Source: Candidatus Poribacteria bacterium
GTDB lineage: Bacteria > Poribacteria > WGA-4E > PCPOR2b
Direction of reading: 5' to 3'
NCBI GenBank assembly: GCA_965215015.1
Contig: OZ244042.1
Coordinates: 480,001 to 544,000 of the forward strand
DNA: 64,000 nt
Positions within the stretch are counted from its first letter, which is position 1. Every line of letters starts with the position of its first letter. The notes beneath the pieces are model-generated. The model was not told the DNA's origin. It saw nothing but the letters and a program-made list of their open reading frames with translations, and did not search any database. Below, one piece after another: positions 1 to 64,000 of the stretch. The translations under genes were made by a program, and so were the position numbers.

Positions 1-125
1 GAATCACCACGACCCAAATACCGAGCAGGGCAACAGGTGTGTAGTAGAGTTATTTAGAGGTTGAGTATGGAAACTTAACCTACGGGTTACCTAATAACTT
101 GGGTTCAATACATCAGGAGGGAAGC

Positions 126-971
126 ATGTCAATAGAAGAAAAGCTATATCAATTGAAAATGAATGGCTATTGTGTCCTTGAGGAGATCATCCCGGCTGAC
201 AAAATTGATGAGATTCGAGAGAGTGTGGTGGCAGCGCAAACGGCACACCATGCAAAAGCAGAAGCGGAACTCGCAAAAACGAGGGCGAGGGGGCACCGTG
301 TGGGCGTTCAGGGCGTTGCAAATTTGAGAGGAATCATCAACGAAACCCAGACCTTCGCCCCGTACTTGGCAGATGAGCGAATTATGGGGCTTACTGAGAC
401 GTTATTCGGACCGTATGTGCGGATTTCCTGCACCGACTGTGTGATTAACTATCCGGGAAATGAGCGAGGCTACTGGCATTCGGATTGGCCCTACAATCAA
501 ACCAATGCAACACACATTCCCGCACCGTATCCGGACACAATCATGCACCTCTCAACGATTTGGATGCTAACTCCATTTGGACCCGAAACGGGCGGCACCT
601 ACGTCATCCCCGGAAGCCATAGAACCGCCGACAATCCTTCCGCAGCAGGGATAGTGGGAATCGATCGTGATGCCCCATATCCAACTGAAACGCAGGTTTC
701 GGGGCCCGCAGGTAGCGTATTACTCTACGACAGCCGGCTCTGGCATGCGGTACCACCAAATCGTAGTGATAAACCGCGTGTTGCAGTCATTGTCCGCTAT
801 GCGCCATGGTGGCTGAATCTGAATCCCACACAGATTGGAAATCCAGAACACACCCAAATGGTAATCGAGACGGACGGAAAAAATTACGATTCTCCCCTTA
901 TACGAGCGGAGGCATATAAGGCACTGCCTGATAATGTGAAACCATTATACCGGCATTGGGTAGAAACATAG
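126..971 (+). CDS. Phytanoyl-CoA dioxygenase (PhyH) family Fe(II)/2-OG dioxygenase
   Basis: NGY N-terminus, WHSD and distal LWHA facial-triad motifs; ATG at 126 follows GGAGG. Confidence 0.9.
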   Translation: MSIEEKLYQLKMNGYCVLEEIIPADKIDEIRESVVAAQTAHHAKAEAELAKTRARGHRVGVQGVANLRGIINETQTFAPYLADERIMGLTETLFGPYVRISCTDCVINYPGNERGYWHSDWPYNQTNATHIPAPYPDTIMHLSTIWMLTPFGPETGGTYVIPGSHRTADNPSAAGIVGIDRDAPYPTETQVSGPAGSVLLYDSRLWHAVPPNRSDKPRVAVIVRYAPWWLNLNPTQIGNPEHTQMVIETDGKNYDSPLIRAEAYKALPDNVKPLYRHWVET

Positions 972-1136
972 ACTATCCGAGGCCGACACCATTAATAAAC
1001 CGAATTGCCCCTCTAATTTGGAAAGGAATCGCCTACACAAGCTACCTCTATACCCCCAAAAGATAAGAAACCGATTTGAAAACAGAGGGGGAAGGACAGA
1101 CACAACGGAGATATAATCTGACACATTTCCTTTTAG

Positions 1137-1358
1137 CTAGCATGGTCGCCGGACAATAAACACATTGCCTTCATGTCTAATAGGAATGGGAACCGTGAAA
1201 TCTACGTGATGGACACCGATGGCGTGCGACAGACGCGAAGCCTCATCAATAATCGCCATAATGACATTAATCCTGCATGGTCCAATCCTGCTTTTGCAGT
1301 TGCTCCCACAGGTAAGACACTCACGATATGAGGATGGCTAAAACAGGGCGTCCGATAA
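1137..1358 (+). pseudogene. 3' remnant of a TolB-like PD40 repeat protein with C-terminal AVxPxGK..(W)GxLK tail
   Basis: Manual translation LAWSPDNKHIAFMSNRNGNREIYVMD...PAWS...AVAPTGKTLTI*GWLKQGVR*; no start codon; internal TGA 1329-1331. Confidence 0.75.
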
Positions 1359-1401
1359 CTGCCATTATTGAGAAAACAGCGTTTGTCTCTTCCCTGTTTC
1401 A

Positions 1402-1806
1402 TTATTCTGTGTATTCATCAAAATTAGTGACCTTCCACTGTCCGTCAATCAATTCAGTGAAAATCACAGCGTTGCGAACCGCGTTTGAAAAGCTTGTGCC
1501 CTTGATGGTCAGTTGATATCTAAAGAATACGCGATTTTCGTCCTCAATTTTTTTCCCCACCTGCTTATACTCAATGTCTGGTTTCACATAGGATTGGTCA
1601 CTACCACTTCGGACTTCCCGTAAGAATTCGATTTCCGTTTCCAATTTTTCCTTAGCCAGTCCATCGCTCAAGCGTAACGCCATCCCTTGGTTTGCGTGCA
1701 GGTAGTAGTTATAGACAAAATCTTCTGCAACATCCTCAGGTGTATTCCTGTCCGAACAAGCAAATATAATCAATAAAAGACTGAAGCCGATCCATGCCCT
1801 TTTCAT
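1402..1806 (-). CDS. Hypothetical lipoprotein (NTF2/DUF4878-like size and pattern)
   Basis: MKRAWIGFSLLLIIFAC lipobox; PEDVAEDF and GQWKV motifs. Confidence 0.65.
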   Translation of the reverse strand: MKRAWIGFSLLLIIFACSDRNTPEDVAEDFVYNYYLHANQGMALRLSDGLAKEKLETEIEFLREVRSGSDQSYVKPDIEYKQVGKKIEDENRVFFRYQLTIKGTSFSNAVRNAVIFTELIDGQWKVTNFDEYTE

Positions 1807-1857
1807 GGTCTTTCCTTTCGCTGAACCGTTCAGCAAAGATAGCAATCCGCAATTTGC

Positions 1858-1886
1858 TTGACGCGGATTAGACGGACTGATATAAT
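1858..1886 (+). promoter_or_regulatory. sigma70-type promoter
   Basis: TTGACG-17 bp-TATAAT upstream of the gene at 1949. Confidence 0.7.
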
Positions 1887-1948
1887 GTCCGATAAGCCTC
1901 TTGACCTGATGAAGTATTCACCTGACGCTTGGCAAACAGAAAGGAAGA

Positions 1949-2797
1949 TTGATGACTATTCACCGCTGGTTTATTTTATTACAATTATTCTTACTATGTT
2001 TCTGCATCTATCTAGGGGGCTGCGACCGTCCACAGAACAAATTACAGACCAATTCTCTTGAGCAGTCAAATCAAACCTCCCAACCTGCGACGCCGAAACA
2101 GGGACCGAGAACTTTAGAAGGGTTCCAAGATGCAATCGAGTCCGGACAGGTGGGAACCATCAGTGGACGTGCACTGTTCAAAGGTGAACCCCCTCCGCCC
2201 AAAGAACTGCGTGTCACCTTAAACAAAAAGACGTGTGGGCATACATATCAATCTGAAAGTCTCCTTGTTTCTGAAACCGGTGGTATTCAAAATGTGGTCG
2301 TGTCGTTATTGAGAATCCCCACAGGGCTGCCGATGGAAACTGGCGACAAACCGATCCAAATAGACCAGCAAAAGTGTGTTTTTATTCCACATGTGCTGCT
2401 AGTCCCCGCCGGCGCAGAATTTGAAGCCTTAAATAGTGATCCCGTGTCGCACAACTTTCATACTATTGGTGCACATAACAAAGAAATCAACATCATGCAG
2501 ACCAAAACGAAAAGGAGACGGTTGCCCCTGACATTTTCCGAACCTGATACTATTGAGGTAATTTGTGATGTGCATAGCTGGATGAAGGCATGGATCATTG
2601 TGACCGATCACCCCTACTACGCACTCACGGATGCAGAAGGTCAGTTTCGGTTGGAAAATGTGCCAGAAGGGAGTTATCGTATTAAGGCGTGGCATGAAGA
2701 ATTGGGAACACAGCCGGTTCAAGAAGTTGTGGTTACCATCAATCAAGATACGCGGGCTGATTTTGAGTTTAGCCTATCCTCACAGGCAGCTCAATGA
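1949..2797 (+). CDS. Lipoprotein with cupredoxin-like and carboxypeptidase-regulatory-like domains
   Basis: LGGC lipobox; IDQQKCVFIPHV, NSDPVSHNFH, CDVHSWM, TDAEGQFRLENVPEGSY. Confidence 0.75.
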   Translation: MMTIHRWFILLQLFLLCFCIYLGGCDRPQNKLQTNSLEQSNQTSQPATPKQGPRTLEGFQDAIESGQVGTISGRALFKGEPPPPKELRVTLNKKTCGHTYQSESLLVSETGGIQNVVVSLLRIPTGLPMETGDKPIQIDQQKCVFIPHVLLVPAGAEFEALNSDPVSHNFHTIGAHNKEINIMQTKTKRRRLPLTFSEPDTIEVICDVHSWMKAWIIVTDHPYYALTDAEGQFRLENVPEGSYRIKAWHEELGTQPVQEVVVTINQDTRADFEFSLSSQAAQ

Positions 2798-3018
2798 GGC
2801 ACTCAATCAACTGCTCTCGCCTACAGAAATTTGCTAAAGGTATCTCTGACCGATTCACTTCGCTTTACGCCTCTGTGCAAAAAGAAAATCCACTATATCA
2901 TTTCCACTGTTCTCAGCAGGTTCGTGCTTATCCCATTCAGGAAGTTATCGAATAATAGCCTGTAATGCAATCAACGTCAAGTAAAATAAAGGCTCTAGCC
3001 TTGGGAGTACGTTAAAAG

Positions 3019-4119
3019 ATGAAAATTACCAAACTCGAAACGTTCCTGATTGCACCCCGCTGGCTGTTTCTGCGAGTGCATACTGACGAGGGAATCGTTG
3101 GCTTGGGTGAGCCGTATCTAGAGGGACGCGCCACAACCTCCGCTGAGGCGGTCAGGGAGCTTGAGGATTACCTCATCGGTCAGGACCCACGACGAATTAT
3201 CCATCATTGGGAAGCGATGTATCGACAACCGTGTTATCATGGTGGTGCAATTTTGATGAGTGCCATCAGTGGAGTCGAGGCAGCACTTTGGGATATTCTT
3301 GGTAAGAGCGTCGGGCTGCCGGTGTGGCAACTATTGGGTGGCCGTGCTCGAGATCGTATCCGTCTGTATAAAGGGGGCGGCTCCATTGAGCAGATAAAAG
3401 AAGATGTGGCGCGGGGGTTCAAAGGGTTCAAGATTGGGTTACCCGGACCGTATCCCAAGGTTCATGCCACAAAAGAGTTTATCGATCAAGCGGTTGCCAG
3501 AGTGGGGGAGATTCGCGACGCCGTTGGACCTTCCATTGACATTGCCATCGATTTGCACGGCGCATTTCTACCTGCTGCCGCGGTGCCAATCATCAAAGCG
3601 TTGGAGCCGTTGCACCCGGCGTGGATAGAGGATCCGTGCCAGTGCGAAAACTACGATGAAATGGCGCGAATCGCTCAATCAACAAGCATTCCCATCGCGG
3701 CGGGCGAGCGCGTTTTCACACGCTGGGCATTTCGTGAACTTTTGGAGCGCGGGGCGGCGAAAATCCTGAACCCGGATCCCTGCCATGTTGGAGGCATTTT
3801 TGAGACGCGCCTCATCGCGGGGATGGCAGAAATACACTATGCTGGCATCGCGCCCCACTGTCCACTCGGCCCGATTGCGTTGGCGACCTGCCTACAACTC
3901 GATGCCATGATGCCAAACTTCGTGTCTCAGGAGCATGTTACGCTCGGCGAGGGCTATCTCAAAGAACCGTTTGTTCCGATTGATGGGTACCTGCCGATTC
4001 CTGACAAACCGGGACTTGGCATTGAACTTGACGATGAAGCAATGGCGGACAAAATTGGTGCCATTTTCCGTCCACAATCCCCGTTACACCCCGAAGATGG
4101 AACAGTCGTCGATTGGTAA
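3019..4119 (+). CDS. dgoD: Galactonate dehydratase-like enolase superfamily enzyme
   Basis: MKITKLETFLIAPRWLFLRVHTDEGIVG, IAPHCPLGPIAL, EDGTVVDW termini typical of DgoD. Confidence 0.75.
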   Translation: MKITKLETFLIAPRWLFLRVHTDEGIVGLGEPYLEGRATTSAEAVRELEDYLIGQDPRRIIHHWEAMYRQPCYHGGAILMSAISGVEAALWDILGKSVGLPVWQLLGGRARDRIRLYKGGGSIEQIKEDVARGFKGFKIGLPGPYPKVHATKEFIDQAVARVGEIRDAVGPSIDIAIDLHGAFLPAAAVPIIKALEPLHPAWIEDPCQCENYDEMARIAQSTSIPIAAGERVFTRWAFRELLERGAAKILNPDPCHVGGIFETRLIAGMAEIHYAGIAPHCPLGPIALATCLQLDAMMPNFVSQEHVTLGEGYLKEPFVPIDGYLPIPDKPGLGIELDDEAMADKIGAIFRPQSPLHPEDGTVVDW

Positions 4120-4170
4120 AGTAGAAGGCAGTAATCATCAGGATTTATCAAAAATCCTTTAGGGGTAACC

Positions 4171-4190
4171 CCCCAAGATTTATCTTGGGG
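4171..4190. repeat. Short palindrome CCCCAAGATTTATCTTGGGG
   Basis: 9-bp perfect arms; loop and core resemble the dispersed CCGATWWATCGG unit. Confidence 0.5.
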
Positions 4191-4235
4191 ATATCCCCAT
4201 GCGTTTTAAGGCATTGAAAATGAGAACGTTTACTG

Positions 4236-4650
4236 GTGATGAGAAAGGGGATTCTCCAGGCATCTCTCTTATTGATCCCGGTTTTATCCCTTGTATATCA
4301 ATTTGGCAGGATTGGACCTGATGCAATAGGTCCCGGCGGTCAAGGTGCAGGTTTTGATCAGAAAAGATGGTATCATATCACAGGTGTCAAGAGGGACTCC
4401 AATCTGATAATCTATATCAATAGCAAAACAAGAGGTACGTTTAATGTTCAACGCGGTTTCCTTCAGGGTAAGGGGCACCTTCGTATCGGTGGAACGTCGA
4501 GCCGCCTTTTTTGTAATGGATGAGTTTAAGCTTTATGACCGTGTCCTAACTAAAAAGGAGGTTGAGTTGGATGCCAAAAGTCAACTCCTGCCGGTCACGC
4601 CCGAACGAAAATTAACAACCATCTGAGTTAATATTAAAACAGGTCGTTAA
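4236..4650 (+). pseudogene. Degraded LamG-like jellyroll protein with C-terminal VxPxxKLTTx(W)xxIK tail
   Basis: WYHITGVKRDSNLIIYINSK...LRIGG, frameshift, then MDEFKLYDRVLTKKEV...LPVTPERKLTTI*VNIKTGR*. Confidence 0.7.
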
Positions 4651-4702
4651 ACGATGAGACATCCGAGGTAGATTATCGGGAAAAGCAAACGGGAGGTGAT
4701 TA

Positions 4703-5917
4703 GTGTCCCGACGTGCAAACCACGTTGTAGGATATAGTATCCTCATCATTTTGATTAGCATGGGGACACGACAAACATTCGGTATTTATCTGCAACCGGT
4801 TACTGATGAACTTGGCATTGGGCGTGAACTATTTAGCTTAGCCATAGCCATCCAAAGCATCATTGGTGGTCTGCCGTTCGCGGGCGTGCTGGCAGATCGT
4901 TACGGTTCGCGCTGGGTGGCGATAGGGGGTGGATTACTATTCGGTGTGTCGATGTATCTGATGTCAATTACGACTCATTGGACCGGTTTGATGCTCGGTT
5001 TTGGTTTGTTATCTGGGGTGTCTCTGAGTTGTGTGTCGTATGTCGTTGTATTGGGTGCGGTGGCGCAGGTAGTTCCACCGGAACGGCGCAGCAGAACATT
5101 TGGCTTTATCACAGCCGCCGGTTCGGTTGGGATGTTTATTGTCGTGCCAGTCGCACAGCACATCGTGAATGCCTTTGGTTGGCGAACCACTTTTGCAATT
5201 TTTGGGGGATTTGTGGGCTTAATTGCCTTACTGGCAGTGGGATATCCAACTCGAAAGCAACAGGTTGCGGGGAGTGAGTCCACAGTGGAATCTTCCGATT
5301 CGCTTACTCAGGTGTTAGCTAAGGCAAGCCAGCACTCGGGATATTGGCTGTTGACTAGCGGCTTTTTTGTTTGCGGCTTCCACGTCTCGTATGTTGCGTC
5401 CCACTTACCCGCCTATCTCACGGATAACGGATTATCAGGGACAGCCGGAGCAACTGCACTCTCGCTAGTTGGGTTGTTTAATCTATTTGGTTCTACTCTA
5501 TTTGGTTACCTAGGTGATCATTATCGCAAGAAATACCTGCTGAGCGGTCTTTACCTGGGTCGCTCGTTCATTATCAGCCTGTTTCTCCTCTTTCCGGTAA
5601 CGGAAACCACGGCGATGGTTTTTGGTGCTGCAATCGGTTTTTTATGGCTGGCTACCGTACCGTTGACGAGTGGCACGGTGGCGCAAATTTTCGGTCCCCG
5701 TTACCTATCTACGCTGTACGGAATTGTATTTTTCAGTCACCAAGTGGGGAGTTTTTTTGGGGTTTGGCTTGGCGGCAGAATTTATGACGCGACGGGGATG
5801 TACACGCCTGTATGGATAATTGCGATTATCCTAGGCGTGCTGGCTTGCATCGTTCACCTTCCCATTGCGGATCGACCTATATATCCACTTAGGGCAACGG
5901 GCACGGCAATTCGCTGA
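4703..5917 (+). CDS. MFS transporter
   Basis: About 12 TM segments; GVLADRYGSR and GYLGDHYRKK motif A copies. Confidence 0.9.
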   Translation: MSRRANHVVGYSILIILISMGTRQTFGIYLQPVTDELGIGRELFSLAIAIQSIIGGLPFAGVLADRYGSRWVAIGGGLLFGVSMYLMSITTHWTGLMLGFGLLSGVSLSCVSYVVVLGAVAQVVPPERRSRTFGFITAAGSVGMFIVVPVAQHIVNAFGWRTTFAIFGGFVGLIALLAVGYPTRKQQVAGSESTVESSDSLTQVLAKASQHSGYWLLTSGFFVCGFHVSYVASHLPAYLTDNGLSGTAGATALSLVGLFNLFGSTLFGYLGDHYRKKYLLSGLYLGRSFIISLFLLFPVTETTAMVFGAAIGFLWLATVPLTSGTVAQIFGPRYLSTLYGIVFFSHQVGSFFGVWLGGRIYDATGMYTPVWIIAIILGVLACIVHLPIADRPIYPLRATGTAIR

Positions 5918-5967
5918 TATGGCATCAACTCAGTTGCAAACTTCTGAGGAAATGCGAGAATAAAGTT

Positions 5968-6432
5968 ATGGAATACAAAATCCCAATGCGCATTGTTGTT
6001 ATGAGTCCTCCGGTCGGAGTCAACTTCGCCTTGGAAAAGGACGGGAACTTGGTTTCGGTTACCCAATCTGTAGGGGAAGATATTGCGTTTGATTTTGACG
6101 CGGTTGTGAAACCGCATCGTAACACGGGCGTTCCCAACTTTACAGGGGCATTCGCCCGGGGAACTCCCTCGAAACGGTTCTTCTACGTCAATATCGGGGA
6201 GCTAGCGGGTCAGCCGGGTTGTGAATGGAGCAGAAGGGCGAAAATCTGGATTTCAACGGGCTATCCAAAATCTCTCCGTCAAGAAGAAGTAACTTGGCAA
6301 ATGGTGAAAGCAGTGTCCGAAAATCCGAATAGAGTGCTTATGGCGAGATATATGGGAACAGATAAAGACGGTGGGCCTAGCTGTGCGACTACTGAACTGA
6401 TAGATGGTGGGTGGATTATTGCTGATCGGTGA
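5968..6432 (+). CDS. DUF5990-like protein
   Basis: FTGAFARGTPSKRFFYVNIG...WSRRAKI...DGGPSCAT pattern. Confidence 0.65.
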   Translation: MEYKIPMRIVVMSPPVGVNFALEKDGNLVSVTQSVGEDIAFDFDAVVKPHRNTGVPNFTGAFARGTPSKRFFYVNIGELAGQPGCEWSRRAKIWISTGYPKSLRQEEVTWQMVKAVSENPNRVLMARYMGTDKDGGPSCATTELIDGGWIIADR

Positions 6433-6489
6433 TTGCCGATAAATCAAGTTGCGGGAAATTCGGATTTTAGCGATAGTCTCCTTCTCAGC

Positions 6490-6884
6490 GGCATGAAAAG
6501 CCTTTGGGGCGCAAAGCCTCTAACTTGGTTTTTTTAACTTTTTGCAGAAACTTAAGCACATTGCCCAAAAGAAGGATAGAGACATCCGTTTCATTGATAA
6601 ATGGTTATCCGTCAAGCAAAACACGCCATGTCTGTGGCGTAATCAATCCAGTCCTAAACCTTCGTTATAGAACTTGGCGGTGTCCAAGCTGCGATATACA
6701 GTTGGATAGAGACCGCAACGCGGCTATCAATATCCATCGGGTAGGGGCGTCTACCTTTGCAGGAGAGGGCGTCAGTCTCCGATAAATCGGAGCCCCCCTG
6801 ATAGCACAATTCCACTCCTAAACGAATAAGAATCTCAAGTAAACTTCGATCATATCCAATCTTTTAGGTTTGGGAGTGCGTCAA
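6490..6884 (+). mobile_element. tnpB: IS200/IS605 remnant: frameshifted tnpB 3' half plus right end
   Basis: GMKSLWG/RKASNL, YPSSKT, WRCPSC..LDRDRNAAINI; ends GGGAGTGCGTCAA. Confidence 0.8.
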
Positions 6885-6993
6885 ATGATTTACATACGCT
6901 CAATTGGTTTGGATATGTCTATCCAAACCGATCAGGATTGATAAATAGAACGCAAAGCGGCAGACAAAAAACACGCAAAACATCCCAATTTTT

Positions 6994-9081
6994 TTAGATG
7001 AATCGATAGGTTGCCTGCCCAAGAATCGTACCGACTGCGCCCCAGAAACTTGCGGTTACAAACTCTCCCAAAACGAGGCCGATAAAAAACGCGCTCGCCT
7101 GTCGATGCAGCCTGAGCCCACCGAATCGGAGGATGATTAATTTGGTTAACCAGCTAATGAAGATTGAAAACCATAGGAGGTTGAGCGACCACGTTCCCCC
7201 AATCACGTATCCTGCCGGATGAAAGGGCCACCAGATAAAAAGCCTCCGCATAATCAGAAATCCCAGTCCGATACCGAATCCCCCACCCATAAAGATTAAC
7301 GATTTGATATCCGTCCCCCTTGGATAGCTCAACCAGTTTTGTAGACGGTTAAAAATGGGCCAACCGGGCCACGTACTCCCTTGGTATTGATAGGCGGTGT
7401 GTAGGTAAGCCCAACAAGCAGCTATTGCTCCAACCACCGTGGCAATCAGGATGCCTGCGATCAGCATCCCGTTGATGGAAAGATTCATCCGATCCGCTAG
7501 CCGAAATGCTTCCAATTGATGTGGCTGGGGGTTGCTACGATGTGCATAAGTGAAAAAGTGGAGATAGGAAAATAGGGTCAGGCTCGTTGGCCCAATTGAT
7601 TGTGTGCCGAATCCTGTCACGACAATGTCTTCGGGGCGAAACGCGAAATCGTGCATCGGATAACCTGCTTCGACACGGATGCGCGTCACAACCGTTGAAA
7701 GCCCAAAGAAAATAAGGAAAAAGACCGACGAAACCCACACGGACATCCCTGCAACGTAGCAAAACCCAATGAGATAGCTAAGACTCGCAAAAATGCTAAA
7801 AATTGCCCAGCGATAGTGCTGTATTTCCGACCGGTTGCCCGGAATCTCGCGTAGCTGATCACCAGTGCTTTGCACCGTGGTAGGCATTCTAAAAAAGCTC
7901 CGTAGGATTTTCCGTCCGGTAGACCGTAGTCCCCACAATGTCATAAACAAAATTGCCGCGCAAGCACCGATGGATTGCTCCCATGTAAAGGGAAATCCGG
8001 CTAACATGCTGCCACCAGAGAAGACCGTTCCTCCTACCCGCTCGATTCGCCAAAGCCAATAGAAAAACCAGCAGGAGAAAGAGAGGTCTAGCGGCATAAA
8101 GAACGCTAGCCCAATTGCAAATGGGTGAAACTCAATCGGAATCCAACCAAGCGCATTCCACGGCTTTGTGGTAAAATATTGGCTCAGAAGATAGCGTCCA
8201 TAGAAGATGCTGGGGGCAACAGGGAACAGGGTATGAATACCGTTGACGAGGTTGAACACCACGGAAAGGGCGAACCCAGTCCAGATGAGACGTGTTTTGA
8301 AAAGACGAGGACCGTTGTTGATGATGTCTAACGGTATTTGGGCGAGAGGATAGCTGAGGCGTTCATGTGCTGTCCAGTGCTTGCGTACTAGGAGGTTGAT
8401 GCCCAGCATACAAACCAATAGTGCGATAATAACGGTGCACCATGCGAGACACGGTACGACCCAGGCGTTGAAGTATTCGGCAATATAAAAGGTGTTATCA
8501 TAAAATGTGCCACGGTCTTTGTAGTAGCCAGCCAACACCGACTTATCTGTGACAACAAGCCAGCGTGGTACATAGCGGTGGAAGAGTTCCTGCCAATCAT
8601 TCTCAGGCGCGGCGAAGTAGAAGGCGTGTCCGATAAGCGGGAACAATCGCTGGATCATGTCGTGGCCCGCGATGGCAGAGGAGACGCACAGCATCACGTA
8701 GATTAGCACCATGTCGCTCGAATCCAGTGCGAGCCTCGGAACATAACGCTTGAGCCACGGATTGATTAAACTCAAGACGAAGATGAGGAAGATCGCGTTC
8801 ATGAACAGCGACACCCGCGTGAAGTTCACCCCGTGTCCCGTGATGCCGGTGTCAACGACCCAGAGGCTGTTGATTGGCAGAACCACGAGACCGATGAAAA
8901 GCAGCTTGCAAATCTGCGCGGTCAGATTCGGTTTGGCTGGATGCTTTGGTGTCTGGAGCACGGATGATGAGGTGCCTCCTGTCGTTGTTATGCTATCACT
9001 AAATATTTGGGGGACCGTGACAGCAGCTACATCAAACGTGCCTCGTGAGAAGTGAGGAGTGACAAGCGACTTATTTCTCAC
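6994..9081 (-). CDS. DUF6785/DUF6784-type (OPT-superfamily-like) multi-pass membrane protein
   Basis: WTAHERLSYPL, RIRVEAGYPMH, PQPHQLEAF, WWPFHPAGY, GLVLGE; exact start uncertain. Confidence 0.75.
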   Translation of the reverse strand: MRNKSLVTPHFSRGTFDVAAVTVPQIFSDSITTTGGTSSSVLQTPKHPAKPNLTAQICKLLFIGLVVLPINSLWVVDTGITGHGVNFTRVSLFMNAIFLIFVLSLINPWLKRYVPRLALDSSDMVLIYVMLCVSSAIAGHDMIQRLFPLIGHAFYFAAPENDWQELFHRYVPRWLVVTDKSVLAGYYKDRGTFYDNTFYIAEYFNAWVVPCLAWCTVIIALLVCMLGINLLVRKHWTAHERLSYPLAQIPLDIINNGPRLFKTRLIWTGFALSVVFNLVNGIHTLFPVAPSIFYGRYLLSQYFTTKPWNALGWIPIEFHPFAIGLAFFMPLDLSFSCWFFYWLWRIERVGGTVFSGGSMLAGFPFTWEQSIGACAAILFMTLWGLRSTGRKILRSFFRMPTTVQSTGDQLREIPGNRSEIQHYRWAIFSIFASLSYLIGFCYVAGMSVWVSSVFFLIFFGLSTVVTRIRVEAGYPMHDFAFRPEDIVVTGFGTQSIGPTSLTLFSYLHFFTYAHRSNPQPHQLEAFRLADRMNLSINGMLIAGILIATVVGAIAACWAYLHTAYQYQGSTWPGWPIFNRLQNWLSYPRGTDIKSLIFMGGGFGIGLGFLIMRRLFIWWPFHPAGYVIGGTWSLNLLWFSIFISWLTKLIILRFGGLRLHRQASAFFIGLVLGEFVTASFWGAVGTILGQATYRFI

Positions 9082-9109
9082 TCATCACTCCTTCACACTG
9101 GTTGGAGAT

Positions 9110-9970
9110 TCACTTGGTTTTCTGATTGTAGAGGGGTTTTTCCAGAATGGTCTGGGTTTCGTAGATTGAACCGCCGCGCTCCGCCCGAGGGAGTGCCATG
9201 CGAACTGGAGCCCCGACCATACGTACCTGATTCGTGAGTTCACCACGTAGGACATTGGCACTTAGAGCATCCCAGTCCCCTCCGCTCAACGGCCAGGCAT
9301 CAACGGCGGTGTAGGCGGCAAGTAGTAAACGGCGTGGCTTGCTGGAGGTATTAGGCGCAGAGCCATGGAGGGTGCGGACATGATGAATCGAAATCCCCCC
9401 GGCTTTGACTTCGACCGGAATGGCACCATCCGGCGTAAAATTGGAGTCAGTGATCGCACCGGCGAAACGGTTGTTCTGGTGGTGGTCGTAGATTGGTCCC
9501 TTGTGGGAGCCGGGGATGACCATTAGCCCACCATTTTCGAGCGACATATCGTCAATGGCAACACCGACCGCCAACACATCATCATTTGTATGGGGGTAGA
9601 ACGCCCAATCCTGATGCCATTCAACAGGGCTGCCAAAATCGGGGTATTTCATATTCAGTTTGCTGCCCATCGAGCGAACGCCGGGCCCAACTAATTGCTC
9701 AACGATGTCGATAATGGGTTCGTAACATCGCACCTGATCATAGACAATGTGTTGCGCTGCTGGATTTTTGATCCGGCGTACACGGGGAGATTCTGAGGAA
9801 TGGCCGGGTTCAAGATCAAAAACGTCAGTATGTTCGGCGACTTCACGGGATTTTTCGACGAATTCATCTGTCACACGACGAAGGTCGATGATATCTTGCT
9901 CCGAAAGCACACTTTCAACACCGATGTAACCATTTTCATGGTAGAAGTCGATCTGTTGCTGAGTTAACAT
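9110..9970 (-). CDS. PhyH family dioxygenase
   Basis: FYHENGY, WHQD, TLHGSAPNTS..RR; ATG at 9970 after GAAAGGAG. Confidence 0.9.
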   Translation of the reverse strand: MLTQQQIDFYHENGYIGVESVLSEQDIIDLRRVTDEFVEKSREVAEHTDVFDLEPGHSSESPRVRRIKNPAAQHIVYDQVRCYEPIIDIVEQLVGPGVRSMGSKLNMKYPDFGSPVEWHQDWAFYPHTNDDVLAVGVAIDDMSLENGGLMVIPGSHKGPIYDHHQNNRFAGAITDSNFTPDGAIPVEVKAGGISIHHVRTLHGSAPNTSSKPRRLLLAAYTAVDAWPLSGGDWDALSANVLRGELTNQVRMVGAPVRMALPRAERGGSIYETQTILEKPLYNQKTK

Positions 9971-10231
9971 AATGTAACTCCTTTCGCATGAAGCGATTGA
10001 AAAAGCCTGCGAATCAATTCGCAAGCTAAGCCCCTATCTAATCAACGTTCAATTGGAATTAGTAAACCCTGATTGAGCGATGAATTTGCCAATTCATCGG
10101 AAGCGGATGGCTGAAAATATACAGTCTTAGGAGTAGGATCTAATAGCTCAAGTCGTTTCGAGACGACTCAAATCTACTCACTATTTTAATATTGTACATC
10201 CAACTGAGGTCTAAATTCAACTTTTTTCTTA

Positions 10232-10539
10232 TAGGACTTACGCAGGTGAACGTTCAATCCCTCGTAGTTCGGTGATGAATCACCGGACACTACAACTCAC
10301 GACACCCGATGAATCGGGCAACTACAGTTCAGCCAATTAGGAGTAGGTAAGCTTCGCGTTCCCTTCCCCCGCAAGCAGGGGGAATAGGCTCAATGAGCCA
10401 GGAATTGACCGACACCCCACCGGGTTGCGTCCCCCCTTGCGGGGGGGATTAGAAGGGGGCTACGGCATACGGAGTATGCCGACTCCCTTAAAGACGCGGG
10501 TTGAATTGCGTTACTACAAACTCAAGTGCGTAACTTCCA
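10232..10539. mobile_element. MITE-like element family A, copy A1, filled with REP hairpins
   Basis: Ends TAGGACTTACGCA ... TGCGTAACTTCCA; collinear with 47729-47931 and 51094-51280. Confidence 0.75.
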
Positions 10540-10649
10540 CCTTATTTGAGAATGCTTCGACGCTGACCAGCGGGGCCGCCGTGACGTACCCTTTGGCGGT
10601 AAACGATGTGCTGAGATGCAGGATTGTTAATCCGGCAGACGCAGGGAGA

Positions 10650-12614
10650 TCACTGTACTGTCCAGAACCACACGACATACATCGGTGTCTCTAAAATCAC
10701 ACCTAGGATAGCCCAATAGCTGCCGCTCACCACATCACCCAGGACTAGCCCTAAGAAAAAGGGCAATACGCGTCGATACAGACGCGCTCCGCCATATTTG
10801 AGTATCGCAAGCTTAGCGACCGAGGCAAGAATTAACACGAGCCAGAATTGATCTAGTGTTCCGCCGTTGATGCCTATCACATAACCAACTGGGTGGAAGG
10901 GCCACCAGATAAACTTGAGCCGCATGATACCAAGAAACATCGTAAATATAAATGACACACCGATGACCGCTGATCCGTAAACATCCGTCGGGCGCGGAAA
11001 CTGTAACCAACCAGCCAGTCGGTTGTAGGTCCCCCAACCAGGCCCTAAAATCATCCCTGCCTTGCTGCCTCCATGGTTATACAGAACGTAAAGGTACATC
11101 AGAAACGCAGAGAAAACGCCTATCACAATCGCAAAGAGCATCACCCATAACAGTTTACGATGGTTCATTCCGGTGCGTTGCGCCAACTTAAAGCCTTCAA
11201 GTTGATGTGGCATAGGCTGACTGCGATTCTGGCTATTGAACCACGAAAAAAGCGAGAATACTACCAGATTACCACGCCCAAATGGACGTATCCCAAACAC
11301 CGTCGTCAAGGCAGTTTGTGGATTGACACCAGCCATGTCGTGGGCAGGTGGTCCAAGTTCAGCACGGACACGAGTCACAGCCATCGTGATCATTATGTAC
11401 AATCCGAAAAATAGGACGAATACCCACATGGACATCCCTGCCTGATTGCAAATAAGATAAAGGAGGAGAAGACAGACTACAATCCCTATGGCTGCCGATC
11501 GATAGCGCATCGGTTCGGTCGAATCACTGATAGATGTAGGCCTGCCGATGACCCGTTTACCAATCTCCCAAAAATGTTGCCTGCCTGCCCACATTGCCAT
11601 TACAACAATCGCAAGCGCGGCACCCATTGCTTGGTTCGGTTGAAAAGGATAGTAAGGGATCGTATACCAGCCAGCCGCCCTTCCTCCAATGTATTGTGCT
11701 TTGCGAATCCAGTAGAAAAATGCTGTCGAAAAACTCACATCCAGTGGCAAAAGAAAGCACAAGCCAATAAAAAACAAGCGTAGATGAAAAAAGGTCCCTC
11801 CAATCGCATTCCACGGCTCCTCGGTAAGCCACAACGAGAGATCCGCGGTCTTCTCGCGAATCGGTATTAGTGGGAAGGCCGGATAGAGGAAATTGATTCC
11901 GTTGATGATTTCGATGCCCGCTGCAATCGAGAATCCCAACCACATGCCGCGGTTCCGAAAGAGCTGCATTCCAGGTGCCGTCATATCGAGTGGCAGTTGG
12001 GTAATTGGATATGGCAGTTTTTCATGTTCAATCCATTGGCGTCGGAGCAACACATTTATAAAGGCGACAAGCGCGAAAATCAGGGAGGAGATGATTGTCC
12101 AACTCAGGATAGGAACGATCCAGTAGCGCAGATAGCCCTCTGTGAAGAAATTAGCCCCTCCCTCATAAAAAGGACGGGCAATGGTTGTGTTACCCATAAC
12201 GAGCCAGTTCGGAAGGTAAGGCTGGAGGATCTGTTTCCATTCGTTTTCGGGAGTGGCAAACCAGAAAGCGTGGCAGAGGGGTCCCATGAGACCGACCATG
12301 TTATCGTGGGCAACTACCGCTGTAACACATGCCAGCATGACATAGATGACGAGGAGTTCAGCTTGGCTCAACGCATATGCCGGAAGGAATCGTTGGGCAA
12401 TATAGTTCAAGAGTGCCAACACGAAAATAATGAAAATGACATTCATCGGGATTGAGGTTGCGGAGAAATGAAATCCGTGCCAGAGCATCTCTTCCATTCC
12501 AATCCAGTAGGCATTAATCGGCATAAGGATGCAACCCAATACCACAGCGCGTAGGGTAATCCGCGACTGAGAAAATTGAGGTGTAGAGGGAGAGGCCCCC
12601 ACCGTTTCTTTCAT
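10650..12614 (-). CDS. DUF6785/DUF6784-type membrane protein, paralog of 6994..9081
   Basis: WIEHEKLPYPI, RVRAELGPPAH, PMPHQLEGF, WWPFHPVGY; start uncertain (ORF open to 12749). Confidence 0.75.
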   Translation of the reverse strand: MKETVGASPSTPQFSQSRITLRAVVLGCILMPINAYWIGMEEMLWHGFHFSATSIPMNVIFIIFVLALLNYIAQRFLPAYALSQAELLVIYVMLACVTAVVAHDNMVGLMGPLCHAFWFATPENEWKQILQPYLPNWLVMGNTTIARPFYEGGANFFTEGYLRYWIVPILSWTIISSLIFALVAFINVLLRRQWIEHEKLPYPITQLPLDMTAPGMQLFRNRGMWLGFSIAAGIEIINGINFLYPAFPLIPIREKTADLSLWLTEEPWNAIGGTFFHLRLFFIGLCFLLPLDVSFSTAFFYWIRKAQYIGGRAAGWYTIPYYPFQPNQAMGAALAIVVMAMWAGRQHFWEIGKRVIGRPTSISDSTEPMRYRSAAIGIVVCLLLLYLICNQAGMSMWVFVLFFGLYIMITMAVTRVRAELGPPAHDMAGVNPQTALTTVFGIRPFGRGNLVVFSLFSWFNSQNRSQPMPHQLEGFKLAQRTGMNHRKLLWVMLFAIVIGVFSAFLMYLYVLYNHGGSKAGMILGPGWGTYNRLAGWLQFPRPTDVYGSAVIGVSFIFTMFLGIMRLKFIWWPFHPVGYVIGINGGTLDQFWLVLILASVAKLAILKYGGARLYRRVLPFFLGLVLGDVVSGSYWAILGVILETPMYVVWFWTVQ

Positions 12615-12780
12615 AAAATCATTTCTCCGATCCGTTGAAGAATTTGCTGCGGCCAGTTTTCTTCCATTCCGCTTTGCTTCCTCTTGGTCTGGGCGGCCCC
12701 GCTTCTCTTCAAAGTTGGGGAAATACAGATGGGTAGGAAGGATATGCAAAGACTTATGCTGGGTACTTACTTATCAAAGC

Positions 12781-12960
12781 TCATTTCGGCTTTGCCGCGG
12801 GATCTCTGGGGTTCCGGATCTTCGCCGGGTCGTAGCGCGATTTCTCAATGTACTCATCCGTGACACGATATAATTCAGTAATCTCCTCGGCGGAAAACAC
12901 ACCTGCCCCGCCGAGGTAACCGTTTTCATGGTAGCAGCGAATCTGTTCTTGGGTAAGCCC
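12781..12960 (-). pseudogene. Truncated PhyH paralog (N-terminus only)
   Basis: LTQEQIRCYHENGYLG...LYRVTDEYIEKSR matches the start of 9110..9970; catalytic core absent. Confidence 0.75.
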
Positions 12961-13009
12961 TACTGGCTCCTTTTTCGAGTGCCCTAACACTCCAAGTTCA
13001 GTTTTCCAA

Positions 13010-13993
13010 TTATTGCCGCGGGGGGATAATCTCTCCATTGATAATCCGCTGCTTGAGCGATTCAACGCGCTTCAGGATTTCGGCTGATAGTACCTTTTGA
13101 TTGTTGGCATCAACGATGTATTCGATTCCACCCTCCTTGAGACCGTATAATTTTATTCCGCCGGTGAAATTGTCCTCGACGACAGCTTGGATTGTTTGGT
13201 AGACCGAGAGTTCGACCCCTTTGATTATGCTTGTCAGAACAAGTCCCGGTGCGAGGTGGTTCCCATTCGCATCCACCCAGATAAGCTGCTTCTGCTTTTC
13301 CTTGGCGGCTTCGAGTATGCCTAGGCTTGTTGCACCCGCCGCCGCAAGAATTACGTCAACACCTTTATTGTATTGTGCCAATGCGAGTTCTTTCCCCTTA
13401 GCAGGGTCACTGAAGGCTTTCGGTGTAACACCTGCATAATCAATGAGGACTTCGACCTCTGGATTGATAGCTTTTGCCCCGGCGTAATAGCCTGCTTCAA
13501 AAGCGTGCAGGAGCGGGACGTTCATCCCACCGATGAAGCCGATCCGATTTGTCTCTGTTTTCAGTGCAGCAATTGCCCCCATCAGGTAGGTCCCCTCATG
13601 CGCTTTGAAAATCAATGAGGCGACATTTTCTCGTTCGGCTTCGGCATCAATAATTGCGAACTTAACGTTTGGAAATTCAGATGCCACGCGCTCCACTGGT
13701 TCTTGAAAGAGAAAGCCGACCCCAATGATGAGGTCATATTTCAATCGAGCCAACTGCCTCAATGCAAACTCGATGTCGGTGCTCTGTCCGGGTGTGATTT
13801 CTTTGAGGTCAAGTTTCCACTGATCGACCGCTTTCTTGGCACCGGCGTAGGAAGCGTCACAAAACGAAAGATCTCCACGGCCTCCCGTATCGTAAATTAA
13901 TCCAATCCTTTTGGTTTTTGCAGCACTCGGTGTGATAAGCAGAAAAATGAGCGTGACACAGCAGATGAAAGTTTTAATCAAACCTTTTTGCAT
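13010..13993 (-). CDS. BMP family (PnrA/TmpC-like) substrate-binding protein
   Basis: DTGGRGDLSF, IGFIGGM, FSDPAKGKELA, YGLKEGG. Confidence 0.88.
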   Translation of the reverse strand: MQKGLIKTFICCVTLIFLLITPSAAKTKRIGLIYDTGGRGDLSFCDASYAGAKKAVDQWKLDLKEITPGQSTDIEFALRQLARLKYDLIIGVGFLFQEPVERVASEFPNVKFAIIDAEAERENVASLIFKAHEGTYLMGAIAALKTETNRIGFIGGMNVPLLHAFEAGYYAGAKAINPEVEVLIDYAGVTPKAFSDPAKGKELALAQYNKGVDVILAAAGATSLGILEAAKEKQKQLIWVDANGNHLAPGLVLTSIIKGVELSVYQTIQAVVEDNFTGGIKLYGLKEGGIEYIVDANNQKVLSAEILKRVESLKQRIINGEIIPPRQ

Positions 13994-14045
13994 AATGCTG
14001 ATTCCTTACAAGTTAGTCCTGTTTACCGACTTTGCTAGGTTTAGG

Positions 14046-14876
14046 CTACACTCCCAGCCAAATTGATACCCCTGCAACTATCCCCAAGGCAAAGCAGTAG
14101 TAGGAAAAAACAGAAAATTTCCCGCGATTGAGGACTGCGAGCAAAAAGCGTAACGCAATATAACCCACAATGAATGAAGTCAATGTTCCAGCGGCTATAA
14201 CGACTGGAGCAATTGTAATCTCCTCTACATCTTTAAGTTTGAGGACAACTGCGCCGAAGATTGCGGGAATGGAAAGTAGAAAAGAGTATTGCGCTGCAAC
14301 CTGTGGAGGCAGTCCCAACAGTAACGAAATAGAAATCGTTGACCCAGACCTAGAAATTCCGGGGGTAATGGCGAGCCCTTGAGCAATCCCGATGAGCGGC
14401 GTATGCCAAGCTCGTAAAGAGGTTTCCGCTTGTAGCAGTTTTTGCCCGAAGCGAGACAATTGCAAGATTAGCCCCGTGACAATCAACATGAAAGCAACAA
14501 CCATTGGTTTGCCAAAAATCGCCTCAAGAGAACTTTTGAACGATAGGGCAATTAGCCCGGTAGGAATCGAGCCGAGTAGGAGAAACCAGATTAGCTTGAG
14601 CCCCGGAGTGCTATTGATTGTAAGCCGAGGGTGTTGGTAGAAACCTATCTGAAAGAGCGTAGAAAAACTTGTTCGCACCAAAGACTGAATTAACTGATAA
14701 TAAACAATAATGACAGCCCCCAAGGTGCCAAAGTGGAGCATAACATCGAAAAACACCTGTGACTCTTTTATCCCCAAGAAATGTTGCATCAGAACTAAAT
14801 GCCCAGAACTACTTACTGGCAAGAACTCTGTTATCCCTTGCAAAATACCAAGTACAATCGCTTCAAGAATGGTCAT
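14046..14876 (-). CDS. uppP: Undecaprenyl-diphosphate phosphatase
   Basis: QGITEFLPVSSSGHL and PGISRSG signature motifs. Confidence 0.95.
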   Translation of the reverse strand: MTILEAIVLGILQGITEFLPVSSSGHLVLMQHFLGIKESQVFFDVMLHFGTLGAVIIVYYQLIQSLVRTSFSTLFQIGFYQHPRLTINSTPGLKLIWFLLLGSIPTGLIALSFKSSLEAIFGKPMVVAFMLIVTGLILQLSRFGQKLLQAETSLRAWHTPLIGIAQGLAITPGISRSGSTISISLLLGLPPQVAAQYSFLLSIPAIFGAVVLKLKDVEEITIAPVVIAAGTLTSFIVGYIALRFLLAVLNRGKFSVFSYYCFALGIVAGVSIWLGV

Positions 14877-15274
14877 CGGTACTTCCTAAATCGCCGACAA
14901 ATTTTTTGAAATCTCTGTTTATGTTGGGGATGTCAGGCACAAAAGGTGCGTTTTTACGTTGGGCGCTTATAGTATAGCAGTAGGCAAAAGTAAAGTGAGT
15001 TGTAATTGATGATCGTTTTGGAGCATCAAAACCCAGCACACGTCACCATAGGTACCACGCTGCACAAGGCTATGGGCGAAAATAAATTTAACAGGAATCA
15101 AAAAAAAGCAGCTTAACCAAAACAGGGCAGGAGAACGAGGAATAGTCCCTTGAATGCTAGGATATTCTCGAAGAAATTGGGCAAAGTTAGAAATGATATT
15201 CATTGCGGATGGGGTAGGCACTTAATCCGAGGGAATTGCCCCATTGCAGGTTTATGTGGGCAATTATTCGTATA

Positions 15275-15309
15275 CAACCTTGCGAAGGTTTGGCACCCCC
15301 GCAAGGTTG
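15275..15309. repeat. Intergenic hairpin CAACCTTGCG...CGCAAGGTTG
   Basis: 10-bp perfect arms; similar CTTCCGAAGGT..ACCTTTGGAAG hairpin near 31380. Confidence 0.5.
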
Positions 15310-15349
15310 ACTGACTTAGATTATCAACGCCACAAGAGACTAATATTTT

Positions 15350-15592
15350 CTATTCAAGGGCATCTTCTACTGCCTCTGGTAGGACAACGGTGCTTGGATC
15401 TACATCAATCGGATATTCGGTGCCATAGGCTGCAACAAGTTCGTCAAATGTTGCGTTATCCACGTTCTCCAGTTCTCCACCGGGACGATTGAGAAAAACA
15501 CCTCGGCAGCCATCACAACTCATCAGATCTACATCCGATCTCTCGATCGGGAATTGCGTGAGTGGATTATTACAACCTGAACAAGGAAGCAT
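15350..15592 (-). CDS. Small zf-TFIIB-like zinc-ribbon protein
   Basis: CSGC...CDGCRGVFL..GEL. Confidence 0.7.
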   Translation of the reverse strand: MLPCSGCNNPLTQFPIERSDVDLMSCDGCRGVFLNRPGGELENVDNATFDELVAAYGTEYPIDVDPSTVVLPEAVEDALE

Positions 15593-15652
15593 AGATTAGA
15601 TCCTTTCAAATAAAGGGTTTGCGAAGTCCGAAAACATAATTTGCGCTTATTA

Positions 15653-16849
15653 TTAGTCGGCAGCAGCCGCAAGTGCTTCGGAATGATCCATTTCACAGAA
15701 TTCGACATAATCACTGATTAGCTCGGTAATCGTCGGTTGCTCGCCGCAGATTGGGCAGTTCTTATCCCGACTCACTTTTAACTCACGAAACTTCATGCTC
15801 AGTGCGTCGTACATCATCAAACGACCGATGAGCGGTTCGCCAATGTCGAGGATTAGCTTGACGGCTTCAGTCGCCATCACAAGACCAATTGTGCCTGGGA
15901 GCACGCCCAGGACGCCAGCTTCGTTTCAGCCAGGCACCATGCCGGGCGGCGGCGGAGTCGGATACATGCACCGATAGCAGGGGCCATCGTGTGGCTTAAG
16001 GACGGTCGCCTGCCCTTCAAACTGGAAAATACTGCCGTGTACAATGGGTGTGTTCGTCAACACTGCAGCATCATTGACTAGATAGCGTGTTGCGAAATTA
16101 TCGCAGCCATCAACGACCAAGTCGTACTCATTAAAGAGATCGATGATGTTGTCTTCTGACAGTCGCATATTGTAGGGAACAATATTGACATCAGGATTCA
16201 GGAAAGTCATTGTTTCAGCTGCGGATTCGGTCTTCGGCTTGCCAACAGTTTCCGTGCGGTGGAGGATTTGGCGCTGCAAATTACTTAGCTCGACGACATC
16301 TGAATCAACCACGCCGAGTGTGCCGACGCCTGTCGCCGCAAGGTATAGTCCCGCCGGCGAGCCCAAGCCCCCTGCCCCAACGAGTAACACTTTAGCGTCA
16401 AGCAGCTTCGACTGTCCCCTTTCGCCGACTTCGCTCAGCATGAAGTGCCGGCTGTATCGCTCCAACTGATCCGGTGTCATCGGCTTATCTTTTGCCGTCG
16501 GGAATCCAGCTGCTGACCAATCTCGATATCCACCTGCCATGGATACAGAATCCATGTATCCCAGCTCTTTCAGGGCTTTGGCGGCGAGCAAGGATCTCAT
16601 TCCCGCAGCGCAATAGACAATCACTCTTTTGCCCCGATCTGGCACTTCGTCTTCTATCGAGAATTCGAGCATTCCCCGCGTGACATGGACAGCGTCAGGG
16701 ATATAGCCCGCTCGATATTCGTCCTCATCGCGAACATCGAGCAGCACGACATCGTCTCCGCCTTCCGCTTTTTCTTTTTGAGCTTCTTCAATAGAAACTT
16801 CTGGGACCTCTTTTTTAACTTCTTCGATCATTTGGCTTGTGGATTTCAA
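15653..16849 (-). CDS. moeB: Rhodanese-MoeB/ThiF fusion (MoeZ-like), probable selenoprotein, 398 aa
   Basis: ORFs 15926..16849 and 15653..15904 are one frame joined by TGA 15926-15928: PPPPGMVPG-U-NEAGVLGVLPG; YCAAGMRS rhodanese site, GAGGLG, CYRC, CPIC. Confidence 0.88.
15891..15925 (-). promoter_or_regulatory. Candidate bacterial SECIS element
   Basis: Stem CCTGGG/CCCAGG starts 15 nt after the UGA; loop CGTGCT has G at position 2. Confidence 0.6.
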
Positions 16850-16926
16850 TGCAATTCACCTCATTTGTTCAATCGAATATAGCAATCTCAGATTGTGTTG
16901 ATGATGGGAATTCACTTACAACTTTC

Positions 16927-16955
16927 ATTATATCACAAGCGGATGGTACTGTCAA
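16927..16955 (-). promoter_or_regulatory. Consensus sigma70 promoter for moeB
   Basis: TTGACA-17 bp-TATAAT on the minus strand. Confidence 0.8.
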
Positions 16956-17061
16956 AACTAAATTGAGATGTGATATACTTGTGCACATGCTTGTGTTCAA
17001 CGAGCATATCCAAGAATTAATAGAGGAGAAGGTAGAACGGGTTGGATGTTCTACGGAAACC

Positions 17062-17955
17062 GTGCAGACCCCAATTTCCATTGTTTTTGTTTTGTTGTCC
17101 GCGTTCTTCCACGCACTGTGGAACTACTATGGCAAAGCAAGTCGTTCGCCGCAATTGTTCTTCTTCTGGATCGGGGTGTTTACAGTAGGTATGGCGGCAC
17201 TTGTCTTCGCGCTGCAACTGCCAATCGCCCCAAAATCGGTTTGGAGTTATATCGCGGCGTCGGGTATCGTCCACTTTTTCTACTGGTTGTGCTTGAGCCG
17301 CGCCTATATGTCAGGCGAAATCTCTTATGTTTATCCGATTGCCCGATCTGCTCCCGGATTCATCCCCTTTTTTGCCTTCCTGTTTTTAAATGAGCGATTG
17401 TCAGTACAGGGCCTAATTGGCATATTTTCGATTGTCTTCTCGATCTATCTACTTCAGCAGCGGGACGGTAGATTGATATTCAAGGAACTATTTCAGTACA
17501 TCAGACAACCGGCTGCCGTTTGGGCGTTTTCGACACTCGGCACGGTGATCGCATACTCGCTGATTGACAAGGCTGGAATGTCCGAATTTCATGCACATTC
17601 GACCCAACGACACGCTTGGCAACCCGTGACCTACTTTTTAACGGAAAGCCTGATAGCGATGATATTGTATGGCAGCTATATCCTGCTTTGCTTCCCACTA
17701 CGGGAAATTACGGAGACTGGGCGTCGAGAATGGAAGCAGATTATCGCGACCGGACTGCTTTCAATGCTTTCTTATACACTTATCCTTTATGTTTATATGA
17801 CCGAAAGCGTCAGTTACGTCGTCGCGCTCCGCCAGAGCTCTGTGATTTTCGCTGTGTTACTCGGCGGATATCTACTGAAGGAATCACAAACGAAATTGCG
17901 ATTTGCGGCAGCGGTGGTGATGGTTATCGGGGTCGTTCTGATTTCAACAGCGTGA
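17062..17955 (+). CDS. EamA/DMT family transporter
   Basis: SAFFHALWN, GEISYVYPIARS, VVALRQSSV; start uncertain. Confidence 0.85.
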   Translation: MQTPISIVFVLLSAFFHALWNYYGKASRSPQLFFFWIGVFTVGMAALVFALQLPIAPKSVWSYIAASGIVHFFYWLCLSRAYMSGEISYVYPIARSAPGFIPFFAFLFLNERLSVQGLIGIFSIVFSIYLLQQRDGRLIFKELFQYIRQPAAVWAFSTLGTVIAYSLIDKAGMSEFHAHSTQRHAWQPVTYFLTESLIAMILYGSYILLCFPLREITETGRREWKQIIATGLLSMLSYTLILYVYMTESVSYVVALRQSSVIFAVLLGGYLLKESQTKLRFAAAVVMVIGVVLISTA

Positions 17956-17966
17956 AGCTGGACAGT

Positions 17967-18905
17967 TCATGTGTCATCTTTCACCTGTCCTTTCCGGATT
18001 TGTCGCTTCATCTGCCATTGCGGGTCTGGTTGGGTTTTCCACCGATTGTGCGTCCAGAGCCACTGATCCGGATATTGTCGGATATACGCCTCAAGAATTT
18101 TCAGGATATGCACAGTATTAGTCTGTACGTCCTGTTCGAGATCGCCCGATATTTCTAGGTCAATTGCCGGCGTAATGAGCACATGATGCCTGTCATCCGG
18201 CTGGCGGATATCCATTGACACGAGCAGTGGTGCCCCCGTCTTGAGGGCAAGCGTTGCAGGACCACGGACAGCGGAAGCCGGTTTTCCAAAGAAATGGACA
18301 AAAATCCCCTCCCGCCCTGCATTCTGATCCGCAAAAAATCCGACAGCATAATTCTCTTTAAGCGCGCGAAGAGTTTCCCTGACTGCTCGTCTCCGAGTGA
18401 TCAACTGTAAACTCAGACGCTCTCGATATTGGGAGACAAGTGCGTTGAGGTATCTGTTTTTGAGCGGAAACGCAATTGCTTTTGCTTGGTCCGGGATAAG
18501 TGCCCCATAGACAAGTGCGAGGAGTTCCCAATTCCCAAAATGAGGGAGAAACACAATGGCACCTTTACCCCGATTCAGTGCCTGTATTAAGTGCTCTTTT
18601 CCCTCAACGGTCACTTCTTCCCAGATGTTGTCAAAAGTTAATTGGGGAAAACGGAGAAATTCAATTGCGGTTTTTCCTATCTGTTGAAAACTTCTGCGGC
18701 AAATCTGTGCTTGTTCATCGGTAGACATCTCATCGCCGAACGCAATTTGCAGATTCTCTAAGGCAATTCGGCGACGTTTCTTTAGGACAAAATAGAGGAG
18801 GTTTCCCAGACCGCTCCCCAGCATCAGGGCATACCGCTTGGGAAGCCAACAGATGGTTACGCCCAATATACGAATGATAAAAGTAATCAACCAGTCAACA
18901 ATCAA
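17967..18905 (-). CDS. Lipid A biosynthesis acyltransferase (LpxL/HtrB family)
   Basis: HFGNWE, ADQ, YPDQWLWTHNRWK. Confidence 0.9.
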   Translation of the reverse strand: MIVDWLITFIIRILGVTICWLPKRYALMLGSGLGNLLYFVLKKRRRIALENLQIAFGDEMSTDEQAQICRRSFQQIGKTAIEFLRFPQLTFDNIWEEVTVEGKEHLIQALNRGKGAIVFLPHFGNWELLALVYGALIPDQAKAIAFPLKNRYLNALVSQYRERLSLQLITRRRAVRETLRALKENYAVGFFADQNAGREGIFVHFFGKPASAVRGPATLALKTGAPLLVSMDIRQPDDRHHVLITPAIDLEISGDLEQDVQTNTVHILKILEAYIRQYPDQWLWTHNRWKTQPDPQWQMKRQIRKGQVKDDT

Positions 18906-18923
18906 AGTCCTTACGCATTGGGC

Positions 18924-19208
18924 TTACGAAAGCGCATCGACTCTCTTCGCCAATTCAAAATCCAATGCGCTAATTCCTCCGGCGTCGTGTGTTGCGAGGT
19001 CAACTGTCACGCGATTATAGACGTTAAACCACTCCGGGTGATGATTCATTGATTCTGCCATCAGGGCAACGCGCGCCATAAAACCGAAGGCGTCTACAAA
19101 CGAGTCGAACTGAAATTCCTTGTGCAGCTTTTCATTTTCGACCGTCCAACCCGATAGTCCTTCAAGTTGGCCCCTAATTTCTGCATCGGTTAGTTTTGTA
19201 ATTGCCAT
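18924..19208 (-). CDS. phhB: Pterin-4-alpha-carbinolamine dehydratase
   Basis: NHHPEWFNVYNRV..LATHDAGGI. Confidence 0.93.
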   Translation of the reverse strand: MAITKLTDAEIRGQLEGLSGWTVENEKLHKEFQFDSFVDAFGFMARVALMAESMNHHPEWFNVYNRVTVDLATHDAGGISALDFELAKRVDALS

Positions 19209-19312
19209 TTCATTTTCTCCCTAAAAGCTGGGTTTATTTTAATTCCCTATCCCGATGGCATTGTAGTGGGATTTTCGAGTAAAGTCAAGTTAAAATTTCG
19301 AGATTTCTGTTG

Positions 19313-19341
19313 TTGACAGAAGCTCGCAGTTCGTGTATTAT
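19313..19341 (+). promoter_or_regulatory. sigma70-type promoter for 19435 and probably secA
   Basis: TTGACA-17 bp-TATTAT. Confidence 0.75.
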
Positions 19342-19434
19342 ATATCCAAGTTCTGGACGACTCAAGTCTGATGTATAGTTGGCTGATACCACGCTAGAAT
19401 TCGTTGGAAAATTGTCCGACAACTGGATAAAAAA

Positions 19435-20613
19435 ATGGCTAAATTGCATTTTGATTTTCGAGATATTTTCCGAGCCGGGCGTTACGGCTTCGATATAAAG
19501 AAGATCTTAGTTCACCTTTTCGGGCTTATTCTTGCTTATCTCATCTACGAAATATTGGTATATACGAGCTTGTTCATTGTAGGCGGAGGTGCAGCCAAGC
19601 AGTTCTGGGAGACCTATGCGCTCCTGCCCGTTTGTCCCCTTGTCAATTATGCTTTTGAAGGCATTACAGTTGGCGCGATGTGGCTCGGCATATTCATCCT
19701 GTTCGTGTTCTTCTTTTTAACGAGCACGATGGTCTCAAAAATCACAATTCAGCAACTGCAGGGCGACCATTTTTTTTCTATGAAGGCGTCTTGGGGCTTT
19801 GTGCAGCAACATTGGAAAGCCGTTTTAGGGACGTTTGTGGGCTTGATTGTCATTCTCATGCTTTTGGCTTTAATACCGATTGGCGTCGGTCTGCTCGGCA
19901 AGATTCCAACAGTGGGTCGCGTCATTCTCATGTTCGCATCGGTCTTGACCCCTTTTGCGTTCTTTATTGGATTGCTGATGGCTTACTTCCTTGTGGTTTT
20001 GGGAGTGAGCCTGTTTTTCGCGCCCTCTGTGGTTGCGGCTGCAGAGTCGGATACTTTTGAAACGGCGTATCAGCATCTTGCGATGGTTTGGAATCAACCG
20101 TGGCGGCTCCTTATCTACGAAGTACTTCTGCTTGGTGTGAAAGTGATCTGTACCCCGATTTGGGTCATCTTTTGCCTGACCGGGTTTGTCTTAGCGATGC
20201 AACCAATCCACTTCCTGATCCCTACGGATATGCAGCATATTATGTGGCAGGCAGATCGGTGGCTCGGCGGTTCGATTGATAAATTCGCTGCGCTCCCATA
20301 CATGGACAGTTTCAAGATATTCAAAGTATTTGATATTGTTCCCGAACCCACCAATTTGCCGATCACGCTTAATATCGCCGCAATTTTTATGACACTGTCT
20401 CTATTATTTATCGTCGGCTTGATTATCGCTTACCTATTGTCGATTGCTTCAACTGGTAATACCCTCATCTATACAATACTGAGAAGGCGGGTTGATGGGG
20501 AAAATCTATTAGAGGTTGAGGATGATATTCCAGATCCAGTTGTGCCAGACGCACTACCTTCACAAGCTGCTTTGAATTCCAATGCAGTTAAGACTGAAGA
20601 AAAAACACAGTGA
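19435..20613 (+). CDS. Hypothetical multi-pass membrane protein
   Basis: Long ORF with about 6 hydrophobic segments; family not recognised. Confidence 0.7.
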   Translation: MAKLHFDFRDIFRAGRYGFDIKKILVHLFGLILAYLIYEILVYTSLFIVGGGAAKQFWETYALLPVCPLVNYAFEGITVGAMWLGIFILFVFFFLTSTMVSKITIQQLQGDHFFSMKASWGFVQQHWKAVLGTFVGLIVILMLLALIPIGVGLLGKIPTVGRVILMFASVLTPFAFFIGLLMAYFLVVLGVSLFFAPSVVAAAESDTFETAYQHLAMVWNQPWRLLIYEVLLLGVKVICTPIWVIFCLTGFVLAMQPIHFLIPTDMQHIMWQADRWLGGSIDKFAALPYMDSFKIFKVFDIVPEPTNLPITLNIAAIFMTLSLLFIVGLIIAYLLSIASTGNTLIYTILRRRVDGENLLEVEDDIPDPVVPDALPSQAALNSNAVKTEEKTQ

Positions 20614-20690
20614 GATGTAACTAAATCGTGTGCCAAACGTCAAAGGTGAGTAGAATTAGGAAATTTGTAAACTAGGGGTGATGATGTTTC

Positions 20691-23615
20691 ATGCTTCAGA
20701 AAGTATTGACCAAGGTTTTTGGCAGTAAACAGAATCGGGATATGAAGTTGCTCCAACCAATTGTGGACAAAATCAACCAGTTGGAGCCGGAGATGCAGCG
20801 TCTATCCGATGCTGCCCTCCAATCAAAGACACCGCACTTTCGAGAAAGGCTAGACGCCGGCGAATCCCTCGACGCGCTCTTGCCCGAAGCATTCGCTGCG
20901 GTACGTGAAGTATCGGTGCGGACCTTGAATCAACGCCACTACGATGTTCAACTCATGGGCGGAGTTGTATTCCACCAAGGCAAAATCGCCGAAATGAAAA
21001 CAGGCGAGGGCAAGACCCTAACCTCTACGCTCGCCGTTTATCTGAACGCCTTAGCAGGCAAGGGTGTCCACGTTGTCACTGTCAACGATTATCTCGCCAA
21101 GCGCGATGCGGAATGGATGGGAAAGATTTACACCTTCCTCGGATTGAGTGTGGGGTTAACTTACAGCGGACTACCCCATAATTTGAAAGCCCTAGGATAT
21201 AAATCGGACATTACTTACGGCGTACACAGTGAATTTGGCTTCGATTATCTGTGGGACAATAAAGGGCAGATGCTTGAAGAGAAGGTACAGCGCGGCCATC
21301 ATTACGCCATCGTTGATGAAGTTGACAGCATCCTGATTGATGAGGCACGGACACCGTTGATTATCGCTGAACCACAGGGTGAGCCGGTCGAACTCTATAA
21401 AAAAATTGACGCTGCGGTGCGACGCCTAAAAAATGAAAGACATTATGAACAAGACGAAAAAAGTAGCAAACGCGGCACCGTCGCGCTGACTGAGGGGGGT
21501 GTGGAAGAGATTGAACGCCTCCTAGGGGTAGAAGACCTCTACGATCACGAAAGCATGAACTTGGTGCATCACGTCAATCAGGCACTGATTGCACACACCC
21601 TTTACAAACGCGATGTGGACTATGTTGTGCAGGGCGGAGAAGTCATCATTGTCGATGAATTTACCGGACGATTACAGGAGGGCAGGCGTTTTAACGAAGG
21701 TCTCCATCAAGCCCTTGAAGCCAAAGAACATGTGCAGATTAAGCAGGAAAATCAAACAGGTGCGTCAATTACCTATCAAAACTATTTCCGGATGTACGAG
21801 AAGTTAGCAGGTATGACCGGTACGGCTGAAACAGAAGCTGCCGAGTTTGCACATGTCTACGGATTGGATGTCGTCGTTGTCCCCACGAATGAACCGATGA
21901 TTCGGATGGACCACTCGGACGTTATCTATAAGACGGAAAACGCAAAATACCGGGCGGTTCTCGAAGACATTATTGAGCAGCATGAGCAGGGACGGCCCGT
22001 GCTTGTTGGCACCATTTCAATCGAAAATTCTGAAAAATTGAGTCAGATGCTCCGCAAAAAACGGCGGGACATCAAACATCAGGTGCTGAACGCTAAAGAG
22101 CACGCCCGTGAAGCGACAATCATCTCCCAAGCAGGAGTCCCCGGCAACGTAACGATTGCAACGAATATGGCGGGGCGTGGAGTGGACATCTTGCTCGGTG
22201 GAAATCCGGAGGGGTTGGCGAGAGAGATCCTTCGTAAAAAGAAAGTAGATCCATCCACCATTGACGAGGGTTCAGCAGAATGGCAGGAAGCTCTTGTCGA
22301 AGCTGAAGCCATTTGCGCCCCAAATCGGGGACAGGTGTTAAAAACAGGCGGCTTGCATATCATTGCTACGGAGCGACATGAAGCACGGCGGATTGATAAC
22401 CAATTGCGTGGACGTGCTGGACGTCAAGGAGATCCGGGGTCTTCTCGTTTCTACCTCTCACTCGAAGATGACTTGATGCGGAAGTTTGGATCCGAGCGCT
22501 TATCTGGCATCATGGATCGGTTGGGCATGGAAGAAGATATACCGATTGAACACAAAGCGGTGACCAACGCGATTGAAAAAGCCCAGAAGCGGGTTGAGCA
22601 AGTTTTCTTTGAGATGCGCAAGAATCGACTCAAATTCGACGACGTGATGAACTCGCAACGTCAAAGCATCTACAGTTTGCGCGATAGTATTTTGGAAGGG
22701 GACGACCTCAAAGAGACGATTTGGGAAATGATTGAAAATGTGTTGGATGATTACCTTGAGGAACATTTACCTGAACATATCAATGACGCGAGACTCTCCA
22801 CTATTCGCCCAGAATTCCAAAATCAGCTAAACAGTGGCGAACCAATCTCGGCGGATTCGTTGCAGGAACTTAGAACCAGCGGGCTTACTCTATCCGAAAA
22901 CGCCACCGTTTCAAACTCAAAGAAAGGCAGTGAGTGGTTGGTCTCCGATGATGAGAATCAGAATACATACGTTATCAGGAAAGAAGGGACCCAGTTAAAC
23001 GTTTATGAGGGCATCATTGAAGGGTTCAAAACTTGGTGGGCGAATACCTTCACCATTGATGCGGCAGATTTGCAGCAGCCACTGAACATGAGCCAATCCG
23101 AACTGCGGGAATATCTTCTCAAATTGCTGCGCCAGCTTTATGAACGGCGTGAAGCTGAGATGGGCTCAGAGTTGATGCGTACGCTTGAACGACTGATTCT
23201 GATCGACCGAATTGATCACCATTGGAAAGACCATCTGTACAATATCGATTACATCGAAGAGGGAATTTACCTGCGTGGTTACGCTGGCAAAGATCCGATT
23301 GTTGTTTTTAAAAATGAAGCCTTCAGCGTCTTTGAAGCGATGTACCGACGAATTGAAGGGGAGGTCAGCGAATATATTTTCAAAGCACGTATTGAAACCA
23401 CACCTCTCCAAAGCGATCGGCCTCGGCGTACTTCCCGCCGCAGAAATGCCGTGAACACACACGGTGCTATTGCAGGAGCAACTGGTGGACAATCAGCCAG
23501 TAACACCGCTGAATTTGCTTCCCGTCAGGCGGCTGGTGGACTTCCGAAGGTTGGCCGCAACGCCCCATGTCCCTGTGGGAGCGGCAAAAAATACAAAAAG
23601 TGTCACGGAAAGTAA
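20691..23615 (+). CDS. secA: Preprotein translocase ATPase SecA
   Basis: [39 protein letters not shown] motif [13 protein letters not shown]. Confidence 0.98.
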
Positions 23616-23672
23616 AGCGTAAAAAATCTGTAAGCACTTAAGAGACAGGTTACAGAATTATGGGGGATTTCC

Positions 23673-23870
23673 TTGAGTTCACAAGCACAAGAAATTAGCG
23701 GTGAATTACTTGAAATCCTCGCATGTCCGGCTTGCAAGGGCGATATCAAGTATGATCAGGAGAATCAGAAGCTGATTTGTATCGGACGATGTAATCGGCA
23801 TTACCCAATCCGTGATGGCATTCCAGTCATGTTAATTGGTGAAGCTGAAATGCCAGGGCGTGAAACGTGA
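23673..23870 (+). CDS. Trm112/YcaR family protein
   Basis: [12 protein letters not shown]...[11 protein letters not shown]. Confidence 0.9.
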
Positions 23871-23896
23871 TGTCCAGATCTGATCGAGAGAGACCC

Positions 23897-23965
23897 CGGA
23901 ACATCGCGCGATGTTCCGGGTTGATTGAGCCGAGATTACAGCGCGATAGTGTCTGGTATCTTCGT
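23897..23965. repeat. Palindrome CCCGGAACATCGCGCGATGTTCCGGG overlapping a ~60-bp segment also present at ~47662-47720
   Basis: Direct comparison of the two segments; flanked by CGTGAAACGTGA at ~23859 and ~24001. Confidence 0.55.
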
Positions 23966-24215
23966 AAGTCTCCGATGAATCAAATCCAACGATACCGGGC
24001 CGTGAAACGTGAAAGCCCTTTGCTCATTAGCACCCGCCCTACGAGGTTCATACAAAAAGAGAGTGCAAAATGCTAAGAGAAACTGAGCTTTTGGAATAAG
24101 GAACAACGATTGTTATTCCCGACGGTTTCTGTTGCACGATTTTTTAACATAAAGCCTATAAAAACAGGGTAGGAAATTGATTTCCATCAACCTAAACTAC
24201 CGAATATAGATAACT

Positions 24216-25082
24216 ATGACTCGTCGAAAAAGACTACTCATCATTTTGATTGTTGGTGTTGGATTGTTGTTCTTCTTGTTGATAGTTCGGACCCTGGTGC
24301 AAAGTGCGCCGATTGGAGACAAAGTTGCAGTCATCGATATTACTGGTGTCATATCGCGCACAGAGACAGTTATTGATCAGATCCATCAATATCGTGATGA
24401 TCAGACCGTTAAGGCAATCGTTCTGCGTATTAACTCACCCGGTGGTAGCGTCGCCCCCGTTCAAGAAATCTATAGCGAATTAAAAAAATTGGACAAACCG
24501 ATTGTCGCCTCAATGAGTAGTACCGCCGCATCCGGAGGGTACTATATCGCGGCTATTGCTGATGAGGTTCTTGCAAATCCCGGCACCTTGACAGGTAGCA
24601 TTGGGGTAATCATGCAGTTTACAAAGCTGAAAGGTCTCTACGAAAAGGTGGGATTAGAGCAGCAGGTTGTTAAAAGTGGCAAGTTCAAGGATACAGGTTC
24701 ACCGGTGCGTGATCTGACGGACGAAGAACGTGAGCTTTTGCAGGCAACTCTCGATAATGTTCACAATCAGTTCATCGATGCTGTCTCTGAAGGACGTCAG
24801 GAGCATTTGACACGAGAGGATGTTGTCGCCCTCGCGGACGGACGAATCTTTTCGGGACAGCAAGCGTTGGAACATAAGCTGGTAGACCAGCTTGGTAACC
24901 TCCCCGATGCGATTGACCGCGCAGGAGAGCTTGGGGGCATTTCGGGCAAACCGAAAGTGGTTCGTACGAAGCGCAAAACCTCTATGCTTGAGCGGATATT
25001 AGGCACTACAGGGAAAGAGAATTTAGATAAATTGCTTGACAGCACCGGTGTCACTTTCCGGTATGAACTCCATATCCGGTGA
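24216..25082 (+). CDS. sppA: Signal peptide peptidase SppA (36K type)
   Basis: LRINSPGGS, AASGGYYIA, TGSIGVI, KSGKFKD. Confidence 0.93.
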   Translation: MTRRKRLLIILIVGVGLLFFLLIVRTLVQSAPIGDKVAVIDITGVISRTETVIDQIHQYRDDQTVKAIVLRINSPGGSVAPVQEIYSELKKLDKPIVASMSSTAASGGYYIAAIADEVLANPGTLTGSIGVIMQFTKLKGLYEKVGLEQQVVKSGKFKDTGSPVRDLTDEERELLQATLDNVHNQFIDAVSEGRQEHLTREDVVALADGRIFSGQQALEHKLVDQLGNLPDAIDRAGELGGISGKPKVVRTKRKTSMLERILGTTGKENLDKLLDSTGVTFRYELHIR

Positions 25083-25122
25083 AGTTGCTGTGAAATTAGC
25101 ACCCAACAACCCTATAGACTAA

Positions 25123-26169
25123 ATGGCAGATTTCTACCAACCGAACCACGATTGGGAACGCCTCGCCCGAAAGGTGCTACAACCTCAACAGATTGTACTG
25201 GTTATTGGTGCAACGGATGTCGGTAAATCAACATTCTGCCGGTTTCTCATCGAACGGGGGGTGGCGAGCGGCCTGAGGGTTGGCTTCGTTGATGCGGATG
25301 TGGGGCAATCGCAGATTGGGCCTCCAACCACAATTGGGTTGAAGGTCTTTATGTCAAACGGTTCAACAGAAAGCCTTGAAGAGGTTGAGGGCGAACCCGA
25401 TGCACTTTACTTCGTAGGTTGGACCTCACCCGAACGTCATCTACTGCAATGTGTAGCTGGGACGCGCTTGATGGTTGACGTTGCCTTGAAATCGAGGGCA
25501 GATTTCATTGTGGTTGATACGACAGGTTATATAGAAGGGGATACCGCAGTTGTTCTCAAACAGCACAAAATCGAATTGGTCAAACCAACACACCTGATTT
25601 GCCTCCATCGGTCACGCGAGTTGGAGGCAATTGTTGCTCCCTTCGAGGATAACGATATAATACAAATACATCGTCTTTTGCCTCATAGGAGCGTTACCTC
25701 CAAGAGTGACGAATTTCGTAGAAAGTATCGTGCGTCGAGTTTCACGCGCTACTTTTCAGATTGCGTTCAGGAGACTCTGCCCTTCGATCAGATTCGTGGG
25801 CAAAGAATCCCGTTTTTCAATGGGCGGCAGGCAAACCCAAAAGAACAGGAAATACTCTCCAATTTTGTTGATGACCGTGTTTTTTATGGGGAATGGGGAC
25901 ATCGATCATTGGTACTGGTTACACTAGATGCATTGTCGAGTCTAACCCAAGCACGACTAAAAAATCATTTGAGTTTGAAGAATTTGGTTGCCGAAACTCC
26001 CCAATACTTTGAACGTTGCTTGGTCGGGTTACTTAACGCATCGGGCACAACGATTTCAATTGGAGTGATCGACGCTGTGGATTTCAACGCCAAGCAGTTG
26101 CAAATACGGTGCAAGGTGGGCACAGCAGCCGAGACAAAAACCATCCAGTTTGGACGGTATAGAATGTGA
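25123..26169 (+). CDS. Clp1/Grc3-like polynucleotide 5'-hydroxyl kinase
   Basis: GATDVGKST, DADVGQSQIGPPTTIG, DTTGY, RRKYR. Confidence 0.85.
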   Translation: MADFYQPNHDWERLARKVLQPQQIVLVIGATDVGKSTFCRFLIERGVASGLRVGFVDADVGQSQIGPPTTIGLKVFMSNGSTESLEEVEGEPDALYFVGWTSPERHLLQCVAGTRLMVDVALKSRADFIVVDTTGYIEGDTAVVLKQHKIELVKPTHLICLHRSRELEAIVAPFEDNDIIQIHRLLPHRSVTSKSDEFRRKYRASSFTRYFSDCVQETLPFDQIRGQRIPFFNGRQANPKEQEILSNFVDDRVFYGEWGHRSLVLVTLDALSSLTQARLKNHLSLKNLVAETPQYFERCLVGLLNASGTTISIGVIDAVDFNAKQLQIRCKVGTAAETKTIQFGRYRM

Positions 26170-26175
26170 TGAACG

Positions 26176-26895
26176 ATGTGGAATCAGACCTACCTTCTTT
26201 CCGAACTCCCGCCGGCAGCAGAAACAGCGGAAGAGGTCAAATTCATTTGTGAAGCACTTGAACTTCTGCAAGGGTCAACCGTTCTAGATCTTTGCTGTGG
26301 TCAGGGACGGCATGGACAGCTCTTAGCAGACAGAGGCATGAAAGTTGTTGGCTTAGATAGCTCCCGTTTCCTCTTAACGGAAGCGCAGAAAAACGGATTT
26401 TCAAGCCAGAACCGCGTACATCTCATTGAAGGGGACGCACGTCATATTCCCTTAAAGTCAGCCTGTGATGCTGTCATTAATCTCTTTACCAGTTTCGGTT
26501 TTTTTGAAGATAGTGATAATAGACGGGTTATTACAGCGGTTGCGGCAGCTCTCAAACCAAGTGGGAAATTTTTACTGGAGCACTGGAATCCTTACGCGGT
26601 GTTTCAATTGGATCAAACGCGCAATTGGTGGTGGATGTCCGAATCGCTGCTAGCACTTGCGGAGGTTGAATATGCTCCGGACTCTGGACGGCTTTCCGAC
26701 TATCGAACGGTAATAGATCTCTCTACCGGTGCAGTTCAGGAGTCGGTCAATCGCATTCGATTCTACTTTCCGGCCGAATTGAAAGGAATGTTAGAAGCAG
26801 CAGGCTTGAAGGTACGTGCGATGTACGGCGATTTTGACTATAGTCCGTTTCTGACGGAGTCGAGGCGGCTGATAACGATTGCGGAAAAGTGTTAA
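26176..26895 (+). CDS. Class I SAM-dependent methyltransferase
   Basis: VLDLCCGQGRH, NLFTSFGFF. Confidence 0.9.
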   Translation: MWNQTYLLSELPPAAETAEEVKFICEALELLQGSTVLDLCCGQGRHGQLLADRGMKVVGLDSSRFLLTEAQKNGFSSQNRVHLIEGDARHIPLKSACDAVINLFTSFGFFEDSDNRRVITAVAAALKPSGKFLLEHWNPYAVFQLDQTRNWWWMSESLLALAEVEYAPDSGRLSDYRTVIDLSTGAVQESVNRIRFYFPAELKGMLEAAGLKVRAMYGDFDYSPFLTESRRLITIAEKC

Positions 26896-28709
26896 CAATG
26901 TCCACCTCCTCGCGTTTCGCAAAGTATCTATCGCCGCATCTCGGTTCCGTTGTGTTGGCGGTGGTTTGTGCACTCGTGATTTCCCTCTGCGAAGCGGGAT
27001 ACGCTCACATTTTTGGATACACAATTGAGGCACTCACGCAAATTGCAACCCAGCGTTTTGAAGATGGTCCGATTCAGGTACAATATTTCCATCTTGAAAA
27101 GGTCCTTGACGGCATCAAAATTACTATTACAGACGCAAGCGAGGCCTTTCAATTTATCGGTTGGGTGTTGGTAGGTATCCTTACACTCGTCGTGGTTAAA
27201 GGTGGATTTACTTACTGTAACGATTACCTCATGGCGCGGGTTGGGTATCAACTGATTACCCGCATTCGAAACGAGTTATACGAAAGCATTCTTTTCGCAC
27301 CTTTAGGGGTGCTGAAAGCGCATCGGACAGGGGATTTGATGGCGCGCGTCACAGATGATGTCCGAACATGGCAGTATGCCATTGGATCTACAGCAAACAC
27401 CATTCGCGCAGCTGTCTGCCTCCCTGTCTTTGTCTTAGTTATGCTGTTCCAAAGTGTACAGATGACTTTACTTGCGCTGCTCGTTTTTCCACTGCTTGCC
27501 CATCTGATTAACAGGTTTGGACGACGTATCCATAGCACTAGCTCAGAAATTCAACAACAGACTGGGGACATCTCCTCGCAAGTAAAAGAAACGCTTTTCG
27601 GGCTTAAAATTATCAAGAGTTTTACTGCGGAGGAGGTAGAACGTAACCGCTTTGTCGCAACAAATAAAGGACAGTATCGTGCCGCGATGCGCCGTGTTCG
27701 GCTCACATCGATGTTGCCCCCACTTGTGGAATTTATTAGTGCAATCGGTGTCGCAACCGTGTTTGGATTTGGCTGCTGGCAGGTTGTTCAAGGTCAACTC
27801 AAAATCGGTGGGTTTATCTGCTACATTGCGGTGGCTAGCCTGATGTTTAAGCCGATTAAAACCATTGGGCTCTTCAACAATGTCCTACAACAAAGCCTCG
27901 CTTCCGCCAAAAGAATTTTCTATGTTCTTGATTTTGAGAGAGAGGCGTACAAGCATGAAAAACAGTTGAAACTATCATCGGTTCGTGGCGAGGTTGAGTT
28001 TCGGGATGTCTCCTTCGGATATGAACACGAGCCGGTTGTCAAGCATATCAGTTTTCATGCTAAACCGGGCGAAGTTGTCGCGTTGGTTGGTCGGAGTGGA
28101 AGTGGAAAAACAACTTTACTCAATTTGCTGTCGCGTTTCTACGAAGTGAATTCTGGCGAGATTCTGATTGATGGGATTTCTACCTCCGAAGTGGCATTGG
28201 AAGACCTCAGACGTCAAATCGCAATTGTGCCACAAGAGACTATCTTATTTGATGGAACGGTAATGGAGAACATCATCTATGGCACCTCCGCAGCAACCCG
28301 GGAGGGAGCAATTGAAGCCGCAAAACAAGCAAATGCACACGATTTCATCATTCAAATGCCCAAAGGATATGAAACACAGATTGGCGAATCTGGAGCCAAG
28401 CTATCCACCGGTCAGCAGCAACGTCTCTCGATTGCGCGGGCAATCCTGAAGGATTCCCCTGTCCTCGTGCTTGATGAAGCTACCTCAGCACTTGACAGCC
28501 AATCGGAGGTACTGGTTCAAGCCTCCCTTAAAAACCTGATGGAAGGAAAAACAACCTTTGTTATCGCCCACCGGTTTTCGACGGTTGTTCATGCGAACAA
28601 AATTCTTGTCCTAAATGGTGGGGAGATTGTTGAAAGTGGCACACATCAAGAGCTATTAGCAAATGGAGGGCTATACCAGAAGCTGTGTCAGATGCAGTTT
28701 CGGGGATGA
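26889..28709 (+). CDS. MsbA-like ABC exporter (fused TMD-NBD)
   Basis: GRSGSGKT, LSTGQQQR, LDEATSALD. Confidence 0.9.
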   Translation: MLTMSTSSRFAKYLSPHLGSVVLAVVCALVISLCEAGYAHIFGYTIEALTQIATQRFEDGPIQVQYFHLEKVLDGIKITITDASEAFQFIGWVLVGILTLVVVKGGFTYCNDYLMARVGYQLITRIRNELYESILFAPLGVLKAHRTGDLMARVTDDVRTWQYAIGSTANTIRAAVCLPVFVLVMLFQSVQMTLLALLVFPLLAHLINRFGRRIHSTSSEIQQQTGDISSQVKETLFGLKIIKSFTAEEVERNRFVATNKGQYRAAMRRVRLTSMLPPLVEFISAIGVATVFGFGCWQVVQGQLKIGGFICYIAVASLMFKPIKTIGLFNNVLQQSLASAKRIFYVLDFEREAYKHEKQLKLSSVRGEVEFRDVSFGYEHEPVVKHISFHAKPGEVVALVGRSGSGKTTLLNLLSRFYEVNSGEILIDGISTSEVALEDLRRQIAIVPQETILFDGTVMENIIYGTSAATREGAIEAAKQANAHDFIIQMPKGYETQIGESGAKLSTGQQQRLSIARAILKDSPVLVLDEATSALDSQSEVLVQASLKNLMEGKTTFVIAHRFSTVVHANKILVLNGGEIVESGTHQELLANGGLYQKLCQMQFRG

Positions 28710-29028
28710 ATCCTGCCGCTAGCTGAATTGAGGTAACCTGATTCAGCAGAGATAAATAGGTAGACGGACGCTTTCGAGGGTGCTAGACTTTGTTGCGCGG
28801 CAGTAGGAATACTTGATAGATTTTAGGAAACCTGTCAGATATAGAGTACGAAAACTTATAGCTGGGGACTTAAAGGATTTCTGTCGATTTTATCTCTAAA
28901 CTGAATTGGGAGAAAAAACGTCTCAATGATGGTCACGTAAATCCTAAATCAATACGAAGGGTTGACATTGGTACTGGATATGTAGTGATAGTATATGTTC
29001 CTTAATGATGAGAAAGAATTTTTGGTGT

Positions 29029-29565
29029 TCAATCCCAAATTGATTCCTGGAATGCCTTTTTGGTAACTGCACCTTCGAGGTCTGAAGATTTATACACGGC
29101 TTCTGAAAGATCTACTTCGTATAAATAGGCTCCTTTGAGGTTAGCCCCAAACAGGATAACGCCTTTCATCACAGTTGCACCGAAAATCGCATCTTCGAGG
29201 TTGGCATTTTCAAAACTTGTTAGGCTGCCAAACGCATCCGAAACAACCCAATCTGGGGCACCAATTGTGGCGTTGCGTAAATTTGCACCGCGAAAATTTG
29301 TGCCAGAAAGCACCGCACCGCTGAGAAACGCGCCCTCAAGGTCTGCCCCTTCAAAGTTGGCGTTGGTTAAATTCGCCCCAACAAGGAAAACACCTTTCAT
29401 CACCGCGCTTTCAAAGTTGGCATTGGAAAGGTTCGCGGCGTTGAAGTTTGCTTCTGTTAAATCAGTGGAAGTCCCCGACAGATCGATAGCCGTTAAATTT
29501 TCCCCAATAAATGATTCGCCCTGTTGAAGGCGTTTGAGCACATCAGCTTTGGTAAGTTGATTCAT
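29029..29565 (-). CDS. Pentapeptide repeat protein
   Basis: Tandem A(N/D)(L/F)xx repeats. Confidence 0.9.
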   Translation of the reverse strand: MNQLTKADVLKRLQQGESFIGENLTAIDLSGTSTDLTEANFNAANLSNANFESAVMKGVFLVGANLTNANFEGADLEGAFLSGAVLSGTNFRGANLRNATIGAPDWVVSDAFGSLTSFENANLEDAIFGATVMKGVILFGANLKGAYLYEVDLSEAVYKSSDLEGAVTKKAFQESIWD

Positions 29566-29748
29566 AGTGACCTCCGGTTGGATAGATGATTATGTAAGTC
29601 GTTGGACAGGATTGTGTTAATATCTCATACCCATGGTATCGACAGCTTACGTGACGAACAAAGAGCATTTCTCAGGTCGCACAGTTGAACACTGACAAAC
29701 CGATATGATTTTCGATAATTAACTTAATTTTTTTGATACTTATTATAA

Positions 29749-29925
29749 CTCAAGTTGCTAGTAGTAGGCATACTCCGTATGCCGTAATCCCTGTTTAATT
29801 ATTCATCGACCTATTTCTGTATGTCTAGCGTTCAGCAGGTCAATGAACCCATAATGACCTTCTTACGCATTACGTTCCACATTCCGTATTCAGGCAGGCA
29901 TCGGAACAACAACTAGCAACTTAGG
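29749..29925. mobile_element. MITE-like element family B, copy B1
   Basis: TIR CTCAAGTTGCTAG / CTAGCAACTTAGG; perfect 9-bp flanking direct repeat TTATTATAA at 29740-29748 and 29926-29934; internal GTAGGCATACTCCGTATGCC REP. Confidence 0.8.
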
Positions 29926-30058
29926 TTATTATAACATATCAGGTTTCATATTCATTGTATAAATGCGACCAATAAATAGTAGGAGGTTTATGGACTTTTG
30001 TATATTTTTAATTTTTTTAAGGTTCGACAGAATTTAGCAGAATGGAGATGAGTAAAAA

Positions 30059-31375
30059 ATGAGTAAAGAACGTAAATTCACACATAGTGGAGCTGACGAT
30101 GGGCAAGCGGATGAGTTGGAGTTTGAGGACAACAATGAGTTCCTGTCAGCAGGCTCCAGTGATGAAGCGAATGAAATTGATGATGAGGAAGAAAGCATCA
30201 CGGAAAATACAACAGAAGATAGTCTGATTTCTTCTTTTAGACGACGCAGCGATGTCGCTGATAGCACCCGAGATGAAGCTTTTTCTTATCTGCAGGAGAT
30301 TGCTCGCACCCCCCTGCTTACCCCCGAAAAAGAGGTTGAACTGTTTCAACAGTTTGAAGAGGGAAAACAGAAGATAACAGCGTTATTGAATCAATTTCCA
30401 CCTTGTATTTTAGAGGCAGTACGCCCCAAAGCCGGTCGACGACGTGGTGCCAAACAGAAGGAAACGCAGGGTATTTGGTGGAGCCCAATGCACATTGCTA
30501 CACTTTTGGAGCAAATTCAAAAGGAAATCAAGGTCTACCAAAAGCACGTTGAGACGGATGTTACGCCCCCATCAAGCAATCAGATTGAAGAGTGTGAACG
30601 CCTGGCAACGCTATGGATCGATTTACACGACGCTGTTCAAATCATCCAAGACGCGAAGTTGAAAATTGTTGAGGCAAATCTACTGCTTGTTGCAAGTATC
30701 GCCAAGCAGCACAATTTCAACAAATCATCGCTTTCCTTCCTCGACCTCATGCAGGAGGGAAGTGTTGGCTTGATGAAGGCAGTGGAAAAATTTGACCTCG
30801 CAAGAGGGTATCGCTTCAGTACTTATGCGACATGGTGGATTATGCAAGCGATCAAGCGTGCATTAGATCAGCAAAGCCAGACAATTCGCATTCCTTGTTA
30901 CGTTGGGGAAACGCGACGATCTATCAAGCAGGCACAGAGTCGCCTCGCTAAAGATCTCGAGCGCGAGCCGGGCATCAAAGACATTGCTGAAGAGGTAAGA
31001 ATGCCTGAAAGCCGCGTAATCGAAATTCTCCAGAGCACAAAGGGAACGATTTCGCTGGATTCGCCCCTGAGCGAGGCTTCACCCGATGCGACGATTTCTG
31101 ACTTATTGGCTGATGACTCTCAGGTGACTCCCGAGGAGGAATTGCTTTCTAACTCGGAGAAAGAGTCGCTTGAAGCGGTACTAAATACATTAGCGGTTCG
31201 AGAAACGCTTGTAATCAAGCTCCGCTACGGTTTGACCGACGGCACGGAGCACACCCTTGCCGAGATTGGCAGGCGACTTGGCATTAGCCGGGAAAGGGTA
31301 CGTCAAATTGAAGATGAAGCCCTTCGTAAGTTGCGCCATCATACACGAGTGCAGTACCTTCAAGAGCTTCTCTAA
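30059..31375 (+). CDS. RpoD/RpoS-like sigma70 factor (probably non-primary)
   Basis: YLQEIARTPLL, ANLLLV, DLMQEG, RFSTYATWWI, SRERVRQIE. Confidence 0.88.
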   Translation: MSKERKFTHSGADDGQADELEFEDNNEFLSAGSSDEANEIDDEEESITENTTEDSLISSFRRRSDVADSTRDEAFSYLQEIARTPLLTPEKEVELFQQFEEGKQKITALLNQFPPCILEAVRPKAGRRRGAKQKETQGIWWSPMHIATLLEQIQKEIKVYQKHVETDVTPPSSNQIEECERLATLWIDLHDAVQIIQDAKLKIVEANLLLVASIAKQHNFNKSSLSFLDLMQEGSVGLMKAVEKFDLARGYRFSTYATWWIMQAIKRALDQQSQTIRIPCYVGETRRSIKQAQSRLAKDLEREPGIKDIAEEVRMPESRVIEILQSTKGTISLDSPLSEASPDATISDLLADDSQVTPEEELLSNSEKESLEAVLNTLAVRETLVIKLRYGLTDGTEHTLAEIGRRLGISRERVRQIEDEALRKLRHHTRVQYLQELL

Positions 31376-31506
31376 CCTTCTTCCGAAGGTTCTTTACCTT
31401 TGGAAGGGTCTTCCTGAAACACAGTGTTGCACGTCTGAGAAGGCAGTAAGATTCGTCGCTCTGTGCCTTCTATTTCATTTCCCAATTTCCGCCTGAACTG
31501 GCAGGT

Positions 31507-32298
31507 TCAAACGTAGACGGGTCTGTTCCAGTTACTATTGATTATCTGCTTTACGAGAGTTGGGTTGCCAGCGAACAGACCCGTGAGCTGCCTAACTCTC
31601 TTTTTGTTATATCTTATTGTCTGACCCGCCTTATCCCATAAGACACCGCCGGCTTCGCGCAAGATGAGGTCGCCGGCACAGAAATCCCACTCGTTTTTAG
31701 GGCGCACGCTAATATAAAGATCGCCTGTGCCTACCGCGAGTCTTGCCAATTTGTAGGTGACGCTGCCGATATATTGGATTTCGCCGACAAGCGGAACTAG
31801 CCCCGTTAACAACCCTTTTTGGTGTTCGGTTTGGCTAACAAGCATTAATGCCTGTTTGAGCGTTTGGCATGGTGAGCAGCGAATCGGCTTGCCGTTGCAG
31901 AACGCACCACCGCCCGCATGAGCGTAAAAGAGCTCCGACGTAGCGGGGTTGTGCAACACACCGATGACCGGTGTTCCCTCGACCACAAGGGCAATCGAAA
32001 TCGCAAATTCGGGGATACCTGCGATGAATTCCTCTGTACCGTCAATGGGATCGATAACCCATACGCGAGATTTTGCCAATCGGTCCGGGGAATCCTCTGT
32101 TTCCTCAGAGAGCCACCCATCGTCAGGGAAAGCATGACAGATTATCTCTCGAATCCGGTGATTTGCCATCAGGTCAGCGGTTGTAACGGAGTTATTGGCA
32201 CTTTTTTCACGAATGTCGTAGCCGCCCCGATAATACCCCATCACGACCTCGCCTGCTTCTTTGGCAGTCTGTATAGCAATTTCAAGTGTTTTCTGCAA
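31507..32298 (-). CDS. CysQ / inositol monophosphatase family protein
   Basis: VTTAD, LSEE, WVIDPIDGT, EWDFCAG. Confidence 0.88.
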   Translation of the reverse strand: MQKTLEIAIQTAKEAGEVVMGYYRGGYDIREKSANNSVTTADLMANHRIREIICHAFPDDGWLSEETEDSPDRLAKSRVWVIDPIDGTEEFIAGIPEFAISIALVVEGTPVIGVLHNPATSELFYAHAGGGAFCNGKPIRCSPCQTLKQALMLVSQTEHQKGLLTGLVPLVGEIQYIGSVTYKLARLAVGTGDLYISVRPKNEWDFCAGDLILREAGGVLWDKAGQTIRYNKKRVRQLTGLFAGNPTLVKQIINSNWNRPVYV

Positions 32299-32338
32299 CG
32301 CAATCTCCTCTACTTACCCATTTGCATGGTTATTGGGA

Positions 32339-33556
32339 CTACATCCAGTTGTCGGTGAAGTCCTTGACGCTAAACTCGGTGGGCATTTCATTGAAATGAT
32401 ACCGTGATGGACGATTCTCATATCCGGGAGCGGCAGCCTCAACATCCGACTGAATCCGAGCATCAGCCGGCTTGAACCGGTCCCACAGGATTCGCGCCTC
32501 CTCGAAAGAAAATCGATTTGCAAGAGGCGGCCCCCATTGGAGCGTTATCGGGTGTGATCGAATTGTCGAGTCGCGGGTCCCCTGCGGTAGGTTGTCAAAG
32601 TCGGGGTGTCTACAGTCATACACACGTTTGGCAATCTTGCTCAAGTACATTGTCGAGAGCATTTTGCCTTTTTCACCCCTGCCCGGATGGAGTTTTTCAA
32701 GGGCAACATGGTAGGCGGCGGCATCCTTTTCAATGGCGGCTCGAAGTATTGATTCGGTGTGCGTTATCATCTGTTCACTGCGCCATATCCAGCGGTTAAA
32801 TGTCGCTTGGGCAGTGGTTGACAGATGCTTCATATAGCTCCGATTTTCATACTGGGTGAAAGTTGAAAAGCCTCCGTGAATTGTGCGCCGCATTTTAGTA
32901 CTATAGTTGCTGCCCCAGTGCAAAATCGGCAGGATGTAAGCCACGCCATCACCCGCATTAAGGTGCGTCTGAACGCCTCCGGGAAAAGGGGCATAGCGAT
33001 TTGTCCGCAACAGTTCGTTTTCTCGCTCCGTGTTGAGGCGAGTGTGGCTGCCGGGTATCACCCATAGCACGTCATCATCGTAGAGGCAGAGGTTCCATTG
33101 CACGTATCTGGGCCCTGACTCGATAATATCGTCTACATAACCTTGCAGTGGTGCACTGTAGGGAGGATATAAATCGCGGTGCCAATGGGCGGGTCCCCGA
33201 TTTCGGACAGGGTTACACATCAACATCATCTCCGTAACCGCTGCATCAGACACGCCCAATAGTTCGCTGCTAACGCCTTGTGTGTTTTCATGAAGCCAAA
33301 CCTCTACCGCGCTGGCAGTATTCTCGTCTATCAGGTCTGCGAGAGGACTCTGGTGCAGGAGCAAACGCGGTTGAGCGGAGGTTTCCCACACGCCGCCGGG
33401 TGGGTCGTCTGATTTAGTCTCCTGTGCCCAAATTGCTTTCTGCCGCTCAACTAGAATTTCATGGCTCGCGCGCAGCGCATCCAGCTCATCTGCCGGAATA
33501 ACGTTGCGTAGGATGACATATCCCTCCTCAAGGAATTGACTACGATCTATTTTCAT
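32339..33556 (-). CDS. PhyH family dioxygenase with C-terminal extension
   Basis: FLEEGYVIL, WHRD, ILHWGSNY..RRTIH. Confidence 0.82.
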   Translation of the reverse strand: MKIDRSQFLEEGYVILRNVIPADELDALRASHEILVERQKAIWAQETKSDDPPGGVWETSAQPRLLLHQSPLADLIDENTASAVEVWLHENTQGVSSELLGVSDAAVTEMMLMCNPVRNRGPAHWHRDLYPPYSAPLQGYVDDIIESGPRYVQWNLCLYDDDVLWVIPGSHTRLNTERENELLRTNRYAPFPGGVQTHLNAGDGVAYILPILHWGSNYSTKMRRTIHGGFSTFTQYENRSYMKHLSTTAQATFNRWIWRSEQMITHTESILRAAIEKDAAAYHVALEKLHPGRGEKGKMLSTMYLSKIAKRVYDCRHPDFDNLPQGTRDSTIRSHPITLQWGPPLANRFSFEEARILWDRFKPADARIQSDVEAAAPGYENRPSRYHFNEMPTEFSVKDFTDNWM

Positions 33557-33660
33557 GAAACCCTGCCTTTCGCCAATTTGTTGAAAGTTTCAAACAAATT
33601 ATGAATAATTGATATTCTCACGCAGATTGTCGATTGGATTATTTATGAGATCAACGGGGT

Positions 33661-34824
33661 CTACCTCCACGGTTTTATCCACTCCTCCTTAATCTCCATG
33701 CCGAATCCCGGCGCGTCTGAAGGAACCAAGCAGCCATCCTTCGGCATCACCATGCCCGGGAAAGGTCGCACCTCGGAAAGCGGAATACCGGGGTCTGTGC
33801 CGAGCCAGTATTCAGCCATCGGCGACTCCGGCAGTGCCATAGCGAAATGCTGACCGAAAGGCGTATTCCCACCGCCGTGCGGAATTGTTACGAGGCCCGC
33901 CGCTTCAGCGATGGTATATATCTTGACAGCCTCGGAAAGCCCACCACACCACTTAAGGTCGGGTTGCACCACGTCCACACACCGGTGCTCGACAAGTTGC
34001 CGAAACGCATGCCGTCCATGGTGATCTTCGCCGGTAGCAATCGGCATCCATGGCACTGATTTCTTCAACTCGATGTGCCCCTCAAGGTCTGTCGGAATCA
34101 AAGGTTCTTCCAGCCATCGCATCCGGAAGGGACGCAGGCGTTCAGCAATCTGTACCGCAAACTCTACATTGTATGACATGACCGCATTGAGCATCAGCTC
34201 GGCGTTGGGACCAATCGTTTCTCTGGCTGCCGCAAGTTTCTCCTCGACCGTATTCAATCCCTCGATGCCCATCTCGTAATGTGCAGGGTTTGTGACTTTG
34301 AAAGCTTTGAAACCGAGTGCCATGCTCCAGTCAAGGTCATCACCTGTAGCATAGAGTTTAATTTTATCTCGGCACGGTCCGCCGAGCAATCGGTACACCG
34401 GCAAATCTAGCAGCTTTCCCTTGAGGTCCCATAACGCTAAATCTATGCCGCTCTGTGCCACCGCAGCATGGCCCGCGGCACCCAGTCGCTGCATGGAACG
34501 CCACATCAGATCGTTGAGAAATTCGGTCGCAAGGCAATCTCGACCTTCCAACAACGGTGCAAAGACATGATCAATCAATACCGCTACAGAATCACCGAAA
34601 CTGCACGCCCCAAGGCCCCATGTTTTATCCTCGGCGATAATCTGTACCCACACCTGTCCACCGCCCATGCCGGGCATTTGGCTAGGTAATCGGGAGAACT
34701 CCGGATATTTGTTGATAGGCAAAGCACGGGGCGCACTCTTATTCCACGTCGGGCGGCGTGGCTTGGTTTTTGGCGGGGTCTGTGGTATATTTACGCTGGC
34801 AGCGCGAATTTCTTTAATTTTCAT
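33661..34824 (-). CDS. Mandelate racemase family (L-rhamnonate dehydratase-like)
   Basis: IDLALWDLKGK, WLEEP, ATGED, QPDLKWCGG, PGFG. Confidence 0.85.
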   Translation of the reverse strand: MKIKEIRAASVNIPQTPPKTKPRRPTWNKSAPRALPINKYPEFSRLPSQMPGMGGGQVWVQIIAEDKTWGLGACSFGDSVAVLIDHVFAPLLEGRDCLATEFLNDLMWRSMQRLGAAGHAAVAQSGIDLALWDLKGKLLDLPVYRLLGGPCRDKIKLYATGDDLDWSMALGFKAFKVTNPAHYEMGIEGLNTVEEKLAAARETIGPNAELMLNAVMSYNVEFAVQIAERLRPFRMRWLEEPLIPTDLEGHIELKKSVPWMPIATGEDHHGRHAFRQLVEHRCVDVVQPDLKWCGGLSEAVKIYTIAEAAGLVTIPHGGGNTPFGQHFAMALPESPMAEYWLGTDPGIPLSEVRPFPGMVMPKDGCLVPSDAPGFGMEIKEEWIKPWR

Positions 34825-35090
34825 CAAAATCTTCGCAGTAGAGGCCCCATCCTTTGGGCTTCTTAGTCCCGATTTATCGGGGGTGGGGAGGAAACTGCGC
34901 CTCTTTTTGTTGATTTCTCTGGTAAAAATGGTACACTTGTCTTGTTGGGAGGTCTTACCCTGTTGCTCAACGGGCTCTCACACGCTTTGAGACAGAGAAA
35001 GGGCAATCCTAATGATTCAAACCTATCAATATAGAATCTATCCAACGGCGAAGCAAGGGCTTGAATTAGAGGTTTGGTTGAAATCTGTCA
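34825..35090 (+). mobile_element. tnpB: IS200/IS605 remnant: left end plus tnpB 5' fragment
   Basis: Hairpin GCAGT..CCCCATCC...GGGTGGGG..ACTGC; MIQTYQYRIYPTAKQ..LEVWL from ~35012 (HTH_OrfB-like). Confidence 0.7.
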
Positions 35091-35094
35091 GACA

Positions 35095-35262
35095 CTAGGC
35101 GTGGGGAATGTCCCACTGTCTGGTGTAAGCCTGTGCCCTTTCTTTAGTCCGACTTGCTACTGCCAAAGGTGTGCTTCGCCCTGAAGCCCGGAGGGCAGGT
35201 ATCAATCGCTCATTGATTCGGGCAGTGCTTAACAATCCCCAACATGCCTGTTTCTCTGCCAT
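35095..35262 (-). pseudogene. N-terminal fragment of a Gfo/Idh/MocA oxidoreductase
   Basis: Manual translation MAEKQACWGLLSTARINERLIPALRASGRSTPLAVASRTKERAQAYTRQWDIPHA*. Confidence 0.75.
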
Positions 35263-35342
35263 GATCTACTCCTTGTTGATTCACTACCGATAAGATCGGG
35301 ATTGAGAGCAACCCGCAACTCGGTTATTAAGGCGAATCGATA

Positions 35343-36062
35343 TTAATCTTCGACCACATGTCGATTCATCGCTTGGATTTCCGGTGGCATCCGGTCACGC
35401 ACACTTCTCTTCATCAGATACCACCCTCCAGCTGCCGGATCCATCCACGAGGCGTGAAATCCGCTAGACACACCCATGCGGTGCTTGTCCGTAGTGATGT
35501 TGGCACCTCCGCGATGCCAGATGGCTCCATGAAAGATAACAATAGACCCTGCGGGACCTTCGGCAGTTACCAGATGGTTGTATTCCATCCCGGATCGCGG
35601 GGTTCGGCGTGAATAGTGACTGAACGGCATCACCTGCGTAGCACCGTTTTCGAGCGTAAAATCGGTTAGCATCCAGATACAGTTGACGAGAAAGCAGGCG
35701 TCCGGTATCGCTAAACCGTATTGGGGGAACCAGCCAATTGGCACGTCCGCATGGAGACTCTGTGCTTCTGCCCCCGGCTTAATCCACCGAGCCCCGACCT
35801 CTGCCATTTGGAACCCGGGACCCAGCATGTACGCTGCTAACTCCAAGTACACCGGGTGGGTAACGAGTGGGCTGAACGTATCTTGGTCGTCGTAATTAAA
35901 CACGCCGCGTAGGTTCTGATTCGGCATATCCCTATCCGGCTGCTGGCGCATGATTTCTATCAGACGGTTCGTCATGTGGGCGGCTTGGTCGGTGGGAATC
36001 AGGTTATGTATGATGACAAAGCCGTATTCCTCTAGCTCGACTTTCAACTGTTCAATGTCCAT
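35343..36062 (-). CDS. PhyH family dioxygenase
   Basis: LHAD, IWMLTDFTLENGAT, IWHRGGAN. Confidence 0.9.
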   Translation of the reverse strand: MDIEQLKVELEEYGFVIIHNLIPTDQAAHMTNRLIEIMRQQPDRDMPNQNLRGVFNYDDQDTFSPLVTHPVYLELAAYMLGPGFQMAEVGARWIKPGAEAQSLHADVPIGWFPQYGLAIPDACFLVNCIWMLTDFTLENGATQVMPFSHYSRRTPRSGMEYNHLVTAEGPAGSIVIFHGAIWHRGGANITTDKHRMGVSSGFHASWMDPAAGGWYLMKRSVRDRMPPEIQAMNRHVVED

Positions 36063-36124
36063 ACGTCTCTCCCTCCCATTGTGGTATTAACGCCTGCGAC
36101 CTCTCTCATAAGATACTCTAGACG

Positions 36125-36194
36125 AGTGTATCATATCCCCACAATCGGGGTCAATTCTTTTCTATTGACCCCGATTGTGCATCTCAGTTACAAT
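36125..36194. promoter_or_regulatory. Divergent promoter pair built on a perfect 16-bp inverted repeat
   Basis: CACAATCGGGGTCAAT-8 nt-ATTGACCCCGATTGTG (36140-36179); TTGACC-18-TACAAT (+) and TTGACC-18-TACACT (-). Confidence 0.6.
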
Positions 36195-36343
36195 ATCTCA
36201 TAAATTTATGATGCGGAATTTCACCTTCTACAATTAGGGAATTAAGTGCACCTCAATAGCAGAGAAGCCTTTAGAGGAATAAGATAGCAATGTATAGACC
36301 GGGCAGACAAACCCACCAATCTTAAAAAAAGGAGAACCTAACC

Positions 36344-37333
36344 GTGAACCAATCACAACAAGGGAAAGCAAAAATGCACGTGGGCGTTCAAGGCATCGGA
36401 ACATCAAAGCCAGAATTGGAATTTCTCGTCCGACACGGTGTGACACACATGGATGCCTCAGTCGAAAACACGGAGGTAGCAACACTGCTGCGACACAAGG
36501 AGGCAGCTGCATCTGAAGGTGTTAGCCTTCAGATGATCCATATCGGGCTACCGAAGAGTATCACTCTCGCTCAAGATCCACAGCGTAATCGAGACCTTGA
36601 TACGGTTTGTCAAGCTATTGAAAACGCAGGCAAAGCCGGACTCCGTGGACTGAACTATAACTTCTGCATTGTTCAGCATCAACGGACGGATAGCACCCCC
36701 GGACGGGGTGGAACTACATACAGCACTTTCGATCTATCAAAGTTCGACAATGACACACTGACCGAAGCGGGGCGAGTGAGCCGGGATGAAGCGTTTGAAC
36801 GGGCTGCCTACTTCCTCGATCGAGTCATTCCAGTGGCAGAGGCGAATAATGTGCAGATGGCTTGTCATCTTAATGATCCGCCGGCACCGGTTTTGAAGGG
36901 CGTCGAACGGTGGAACTACCCAGTTTTTGAGGGATTGAAGCGTTTCGCTGAGCTAGTAGACAGCCCCTACCACGGATTCAACTTCTGCTGTGGGACCGCT
37001 TCGGAGGGATTGGAAAAACCGGGCGAAGAACTATACGAGATTGTGAGGTATTTTGGAGAGCGGGGGAAGTTGTTCAACATCCATTTCCGTAATATTCGCG
37101 GTGGACTGCACAATTTTCAGGAGGTTTGGCCCGATGAAGGGGATGTGGACATGTACAAAGTGGCAAAGGTGCTTCGAGACGTAGAATACCCTTACATGCT
37201 GATGCCCGATCATGCGCCGCACCATCCGGATGATGTCTCACCGCCGGGGGTGTCGGGGCGGGTACGGCAAGCGTGGGCGTTTCAGTTCGGCTATATCATT
37301 GCGCTCATCCAAGGGGTGAATGCCGAAGGATAA
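36344..37333 (+). CDS. Mannonate dehydratase (UxuA)-like protein
   Basis: NYNF, HLNDPP, IHFRN, DEGDVDM, MPDH. Confidence 0.8.
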   Translation: MNQSQQGKAKMHVGVQGIGTSKPELEFLVRHGVTHMDASVENTEVATLLRHKEAAASEGVSLQMIHIGLPKSITLAQDPQRNRDLDTVCQAIENAGKAGLRGLNYNFCIVQHQRTDSTPGRGGTTYSTFDLSKFDNDTLTEAGRVSRDEAFERAAYFLDRVIPVAEANNVQMACHLNDPPAPVLKGVERWNYPVFEGLKRFAELVDSPYHGFNFCCGTASEGLEKPGEELYEIVRYFGERGKLFNIHFRNIRGGLHNFQEVWPDEGDVDMYKVAKVLRDVEYPYMLMPDHAPHHPDDVSPPGVSGRVRQAWAFQFGYIIALIQGVNAEG

Positions 37334-37583
37334 CAGATAGAAATTTCAGGGAAAAGATTTGCACCGTATTCTTCTTCCCTAATTAGAGTTGGAATAAGAG
37401 GGACTTGCCTCCACAAATTACACGAATTGGCGCGAATTTTCGGATTTTGATTCGCAAATATTGGTGAATCAAAGCGCGAAATGAACCGATGCGGAAACGA
37501 AAAATCTATGCGCTCAAATCCCAATTCAACGGGAGTGTAGGAGTTATCGGCCTCCCCTTGAACTTGAATTCGATTGATTTTCA

Positions 37584-37612
37584 TTGACGAGCAATACACA
37601 GTCTGATACTAT
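37584..37612 (+). promoter_or_regulatory. sigma70-type promoter directly upstream of the composite MITE
   Basis: TTGACG-17 bp-TACTAT. Confidence 0.6.
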
Positions 37613-37618
37613 ATCTAA

Positions 37619-38053
37619 CTTAAGTTGCTAGGACGTGTTGACATTTATGCGAGCATGCCGTTATTCACCGATAAGTCCCCAATCGTAGATGCTTGCAGCC
37701 CGATTTCTCGGGGGGCGAGGGAACATCGTCCAACAGGTTGGGAAACCCAACCTCTACATTTTGTCGTTTTTGGAGAATTGACCAAATGTAGGGTAGGTCT
37801 TGTGCCTGCCCAAAACACAAACAGCTCTTAAATCACAGGGCAACTACAAGGGTGGCTCCTACAGAAGCCCAAAATCGTCTCAAGGTGCATCAGATGGGTT
37901 CAATTTCTCAAATGTCAACAGAACCTAGATAGCCTGTAGGTCAAGTTTCCAAACTCGACTGCAACACTGGCTATAGGTTGGGAAAGAGGCCCGACCTACG
38001 GGTATGTGCACAGGTTACGGCATACGGAGTACGCCTACCACTAGCAACTTAGA
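37619..38053. mobile_element. MITE family B copy B2 carrying nested family C copy
   Basis: CTTAAGTTGCTAG ... CTAGCAACTTAGA; several GTAG REP hairpins. Confidence 0.75.
37628..37928. mobile_element. MITE-like element family C, copy C1 (CTAG-flanked)
   Basis: CTAG-GACGTGTTGACATTT ... AAATGTCAACAGAAC-CTAG. Confidence 0.78.
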
Positions 38054-38108
38054 TTATTATAGCAGTTCTGATTAATTGTAACTTACGATGTACGAAAGGA
38101 GATTTGGG

Positions 38109-38876
38109 ATGTACAAAACTATTGCTTTTGGCTTAACAGCACTCTTGATGCTCTCATTGACAATTATAGCAAACACAGAAATGTCTGAAAAAGCCAAGGT
38201 GGGGCGGGAACTTTTCAGTGATCCGTCTTTTGGTGGGACGCTCGATCCCGCCAAGGTCAGTGGACTCTCCTGCTCAGACTGCCACGCAGATTTTGACGAA
38301 ACAACAAACCCAGACGGTCGGATACGGGCGGGACACAGCATTGTTGGTGTACCACACCGTGGCACGGCAAAGGGTGGTATGATTACAGCGGATATCTTCG
38401 CACGGGCTGCCGGCGGCGGAGGCTTCTGCTATCAGCATTTTTTGCAGAAGATTCCTTCCAATAAAGTCGATCCGACAGCAATTCCAGAGGAACAAGCTGA
38501 AGCGTTGATGGCTTATTTTGAGCATGTCTCTGGAGATAACAAGGGACCCCAGTTTCAGTTTGCAACGCTGGATAAAGACGCCGCGAGCGCAGCCGCTGAT
38601 AAGATTATCGCGATGAAAGGCGATGCACAGAGAGGTTGGAAATTGTATGCTCAGGCGTGCAACGTCTGTCATCCAACCGCTAAAAAGTCGGGTATTGGTA
38701 CTCAACTTGTTAAAAGAAGACCGCCGCGAGACTTAGAGAAACGTAAGCACCAAATCGCAGCTTACGTCCGAAAGGGTGGTTTTACTATGCCCTTCTTCTC
38801 CGAAGATCGGTTATCAGATCAGGAGATAGCTGACATCGTGGCATTTATCGATAAATTGATCAACGAAAAGAAATAG
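38109..38876 (+). CDS. Dihaem cytochrome c
   Basis: Signal peptide; CSDCH and CNVCH; extra Cys in GFCYQH; distal MP. Confidence 0.85.
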   Translation: MYKTIAFGLTALLMLSLTIIANTEMSEKAKVGRELFSDPSFGGTLDPAKVSGLSCSDCHADFDETTNPDGRIRAGHSIVGVPHRGTAKGGMITADIFARAAGGGGFCYQHFLQKIPSNKVDPTAIPEEQAEALMAYFEHVSGDNKGPQFQFATLDKDAASAAADKIIAMKGDAQRGWKLYAQACNVCHPTAKKSGIGTQLVKRRPPRDLEKRKHQIAAYVRKGGFTMPFFSEDRLSDQEIADIVAFIDKLINEKK

Positions 38877-38933
38877 GTGTGTACTACCACCCGCCCTGCG
38901 AAAAATCCATTTGATGGTACGGTGATAGGAATA

Positions 38934-39776
38934 TCAATTCCCTTTACCGCGACCTTTTGGGGGATAATTGGCGGGTGGTTTGTGCTCAGGTTTCGAGAAC
39001 TTTGAAGATGTGATAAATTGTTGAAACAGACTCTGGGCTTCAGTGTCAATGGGGTCTTTATCTGCTTCCTCAACCGATGGGGCCGGTTGTGATGGAGCTG
39101 GCTCCTGTGAGTGTGGGTCACTTGATTGGGATGAGGGAGGGGTTGGTGCTCGGTTTTTTTGCAGCTGGTGATTTTCGACTGTTAGCTGCTGAATCTGTTT
39201 TTCTTGCGCTTCTAATTGCATCCCGTATTCGCGTAAGATTTTTTGCGCCGCATGAAGTTCTCGCTGCAAGGTGTCAACGTGATTCTCTAAGCTAGTAATC
39301 GCATCAACGAGCACTTGAGGAACCGGTGCCTTTTGCTCTTGTGAAAGCGGTGTTATTAAGGGCTGAGTACGGTTGACCGGAGGGAAAACCCCAAGTGAAT
39401 TGATTTCGTAAAGTCCTGACCTTGATCCCTTATGCTCAAAAAAAGAGATTTTTACGGTAATTTGTTGTCCAAGCTGTAGCTGCAAAAGACGCTGGTTAAT
39501 ATTCCGGATTACCGAATCATTGTGTCCGACAGTTCCCCTACCACTATGACGGTTTAATTGACGGAGGTAGTGTGTCATAATCTTCACATCCGCAATTGTT
39601 TCCGTAATTGAATTCGCTGTTAAAACTCCATCTGTCCCTGAGGCCGGATGAACGATCGACATAGGAACGCCGCCGCTATCCGCTTGCATTTCCATCGTCC
39701 ATTCTGCATCTGTTATTCTCTTGCAAGAAACGACAAAGTGATATTGTGTAGCCATCTTTCCCTTCTTAATCGTCAT
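38934..39776 (-). CDS. Hypothetical protein with coiled coil and Pro/Ser-rich tail
   Basis: 280-aa ORF; family not recognised. Confidence 0.6.
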   Translation of the reverse strand: MTIKKGKMATQYHFVVSCKRITDAEWTMEMQADSGGVPMSIVHPASGTDGVLTANSITETIADVKIMTHYLRQLNRHSGRGTVGHNDSVIRNINQRLLQLQLGQQITVKISFFEHKGSRSGLYEINSLGVFPPVNRTQPLITPLSQEQKAPVPQVLVDAITSLENHVDTLQRELHAAQKILREYGMQLEAQEKQIQQLTVENHQLQKNRAPTPPSSQSSDPHSQEPAPSQPAPSVEEADKDPIDTEAQSLFQQFITSSKFSKPEHKPPANYPPKGRGKGN

Positions 39777-39904
39777 TTTGACCTTGGAAAGAATTTAATT
39801 GCCCTGGTGAGAAGTGCCTAAAACCATACAATCCTACGCCGGAGGCCAGCCGCCTCCTATAATAAAGCATAATGCACAGGACGTAAACTCACGTAGACCA
39901 TAGC

Positions 39905-40744
39905 TCACTTTTGCTTTGATTCCACTCCTGACTGTGCATTGAGTTGCCAGTCATATTGCATATACTGAATTTGTATCTCTTGCTCTTTGAGAAAAGTAGT
40001 ATCTGCTTCTGGAAGATATTCCGCGATGAAATCGATGACGCTATCGTGGGTATCCTCAAAGTCTTCCGCGAACCACTCAAAAATTTGTGAAAGATATAAT
40101 ACTCCGTTTTCACGGTCTAAACGCACTTTTTCTGGATTATTAATAAAATTCGCTGTGGCATTGTCGAGCCGCTCTTCGAGCGTTTCTGGAAAGAACGCCC
40201 GATTCTCCAAAATCGGGCATCCTAGTGACGCACAAACCAACGCAAAATGAATACGCGGGTCGCCAAATTCATATCGGATGATGTCATGTTCAATATCGTT
40301 CAGGGTGTAGCTGCGACCACCAACTTGGAACCTGATACGGGAAAAGAAACCATTAAATGGCTTGACTTTACGAACACTTGTTGTTGGGTAGTGATCGAGG
40401 ACACCCTTAATTATCAACGCATTGTAGGCATTAATCCAAAAGGCAAGTCCGGTCTGAAAGGTCCCTTTATCACCGGGCGCGTTTACGGCAAGTAAGTCCA
40501 AATAAGATTCCAACATCTCCGAATCGTTTTTGAGCCCGGCGTAGTTAACCCGTCCGTGCGAATCGACAAATTTTTGCAAAACTTGGTCAAATAGTTGGTG
40601 ACTGAATTCACCGTCAGTTACAGCCGCCTGAATTTCTTTTCCGATCCGCTCTTCGTTTTCGACTCGATACTGATATAGAAACCGCGCCCCTAAAACACAT
40701 AAAACAGCAACCCCACCAATTAACCAACGTGTCAGTGATCTCAT
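39905..40744 (-). CDS. DUF547 domain protein
   Basis: AFWINAYN, DPRIHFALVCASLGCP, YDWQLN. Confidence 0.9.
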   Translation of the reverse strand: MRSLTRWLIGGVAVLCVLGARFLYQYRVENEERIGKEIQAAVTDGEFSHQLFDQVLQKFVDSHGRVNYAGLKNDSEMLESYLDLLAVNAPGDKGTFQTGLAFWINAYNALIIKGVLDHYPTTSVRKVKPFNGFFSRIRFQVGGRSYTLNDIEHDIIRYEFGDPRIHFALVCASLGCPILENRAFFPETLEERLDNATANFINNPEKVRLDRENGVLYLSQIFEWFAEDFEDTHDSVIDFIAEYLPEADTTFLKEQEIQIQYMQYDWQLNAQSGVESKQK

Positions 40745-40766
40745 CCCCTTTTATCCCAATCCATTT

Positions 40767-41861
40767 TCATGACGCGTACTTGTCTAGAACGGCTCGATCA
40801 ATCTCAATCCCCAAGCCCGGTTCCTGCGGCACGGGAACATATCCATCAACCGCCTGAATTGGTACTTTGGCGAGAGCGGTACGCAGACCATTTTCCGTCA
40901 TATCGAACTCAAACAGCGAAGGGATGGGGTTTAACGCCTGTGGGGAATCTGGAATCGTTGCTTGCCAATGCAACGTGGCAGCGAGACGGATGCTGCTGCC
41001 CCACATGTGTGGGAGTACACGAAGATGGTTGGCACTCGCCATCGCCGCGATTTTGCGGCACTCAGTGAATCCCCCCGCGATGCTAACATCGGGTTGCACG
41101 ATGTCGTATCCACGTCTTTGGATAAGGTCTCGGAACCCCCAACGTCCCTGTAAGCCCTCGCCGCCGGCAATCCGCATGTTGAGTGAACGGCGAATTTCTA
41201 CATAGCCCTCTACATCGTTTGTCGTGATCGGTTCCTCATACCAGAAGAGATCATTCTCAGCGATTTTCTGTCCAACATCAATTGCTGTCCCAACATCGTA
41301 ACCGCAATTCGCATCAACTGCAAGGATAATCGTATCCCCAATCGCTTTCCGCACAGCAGCGACGTTTTTGACATCGTAGGCTTCCCCAAATCCAATCTTC
41401 ATTTTCATGGCGGGAAAACCTTGATCAACATAGCTTTTCGCTTCGTCCATCAATGTTTGGGTGATGTCAGGCACCTCTTTTTTAAAAAGACCGGTGGCAT
41501 AGGCAGGGATTCGGTTCCTGAACGCACCCCCGAGGAGGCGGTAAATGGGTTGATCCAACGCTTTCCCTACAATGTCCCACAGTGCGATGTCCACCCCACT
41601 TATAGCGGCGGTGTTGCTCCTGCCCCGTTGGTACAGCTCATTCCAGATGACCTCTATATCAAACGAGTCCTTTCCAATCAGGCAAGTATCAATTGCTGCT
41701 TGCGAGGGCGTACTTGTACCTTCTCCCCAACCCGTAATGCCAGCATCGGTGCGGATCTCCACGATACCGGCATGTCTCGCCTTTGACCATGTTCGTGCGT
41801 TTGCAAACGGTTCGACCAAGGGATAACTGAGATTGTAGGTTTTGACTTCGGTGATTTTCAT
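40767..41861 (-). CDS. Mandelate racemase/muconate lactonizing enzyme family protein
   Basis: MKITEVKTY start, VDIALWDIVGK, KMKIG, VDAN, WYEEP. Confidence 0.9.
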   Translation of the reverse strand: MKITEVKTYNLSYPLVEPFANARTWSKARHAGIVEIRTDAGITGWGEGTSTPSQAAIDTCLIGKDSFDIEVIWNELYQRGRSNTAAISGVDIALWDIVGKALDQPIYRLLGGAFRNRIPAYATGLFKKEVPDITQTLMDEAKSYVDQGFPAMKMKIGFGEAYDVKNVAAVRKAIGDTIILAVDANCGYDVGTAIDVGQKIAENDLFWYEEPITTNDVEGYVEIRRSLNMRIAGGEGLQGRWGFRDLIQRRGYDIVQPDVSIAGGFTECRKIAAMASANHLRVLPHMWGSSIRLAATLHWQATIPDSPQALNPIPSLFEFDMTENGLRTALAKVPIQAVDGYVPVPQEPGLGIEIDRAVLDKYAS

Positions 41862-41882
41862 GCTTTCATTGATACGTGATAA

Positions 41883-42025
41883 CGCAAGTTGCTGTTCGTT
41901 GTTCAGGTGTTTGTCTGAATCATGAAACGTAATGCGTAAGAAGTTCATTAGAGACAAGGGTACGGCATACGGAGCCCCGATAAGATCGGGGTTCAAAGTA
42001 ACATGTCTACTACTAGCAACTTGGG
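41883..42025. mobile_element. MITE family B copy B3, inverted relative to B1
   Basis: CGCAAGTTGCTG ... CTAGCAACTTGGG; GTAATGCGTAAGAAGTTCATTA is nearly the reverse complement of B1 internal sequence. Confidence 0.72.
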
Positions 42026-42213
42026 TTATGATAGGTAGAACATTTAGATTAAGTTCAAGTTCAAATATTTTGAGATTGCTTAGTAGTGATAGTGATAACT
42101 TCGGTCATCTTATCTTAGAGAATCACAATATTAGGTATTGTAACACAAGTTTTTACCGAAAGCGACTACTAAATGGGTCTTGAATGTGGAACAATGGGTG
42201 AAAATTGTACAAA

Positions 42214-42960
42214 TCATTGTTCAAGGCAAGTGTAACAGTACCTTGACCGTCTCATCTCTTCCAAGAAGGGATTGTCCTCGTCGTAGTAATACGCGGCCTC
42301 TTCAACGGAGATTTGGCTTTCTTTGGTGAGCCGCAGCGGCGAAGAAAACTGCTCGATAACCCCCTTTTGAGCCAACCATTCGCAAATAAGTCCGACCCAA
42401 GCCTGCCGTACTCCAAAGTGGTCACTCAACTCGATGGTGGTACGCGTGCCGCCTGCACTCGCCAAAAAATCAAAAAGCGGTTGAAAAAGGGTGAAGGTGC
42501 GATCTTCTGGATAGCGATCAATCATCTCAAGTGCATAATGAATTCGTCTCTTCATCCTTTTCCTTATCCATTAGATCCGTAAAGATCGCGTCAAAGAAAT
42601 TGGGATTATGTACTCTCGCTTGATAAATGGCTTTCCGCCTCGGCACTTCCCCGTGCATAATGGTCTCAACCCGTGCCCCCTGCTGAACCACAAACATGAT
42701 GTATAAAAAGCTATAGTTGAAATCTCTTTTCACATAAAACCACTTTTCCGCCTTTGTCAATAGCGCGAAGATATCATTCCCGGCGTTCATAAGTTGCGTT
42801 TCCCGACCTCTTTGACCAACGCGTTCAAGGTTGCTGTGCCATTCCTCAATGACTTCATCTCTTGAAAAAAGTACTCGACTTCTAAAGAGAACCGAATGCA
42901 ATTCACTTCCCTGTAATCCGCGTTCGAGAGTCTGCTTGTATTGTTTTTGTGGATGCATGG
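42214..42960 (-). pseudogene. Frameshifted, 5'-truncated hypothetical gene
   Basis: Overlapping ORFs 42527..43120 and 42214..42555 read as one broken gene. Confidence 0.5.
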
Positions 42961-42999
42961 TTTCAAGAGATTTGAGGTGACTGCGGTATCTAAATTGTG

Positions 43000-43110
43000 T
43001 ACGTGTGATTGATGAGCAAGTGAATTTCGTTCGGCAAGGAATCCGGCACTTGAGGGGTTGCCCGTCTGGTCTCCTGACAGTGACCGTATTGCCTTCGTGT
43101 CTAATATGGA
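43000..43110 (+). pseudogene. Isolated PD40 repeat fragment
   Basis: Manual translation NPALEGLPVWSPDSDRIAFVSN from 43040. Confidence 0.6.
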
Positions 43111-43196
43111 GTTGGCTCACTCAAACACAGGGTTTAGATCTCATGGAGCTACAGCGATACGGAAAATGCCGATCCACAAGTAAGATGTTCTGAAAC

Positions 43197-44249
43197 TTAA
43201 AATTTGCCATCCCGCACCTCAAATTTGGTCGGCTTCCCCAAAGTCATCCCTCCGATTTCTACCCAATGCGCTACCCACTGCACCATCTGTTCGAGTGAAA
43301 TTCGCGGATAACCGAAAAGATGGTGACTGCGAGCGGCGTTACTCAGGAGGGCAGTATCTGCCTCTACCCCTTCAAAGACGGGTACTTTCCCAAAAATTTC
43401 ACCGAACCGTGTGGCGAGCCAGCGAATCGAAACGATTTCTGGCCCTGTGAGGTTAAGAAGCATCGGCGGACTTTGGCAGTGCATGAGGGACCGCAGTACG
43501 ACTGCGTTTGCGTCTCTTTGCCAGATGACGTTGGCGGCTCCCATTGTCACATCCACAGGCTTCTCACCGTAAACCTTTTCTGCGATGTCTAGCAGGATGC
43601 CATACCGCAGATCGATGGCGTAGTTCAAACGGAGGATTGCGAGGGTTGTCCCGAATTGATTTGAGGCGTGTTCAAACACCCGCTCGCGCCCAAGACAGGA
43701 CTGCGCGTATTCGCCGATCGGATCCACAGAGTGTGTCTCCGTTGCGCCGCCGTACGAAACGGGTGTCAGTGGATAGACGTTTCCCGTCGAAAAGACGGCG
43801 ATACGGGAGTTCCGATATTTTTCGGCAACCCGTCCGGGCAGATAGGTATTCATCGCCCACGTCAGAGACTCATTTCCTGTGGCACCAAATTTCCTACCCG
43901 CCATGAAAATCACATTGGGGACCTCCGGCAACCTCCGCAATTCGGTTTCGTTGAGCAGATCACATGCAATGGTCTCAATGCCCGCCCGATTCAGATCGGC
44001 TTGTAAGCCCGGCGATGAGAAACGAGACACGCCGATCACTCTTTTGCCTGAACCTGATTTGTCAATAGCACGTTTTGCTAGTTTTGCTAACGTCGGTCCC
44101 ATCTTCCCACCCACACCCAGTACAAGCAAATCGCCCGTCATTTCCCTCATCGCTTCAACAACCTCTGGCGTAGGTCTGGACATCACTTCTTCAAGCTGCT
44201 CTGAACCCTCAATGTATTGGGGCTGTGATACTGCTTCTATTGTATTCAT
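43197..44249 (-). CDS. NAD-dependent epimerase/dehydratase
   Basis: LGVGGKMGPTLA, MAGRKFG, STGNVY, YAQSC. Confidence 0.85.
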   Translation of the reverse strand: MNTIEAVSQPQYIEGSEQLEEVMSRPTPEVVEAMREMTGDLLVLGVGGKMGPTLAKLAKRAIDKSGSGKRVIGVSRFSSPGLQADLNRAGIETIACDLLNETELRRLPEVPNVIFMAGRKFGATGNESLTWAMNTYLPGRVAEKYRNSRIAVFSTGNVYPLTPVSYGGATETHSVDPIGEYAQSCLGRERVFEHASNQFGTTLAILRLNYAIDLRYGILLDIAEKVYGEKPVDVTMGAANVIWQRDANAVVLRSLMHCQSPPMLLNLTGPEIVSIRWLATRFGEIFGKVPVFEGVEADTALLSNAARSHHLFGYPRISLEQMVQWVAHWVEIGGMTLGKPTKFEVRDGKF

Positions 44250-44253
44250 CTGC

Positions 44254-45144
44254 TTACTTCCGGCGTGAAAGGTAAGACGCCAGCGCATAATCAAACGGCG
44301 TTGCCGTGTCGATCTGTACGTAGTCAATTAAACTGGCACCACACCCCCGGCGGTAGGCTTGAATGAACTGATTCAATTGTTCCAGATAACCGGCTTTGAG
44401 TGCCTCTGCCTGTGTTGAGAGGGTGCCATCTGTCTCCATATCGCGAAAAACAACCGGGCCTTCAAACGGAAATGTCATCTCGGCTTTGTCGAGCAGATGG
44501 AACACAATGACTTCGTGCTTGCGGTGGCGAAAATGTTTAAGGGCTGAGAGGACCTCTGACGGCTGATCAAGCAGGTCGGAAATTACAATGACCAATCCAC
44601 GACGAATAATCCGTTTGGCAAGTTCATTAAAAGTAGCACTGATGCTTGTTTCTTCGCCCGGCTGAATGGTTTCCAAGGTGGACATGATGGCGTGCAAGTG
44701 GGTTGCAGCACCACGTGGCGGGATGTATTGCCTGATATGCGTGTCAAAGACCGCCAAACCTGCGGAGTCCCGCTGCTTGAGCATCAGATACGTCAGCGAT
44801 GCAGCAAGATAACAAGCGTATTCAAACTTGGTGATGCCATTGTCATTATATTTATAGCTCATCGATCCGCTGGCATCGAGCAGAATATAGGCGCGGAGGT
44901 TGGTCTCCTCCTCGAACTTTTTGATGTAGTAACGATCGGATTTACCGTAAACCTTCCAATCAATATAACGGATGGCGTCGCCGGGCATGTATTGCCGGTG
45001 CTCCGCGAATTCCACGCTGAACCCCTGATACGGGCTCTTGTGCCGTCCCGTGATAAAACCTTCCACAACCAGACGAGCGACCAGTTCCATGCCGCCGAGC
45101 CGGGAAAGGGCTGTGGGATCTAAGTATCTGTGAGATGTTCTCAT
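44254..45144 (-). CDS. DUF58 (vWA-associated) protein
   Basis: GFSVEFAEHRQYMPGD..IDWK, LDASGSM. Confidence 0.92.
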   Translation of the reverse strand: MRTSHRYLDPTALSRLGGMELVARLVVEGFITGRHKSPYQGFSVEFAEHRQYMPGDAIRYIDWKVYGKSDRYYIKKFEEETNLRAYILLDASGSMSYKYNDNGITKFEYACYLAASLTYLMLKQRDSAGLAVFDTHIRQYIPPRGAATHLHAIMSTLETIQPGEETSISATFNELAKRIIRRGLVIVISDLLDQPSEVLSALKHFRHRKHEVIVFHLLDKAEMTFPFEGPVVFRDMETDGTLSTQAEALKAGYLEQLNQFIQAYRRGCGASLIDYVQIDTATPFDYALASYLSRRK

Positions 45145-45178
45145 GGTTTCTCCGTTCTTTTGAGGACAAGCTTTGAGG

Positions 45179-46009
45179 TCAAGATGATTTTACATTGAAC
45201 ACTCTTGCCTCCGGGTGAGGTACAATAATCGCAGCGACTGAGCCCTCCGGCGTCAGTTGAAATTCCTCTGATAGCTCAACACCAATCCGCCACGGCTCAA
45301 GCAGTTGCCATAGCTTGGCGAGTGCTGCTAAGTCTGGACAAGCAGCATCCCCGAACCGAAAACGTGCACCCTGATAGCTCCCGTGAAACAGATCGAGGAC
45401 GTACGGACTATCTTCCGCAGCGATGTCAAGTTCGAGGCGGATCTGTCTGTGGGCATACTCTTCTAACGCTTCAGTCGTTTCGATAGCCATCCCGCGTAGA
45501 TGCAGGAATCTCCCTTCATTGCCTTCCGCCATCGCCTGTTGCATAACCTCCGTAATGGTGGGACCAACGGTGACAAGCTGAAACCCCACGACATCCATCT
45601 GAATAGAATCAACGCCGGCAAAGTAATCGGTGATGCAGCGTCGCTCTTCAGTGTGCGTCTGACGGGGGAAGGTGAAACGGACCCATTCGGTTTGGGCATC
45701 GGCGTGGTAGATGATGAGTTCGTCGCCATCTGACTGAGCATAAAAATAACCATACACTACCAATGGACGTAACCAGCCGTTATCCATGCAGAGCTGCTTA
45801 TAATGTTGATATATTGGCACAATTTCCCGCTCGATAAAGCGGTCATATTCGTGCTGCGACATACCTTGCTGACGGCGATACCCCCACTGAACGCGGAACA
45901 GTACCACAGGGTTGATATAGTTGTAGACTTGTTCCAACGAGATGTCCGTGACGACCTTTGCGCCGTAGAATGGCGGCGTCGGAATGTGGGAGTGAGACGC
46001 AAACTGCAA
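45179..46009 (-). CDS. Stand-alone B12-dependent methionine synthase activation (AdoMet-binding) domain
   Basis: IPTPPFYG, VYGYF, FTFPRQ, ACPDL, LSEEFQLTPE, HPEA. Confidence 0.8.
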   Translation of the reverse strand: MQFASHSHIPTPPFYGAKVVTDISLEQVYNYINPVVLFRVQWGYRRQQGMSQHEYDRFIEREIVPIYQHYKQLCMDNGWLRPLVVYGYFYAQSDGDELIIYHADAQTEWVRFTFPRQTHTEERRCITDYFAGVDSIQMDVVGFQLVTVGPTITEVMQQAMAEGNEGRFLHLRGMAIETTEALEEYAHRQIRLELDIAAEDSPYVLDLFHGSYQGARFRFGDAACPDLAALAKLWQLLEPWRIGVELSEEFQLTPEGSVAAIIVPHPEARVFNVKSS

Positions 46010-46052
46010 GGTATGAACCCTTCCTTATCTTGTAGGGATTGAGACCCGTTTT

Positions 46053-47438
46053 CTATTCCACTCGCCCGGAAGCCAATTCATACTTTCCCTGAATCCCCTT
46101 GACAGCTGCTGCACTCCCGTGCCGCCAGAAGTAATTCCCGAACTGTGATGCCAAACGGAGAGCCTCATTCGGATGCTGATCAATGAGATTGTTCCGCTCG
46201 CGCGGGTCTTCAAGCAGGTTGTAGAGCTCATCGGGCTCACCTTCAGGACGCTGGATATAGCTCCATGTCGCATCCCGAATGCACCGATCTGCCCCTTCAT
46301 GGTATCCCGTAATAACAGTATCACGATGCGAATCGCTGTTCCCTTTGAGGACACTGAGGAAACTGTCCCCATGCATCGACGATATGTTATTCCCAAATCC
46401 GAGTGTCTCAAGCACTGTCGGAAGGAAATCTTGAAATTGTATAATCGCACCGGTTCGGCGTGCACCTTCGCCCTTCGGCAAACGTACCATAAAGGGAATC
46501 TTGAGAAGTTCATTGTACATCCGGTCTGCGCCCTTGAGAAACTTCCCGTGATCACCGAGGGGATGTCCGTGGTCTGCAAGCAGGAAGATTAACGAATCGT
46601 CATAATATCCAAGCTGTTTCAGCCGGTCAAAGAGTCTGCCAAGACAACTATCCACAAAAGCCGCCTCGCCAGCGTAAAGCCCCTGGATGTGCTTAATCTC
46701 AGCATCGTTCGCCCAATCACTTGCCATGCCGCCCATCGGCATAACAATACGGGGTCCACTATAATCCGAATCAGTATAGGTGTCCCACGGATCCGGCGGA
46801 TCCCACGGTTCGTGGGGGTCGAAGGAATCGATCCAGAGGAAGATTGCCTCATGTGGACGGTTCCCCTCAAGCCATTCAACCGCTTCATCCACTACCTGAT
46901 GGGCGAACCAATCTTCGGCACCTGCGAATTGGTCGGTGTTTGCCAGAAATTGACTGATTCGATTGCGCCACTGTTCGGGGAAATTCTCGTTGAGATAGTC
47001 GTTGAGGTTCCGTTTCAGAGGGGCAGACACATACGGGTCGTACTCCTGCCCACGAATCCAGCGGTAGGAATGGAAGTCGCGGTGGAAGTTCATTCTCGGT
47101 GCACGGTAGTGATAGGTATCTGAAATGAGCCCAGAAACATATCCCTCTTGGCTCAAGATCTGTGCGATTGCCACATCTTCCGGGGTCAACGGCTGCCAAG
47201 GACGATACGGAAGTGTCCGCTGTCCCGTCATCAATTGGGTGCGAATTGGGATTGTGGGTAAGGCTTCCGGGTAGGCATTCTCGAAAACAATGCACTCTTC
47301 CGCGAACCGATCGATATTGGGGGTTTGACACGGCGCGATGCCTTCAAACGCGGGGGTGCCTTTGTGATAAATGCTGACGTGATCTTGACGGAAACTATCC
47401 AATACAATAACAATAAGATTCACTATGATGACCTCCAA
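46053..47438 (-). CDS. Sulfatase-like alkaline phosphatase superfamily hydrolase
   Basis: LDSFRQDH, TPNID, PTIPIR, DPHEPWDPP, ADHG, ELYNL..DP.E. Confidence 0.85.
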   Translation of the reverse strand: MEVIIVNLIVIVLDSFRQDHVSIYHKGTPAFEGIAPCQTPNIDRFAEECIVFENAYPEALPTIPIRTQLMTGQRTLPYRPWQPLTPEDVAIAQILSQEGYVSGLISDTYHYRAPRMNFHRDFHSYRWIRGQEYDPYVSAPLKRNLNDYLNENFPEQWRNRISQFLANTDQFAGAEDWFAHQVVDEAVEWLEGNRPHEAIFLWIDSFDPHEPWDPPDPWDTYTDSDYSGPRIVMPMGGMASDWANDAEIKHIQGLYAGEAAFVDSCLGRLFDRLKQLGYYDDSLIFLLADHGHPLGDHGKFLKGADRMYNELLKIPFMVRLPKGEGARRTGAIIQFQDFLPTVLETLGFGNNISSMHGDSFLSVLKGNSDSHRDTVITGYHEGADRCIRDATWSYIQRPEGEPDELYNLLEDPRERNNLIDQHPNEALRLASQFGNYFWRHGSAAAVKGIQGKYELASGRVE

Positions 47439-47465
47439 GGTCCAGATCTGTACTGCTTTTTCTCG

Positions 47466-47999
47466 CTAGGTTCTGTTGACATTTGAGTGTCAAGATATGA
47501 ATTATAGATCTACAGGCCATCTGCCGGTATTGAACCGAGCAGAAGGGTCGGGCAAGATGCCCAACCTACGGGTGTAGTGTTGGGTTCCACTATATTCATC
47601 TATAAGCAGATGTTGTTGCAAAATGTAGTTTCTATTGTCGTTGATAGAACTTCCTTTTACTGTCGCGCAATGTTCCGGCAGATTGAGCCAGGATTATCGC
47701 CCCATAGTATCTAGTATTCTCTTGCGCTGTAGTCATGGTATCCTCGGCGATTCATCGCCGGTAAACATGCCTCTTAACGCCTGATGAATCGGGGGGCTAC
47801 AGTTCATCCATAGTAGCAGGCACACTCCGCCGTGCCGTCGTTGGTACAACGGGGATGGCATACGCCTTATGCCTACTACCTTAAAGACGCGCGACGAACG
47901 CGTTACAACAAACTCAAGTGCGTAACTCCTATACCGTTCAACTCAACTCCGTCCCGAGCGGCTTCGACCTATGTACTGTCAAATGTCAACACGCCCTAG
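47466..47999. mobile_element. MITE family C copy C2 carrying a partial family A copy (47729-47931)
   Basis: CTAG-GTTCTGTTGACATTTGA ... TCAAATGTCAACACGCC-CTAG; opposite orientation to C1. Confidence 0.78.
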
Positions 48000-48352
48000 A
48001 TCATTATGATTTCATTCTATCACAATCAGGTGGGAGCGACAAGCGTTTTTTCGCGATGTGCATCGCAGGAACGTAACGGATTAGGGTCGCAGGTTTTAGC
48101 AGAAACCGTAGGGGAATTGCATCTGTTATAGAAATTCGGCAAGTGACTAATCAGAAATTGGGGTTACCCCCGTCGTGGCACAGAGAGTAACCTCGATGCC
48201 TTCACGGTTTCCTAAACCACGGCGATCACAGGTTAGGAAGCACCGATTTCATCGAGGCACGCTCTGTGGCTACGAATATATTTCTATTATCGTATGCCAA
48301 AGTCATATACACTCTGGACATGCGATTGCTCTGCAGAAACCGCCTAACGCTA

Positions 48353-48381
48353 TTGACAAACCCAATCCGTCCGACTATAAT
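48353..48381 (+). promoter_or_regulatory. Consensus sigma70 promoter for rbsK
   Basis: TTGACA-17 bp-TATAAT. Confidence 0.8.
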
Positions 48382-48437
48382 CTACTCAGTTTCATCATTG
48401 TGCAGATATAAGTACGTCGTCGGTGGGAGAGGTAGGA

Positions 48438-49382
48438 ATGAACGGACAGAACCCGAAAGTTGTAGTTGTGGGAAGTTTTAATATGGACCTTGTGGCTAAA
48501 GCAGGACGCCGTCCACAAAAAGGTGAGACGCTCAGGGGAGAAACATTCGGCATGTTTATTGGAGGGAAAGGGAGCAATCAGGCAGTCGCTGCCGCACGCT
48601 TGGGGGCAGACGTAACGATGATTGGCAGGCTAGGAACGGATCTCTTTGGAGACACGTTAATGGCTGCCCATGCCAAGGCAGGTATCCACACGGATTATGT
48701 CATCCAAGATACGGCGGTCGGGACAGGCGTTGCGTCGATATTGATTGACGCCGATGGCGATAACAGCATCGTGCTTGTCCCGCAGGCGAATATGCGTCTG
48801 AGCGTTGCAGATATAGAACGGGCTTCAGAGTCTATCGCTGCTGCGGATGTACTCCTCCTACAATTGGAAGTACCGATTGCTGCTTCCCAACGTGCTGCAG
48901 AAATCGCGAAATCCAACGATGCAACGGTGGTGCTTAATCCCGCTCCAGCACAAGAATTGCCGGATGACTTTTTGGCGCAAGTAGATATTCTCACCCCCAA
49001 CGAAGTCGAGACCGAATCGCTGTCAGGTGTCAGAGTTTCCACGGCGATGGATGCAGAACGTGCCGCCAAAGTGCTGTTGGACAAAGGGCTTTCTGCTGTG
49101 ATTTTGACGCTCGGCGAGCGAGGCGCGCTATTACTGACACCGAATCTGATGCAACAGGTTCCAGCGTACTCAGTCGAGGTAGTGGATACAACCGCGGCAG
49201 GGGATGCCTTCTGTGGTGCACTCGCGACAGGGCTCGCACGGGGTGAAAACCTTGTTGATGCAGTTGCTTTCGCTAATGCCGCGGGTGCCTTAGCTGTTAC
49301 TGTGCTCGGTGCAGCCCCATCTATGCCAACTGCGGCGCAGGTTGAAGCGTTTTGTGAGAGGCACAATGATGCACAGTGTTGA
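48438..49382 (+). CDS. rbsK: Ribokinase
   Basis: GSFNMDL, GGKGSNQA, NPAPA, PNEVE, DTTAAGDAF. Confidence 0.9.
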   Translation: MNGQNPKVVVVGSFNMDLVAKAGRRPQKGETLRGETFGMFIGGKGSNQAVAAARLGADVTMIGRLGTDLFGDTLMAAHAKAGIHTDYVIQDTAVGTGVASILIDADGDNSIVLVPQANMRLSVADIERASESIAAADVLLLQLEVPIAASQRAAEIAKSNDATVVLNPAPAQELPDDFLAQVDILTPNEVETESLSGVRVSTAMDAERAAKVLLDKGLSAVILTLGERGALLLTPNLMQQVPAYSVEVVDTTAAGDAFCGALATGLARGENLVDAVAFANAAGALAVTVLGAAPSMPTAAQVEAFCERHNDAQC

Positions 49383-49428
49383 AACTCTCGAACTCTAACT
49401 TTTCTGAATAATCATTAGGAGGCATTAT

Positions 49429-51096
49429 ATGAACGGCGCACACTGGCTGGTTGAGACGCTTCAACGGCGCGGCGTGGAATACGTCTTCGCACTCTGCGGT
49501 AACGGGCTCAAACCGTTTCTCGACGCATGTATGGATTTACGGATGCCGGTGATTGACGTGAGGAACGAGCAATCCGCCGCATATATGGCAGATACATGGG
49601 GACGGATGACCAAGCGGATTGGGGTGGTTGCTGTGAGCGCGGGACCGGGACACACGAACACCCTCACCGGACTCGCCAACGCCTCCTGGGATGGCGGTCC
49701 AATGCTCCTGATTAGTGGATGTGCCACCACGGATACACGCGGTATGGGGCATTTCCAAGAGTTAGATCAGGTGGGTATGGCGGCACCAGTTTGTAAATAT
49801 GCCCGGTTTGTCGATCGTGTTGATGTTTTGGAACATGAATTTACCAATGCACTGGGGGCATCATTCGCTGGGCGTCCGGGACCGGTGCATCTGACTATAC
49901 CGGCTGATGTCTTTGGTGCACAGATGCCAGATTCAGCCATTGCTCGTTTGAAGGGGTCTTTGCCCAGTGTCCCCCATGTCAACCCGCAAGCCCCCGGTGA
50001 TTGGAATCTGATTTGTGATGTTGTTGAACAGCTGTGTGATGCCGAACGCCCTGTCATTATTGTCGGCAACGGTGCATTCTACGCTGACGCTGGTGATGTT
50101 CTTGCCCAATTTGCTAGTTTAACGCGTATACCTATTTTCTCAAATATGTGGTCGCGAGGGTGTATCGAGACGCCGTTGGAGGCGTATGTCGGTACAACCT
50201 TCGGCGGCGAGACCAACGGCGCATTTGCCAATCTCGCGGAGGTTGACCTTGCACTAGTGTTGGGTGCGGGCATTGATTATCGATTAGGATACGGTCGTCC
50301 TCCTGTCTTCTCCGAATCCGCCCGTTTTATCCGTGTTGATGTTGATCCGAATGAATTATCAAAAACAATTGAACCAGAGATTGGAATTGTCGGCGATCCA
50401 CGATCTGTCCTTGAGGGACTGAATGATGCAGGAAAAAGCTGTCAGTGGAACCATCAGGCGTGGCTGGCAAAAGTACGTCACAGCCGCGAAGCATTGCTAG
50501 CGAAGTGGGCGACACGAGGGCATGAGGACGTAACTCCACTTGCCTCCATACGAATCTGCCGGGAGATTCAACCGTTTCTGGACCAGGATGTAACCTTTCT
50601 GCTCGATGGTGGAAACATCGGACGCTGGGCACACCTGAGCCTCTGGAATCGTCACCCAGCGCACTGGTTCACTTGTGGTGCAAGCGGTATTGTCGGTTGG
50701 GGAGTGCCGGGTGCAGTCGCCGCGAAGTTAGCGCGACCGGATAAACCGGTGCTGCTTTTGAGTGGGGATGGTTCAGCTGGCTTTACGATTACGGAGATCG
50801 AAACAGCGTTGCGTTTCAATACACCTTACGTCGCCGTTGTCGCGCACGACAGCGCGTGGGGCATAGAAGCGGACTCTCGTTCGCCCGAGCGTCGCATGGG
50901 GACGGTGTTCGGCGAAATCCGCTTTGATCGCGTCGCCGAGGCACTTGGCGGGCAAGGGGTATATATTGAGCATCCCGGTCAGCTTGCACCGGCGATTGAA
51001 CGTGGACTCGCCGCGGATACGGTTACTTTTATTCATGTCCCGACGGAGCTTGGGGGGATTGGGTATCTGGATAGACAATATACAAAAAAGGAATAG
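49429..51096 (+). CDS. ThDP-binding enzyme (acetolactate synthase/2-hydroxyacyl-CoA lyase-like)
   Basis: VRNEQSAAYMAD, GPG, FQELDQ, GRPGPV, GDGSAGF. Confidence 0.85.
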   Translation: MNGAHWLVETLQRRGVEYVFALCGNGLKPFLDACMDLRMPVIDVRNEQSAAYMADTWGRMTKRIGVVAVSAGPGHTNTLTGLANASWDGGPMLLISGCATTDTRGMGHFQELDQVGMAAPVCKYARFVDRVDVLEHEFTNALGASFAGRPGPVHLTIPADVFGAQMPDSAIARLKGSLPSVPHVNPQAPGDWNLICDVVEQLCDAERPVIIVGNGAFYADAGDVLAQFASLTRIPIFSNMWSRGCIETPLEAYVGTTFGGETNGAFANLAEVDLALVLGAGIDYRLGYGRPPVFSESARFIRVDVDPNELSKTIEPEIGIVGDPRSVLEGLNDAGKSCQWNHQAWLAKVRHSREALLAKWATRGHEDVTPLASIRICREIQPFLDQDVTFLLDGGNIGRWAHLSLWNRHPAHWFTCGASGIVGWGVPGAVAAKLARPDKPVLLLSGDGSAGFTITEIETALRFNTPYVAVVAHDSAWGIEADSRSPERRMGTVFGEIRFDRVAEALGGQGVYIEHPGQLAPAIERGLAADTVTFIHVPTELGGIGYLDRQYTKKE

Positions 51097-51280
51097 GACT
51101 TACACACAAAGCCAATCCCCCTGCCCCCTTATCAGGGAGGTAATTCGGCGATTCAGCATCAAACAACACAACTGCCGACGCTCGATGAATCGGGCAACGA
51201 CAGTCAATCCATTGGTTTGCAGTTGGGCGATTTATCGCCCGTCTGAACGCGCTACTACAAACTGAAGTGCGTAAGTCGTA
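51094..51280. mobile_element. MITE family A copy A2
   Basis: TAGGACTTACACA ... TGCGTAAGTCGTA; the leading TAG is the stop codon of the upstream gene. Confidence 0.72.
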
Positions 51281-51352
51281 AGAAAATACGAAACATACGC
51301 AGAAATTGAGTTGTGGTCATTGAGAAGGTTAGGACTCAACTCAACATTGGGA

Positions 51353-51381
51353 TTGACACGCAGACTAAGATGGGTTAAAAT
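51353..51381 (+). promoter_or_regulatory. sigma70-type promoter, probably for dapA
   Basis: TTGACA-17 bp-TAAAAT. Confidence 0.7.
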
Positions 51382-51439
51382 AAGCCCCATCTAAACGCTG
51401 AGTTGTCTGAGGATCAACCCTGAAAAACCTGAGAGGTTA

Positions 51440-51743
51440 GTGACATACTCCCCCACCTTAAAGGGTGGGGATTCTTATCCGTCCTTTAAGGTGTTGCATT
51501 GCTCTATTAACGAAGTGAGCTCCGATTCTATCGGAGACTTACGACTTCTTCTGAGAGGGTGGATGCCCCCCTATAGATATTAACCGCGGCATTGCGGTCT
51601 CTATCCAAATGTGTATCGCAACTTGGACATTGCCACATTCTATCACGAAGGTTTAGGTATCATCTAACCAGAGCCGCTATCAACACGCTTTGCCAATCTA
51701 TATCCTCGCCTTAAAAGACGGGGCTTTAGATTGGAAAATTTCG
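51440..51743 (-). mobile_element. Non-autonomous IS200/IS605 derivative with both ends and tnpB 3' remnant
   Basis: Preceded by TTAC; left-end hairpin 51693-51734; DRMWQCPSCDTHLDRDRNAAVNI; right-end hairpin CCCCACCCTTTAAGGTGGGG ending TCAC. Confidence 0.8.
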
Positions 51744-51758
51744 GTAAGGAGGCAAAAA

Positions 51759-52637
51759 ATGTTTGAAGGATCCTTTGTCGCACTTGTGACACCATTCAAA
51801 GATGACGAATCTCTTGATGAAGTTAAACTCAAGGAGCTGATCGAATTTCAGATCGATGGGGGCACACACGGCATCGTTCCCTGTGGCACTACCGGTGAAT
51901 CTCCCTCCCTTTCAGAGGAGGAACATGACCGTGTGATAGAACTCACCGTTGAGACGGTCAACGGGCGCGTGCCAATCATCGCAGGGACTGGCTCCAATTC
52001 GACGACGCGAACGTTGCGAGCAACGGAGCACGCCAAAGCCGCCGGTGCCGATGCTGCGCTCATTGTGACACCGTACTATAACAAGCCGAATCAACAGGGA
52101 TTGTACGCGCATTACATGAAAATCGCCGACAGCGTTGACATCCCGATTGTCATCTACAACGTTCCCGGCCGTTGTGGGACGGACATTCTTTCGGAAACCG
52201 TCGCTCAACTTGCTGAACACCCGAATATCGTGGGACTCAAAGAGGCAACCGGTGAGCTTAAACGTTCCAGCGAATTGGTATCGATGTGTCCCGACGATTT
52301 TGTTGTGCTTTCGGGCGATGACATCAATACCCTGCCTATCCTCTCCGTCGGTGGAAAGGGTGTGATCTCGGTCGTTGCGAATGTGGCTCCCGCTGATATT
52401 GCTGCGACGTGCAATGCCTTCAAAGCGGGTGATATTGAGCTCGCTCGAAAACTCCACTACAAAACCATGCAGTTAGCGGTGGACCTCTTTATAGAGACCA
52501 ACCCCATCCCTGCGAAGGCAGCCCTCATGCTGATGGGGAAACTCAATGGCAGGCTGCGGTTGCCACTTGCACCACTCACACCCGCCAATCAAGAGACGCT
52601 GCGTCAAACATTGAAAGGCGTAGGGTTGATTGGCTAG
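51759..52637 (+). CDS. dapA: 4-hydroxy-tetrahydrodipicolinate synthase
   Basis: GSFVALVTPF, GTTGES, PYYNKP, YNVPGR, GLKEA, ETNPIP; ATG after AAGGAGG. Confidence 0.95.
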   Translation: MFEGSFVALVTPFKDDESLDEVKLKELIEFQIDGGTHGIVPCGTTGESPSLSEEEHDRVIELTVETVNGRVPIIAGTGSNSTTRTLRATEHAKAAGADAALIVTPYYNKPNQQGLYAHYMKIADSVDIPIVIYNVPGRCGTDILSETVAQLAEHPNIVGLKEATGELKRSSELVSMCPDDFVVLSGDDINTLPILSVGGKGVISVVANVAPADIAATCNAFKAGDIELARKLHYKTMQLAVDLFIETNPIPAKAALMLMGKLNGRLRLPLAPLTPANQETLRQTLKGVGLIG

Positions 52638-52661
52638 TAATGGGGCAACTTTGGTTTGATG

Positions 52662-52706
52662 GATAGCCAGTTGGTCGACTTTGGGGAAGTCAATCGACTG
52701 GCTATC
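52662..52706. terminator. Imperfect hairpin downstream of dapA
   Basis: GATAGCCAGT...ACTGGCTATC; no clear U-tract. Confidence 0.35.
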
Positions 52707-52734
52707 TAACGACTTGTCAATCGGAGGAGCAGCA

Positions 52735-53679
52735 ATGCAATATCGTGGTTTGGGAATGACAGGCTTGACCGTTTCCGAAATCGGCATGGGAACGTGGGAG
52801 CTCGGCGGACGAGAATGGGGCGATATAGACAAAGCAGTGGCAATCCGTTTGCTTCAGTATGCGTATGAACAGGGGGTCACTCTGTACGATACCGCTGATC
52901 AGTACGGCGGCGGTCGCTCCGAACGGCTGCTCGGACAGGCTTTCGCTAACATGCAAGACACAGTGGTTATCGCCACAAAGGTTGGCTATGAAATAGACTC
53001 CGATGGCTGGGTGAGTCAAGGGTGGGAACGACGACCGTCGTATAACGCTTCCCGTGACTATATTCGCACCGCTGTGGAGGGCAGTTTGCAGCGATTGGGA
53101 CGCGAAACGATAGACACCTACCAATTCCACGCGCCGCCGGCTCCTGAACAGTGGGACCAAGCCTTCGAGACAATGGAACAGCTCAAAACCGAGGGAAAAG
53201 TACGTTTTTATGGCGTGTGCCTCGGCAGTGAAGCGCAAGCGTTGAAAGCAATTGAGGAGACCGGTATCTCCACAATGATGCTAACCTACAACATCCTAAA
53301 TCAATCGATGGCTGAAACGGTTATGCCAGCAGCACAATCCAAAGGTGTAGGCATCATCGTCCGGCAACCCCTCGCATCGGGGCTGCTGTCTGGACAACTG
53401 ACGCTGGACACAAAGTTTAACGACAATGACTATCGCAGGACCTGGTCTCGTGAACAACTTCACAACGATTTGCAAAAAGTGGAGACTGTCAAAAAAATTG
53501 TCGGCGACGCAACCGAAACCCTGCCGCAAGCTGCCCTTAAATTTATCCTTGCCCATCCAGCTGTCAGCGCGGTTGTCCCCGGCATGATGACGACTGCACA
53601 GGTGGACGATGGCGTTGCTACGGCGAATCTCCCTGCGCTACCGCCGCATATTTTGCAGCGATTACAAAACGAATTCTGA
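52735..53679 (+). CDS. Aldo/keto reductase
   Basis: VSEIGMGTW, DTADQYG, IATKVG, SLQRL, PLASGLL. Confidence 0.92.
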   Translation: MQYRGLGMTGLTVSEIGMGTWELGGREWGDIDKAVAIRLLQYAYEQGVTLYDTADQYGGGRSERLLGQAFANMQDTVVIATKVGYEIDSDGWVSQGWERRPSYNASRDYIRTAVEGSLQRLGRETIDTYQFHAPPAPEQWDQAFETMEQLKTEGKVRFYGVCLGSEAQALKAIEETGISTMMLTYNILNQSMAETVMPAAQSKGVGIIVRQPLASGLLSGQLTLDTKFNDNDYRRTWSREQLHNDLQKVETVKKIVGDATETLPQAALKFILAHPAVSAVVPGMMTTAQVDDGVATANLPALPPHILQRLQNEF

Positions 53680-53699
53680 CAGCAAAAGGGAACCTGCCA

Positions 53700-54130
53700 A
53701 TGTTAAGAAATTTATGGGGAGTGAGCGTTAAAGTTCCAACTTAGAACGAGAACTGGACTTTCACAGACAGGTCGGAAACCGGATTGGCGACAGTTTTACC
53801 TTTAAGTTGGAAAGCGAATTTTTTCGCGTTGTATACGTTGTCACAGACGATAGGAGAGCACACCAATACCTCTTTCTCGCGGAGAGGCACCTCATTGAAC
53901 ATCAACTTGGCGAGTCCCTCCCATACGGAATAACGCACGCTCTCTACTACAGTGGGCATGGGGAATTGACGATATGAAGCAACAAGCCGCCGAAATTGTG
54001 GCTGCGGGCGGAACGCTCCTCAGGGGCCCCTTCCGCTTGGCACCGGACAAGAAGAACCCGGAGACGTTTGCGATGCTCTTTCGATCCCCCGGCGGCTATA
54101 TCTTTGAACTTTTCACTCTGGAAGAGCCTT
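53700..54130 (+). pseudogene. Degraded VOC/glyoxalase family gene
   Basis: Frameshifted pieces; IDDMKQQAAEIVAAGG...FRSPGGYIFELF. Confidence 0.55.
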
Positions 54131-54212
54131 CGATCGCATGGATTGGATTTATTGCCCAAGAGAAGATTAATTCTCATCCCTTTTACGTTTCGCGTTTTAT
54201 GCTTCACGCCTT

Positions 54213-55868
54213 ATGATCATGAATCGCCTGAAGTTTCAACGCAAGCTGATGATTTTTTTCGTGGGAATGGCACTGTTACCCACTGTTGTCCTCGTCCTCG
54301 TCTCCTACCACCTCATTAGTCAAAGCGTGGAACGTTGGGCAAACCACCAGATTGCGTTGATACTTGCGAATTCCGCGGTAATTATTGAAGGTGCCAGTAA
54401 AATCGCGCATACGCTTGAACTTCATGAAAACCTACCCTTGACAGATACTGCTGAACTTCTGGCGGTTGATGAGGACTTGGTAGCTGTATTGGAGGATTTT
54501 GACTCGAAAGCTGTCGAGATACGAGCAACTGAACTCGCGGACGCCTACGGCGGTTACCTCATGGCTGTTTACGACTGGGACGGGCATCTCGTCTTTAGCA
54601 CCAACCCGAATCATCCCCCCGAAACGCTTACCACCTTTTTAGGGCGGTTGGATGAGTTACCCGATGGTCCAACCATCTCACACAAATTGGCAGACCAGGG
54701 TTTCTTGATATGTGGGGTGCCAATCTTTTCAGAGGATGGGAGGAAACGTTTGGGAGCAATAGTGGTTGGAAAATCCATGCCGTTGACACCCGTCCAGATG
54801 CGAGCTCAGATGTCCGCCATCCAGAACAAACTCAGCCATCTAGAAACAGATATTAATGCGGAAGGAACCGCATATCGCCGAACAGAAAGACGTGTAACTG
54901 TTATTGCCCTGCTGATCACGGCGGCACTGATTGTCGTCGTTGCCTTTTTTGTCAGCAGGATTCTCGCAAAAGGAATTAACACGCCGATTCGGTCACTTGT
55001 CGCCGGCACAGAGCAAATTGCCAATGGGAACCTTGGCCATCAGGTGGCGGTGCAGACTGATGATGAGTTCGCCCTCTTAGCCGGTGCCTTCAACCGGATG
55101 GTCTCTGACCTGAAAGCACGTACTGAGGAATTAAGACGTGCTGAAAAAATTGCGGCGTGGCAGGATATTGCACAGAAATTGGCGCATGAGATTAAGAATC
55201 CGTTGACCCCGATTCAATTGTCGGCGCAGCGCCTGCAACGTCGTTACCGCAATAACCCTGACGATCTCTCCGAAGTTTTGGAACGCTGCACCCAAACCAT
55301 CATCACCGAAGTTGAGGGGTTGCGACGCTTACTCGATGAGTTTTCTGTGCTCGCCCAGATGCCCGCCCCGGAGCTCTCCCCCGTCAACCTGCGTCAGACG
55401 CTTGATGAAATGTTAGCCCTCTTCGATGAATTTCCTAACCATATTGATTGTCAAATTGACTTTCCCGCCAATCTCCCTGCTGTCAGCGCGGATGCAGCCC
55501 ATCTCAAGCGCGCATTCCTCAACCTTATCAATAATGCCCTTGAAGCAATGTTGGAGGAATCCGATTCCCCTTCTCCCATCGAGGCAGTGAAAAGAGAAAG
55601 GTGTTTGACAATTCGCGCTTATGAGGCTCCGGACCGATCCAAAGTCTTCGTGCAATTCACCGATACTGGACCGGGCGTCCCTCCCGATGTCCGACCAAAG
55701 CTGTTCACTCCGCATGTTTCCACCAAGAGGAACGGCATGGGACTCGGGTTGGCAATCGTTAAGAAAGTAATGACCGATCTCGGTGGAGATATCCACCTTG
55801 AAGACACTCAATCCGACCAGATTGGCGCAACTTTCACTCTGTGGCTGAGACCGATTGCGAAGGGTTGA
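54213..55868 (+). CDS. NtrY-like sensor histidine kinase
   Basis: 2 TM, HAMP, AWQDIAQKLAHEIKNPLTPIQL, DTGPG, GMGLGL. Confidence 0.9.
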   Translation: MIMNRLKFQRKLMIFFVGMALLPTVVLVLVSYHLISQSVERWANHQIALILANSAVIIEGASKIAHTLELHENLPLTDTAELLAVDEDLVAVLEDFDSKAVEIRATELADAYGGYLMAVYDWDGHLVFSTNPNHPPETLTTFLGRLDELPDGPTISHKLADQGFLICGVPIFSEDGRKRLGAIVVGKSMPLTPVQMRAQMSAIQNKLSHLETDINAEGTAYRRTERRVTVIALLITAALIVVVAFFVSRILAKGINTPIRSLVAGTEQIANGNLGHQVAVQTDDEFALLAGAFNRMVSDLKARTEELRRAEKIAAWQDIAQKLAHEIKNPLTPIQLSAQRLQRRYRNNPDDLSEVLERCTQTIITEVEGLRRLLDEFSVLAQMPAPELSPVNLRQTLDEMLALFDEFPNHIDCQIDFPANLPAVSADAAHLKRAFLNLINNALEAMLEESDSPSPIEAVKRERCLTIRAYEAPDRSKVFVQFTDTGPGVPPDVRPKLFTPHVSTKRNGMGLGLAIVKKVMTDLGGDIHLEDTQSDQIGATFTLWLRPIAKG

Positions 55869-55890
55869 ACTTACATAATGGAGGTAAAAA

Positions 55891-56928
55891 ATGTTTGATG
55901 AAGTGCTGAAAATTATAGAAGACTTGCAGTCAGATGAGAGCTTAAACTCGCTCCTTGAAACTGATGTAAACCAAAGTGTTGTTCTAAGAATATTAGACGC
56001 ATTAAATTGGAACACGTTTGATCGTCGTGAAGTGAGTTCTCGCTATTCTATAGAAAAGAGGTCAATAGAACTTACTTTATTAGCCGGCAACACACCGAAG
56101 ATATTCATTGAAGTGAAAAGAGCTGATGCACGGACGGAAAGCTACCAAGAGGAACTTCTGGATTACGCCCTTAGACAGGGTTTTAAAATCGCAATACTCA
56201 CCAATGGAATTGCATGGTGGTTTTACCTGCCTCTTTACGAGACAAGTTGGGAGGAGAGAAAATTCGCCACCGTGCAACTTAATAAACAGGACAAAGGGGA
56301 GATTGCCCAAAAATTGGTAGATTTTCTTAGCAAAGGAAATGTCACGTCTGGGCAAGCTGTCCAGAACGCAGAAGTTCTGTACAAGAAACATCTAATTCCG
56401 GCAACCTTGCCGGAGGCGTGGAATCAACTAGGGAATGAGCCAGACGATTTGCTCGTAGAGCTCCTTGCAGAAAAGACAAAGGAATTATGCGGACATAAAC
56501 CAGATAAGAACGAAGTCGAGCAATTTCTGTCAGCGCGTTTCCAAGATATAAAGATAATGCCTCCAGCAGCTCCTAAACCAAAACCTTCAGGTCGTATGAA
56601 AGGCATGAAACCCATGGCATTTACATTTAACGGAAGAAGATATCAGGTTAATGCGTGGAGCCGCATGTTAGTCAAATTATGTGAGATACTGCACACCACT
56701 CACAGTGATCGATTTGAGCAACAAGTATTAGAGATGAAAGGAAAAAGAGGCCGCCCTTACTTTTTGAGAAATCCTGATCCTGACGCTTCTGGACGGTATA
56801 CAATGATAAACGAAACAGGTATCTTTGTTAATACCTGCAAGAGTGCAGATCAGATGAGAAGAACCGCAGAGGACCTTATCGTCCACTTTGGATATAACAA
56901 AAACGACCTGTCATTTGAGATTCGGTAA
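55891..56928 (+). CDS. HsdR_N-like PD-(D/E)xK nuclease domain fused to a putative SeqA-like C-terminal domain
   Basis: IFIEVKR, QEELLDYA, ILTNGIAWWFY; C-terminal FTFNG..W..ML..LC...GKRGRPYF...IFVNT. Confidence 0.65.
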   Translation: MFDEVLKIIEDLQSDESLNSLLETDVNQSVVLRILDALNWNTFDRREVSSRYSIEKRSIELTLLAGNTPKIFIEVKRADARTESYQEELLDYALRQGFKIAILTNGIAWWFYLPLYETSWEERKFATVQLNKQDKGEIAQKLVDFLSKGNVTSGQAVQNAEVLYKKHLIPATLPEAWNQLGNEPDDLLVELLAEKTKELCGHKPDKNEVEQFLSARFQDIKIMPPAAPKPKPSGRMKGMKPMAFTFNGRRYQVNAWSRMLVKLCEILHTTHSDRFEQQVLEMKGKRGRPYFLRNPDPDASGRYTMINETGIFVNTCKSADQMRRTAEDLIVHFGYNKNDLSFEIR

Positions 56929-56965
56929 ACATTAATATGCAGGTGGTCTACTACTGTCCCTCGCC

Positions 56966-57064
56966 CTATCGAATGATATGCCCCCGGCTCTCTCCTAGCA
57001 ATGTTTCATCGGGCATCGTAATCGGCGTTTCGATGAAGGCGATGAACCGTCCATCCGCGGAGGT
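56966..57064 (-). pseudogene. Diverged duplicate of the last ~33 codons of 58974..60731
   Basis: SADGRFIAFIETPITMPDETLLGESRGHIIR* versus SRNGRFIALIETPITMSDETVRGRNRVHIIQ*. Confidence 0.85.
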
Positions 57065-57209
57065 AATCACTGACTTACAAGATCTCCTCAACGCGGAAAT
57101 CAATTGGGCACCGCCGCCCCTTTTCAATTTCGCAGGAGATAAAAAGGCCGCGAACAAGGTAGAAGTATGATAGGGATCAGCAACCGGGCTTGACAGAAAG
57201 GAAGAAAAA

Positions 57210-58586
57210 ATGGTTGATAAGCAGTATCTCCTGAATGATGATGCAATGCGGGACTTCATCATCAACGGATATGTGGTGGTGAGACCAGCACTCCCCCCCA
57301 GCTTCCACAAATCTGTTGTCCAGCAAACGTTAGCGGTGGTTGAAAAGGAGGGGAATCCGGGGAATAGTCTGCTTCCCAAAGTTCCTATGCTCCAGCAGGT
57401 GTTTGACGATCCGACAGTCCATGGCACCCTCATCAGTGTTCTGGGCGAAAACTACGTCATGAACCAGCACCGGGCGTGCCATTACCATCCACCGGGAAGT
57501 AAGGCGCAAGATTGGCATAAGGACTATCCGCTAGGTGGGAACGTGCGATACCACCGTACACGTTTGGCGATGGCTTTTTATTATCCACAGGATGTCACCG
57601 AGGATATGGGACCCACTGCGATTCAGCCTGCCACTCAATACTATATGACACCATCGGAGGATGCCCCCGGATTATCTCTTTGCGGCGAGGCGGGCACGGT
57701 GACAATCGTGCATTATGAACTTTGGCATCGAGCGACGGAGAACCAAAGCGACAAAATCCGGTTCATGCTGAAGTTTCTCTTTTGTCGTACAGAGGAACCG
57801 CAACAGCCCTCATGGAATGCGGAAAATCCAAGCTGGGAGTCTAATCAGACCTCTTCCGTTGAACATCAAGTGATATGGGAGCACCTTTGGAAATGGTATC
57901 ATGGGGAGCAAAATGGGGAGATGGATTCGACAGCAGTATCGCCTCCTAATGGCCTTTCAAAATTAATCTGGGCGTTGCAGGACGGACTAAATGATGAAGA
58001 TGAGGCGACCCGTCTCAATGCGGCGTATGCGCTGGGGGCCATTGGAGAACCCGCGATACCGACATTGATAAAAACACTACGACAAGAGTCGAAAGTTGCT
58101 TGGAATCAAAATCTGGACCGCGGAGACTTCACCAACCCGAGCCAACTTGATACCATCTATGGACTGGCTGCCATCGGTGAACCTGCTGTGCCAGCACTGA
58201 CTGAAGTGTTGAGCGATACAGATTGGTGGACGCGTGCAGCGGCTGGTGCTGCGTTGGGATGTATGGGTGAGCCTGCACACGGTGCCGTGCCCGCATTAAT
58301 CGAGGCTTTGAAGGATAATTCTGAGTGGGTTCGTCGAAATGCAGCGGATACGCTTGGGAATATTGGTCCGTCGGCTCGATCAGCTGTGCCGGCACTGGTT
58401 GAGGCATTGAGGGATAACAGACCGGTATCGCGCTGGTCTCTCTCGGATTCGCCATTGCGGGAAAATGCTATGATTGCATTAGCAAAGATGGACCAACTCC
58501 CTCAGACCACTATCCCTGTACTAAAAGAAGCGTTACGAGCTGAGAATGAGTACATTCGTTCATGGGCTGCCATCGCTTTGGAGTGA
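57210..58586 (+). CDS. PhyH family dioxygenase fused to HEAT/PBS-lyase repeats
   Basis: FIINGY, WHKD, LWHRA; C-terminal AVPALIEAL.D...VRRNAA..LG repeats. Confidence 0.85.
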   Translation: MVDKQYLLNDDAMRDFIINGYVVVRPALPPSFHKSVVQQTLAVVEKEGNPGNSLLPKVPMLQQVFDDPTVHGTLISVLGENYVMNQHRACHYHPPGSKAQDWHKDYPLGGNVRYHRTRLAMAFYYPQDVTEDMGPTAIQPATQYYMTPSEDAPGLSLCGEAGTVTIVHYELWHRATENQSDKIRFMLKFLFCRTEEPQQPSWNAENPSWESNQTSSVEHQVIWEHLWKWYHGEQNGEMDSTAVSPPNGLSKLIWALQDGLNDEDEATRLNAAYALGAIGEPAIPTLIKTLRQESKVAWNQNLDRGDFTNPSQLDTIYGLAAIGEPAVPALTEVLSDTDWWTRAAAGAALGCMGEPAHGAVPALIEALKDNSEWVRRNAADTLGNIGPSARSAVPALVEALRDNRPVSRWSLSDSPLRENAMIALAKMDQLPQTTIPVLKEALRAENEYIRSWAAIALE

Positions 58587-58973
58587 GGTTGCTAACCAGA
58601 CTGATGGCGTTCAACGATAACTTGGTTCATATTTTGAAGCAAATCAAAGAGGCTGGTGAGGTTATCGTTGAAGGATCGGTAAACCCTAAATTTTTACTTC
58701 TCAGTCCTTTTGATTTGTGTTTGTTAAAGCATTCTCCCATGGGGGTAAACTTTATGGAGATTGTTTCAGATCTTGTGGCTGTTGCTTCACGTATTCCCTC
58801 ATTCGGTTTCTGACGCTTTGGGGTGAGTGGAGGCTGTAGGGAAACAACGATTGTTGGTCCCTACTTTACCATGCCAGCAGAGCCAGGATTCACAATTATC
58901 TTGAAAGCATAATGTGACAAACAATTGAGCGCATCAATCGATAAATCAAGAATGATGCGAGAAGGTTGGTAAC

Positions 58974-60731
58974 CTATTGAATAATATGCACCCGATTCCT
59001 ACCTCGAACTGTTTCATCGGACATTGTGATCGGTGTTTCGATGAGGGCAATGAACCGTCCGTTCCGACTGATGCCGATGGTATCGTAGGGAAGTTGCCCC
59101 TCCGTACGATAGGTATAGAGATACTTAGAGAGAGCCCCCCCCTCTGCGGTGAGATCAAAGACAGAAACGCCGTGAAGCTGCTCCTCAACGTTTCCTCCCC
59201 GCTTGGATACACTGATAATGGCATACTGCCCTGTCCCATCAATCTGCAGTCCCTGCGGCATATTTTCCAACGTCCACTGCCACTTCTTCTCTCCTGACCA
59301 TGTGTAAGCGAATAGGGTCATCCCATTTGGGTGGACTGAGGTTGGTTGTTGCGCGCCTTGCTGCAAATGATATGGGATAAAAGTGTCGCCCGTAACAAAG
59401 AGCGCGAAGTCGTTGGTGGCACCGATTGTTCCATTGGTAGCGATGATCGGGATACCGCTGTCTTCGAGCGGTGTCGTGAGATTCGCTTTCCACAGCGGTT
59501 TGATTCCTTCTATATCCGGTGCCGTATTGAACATGAATGCTCGTCCGTCCTCCGTTGTGACATTGATGAACCTTCCCTCGGGCGAGGTGCCGACCCCACG
59601 CCAGAACGTCACCTCCTCGAAATATGGCTTGAGTGGATCGAAGGTATATCCCCACGTTGTTTCACCCGTCTCGCCATTAAGGGCGTACAAAGTGCCGGAT
59701 TTGAATTTTCCGGCCTCCTCGCCACTCCCTTTATAAGTGAGCAGTGCCACTATTTTGGCATCACGGCTATAATCAAACCAACTGATGGTCATCGGAAGGG
59801 GTTGATCGGGGGGCCATTTCCATTTGACAGTTCCCGTTTCTCCATCGAAACGGTAGAGTTGTGCTTTTTTTAAGCCTATGCTATCCTTGGTCCACGAGTG
59901 ATTTCCCACCACAAGCAGGTCCCCCCCATCCGTTGTCGAGATTCGATAAGGCCCCGGATACTGCACCCATGCGTACACATCGTCTGGATTCCGTGGAGTT
60001 GAGGTGTCGATATCATCCGCCATGCGGTATTTCCACAACAGTGTCGGCTTTGTCGTTGAAAGATCGTAAGCATAGATGAAGCCATCAGCTGATTGTTCAC
60101 CGGTGTAGAAACGCTTCCCATCCGGACTGAAGGCCGCGTGTTTGGCGTAACCTTCCGAGATGCGTGTCTTCCAGATTCGATCCCCTGTGAGCGGGTTGAT
60201 GATTGCCAGATGTCCGGCATCTGTTCCAATCGCGAGTTGTTCGCCATCGGAGGAAAAGGCAATCGTCGTCGGTGTCGCCGGACGTTGCAGGTTCGCCAGT
60301 AGCGACAACGGTTCCTCTAGTTCGACGGTACGGATACGATAAGGAAGAGGCTTAAGCGGCGCAGTGGTATTTATCTCAAATAGACTGCCATCAGTCCATC
60401 GGAGTGCGATGTGATAGCTCGTTTGAGGCCTCCAATCATACGTTGCAAGAGCGCGTTGATCGTCAATCCAAGAGGGGAAGATTTCTTCCGGAGGTTCGGA
60501 TGTCTCATGTATAACTAAACTAGATAAGGGGTGTAGTGGATCGGGTTGATTGGTCCTCTTGAGACGTTCTTCTAGTTCAATGACAATACCGCCCCGTGTA
60601 AAGATAACATCCCCCTTGAGGGTCTTTGCCACAGCCCCGATCGCATCGGGATTCAGAGCAACATGGGATAGAACGAAAACGTAAATCAGTAGACTAAGAA
60701 ATATACTCAATCGTAGATTTCGGATTTTCAT
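58974..60731 (-). CDS. Exported PQQ/WD40-like beta-propeller protein
   Basis: N-terminal hydrophobic signal; repeated FSPDG and (D/N)GETG..W blades. Confidence 0.75.
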   Translation of the reverse strand: MKIRNLRLSIFLSLLIYVFVLSHVALNPDAIGAVAKTLKGDVIFTRGGIVIELEERLKRTNQPDPLHPLSSLVIHETSEPPEEIFPSWIDDQRALATYDWRPQTSYHIALRWTDGSLFEINTTAPLKPLPYRIRTVELEEPLSLLANLQRPATPTTIAFSSDGEQLAIGTDAGHLAIINPLTGDRIWKTRISEGYAKHAAFSPDGKRFYTGEQSADGFIYAYDLSTTKPTLLWKYRMADDIDTSTPRNPDDVYAWVQYPGPYRISTTDGGDLLVVGNHSWTKDSIGLKKAQLYRFDGETGTVKWKWPPDQPLPMTISWFDYSRDAKIVALLTYKGSGEEAGKFKSGTLYALNGETGETTWGYTFDPLKPYFEEVTFWRGVGTSPEGRFINVTTEDGRAFMFNTAPDIEGIKPLWKANLTTPLEDSGIPIIATNGTIGATNDFALFVTGDTFIPYHLQQGAQQPTSVHPNGMTLFAYTWSGEKKWQWTLENMPQGLQIDGTGQYAIISVSKRGGNVEEQLHGVSVFDLTAEGGALSKYLYTYRTEGQLPYDTIGISRNGRFIALIETPITMSDETVRGRNRVHIIQ

Positions 60732-60977
60732 AAAATACCTCCATAAAGGTGCTAGAACTTAGGTACTTCAATTTTAAAAGTAAATAGGGACACAGGTTTC
60801 GCAAATAAAGATAGAAAGACTAAAGAGATCTGTATTGACCATGTTTGACAAATTGAGCTGATAACTATGGCGCAGCGTTGTTGGTATCTTCAAGGTTCAA
60901 AGCAATCTGCGTTTATCAACATTCATTTGAACTGTTAGATCCTAAATAGGATTGAGTAGATCCGGGAGATTTTGATA

Positions 60978-62987
60978 TCATTCCGCGACTCGCCATAACC
61001 CCGAACCCAATCGTTTCCCCAAAAGGACACCGATAAATGTATAAGTAAAACCATCGACCAAGATTCGTGTTAGGATATACCAATCCGCGTAAAAGAGGCG
61101 GTAGAGCGTCATGCTCAGTTGGAACTCAACGTATACAATGAGTGCATCGCATAAGCCGAAGATCAATGCTAAGGTCAGCAGGTTCGCGCCTCCAATTGCC
61201 CCGAAATCCAAAGTAATTTTCCGTGCTATTTGAAAACCGGTTTCGAGCAGCAGTACAGCGGTAACAGCATGAAGCAGTATAGTGGGCGTGAGTAGCCCCA
61301 GCGTGACGCCTCCCAACAGGAGTCGAACTGCCGAAACAAGGGTAATCACCCCAAATTTGGGGATGAGCATCAGCAGCGATGTCAGCAAGGCATAGTATAG
61401 CATTTCGTTGATGAGCCCCGTGACCAGAGATGAAATGGGACCGAGTAAGGCAGAAATCAGGTTAGTTAGCAGGGTTGATGGAACATTGATAGCAATGAAT
61501 ATCGTTGTGCCAAACAGGGAAATGAGGATTAGCTGCTTGGTGGAAAAGCGGTTGAACAATTGGGGGTGAAAACAGAGTAGCAATCCAACTCCTAAACCTG
61601 TCACAACGATTACAAGACCGGTAACAAGCAGCGCATGGGTATTGGGTGTCACGATCATCAATGGTCGTGTGGTGCGTAAGACTGTGGCGTCACTTCCCCA
61701 AATTTTCACTTCAATTGCACGCTCATATTGCCCCGCCCCAGTAAAATCTCGATACAATTGGGACAATGGATTGAAATAGATTGGCAGAGGGACGGAAGTG
61801 GTACTCTCTCCCATCAAACTGACAAACGCAAGACTACGATTCGTGCCGGCGTTGACCGCGTCTGGTGGAGATAGGAAAGGAACCGGTGCCCCATCCTTTG
61901 TATCGCGATTCATTGATGCCACAATTGCATGAACCGTTTCCTGCCCTCGATTGTGGATGTGCACTGTTTGATATGCGATAGGCTGGTACTCGTTCATCGG
62001 CCCCGCCTTTGCGCCGAACCATCTACCAAGGCCTCCCAAGAGCGGGCGCGGGTGGGAAATCGCGTCCGGTCGTTGACGAGAGTCGGACATGCCGCTTGGG
62101 TCTGTTGGCATCGTAATCCCCTCAATCCGAAGTTGCCCTGCAATCTCGTCAATAGATGCGGAACGCAATGGGGTCATCGTGCTCCGCCTCCACCGATCTC
62201 CCGACGCGTTTTCAAAGAAAACGTGCCCACGAATCTGTGTGTCCTTGGAGAGAAGCTCATCTGGAATTTTTAAGGTCAATTGGCTGTACCAGACCTCTGA
62301 TTCAACTGTGAATTTCCCTGATGAACTGTAGGATAAGCTATCCGCTTCAACTGCACTGGAACTCAAAGCAACTTCCCTCACCGCGCTGTTCCATATTGGA
62401 TTGTGCGGTAATATTTGAAATGATGCCGGAACCTGAAGTACGACGTGAAAGGTGACAGGCGCCTCCAAACCATTTCGGATCAGCACAGTTGCAGTCATTT
62501 CGATACCTTGTAAGACCAGTGATGCCTTCTGGGCAGATGCTGCCGGCTGAATGTTTAAGCCTGTACCAATACCCGCATTAGCAGCACTATCCCCTTCTAT
62601 TGTGCCGTAAGGGATGGCAATCTCAATCGTCCCTCGCGGATCGGTCTGAGGTGCCTGCACCGTTTGAGTGGTGGATTCACCGTTCTGGTACATCATTTCA
62701 AACTGATACGTTTTCCCCTTTTCCCACCGAAAGTACAGCGACTCGCTGCCACGCGAATATCTGCCGAGGTCAAGTTGGGCCACTAGCCTGCCCTCCGAAT
62801 CAAGTGCGGTGACTTTTTGGACATTCCCTCGAATCGCAGGGTCAAATTCAATTTTTGCACCAAGCGGAAAAAAGGTGGCGGTCCATGGAATCGGGGCTTG
62901 TTCACCACTTTTCGGTGCACAAGCGAGATAACAAAGATAAAAGGACAGGGATAGAAGGCGTGAAACGTAATAGATCTGAGGATTCAA
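60978..62987 (-). CDS. Lipoprotein-like soluble domain fused to a C-terminal ECF S-component (MptD-like) membrane domain
   Basis: YLAC lipobox; FSTKQLILISLF...IPKFGVITL with 6-7 TM segments. Confidence 0.6.
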   Translation of the reverse strand: MNPQIYYVSRLLSLSFYLCYLACAPKSGEQAPIPWTATFFPLGAKIEFDPAIRGNVQKVTALDSEGRLVAQLDLGRYSRGSESLYFRWEKGKTYQFEMMYQNGESTTQTVQAPQTDPRGTIEIAIPYGTIEGDSAANAGIGTGLNIQPAASAQKASLVLQGIEMTATVLIRNGLEAPVTFHVVLQVPASFQILPHNPIWNSAVREVALSSSAVEADSLSYSSSGKFTVESEVWYSQLTLKIPDELLSKDTQIRGHVFFENASGDRWRRSTMTPLRSASIDEIAGQLRIEGITMPTDPSGMSDSRQRPDAISHPRPLLGGLGRWFGAKAGPMNEYQPIAYQTVHIHNRGQETVHAIVASMNRDTKDGAPVPFLSPPDAVNAGTNRSLAFVSLMGESTTSVPLPIYFNPLSQLYRDFTGAGQYERAIEVKIWGSDATVLRTTRPLMIVTPNTHALLVTGLVIVVTGLGVGLLLCFHPQLFNRFSTKQLILISLFGTTIFIAINVPSTLLTNLISALLGPISSLVTGLINEMLYYALLTSLLMLIPKFGVITLVSAVRLLLGGVTLGLLTPTILLHAVTAVLLLETGFQIARKITLDFGAIGGANLLTLALIFGLCDALIVYVEFQLSMTLYRLFYADWYILTRILVDGFTYTFIGVLLGKRLGSGLWRVAE

Positions 62988-63085
62988 GGATTTTGGAATA
63001 ATGGCTTGAAGACTAAACGAGTTAGCTTAAGGGTTAAGTGATTGGGGAAGTAAACTTTTGGGTTCGTATTAAGGAAGTGTACAAC

Positions 63086-63118
63086 AGAAACCGAGTTTTT
63101 CTAAAAAACTCGGTTTCT
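63086..63118. repeat. Perfect 15-bp inverted repeat (REP-like or terminator)
   Basis: AGAAACCGAGTTTTT-CTA-AAAAACTCGGTTTCT. Confidence 0.65.
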
Positions 63119-63159
63119 CTTCGCATTTTACACTTTCTTTATAGGAGTCAACTTTTTGA

Positions 63160-63999
63160 TTATTCGACATTTTGTCCGAAATAGTTCGCAACACGGACGA
63201 GATCGAATACATCGATAATTCCATCCCGATTGACATCGCCTTGGAGGTTTCTACCTGTTTGTCCAAAGTTGCTTGAAACGATAACCAGATCAAGGATATT
63301 GATTACTCCATCGTGGTTTACATTAGCAGCCATAACTCCTATCGCTTGGAGCTGTGCAACGGCGACGAGATCCGCTCCGGGCCCAACGCCATAGGTATTA
63401 AGCAGTGTCCCATCGGGGGCAACAACATATAACTCGTCCATCCCCCCACCTGTCCAATCCGCCCTTGTGATATACAGGTTATCGTTCTGATCGATTGCTC
63501 CTACTCCACCCAAATCTGTGAGTGGGTTGTCAGCACCGTGAGTCCACGCCTCGCTGACCAGATCGTACACGAGCAATCCAATGGAACTGATAAAGACGCG
63601 CTTCATGCTGTTGATGGTAGGGCCCCCCGCTCCTGTTTCGAGTTCAATCGTTTTTTCGATTTCATCAGTAACCGTGTCGATAAACACGACCGCCCCTGGG
63701 ATACCACCGGGGACGATCCATCCGCCAACACCCGCGGACACTGCAATGACCTTAGATTCGCCATCGTTTGTGATACCGCTTGTGTTTATCGGCATTGGGA
63801 TGGTTTTTAAGACCGTGTCGGTCTTTATATCAATCACTGTAACGTTACTCTCATCATCATAGCTAACGTTCCAGGTGCCCGGCTCCTTAACATACGCTGA
63901 ATTAGCGACGTACGCCTTTCCGTTAAGAATCGTGATTCCATCCGGCATTGGACCGCAAGGAATACGCTTAACAATGCTCCTCCGGTTCAGATCTACCAC
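63160..63999 (-). CDS. YncE/DUF5074-like beta-propeller with C-terminal dockerin-like domain (5' end outside the window)
   Basis: PDGITILNGKAYVANS, VTVID..TDTVLKTI; NVNHDGVINILDLV and GDVNRDGIIDVFDLV. Confidence 0.75.
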   Translation of the reverse strand: MVDLNRRSIVKRIPCGPMPDGITILNGKAYVANSAYVKEPGTWNVSYDDESNVTVIDIKTDTVLKTIPMPINTSGITNDGESKVIAVSAGVGGWIVPGGIPGAVVFIDTVTDEIEKTIELETGAGGPTINSMKRVFISSIGLLVYDLVSEAWTHGADNPLTDLGGVGAIDQNDNLYITRADWTGGGMDELYVVAPDGTLLNTYGVGPGADLVAVAQLQAIGVMAANVNHDGVINILDLVIVSSNFGQTGRNLQGDVNRDGIIDVFDLVRVANYFGQNVE

Positions 64000-64000
64000 T

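Follow-up and report, generated by a model that had tools for sequence, protein, structure and literature searches.

We analysed a 64,000-nucleotide stretch of DNA, referred to as the window, whose minus strand carries a rhodanese-MoeB gene that is predicted to encode a selenoprotein (15653..16849; 398 codons followed by TAA, when read through a TGA at codon 308). Translation of the minus strand from 16849 to 15653 meets a single internal stop, the TGA of codon 308 (15926..15928 on the minus strand; TCA on the plus strand), in the context PPPPGMVPG-U-NEAGVLGVLPG. This agrees with the original prediction, which had described two ORFs of one frame split by a TGA alone and whose letters are to be read as the reverse complement of the window, the gene being on the minus strand. 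With translation table 11, the shared frame is divided into ORFs at 15926..16849 (307 aa) and 15653..15904 (83 aa).

A sigma-70-type promoter-like site upstream (16927..16955, minus strand; TTGACA, 17 nt, TATAAT) matches the consensus at 12/12 positions, with a TG ahead of the −10 element and the start codon ~78 nt downstream, so that the consensus promoter proposed earlier is present as a pattern match. A Shine-Dalgarno-like GAGGTG (16857..16862, minus strand) lies 7 nt upstream of the TTG start (16849..16847), and this start is supported by a catalogue protein (P0002) that begins at the equivalent residue. The nearest entries in public catalogues are 306-307-aa proteins ending in ...GMVPG, in which the final quarter of the enzyme is missing, and with it two of the four zinc-type cysteines; standard annotation had been expected to call the gene a pseudogene, and instead the catalogues carry this shorter protein.

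Domain architecture and the position of codon 308

The N-terminal rhodanese domain (aa 23-114; 16508..16783, minus strand; PF00581, 68.1 bits) has the active-site loop VYCAAGMRS, with the codon of Cys80 at 16612..16610. It is followed by a ThiF/MoeB E1-like adenylation domain (aa 132-366; 15752..16456, minus strand; PF00899, 283.2 bits), which spans the TGA and covers profile positions 1-237 of 238. Zinc-type CxxC pairs flank the codon, C291/C294 on its 5′ side and C365/C368 on its 3′ side. The protein belongs to NCBIfam NF006444 (PRK08762), which it matches over its full length (534.9 bits, cut-off 449; residues 4-387, profile positions 3-385 of 387) and with which it shares the order of domains, N-terminal rhodanese and then MoeB. 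Cys-form members of that family (Binatia, Myxococcota and others) have TGC or TGT at the crossover-loop codon, whereas TGA is found here.

We also compared the protein with enzymes of the Uba4/MOCS3/MoeZ type. Both are two-domain adenylyltransferase/sulfurtransferases, and U308 falls in the column of the sole Cys of the Uba4 crossover loop. The rhodanese domain is C-terminal in those enzymes, however, while the order is reversed here, and selenium would replace sulfur at the shared position. With the rhodanese N-terminal and a score against NF005902 (MoeZ) of 402.8 bits, below the cut-off of 647, the protein is therefore not classed with the MoeZ/Uba4/MOCS3-type enzymes, although its mode of action may resemble theirs. 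Alignments with E. coli ThiF (PDB 1ZUD/1ZFN) and MoeB (1JW9) extend over the whole adenylation domain at ~200 bits, although both of these proteins are without a rhodanese domain and have Cys instead of Sec. Counting residues in the alignments places the predicted selenocysteine opposite the crossover-loop cysteines ThiF Cys184 and MoeB Cys187, the equivalence that had been proposed.

Conservation of the TGA and selection downstream of it

A full-length ortholog with exactly one TGA was found in 40 of 41 genomes, and the 41st holds a fragment in which the TGA is present too. The TGA occupies the same codon in all 40 aligned orthologs (30/30 and 10/10 loci) and in 136/136 orthologs that a search of 151 genomes of the phylum recovered; the assemblies are separate, and many consist of a single contig. 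Conservation of the TGA is thus beyond chance, and the codon is fixed across the order rather than specific to one strain, the latter being an outcome that the original prediction had named as evidence against itself. Homologs in other phyla (80 loci of other assemblies) had 46 TGA, 21 TGC and 13 TGT codons at this position and never TAA or TAG, which is the alternation between TGA and Cys codons that had been looked for. In the tree, 33 Cys forms make up one clade (SH-aLRT 100), separate from 62 Sec forms.

The frame continues past the TGA for 85-94 open codons in 40/40 orthologs, and dN/dS was 0.05-0.21 on the 3′ side of the TGA compared to 0.04-0.10 on the 5′ side. Purifying selection acts on the part of the gene beyond the TGA. 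All four sequencing runs compared are represented by contigs, which show presence and not expression level or transcript ends. Contigs from RNA libraries cover the codon (run X15 record 2: 15891-16001), with carry-over of DNA being possible.

A putative SECIS element within the coding sequence

The hairpin described in the original prediction is present as stated: CCUGGG-CGUGCU-CCCAGG, a putative SECIS with a 6 bp stem and a 6-nt GU-containing loop (15894..15911, minus strand), begins 15 nt past the A of the UGA. A G-U rich lower stem may extend it (15879..15924, minus strand), for which the fold gives weaker support. SECIS elements of the E. coli fdhF type are stem-loops placed right after the UGA inside the coding sequence, with a GU in the apical loop. 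The structure here shares the position directly after the UGA within the CDS and the GU of the apical loop, ~20-26 nt past the UGA, and differs in having no Rfam match and a stem mostly dictated by the peptide VLGVLPG. Two features of bacterial SECIS elements, short distance from the UGA and a conserved apical loop, are observed, along with few double-sided changes.

Thermodynamic stability did not set the hairpin apart. An Rfam scan of 15500-17000 with E up to 10 returned no SECIS family, only three chance-level snoRNA or pseudoknot rows, and the 64-nt fold did not differ from dinucleotide shuffles (z = −0.06). Among random synonymous recodings of GVLGVLPGT (n = 3000), 11-18% reached the −11.5 kcal/mol of the native sequence, a proportion that holds for the 27-nt core and rises to 40-51% for the 51-nt element. 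In Cys forms as well, the codons for VLGVLPG (CUN GGN ... CCN GGN) fold into a hairpin ~15 nt past the Cys codon, with mean energies of −8.65 and −6.7 kcal/mol in Cys homologs vs. −9.9 and −11.3 kcal/mol in Sec forms, the rows not being independent of one another. Because the peptide itself encodes a latent hairpin, the hairpin alone is weak evidence, and given the z score and the frequency with which synonymous recodings fold as well, we dropped it as evidence on its own.

Across 55 unique Sec-form sequences, an 18-pair structure paired in 87.4% of cells, vs. at most 48.3% when it was slid along the alignment. Covariation of this structure in the same alignment was not above that of shuffles (92/500), with one pair changed on both sides, and RNAalifold kept only four pairs with a covariation term of −0.01. 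In nine Sec forms of other phyla, a subset chosen by eye, a second register of the hairpin paired in 63/63 cells, and one of its pairs occurred as C-G, G-C and A-U at two synonymous sites.

Of 34 codon windows, the one from +3 to +14 had the lowest codon entropy (0.66 bits; mean of the gene, 1.25), and the hairpin codons +6 to +9 were nearly invariant across 40 orthologs (CTG 39/40, GGC 40/40, GTG 40/40, CTC 40/40), whereas the same peptide in Cys forms had codon entropies of 1.6-2.0. The hairpin codons are under RNA-level constraint, their synonymous sites being frozen in the Sec forms but variable in the Cys forms. Position and synonymous-site constraint agree with the SECIS-like hairpin of the original prediction; its stability was not above chance for this peptide.

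Selenocysteine machinery and probable decoding of the TGA

The search for Sec machinery that had been proposed found all of its parts in the genome. A tRNA-Sec (76.5 bits, cut-off 47; ARAGORN call SeC/tca) adjoins both selA (609.8 bits) and selB (371 bits) in one cluster, and selD (369.1 bits) itself contains a TGA, with a hairpin at a similar distance from it and a GU in the loop. We found selA in 41/41 relatives. Among genomes of other phyla, it was present in 5/5 and 4/5 of those with the TGA form (two sets) and in 3/5 of those with the Cys form; one TGA-form genome showed no selA and one had only a contig-end fragment, both being MAGs of unknown completeness.

The locus very probably holds one intact rhodanese-MoeB gene, in which UGA 308 would be decoded as selenocysteine by the genome's own system as directed by the downstream hairpin. 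Machinery, fixation of the TGA and alternation with Cys together support the Sec-containing E1-like enzyme with its own N-terminal rhodanese that was originally proposed. Readings of the TGA as a site of read-through by other means, as the boundary of a split gene or as a lesion were rejected on the basis of TGA invariance, Cys alternation, the Sec system and selection.

Read-through of the UGA without selenium, by a near-cognate tRNA (Trp or Cys) or through reassignment of UGA, would place a standard residue at position 308, and the inserted residue is not distinguishable by sequence alone. We nevertheless consider it very unlikely, since TGA also terminates genes in this lineage (terminators of the orthologs vary among TAA, TAG and TGA, the last in L043 and L051), the genome has the full Sec system and recodes a TGA in selD in the same way, Cys occupies the position in every non-TGA homolog, and the hairpin codons are constrained in TGA forms only.

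If the TGA were instead a true stop in a split gene, a 307-aa piece and a piece of ~83 aa translated from the GTG at 15904 or nearby would have to assemble. Real terminators vary, whereas the stop at this codon is always TGA (40/40, 136/136 and 46/46 non-Cys loci) and never TAA or TAG, and it alternates with TGC/TGT in homologs. The GTG sits within the hairpin, and Sec forms of other phyla have GTT or GTC in its place. TGA forms also co-occur with selA. Although table 11 gives both ORFs, a 306-307-aa product is listed in public catalogues and purifying selection downstream is also compatible with a separately translated piece, a split gene is extremely improbable.

TGC or TGT becomes TGA by one base change, but the chance that a decaying gene has acquired a nonsense mutation here, or that a base was miscalled, is negligible given an identical TGA in 136/136 orthologs from separate assemblies, many single-contig, downstream dN/dS of 0.05-0.21 and a frame open in 40/40 orthologs. 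Reads with TGC or TGT at the codon had been named as possible counter-evidence; contigs from two other studies cover this stretch, and no difference at codon 308 is among the differences listed for them.

Relation to the published Sec-MoeB family

Sec-containing MoeB is a published selenoprotein family (PMC1088965, PMC2398784, PMC9312934, PMC13188914), and the earlier statement that such proteins had been reported was correct. The family was first predicted in 2005, when Zhang, Fomenko & Gladyshev described a 'molybdopterin biosynthesis MoeB protein' family of 11 sequences from the Sargasso Sea (PMC1088965), and it appears again in the 2008 GOS analysis (19 sequences) and in reviews of 2022 and 2026. 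Within supplement file 1 of PMC1088965, seven of the 11 MoeB entries were compared, all with ...LVPS-u-[AS]VAGVLGVLPG, and the hairpin core after the TGA in these seven is GGCGTGCTCCC in six and GGAGTGCTCCC in one. The literature covered reports neither biochemical work nor selenium-incorporation data on the family.

The gene described here has a ThiF/MoeB domain, a UGA at the published Cys column and a downstream stem-loop, in a genome with SelA, SelB, tRNA-Sec and SelD. We regard it as almost certainly a further member of the family predicted in 2005, one that has been catalogued as a truncated protein; since Sec-MoeB is already a published family, the gene does not represent a new selenoprotein type. 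It shares with the Sargasso Sea proteins the ThiF/MoeB (COG0476) domain, Sec at the same column and the same or nearly the same hairpin core. By contrast, the rhodanese domain is C-terminal in the Sargasso Sea proteins (six of the seven entries are long enough to show it) and N-terminal here, and the host here is a Poribacteria-type sponge symbiont as opposed to open-ocean plankton.

Proposed mechanism and implications

Related enzymes offer a basis for a mechanism. Cys225 of Uba4 (Cys202 in CtUba4) forms a thioester with the carrier, which the rhodanese persulfide takes over (PMC6007339, PMC7527816), and ThiF Cys184 forms an acyl disulfide with ThiS (PMC12596934). If the enzyme works as Uba4 and ThiF do, its MoeB domain would adenylate a carrier of the ThiS/MoaD fold at the C-terminal glycine. 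Sec308, in the flexible crossover loop, would attack the acyl-adenylate, forming a selenoester or, at a later stage, an acyl-selenosulfide. Rhodanese Cys80, through its persulfide, could then accept the acyl group, and the carrier would be released as a thiocarboxylate. Compared with sulfur at this position, selenium would be both the better nucleophile and the better leaving group. From these parallels we infer a selenoester or selenosulfide relay.

In E. coli MoeB, Cys187 is dispensable. This, together with the statement that the bacterial MoeB/MoaD system uses no thioester (PMC6007339), means that a catalytic role for the crossover-loop residue in a bacterial enzyme is an extrapolation. Fixation of Sec in 136/136 orthologs argues that this residue does chemistry in enzymes of the present type.

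We tentatively suggest, as a joint reading that we hold to be possible but rather doubtful, that VLGVLPG constitutes a latent SECIS in MoeB/ThiF-type enzymes and that fixation of Sec marks a crossover-loop residue that is truly catalytic. If the SECIS were latent in this way, a switch from Cys to Sec would need only the change from TGY to TGA and a few synonymous changes, and this would explain why the core GGCGUGCUCCC is common to opposite domain orders, with an N-terminal rhodanese here and a C-terminal one in the Sargasso Sea proteins. Were the joint reading true, order-wide fixation of Sec would point to a catalytic crossover-loop residue, acting via a selenoester or selenosulfide, in bacterial rhodanese-fused E1-like enzymes, a role that is disputed for MoeB. 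Comparison of Sec and Cys enzymes would offer a clean probe of the mechanism of E1-like thiocarboxylation.

Because catalogue entries end at 306-307 aa, metabolic reconstructions of Poribacteria, Entotheonella-type bacteria and Nitrospinota may treat the enzyme as broken. With this enzyme, the demand of sponge symbionts for selenium would extend to a sulfur relay.

Gene neighborhoods did not point to a partner carrier. When nine ORFs of the window and 62 taken from 14 loci were searched with Pfam, the enzyme had no ThiS/MoaD, JAB or CysM gene as a neighbor. Neither in the window nor at the 14 loci did a sulfur carrier gene lie 3 kb or less from it, and gene context was not conserved across phyla. 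Four carriers of the ThiS family are present in the genome: a CysO-like protein beside JAB and PALP genes, MoaD beside MoaE, ThiS beside ThiG, and one beside a molybdopterin-binding protein.

A TGA codon at the conserved cysteine of a rhodanese-MoeB gene

Translation of the minus-strand frame at 16849..15653 gave 398 codons and a TAA, with a TGA at codon 308 as the sole interruption (15926-15928 on the plus strand; PPPPGMVPG-U-NEAGVLGVLPG). Under table 11 this codon splits the frame into ORFs of 307 and 83 aa, in agreement with the original prediction of two same-frame ORFs separated by the TGA alone. The product contains a rhodanese domain (aa 23-114; Pfam, 68.1 bits) and a ThiF/MoeB domain that encloses the TGA and matches the full profile (aa 132-366; Pfam, 283.2 bits). 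It matched NCBIfam NF006444, the MoeB type with an N-terminal rhodanese, from end to end (534.9 bits, cut-off 449), which bears out the proposed N-terminal rhodanese, and scored below the cut-off of the MoeZ model, which has a C-terminal rhodanese (402.8 bits, cut-off 647). Residue 308 aligned with ThiF Cys184, MoeB Cys187 and the sole Cys of the Uba4 crossover loop in solved structures, with residue numbers counted off printed alignments, and the TGA is therefore at the conserved Cys, as had been claimed. The rhodanese loop VYCAAGMRS contains Cys80, and two CxxC pairs of the E1 zinc-site type lie before (C291/C294) and after (C365/C368) the TGA. A 12/12 pattern match to a sigma-70 promoter at 16955..16927 on the minus strand corresponds to the consensus promoter reported for the gene, and GAGGTG is found on the same strand 7 nt upstream of the TTG start.

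A divergent EamA-family transporter ORF occupies 16837-17955 on the plus strand, and its mechanically listed TTG start overlaps the start codon of the enzyme gene by 13 nt; because Pfam matches it only from about residue 260 of 372 onwards, translation probably begins further downstream. Starting 60 nt past the enzyme's stop is an 80-aa TFIIB-type zinc-ribbon ORF (15350-15592, minus strand; PF13453, E 6e-8); within the order, 24 of 30 loci have a homolog of it in the flank of the enzyme gene, against none of the loci from other phyla. This ORF was ruled out as a sulfur carrier, having no Gly-Gly end. The minus strand also encodes a 699-aa protein with DUF6785 and DUF6784 (10650-12749; 514.8 and 101.8 bits), upstream of a gene for a PnrA-like ABC substrate-binding protein.

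Selenocysteine machinery and conservation of the TGA

All four Sec genes, selA, selB, selC and selD, were found in the host genome, a single contig of 5.94 Mb. tRNA-Sec (76.5 bits, cut-off 47; ARAGORN: SeC, anticodon tca) forms a head-to-tail cluster on the plus strand (G000:C1:4763111-4766642) with selA (609.8 bits) and selB (371 bits), which lie directly before it, and selD is located at G000:C1:3518779-3519699 (369.1 bits). The host selD carries one TGA of its own (at about 1528 of its extracted locus, L023; KTCG-U-AAK), followed 13 nt past the UGA by a hairpin, AGUCC-AGUU-GGACU, with GU in the loop and a distance similar to that of the enzyme's hairpin; the selenophosphate synthetase SelD is itself a predicted selenoprotein. 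selA was present in 41 of 41 relatives.

We assessed conservation of the TGA in 41 genomes, the host and 40 relatives from four families of one order. In 40 of these the ortholog was full-length with a single TGA, in the remaining genome it was a fragment that also contains the TGA, and the TGA was at the identical codon in all extracted loci (30/30 and 10/10). Among 151 genomes sampled across the phylum, 136 had an ortholog at E <= 1e-140, each with one TGA (136/136), and the codon is accordingly not unique to this strain; with this query and threshold, no ortholog was found in the other 15 (4 of the host's order and all 11 of five other families). The reading frame remains open for 85-94 codons 3' of the TGA in 40/40 orthologs, and dN/dS against 13 partners, taken where dS was unsaturated, was 0.05-0.21 downstream and 0.04-0.10 upstream of the TGA. 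Contigs from another study's run matched the whole 1701-base stretch without differences, a third study's run covered 15818-16139, also without differences, and none of the 40 difference rows listed, out of 152, for contigs of independent runs fell at 15926-15928. Codon 308 was also covered by contigs of two sponge metatranscriptome libraries, which attest presence rather than expression. These patterns point to fixation of the Sec form throughout an order of sponge symbionts.

A second E1-like gene of the host (G000:C1:2557728-2558510) encodes a 268-aa paralog without rhodanese that is ~63% identical to the enzyme and has Cys (TGT) at the crossover-loop position; among the matches listed, a copy is present in at least 39 of 41 genomes.

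Beyond the order, TGA and Cys codons alternate as the prediction anticipated: across 80 loci of the same architecture the codon was TGA in 46, TGC in 21 and TGT in 13, and TAA or TAG in none. The TGA loci belong to Poribacteria, Tectomicrobia/Entotheonella, Nitrospinota, Planctomycetota/Brocadiia and some mislabelled bins, and the 34 Cys loci are mostly Binatia and Myxococcota-type. selA was found in 5/5 and 4/5 TGA-form genomes of other phyla (one match being a contig-end fragment) and in 3/5 Cys-form genomes. With one 315-aa fragment and identical duplicates left out, 99 rows (62 Sec, 33 Cys and, as outgroup, 4 paralogs) were used for a quick maximum-likelihood tree, in which the Cys fusions all group in a single clade (SH-aLRT 100) and which requires one Sec/Cys change, in either direction. 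Judging by tree position, three record titles look mis-binned: 'uncultured Cytophagia' (L105) is all but identical to one of the Poribacteria orthologs, with branch lengths of 0.003, and 'Gammaproteobacteria' (L123) and 'Proteobacteria' (L132) fall within the Entotheonella-type clade.

Constraint on the hairpin 3' of the UGA

The proposed SECIS-like hairpin, CCUGGG-CGUGCU-CCCAGG (15911..15894, minus strand), does start 15 nt past the UGA, but its stability by itself is not beyond chance. The 64-nt fold did not differ from shuffles (z = -0.06), and when GVLGVLPGT was recoded synonymously at random 3000 times, the share folding as well as the observed segment (-11.5 kcal/mol) was 11% with uniform codons and 18% with the gene's codon usage. 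Folding is likewise seen in Cys homologs that share the peptide (means -8.65 kcal/mol in 32 unique fusions and -6.7 in 8 paralogs), since Leu-Gly (CUN GGN) and Pro-Gly (CCN GGN) codons are largely self-complementary. Mean energies of Sec forms were -9.9 (23 unique) and -11.3 kcal/mol (13 unique), and Sec and Cys energies differed (Mann-Whitney p = 0.0017) among rows related by kinship. No Rfam family matched.

Codon usage carried the clearer signal. At conserved residues in 40 Sec orthologs from the order, mean codon entropy was 1.25 bits over the gene and 0.66 bits at codons +3 to +14 from the TGA, the lowest of 34 windows. Codons within the hairpin are nearly or fully fixed (Leu+6 CTG 39/40, Gly+7 GGC 40/40, Val+8 GTG 40/40, Leu+9 CTC 40/40); entropy at these residues in Cys forms was ~1.6-2.0 (34 fusions) and 0.8-2.25 (8 paralogs). 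Substitutions present in Sec forms preserve pairing (U-A to U-G at Pro+10, C-G to U-G at two stem positions). An 18-pair structure applied to 55 unique Sec-form sequences had 87.4% of cells paired, compared with at most 48.3% when slid; its covariation was not above shuffles, a single pair being changed on both sides, and RNAalifold retained only 4 pairs. Nine Entotheonella-type and Nitrospinota Sec forms have the hairpin in a second register, offset by one base and with a loop of 7 nt (CCUGGG-AGUUUUG-CCCGGG), about 15-35 nt past the TGA. In this subset, picked by eye from hairpin type so that the count leans towards structure, 63/63 cells were paired, one pair of two synonymous third-codon positions varied as C-G (6), G-C (2) and A-U (1), and 2/500 shuffles attained the score. 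The synonymous-site constraint in Sec forms argues for a real RNA signal.

Relation to the known Sec-MoeB family

That Sec-containing MoeB had been reported before is borne out by the literature: 'Molybdopterin biosynthesis MoeB protein' was a new selenoprotein family of the Sargasso Sea study, with 11 sequences (PMC1088965), GOS contributed 19 (PMC2398784), and the family appears in 2022 and 2026 reviews. Seven of the 11 Sargasso entries, taken from supplement file 1 to the 2005 study (PMC1088965), have LVPS-u-[AS]VAGVLGVLPG in common, and their core 3' of the TGA, GGCGTGCTCCC in six and GGAGTGCTCCC in one, is the enzyme's hairpin core. Because these entries share the u column and hairpin core, the enzyme's Sec position and putative SECIS core are the same as those published. 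The rhodanese is N-terminal here (NF006444 type), whereas it is C-terminal in the six of those seven entries long enough to show it (PMC1088965).

Together, the frame, Sec machinery, TGA conservation and Cys alternation support the proposed Sec-containing E1-like enzyme with its own rhodanese, and indicate that this is a genuine selenoprotein gene, predicted to be a further member of the known family. It is under-annotated, and the product is truncated in catalogues, where the nearest entry (307 aa, 95% identical, 77% of query, 210 member sequences) ends in GMVPG and a further 12 of 120 listed matches are 306-aa truncations (73-78% identity). More tentatively, and on balance doubtfully, the VLGVLPG-coding sequence might be a latent SECIS that eases Cys-to-Sec change, and, as a related idea, the fixed Sec might mark the crossover-loop residue as truly catalytic in bacterial E1-like enzymes fused to a rhodanese.

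Possible reaction scheme and sulfur carriers

A single gene is predicted to combine a crossover-loop Sec, within an E1-like adenylation domain, with a fused rhodanese whose active-site Cys is intact. The equivalent Cys of Uba4 (C225; C202 in the Chaetomium enzyme) is described as forming a thioester with the adenylated carrier, which the rhodanese persulfide turns into an acyl persulfide and then a thiocarboxylate (PMC6007339, PMC7527816), and ThiF Cys184 as forming an acyl disulfide with ThiS (PMC12596934). In a scheme drawn from this Uba4 and ThiF chemistry, the enzyme would adenylate a ThiS/MoaD-fold carrier, Sec308 would attack to give a selenoester or, later, an acyl-selenosulfide, the acyl group would pass to the Cys80 persulfide, and the thiocarboxylate would be released. 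Against the scheme, MoeB Cys187 is dispensable. The bacterial MoeB/MoaD system, described as operating without a thioester (PMC6007339), also counts against it.

The host genome has four ThiS-family genes: a CysO-like one adjoining JAB, PALP and PAPS-reductase genes, one adjoining MoaE, one between a ThiO-like gene and ThiG, and one adjoining a molybdopterin-binding protein. None is near the enzyme gene, whose context is not conserved across phyla. One cluster (G000:C1:2995729-2998989) comprises a ThiS-family carrier, a prokaryotic JAB protease, a NIL-domain protein, a PAPS-reductase-domain protein and a PALP enzyme fragment. In its arrangement it is similar to a thiocarboxylate-dependent sulfur amino acid pathway of the CysO/Mec/CysM type, which would require an E1-like activator such as the rhodanese-MoeB enzyme.
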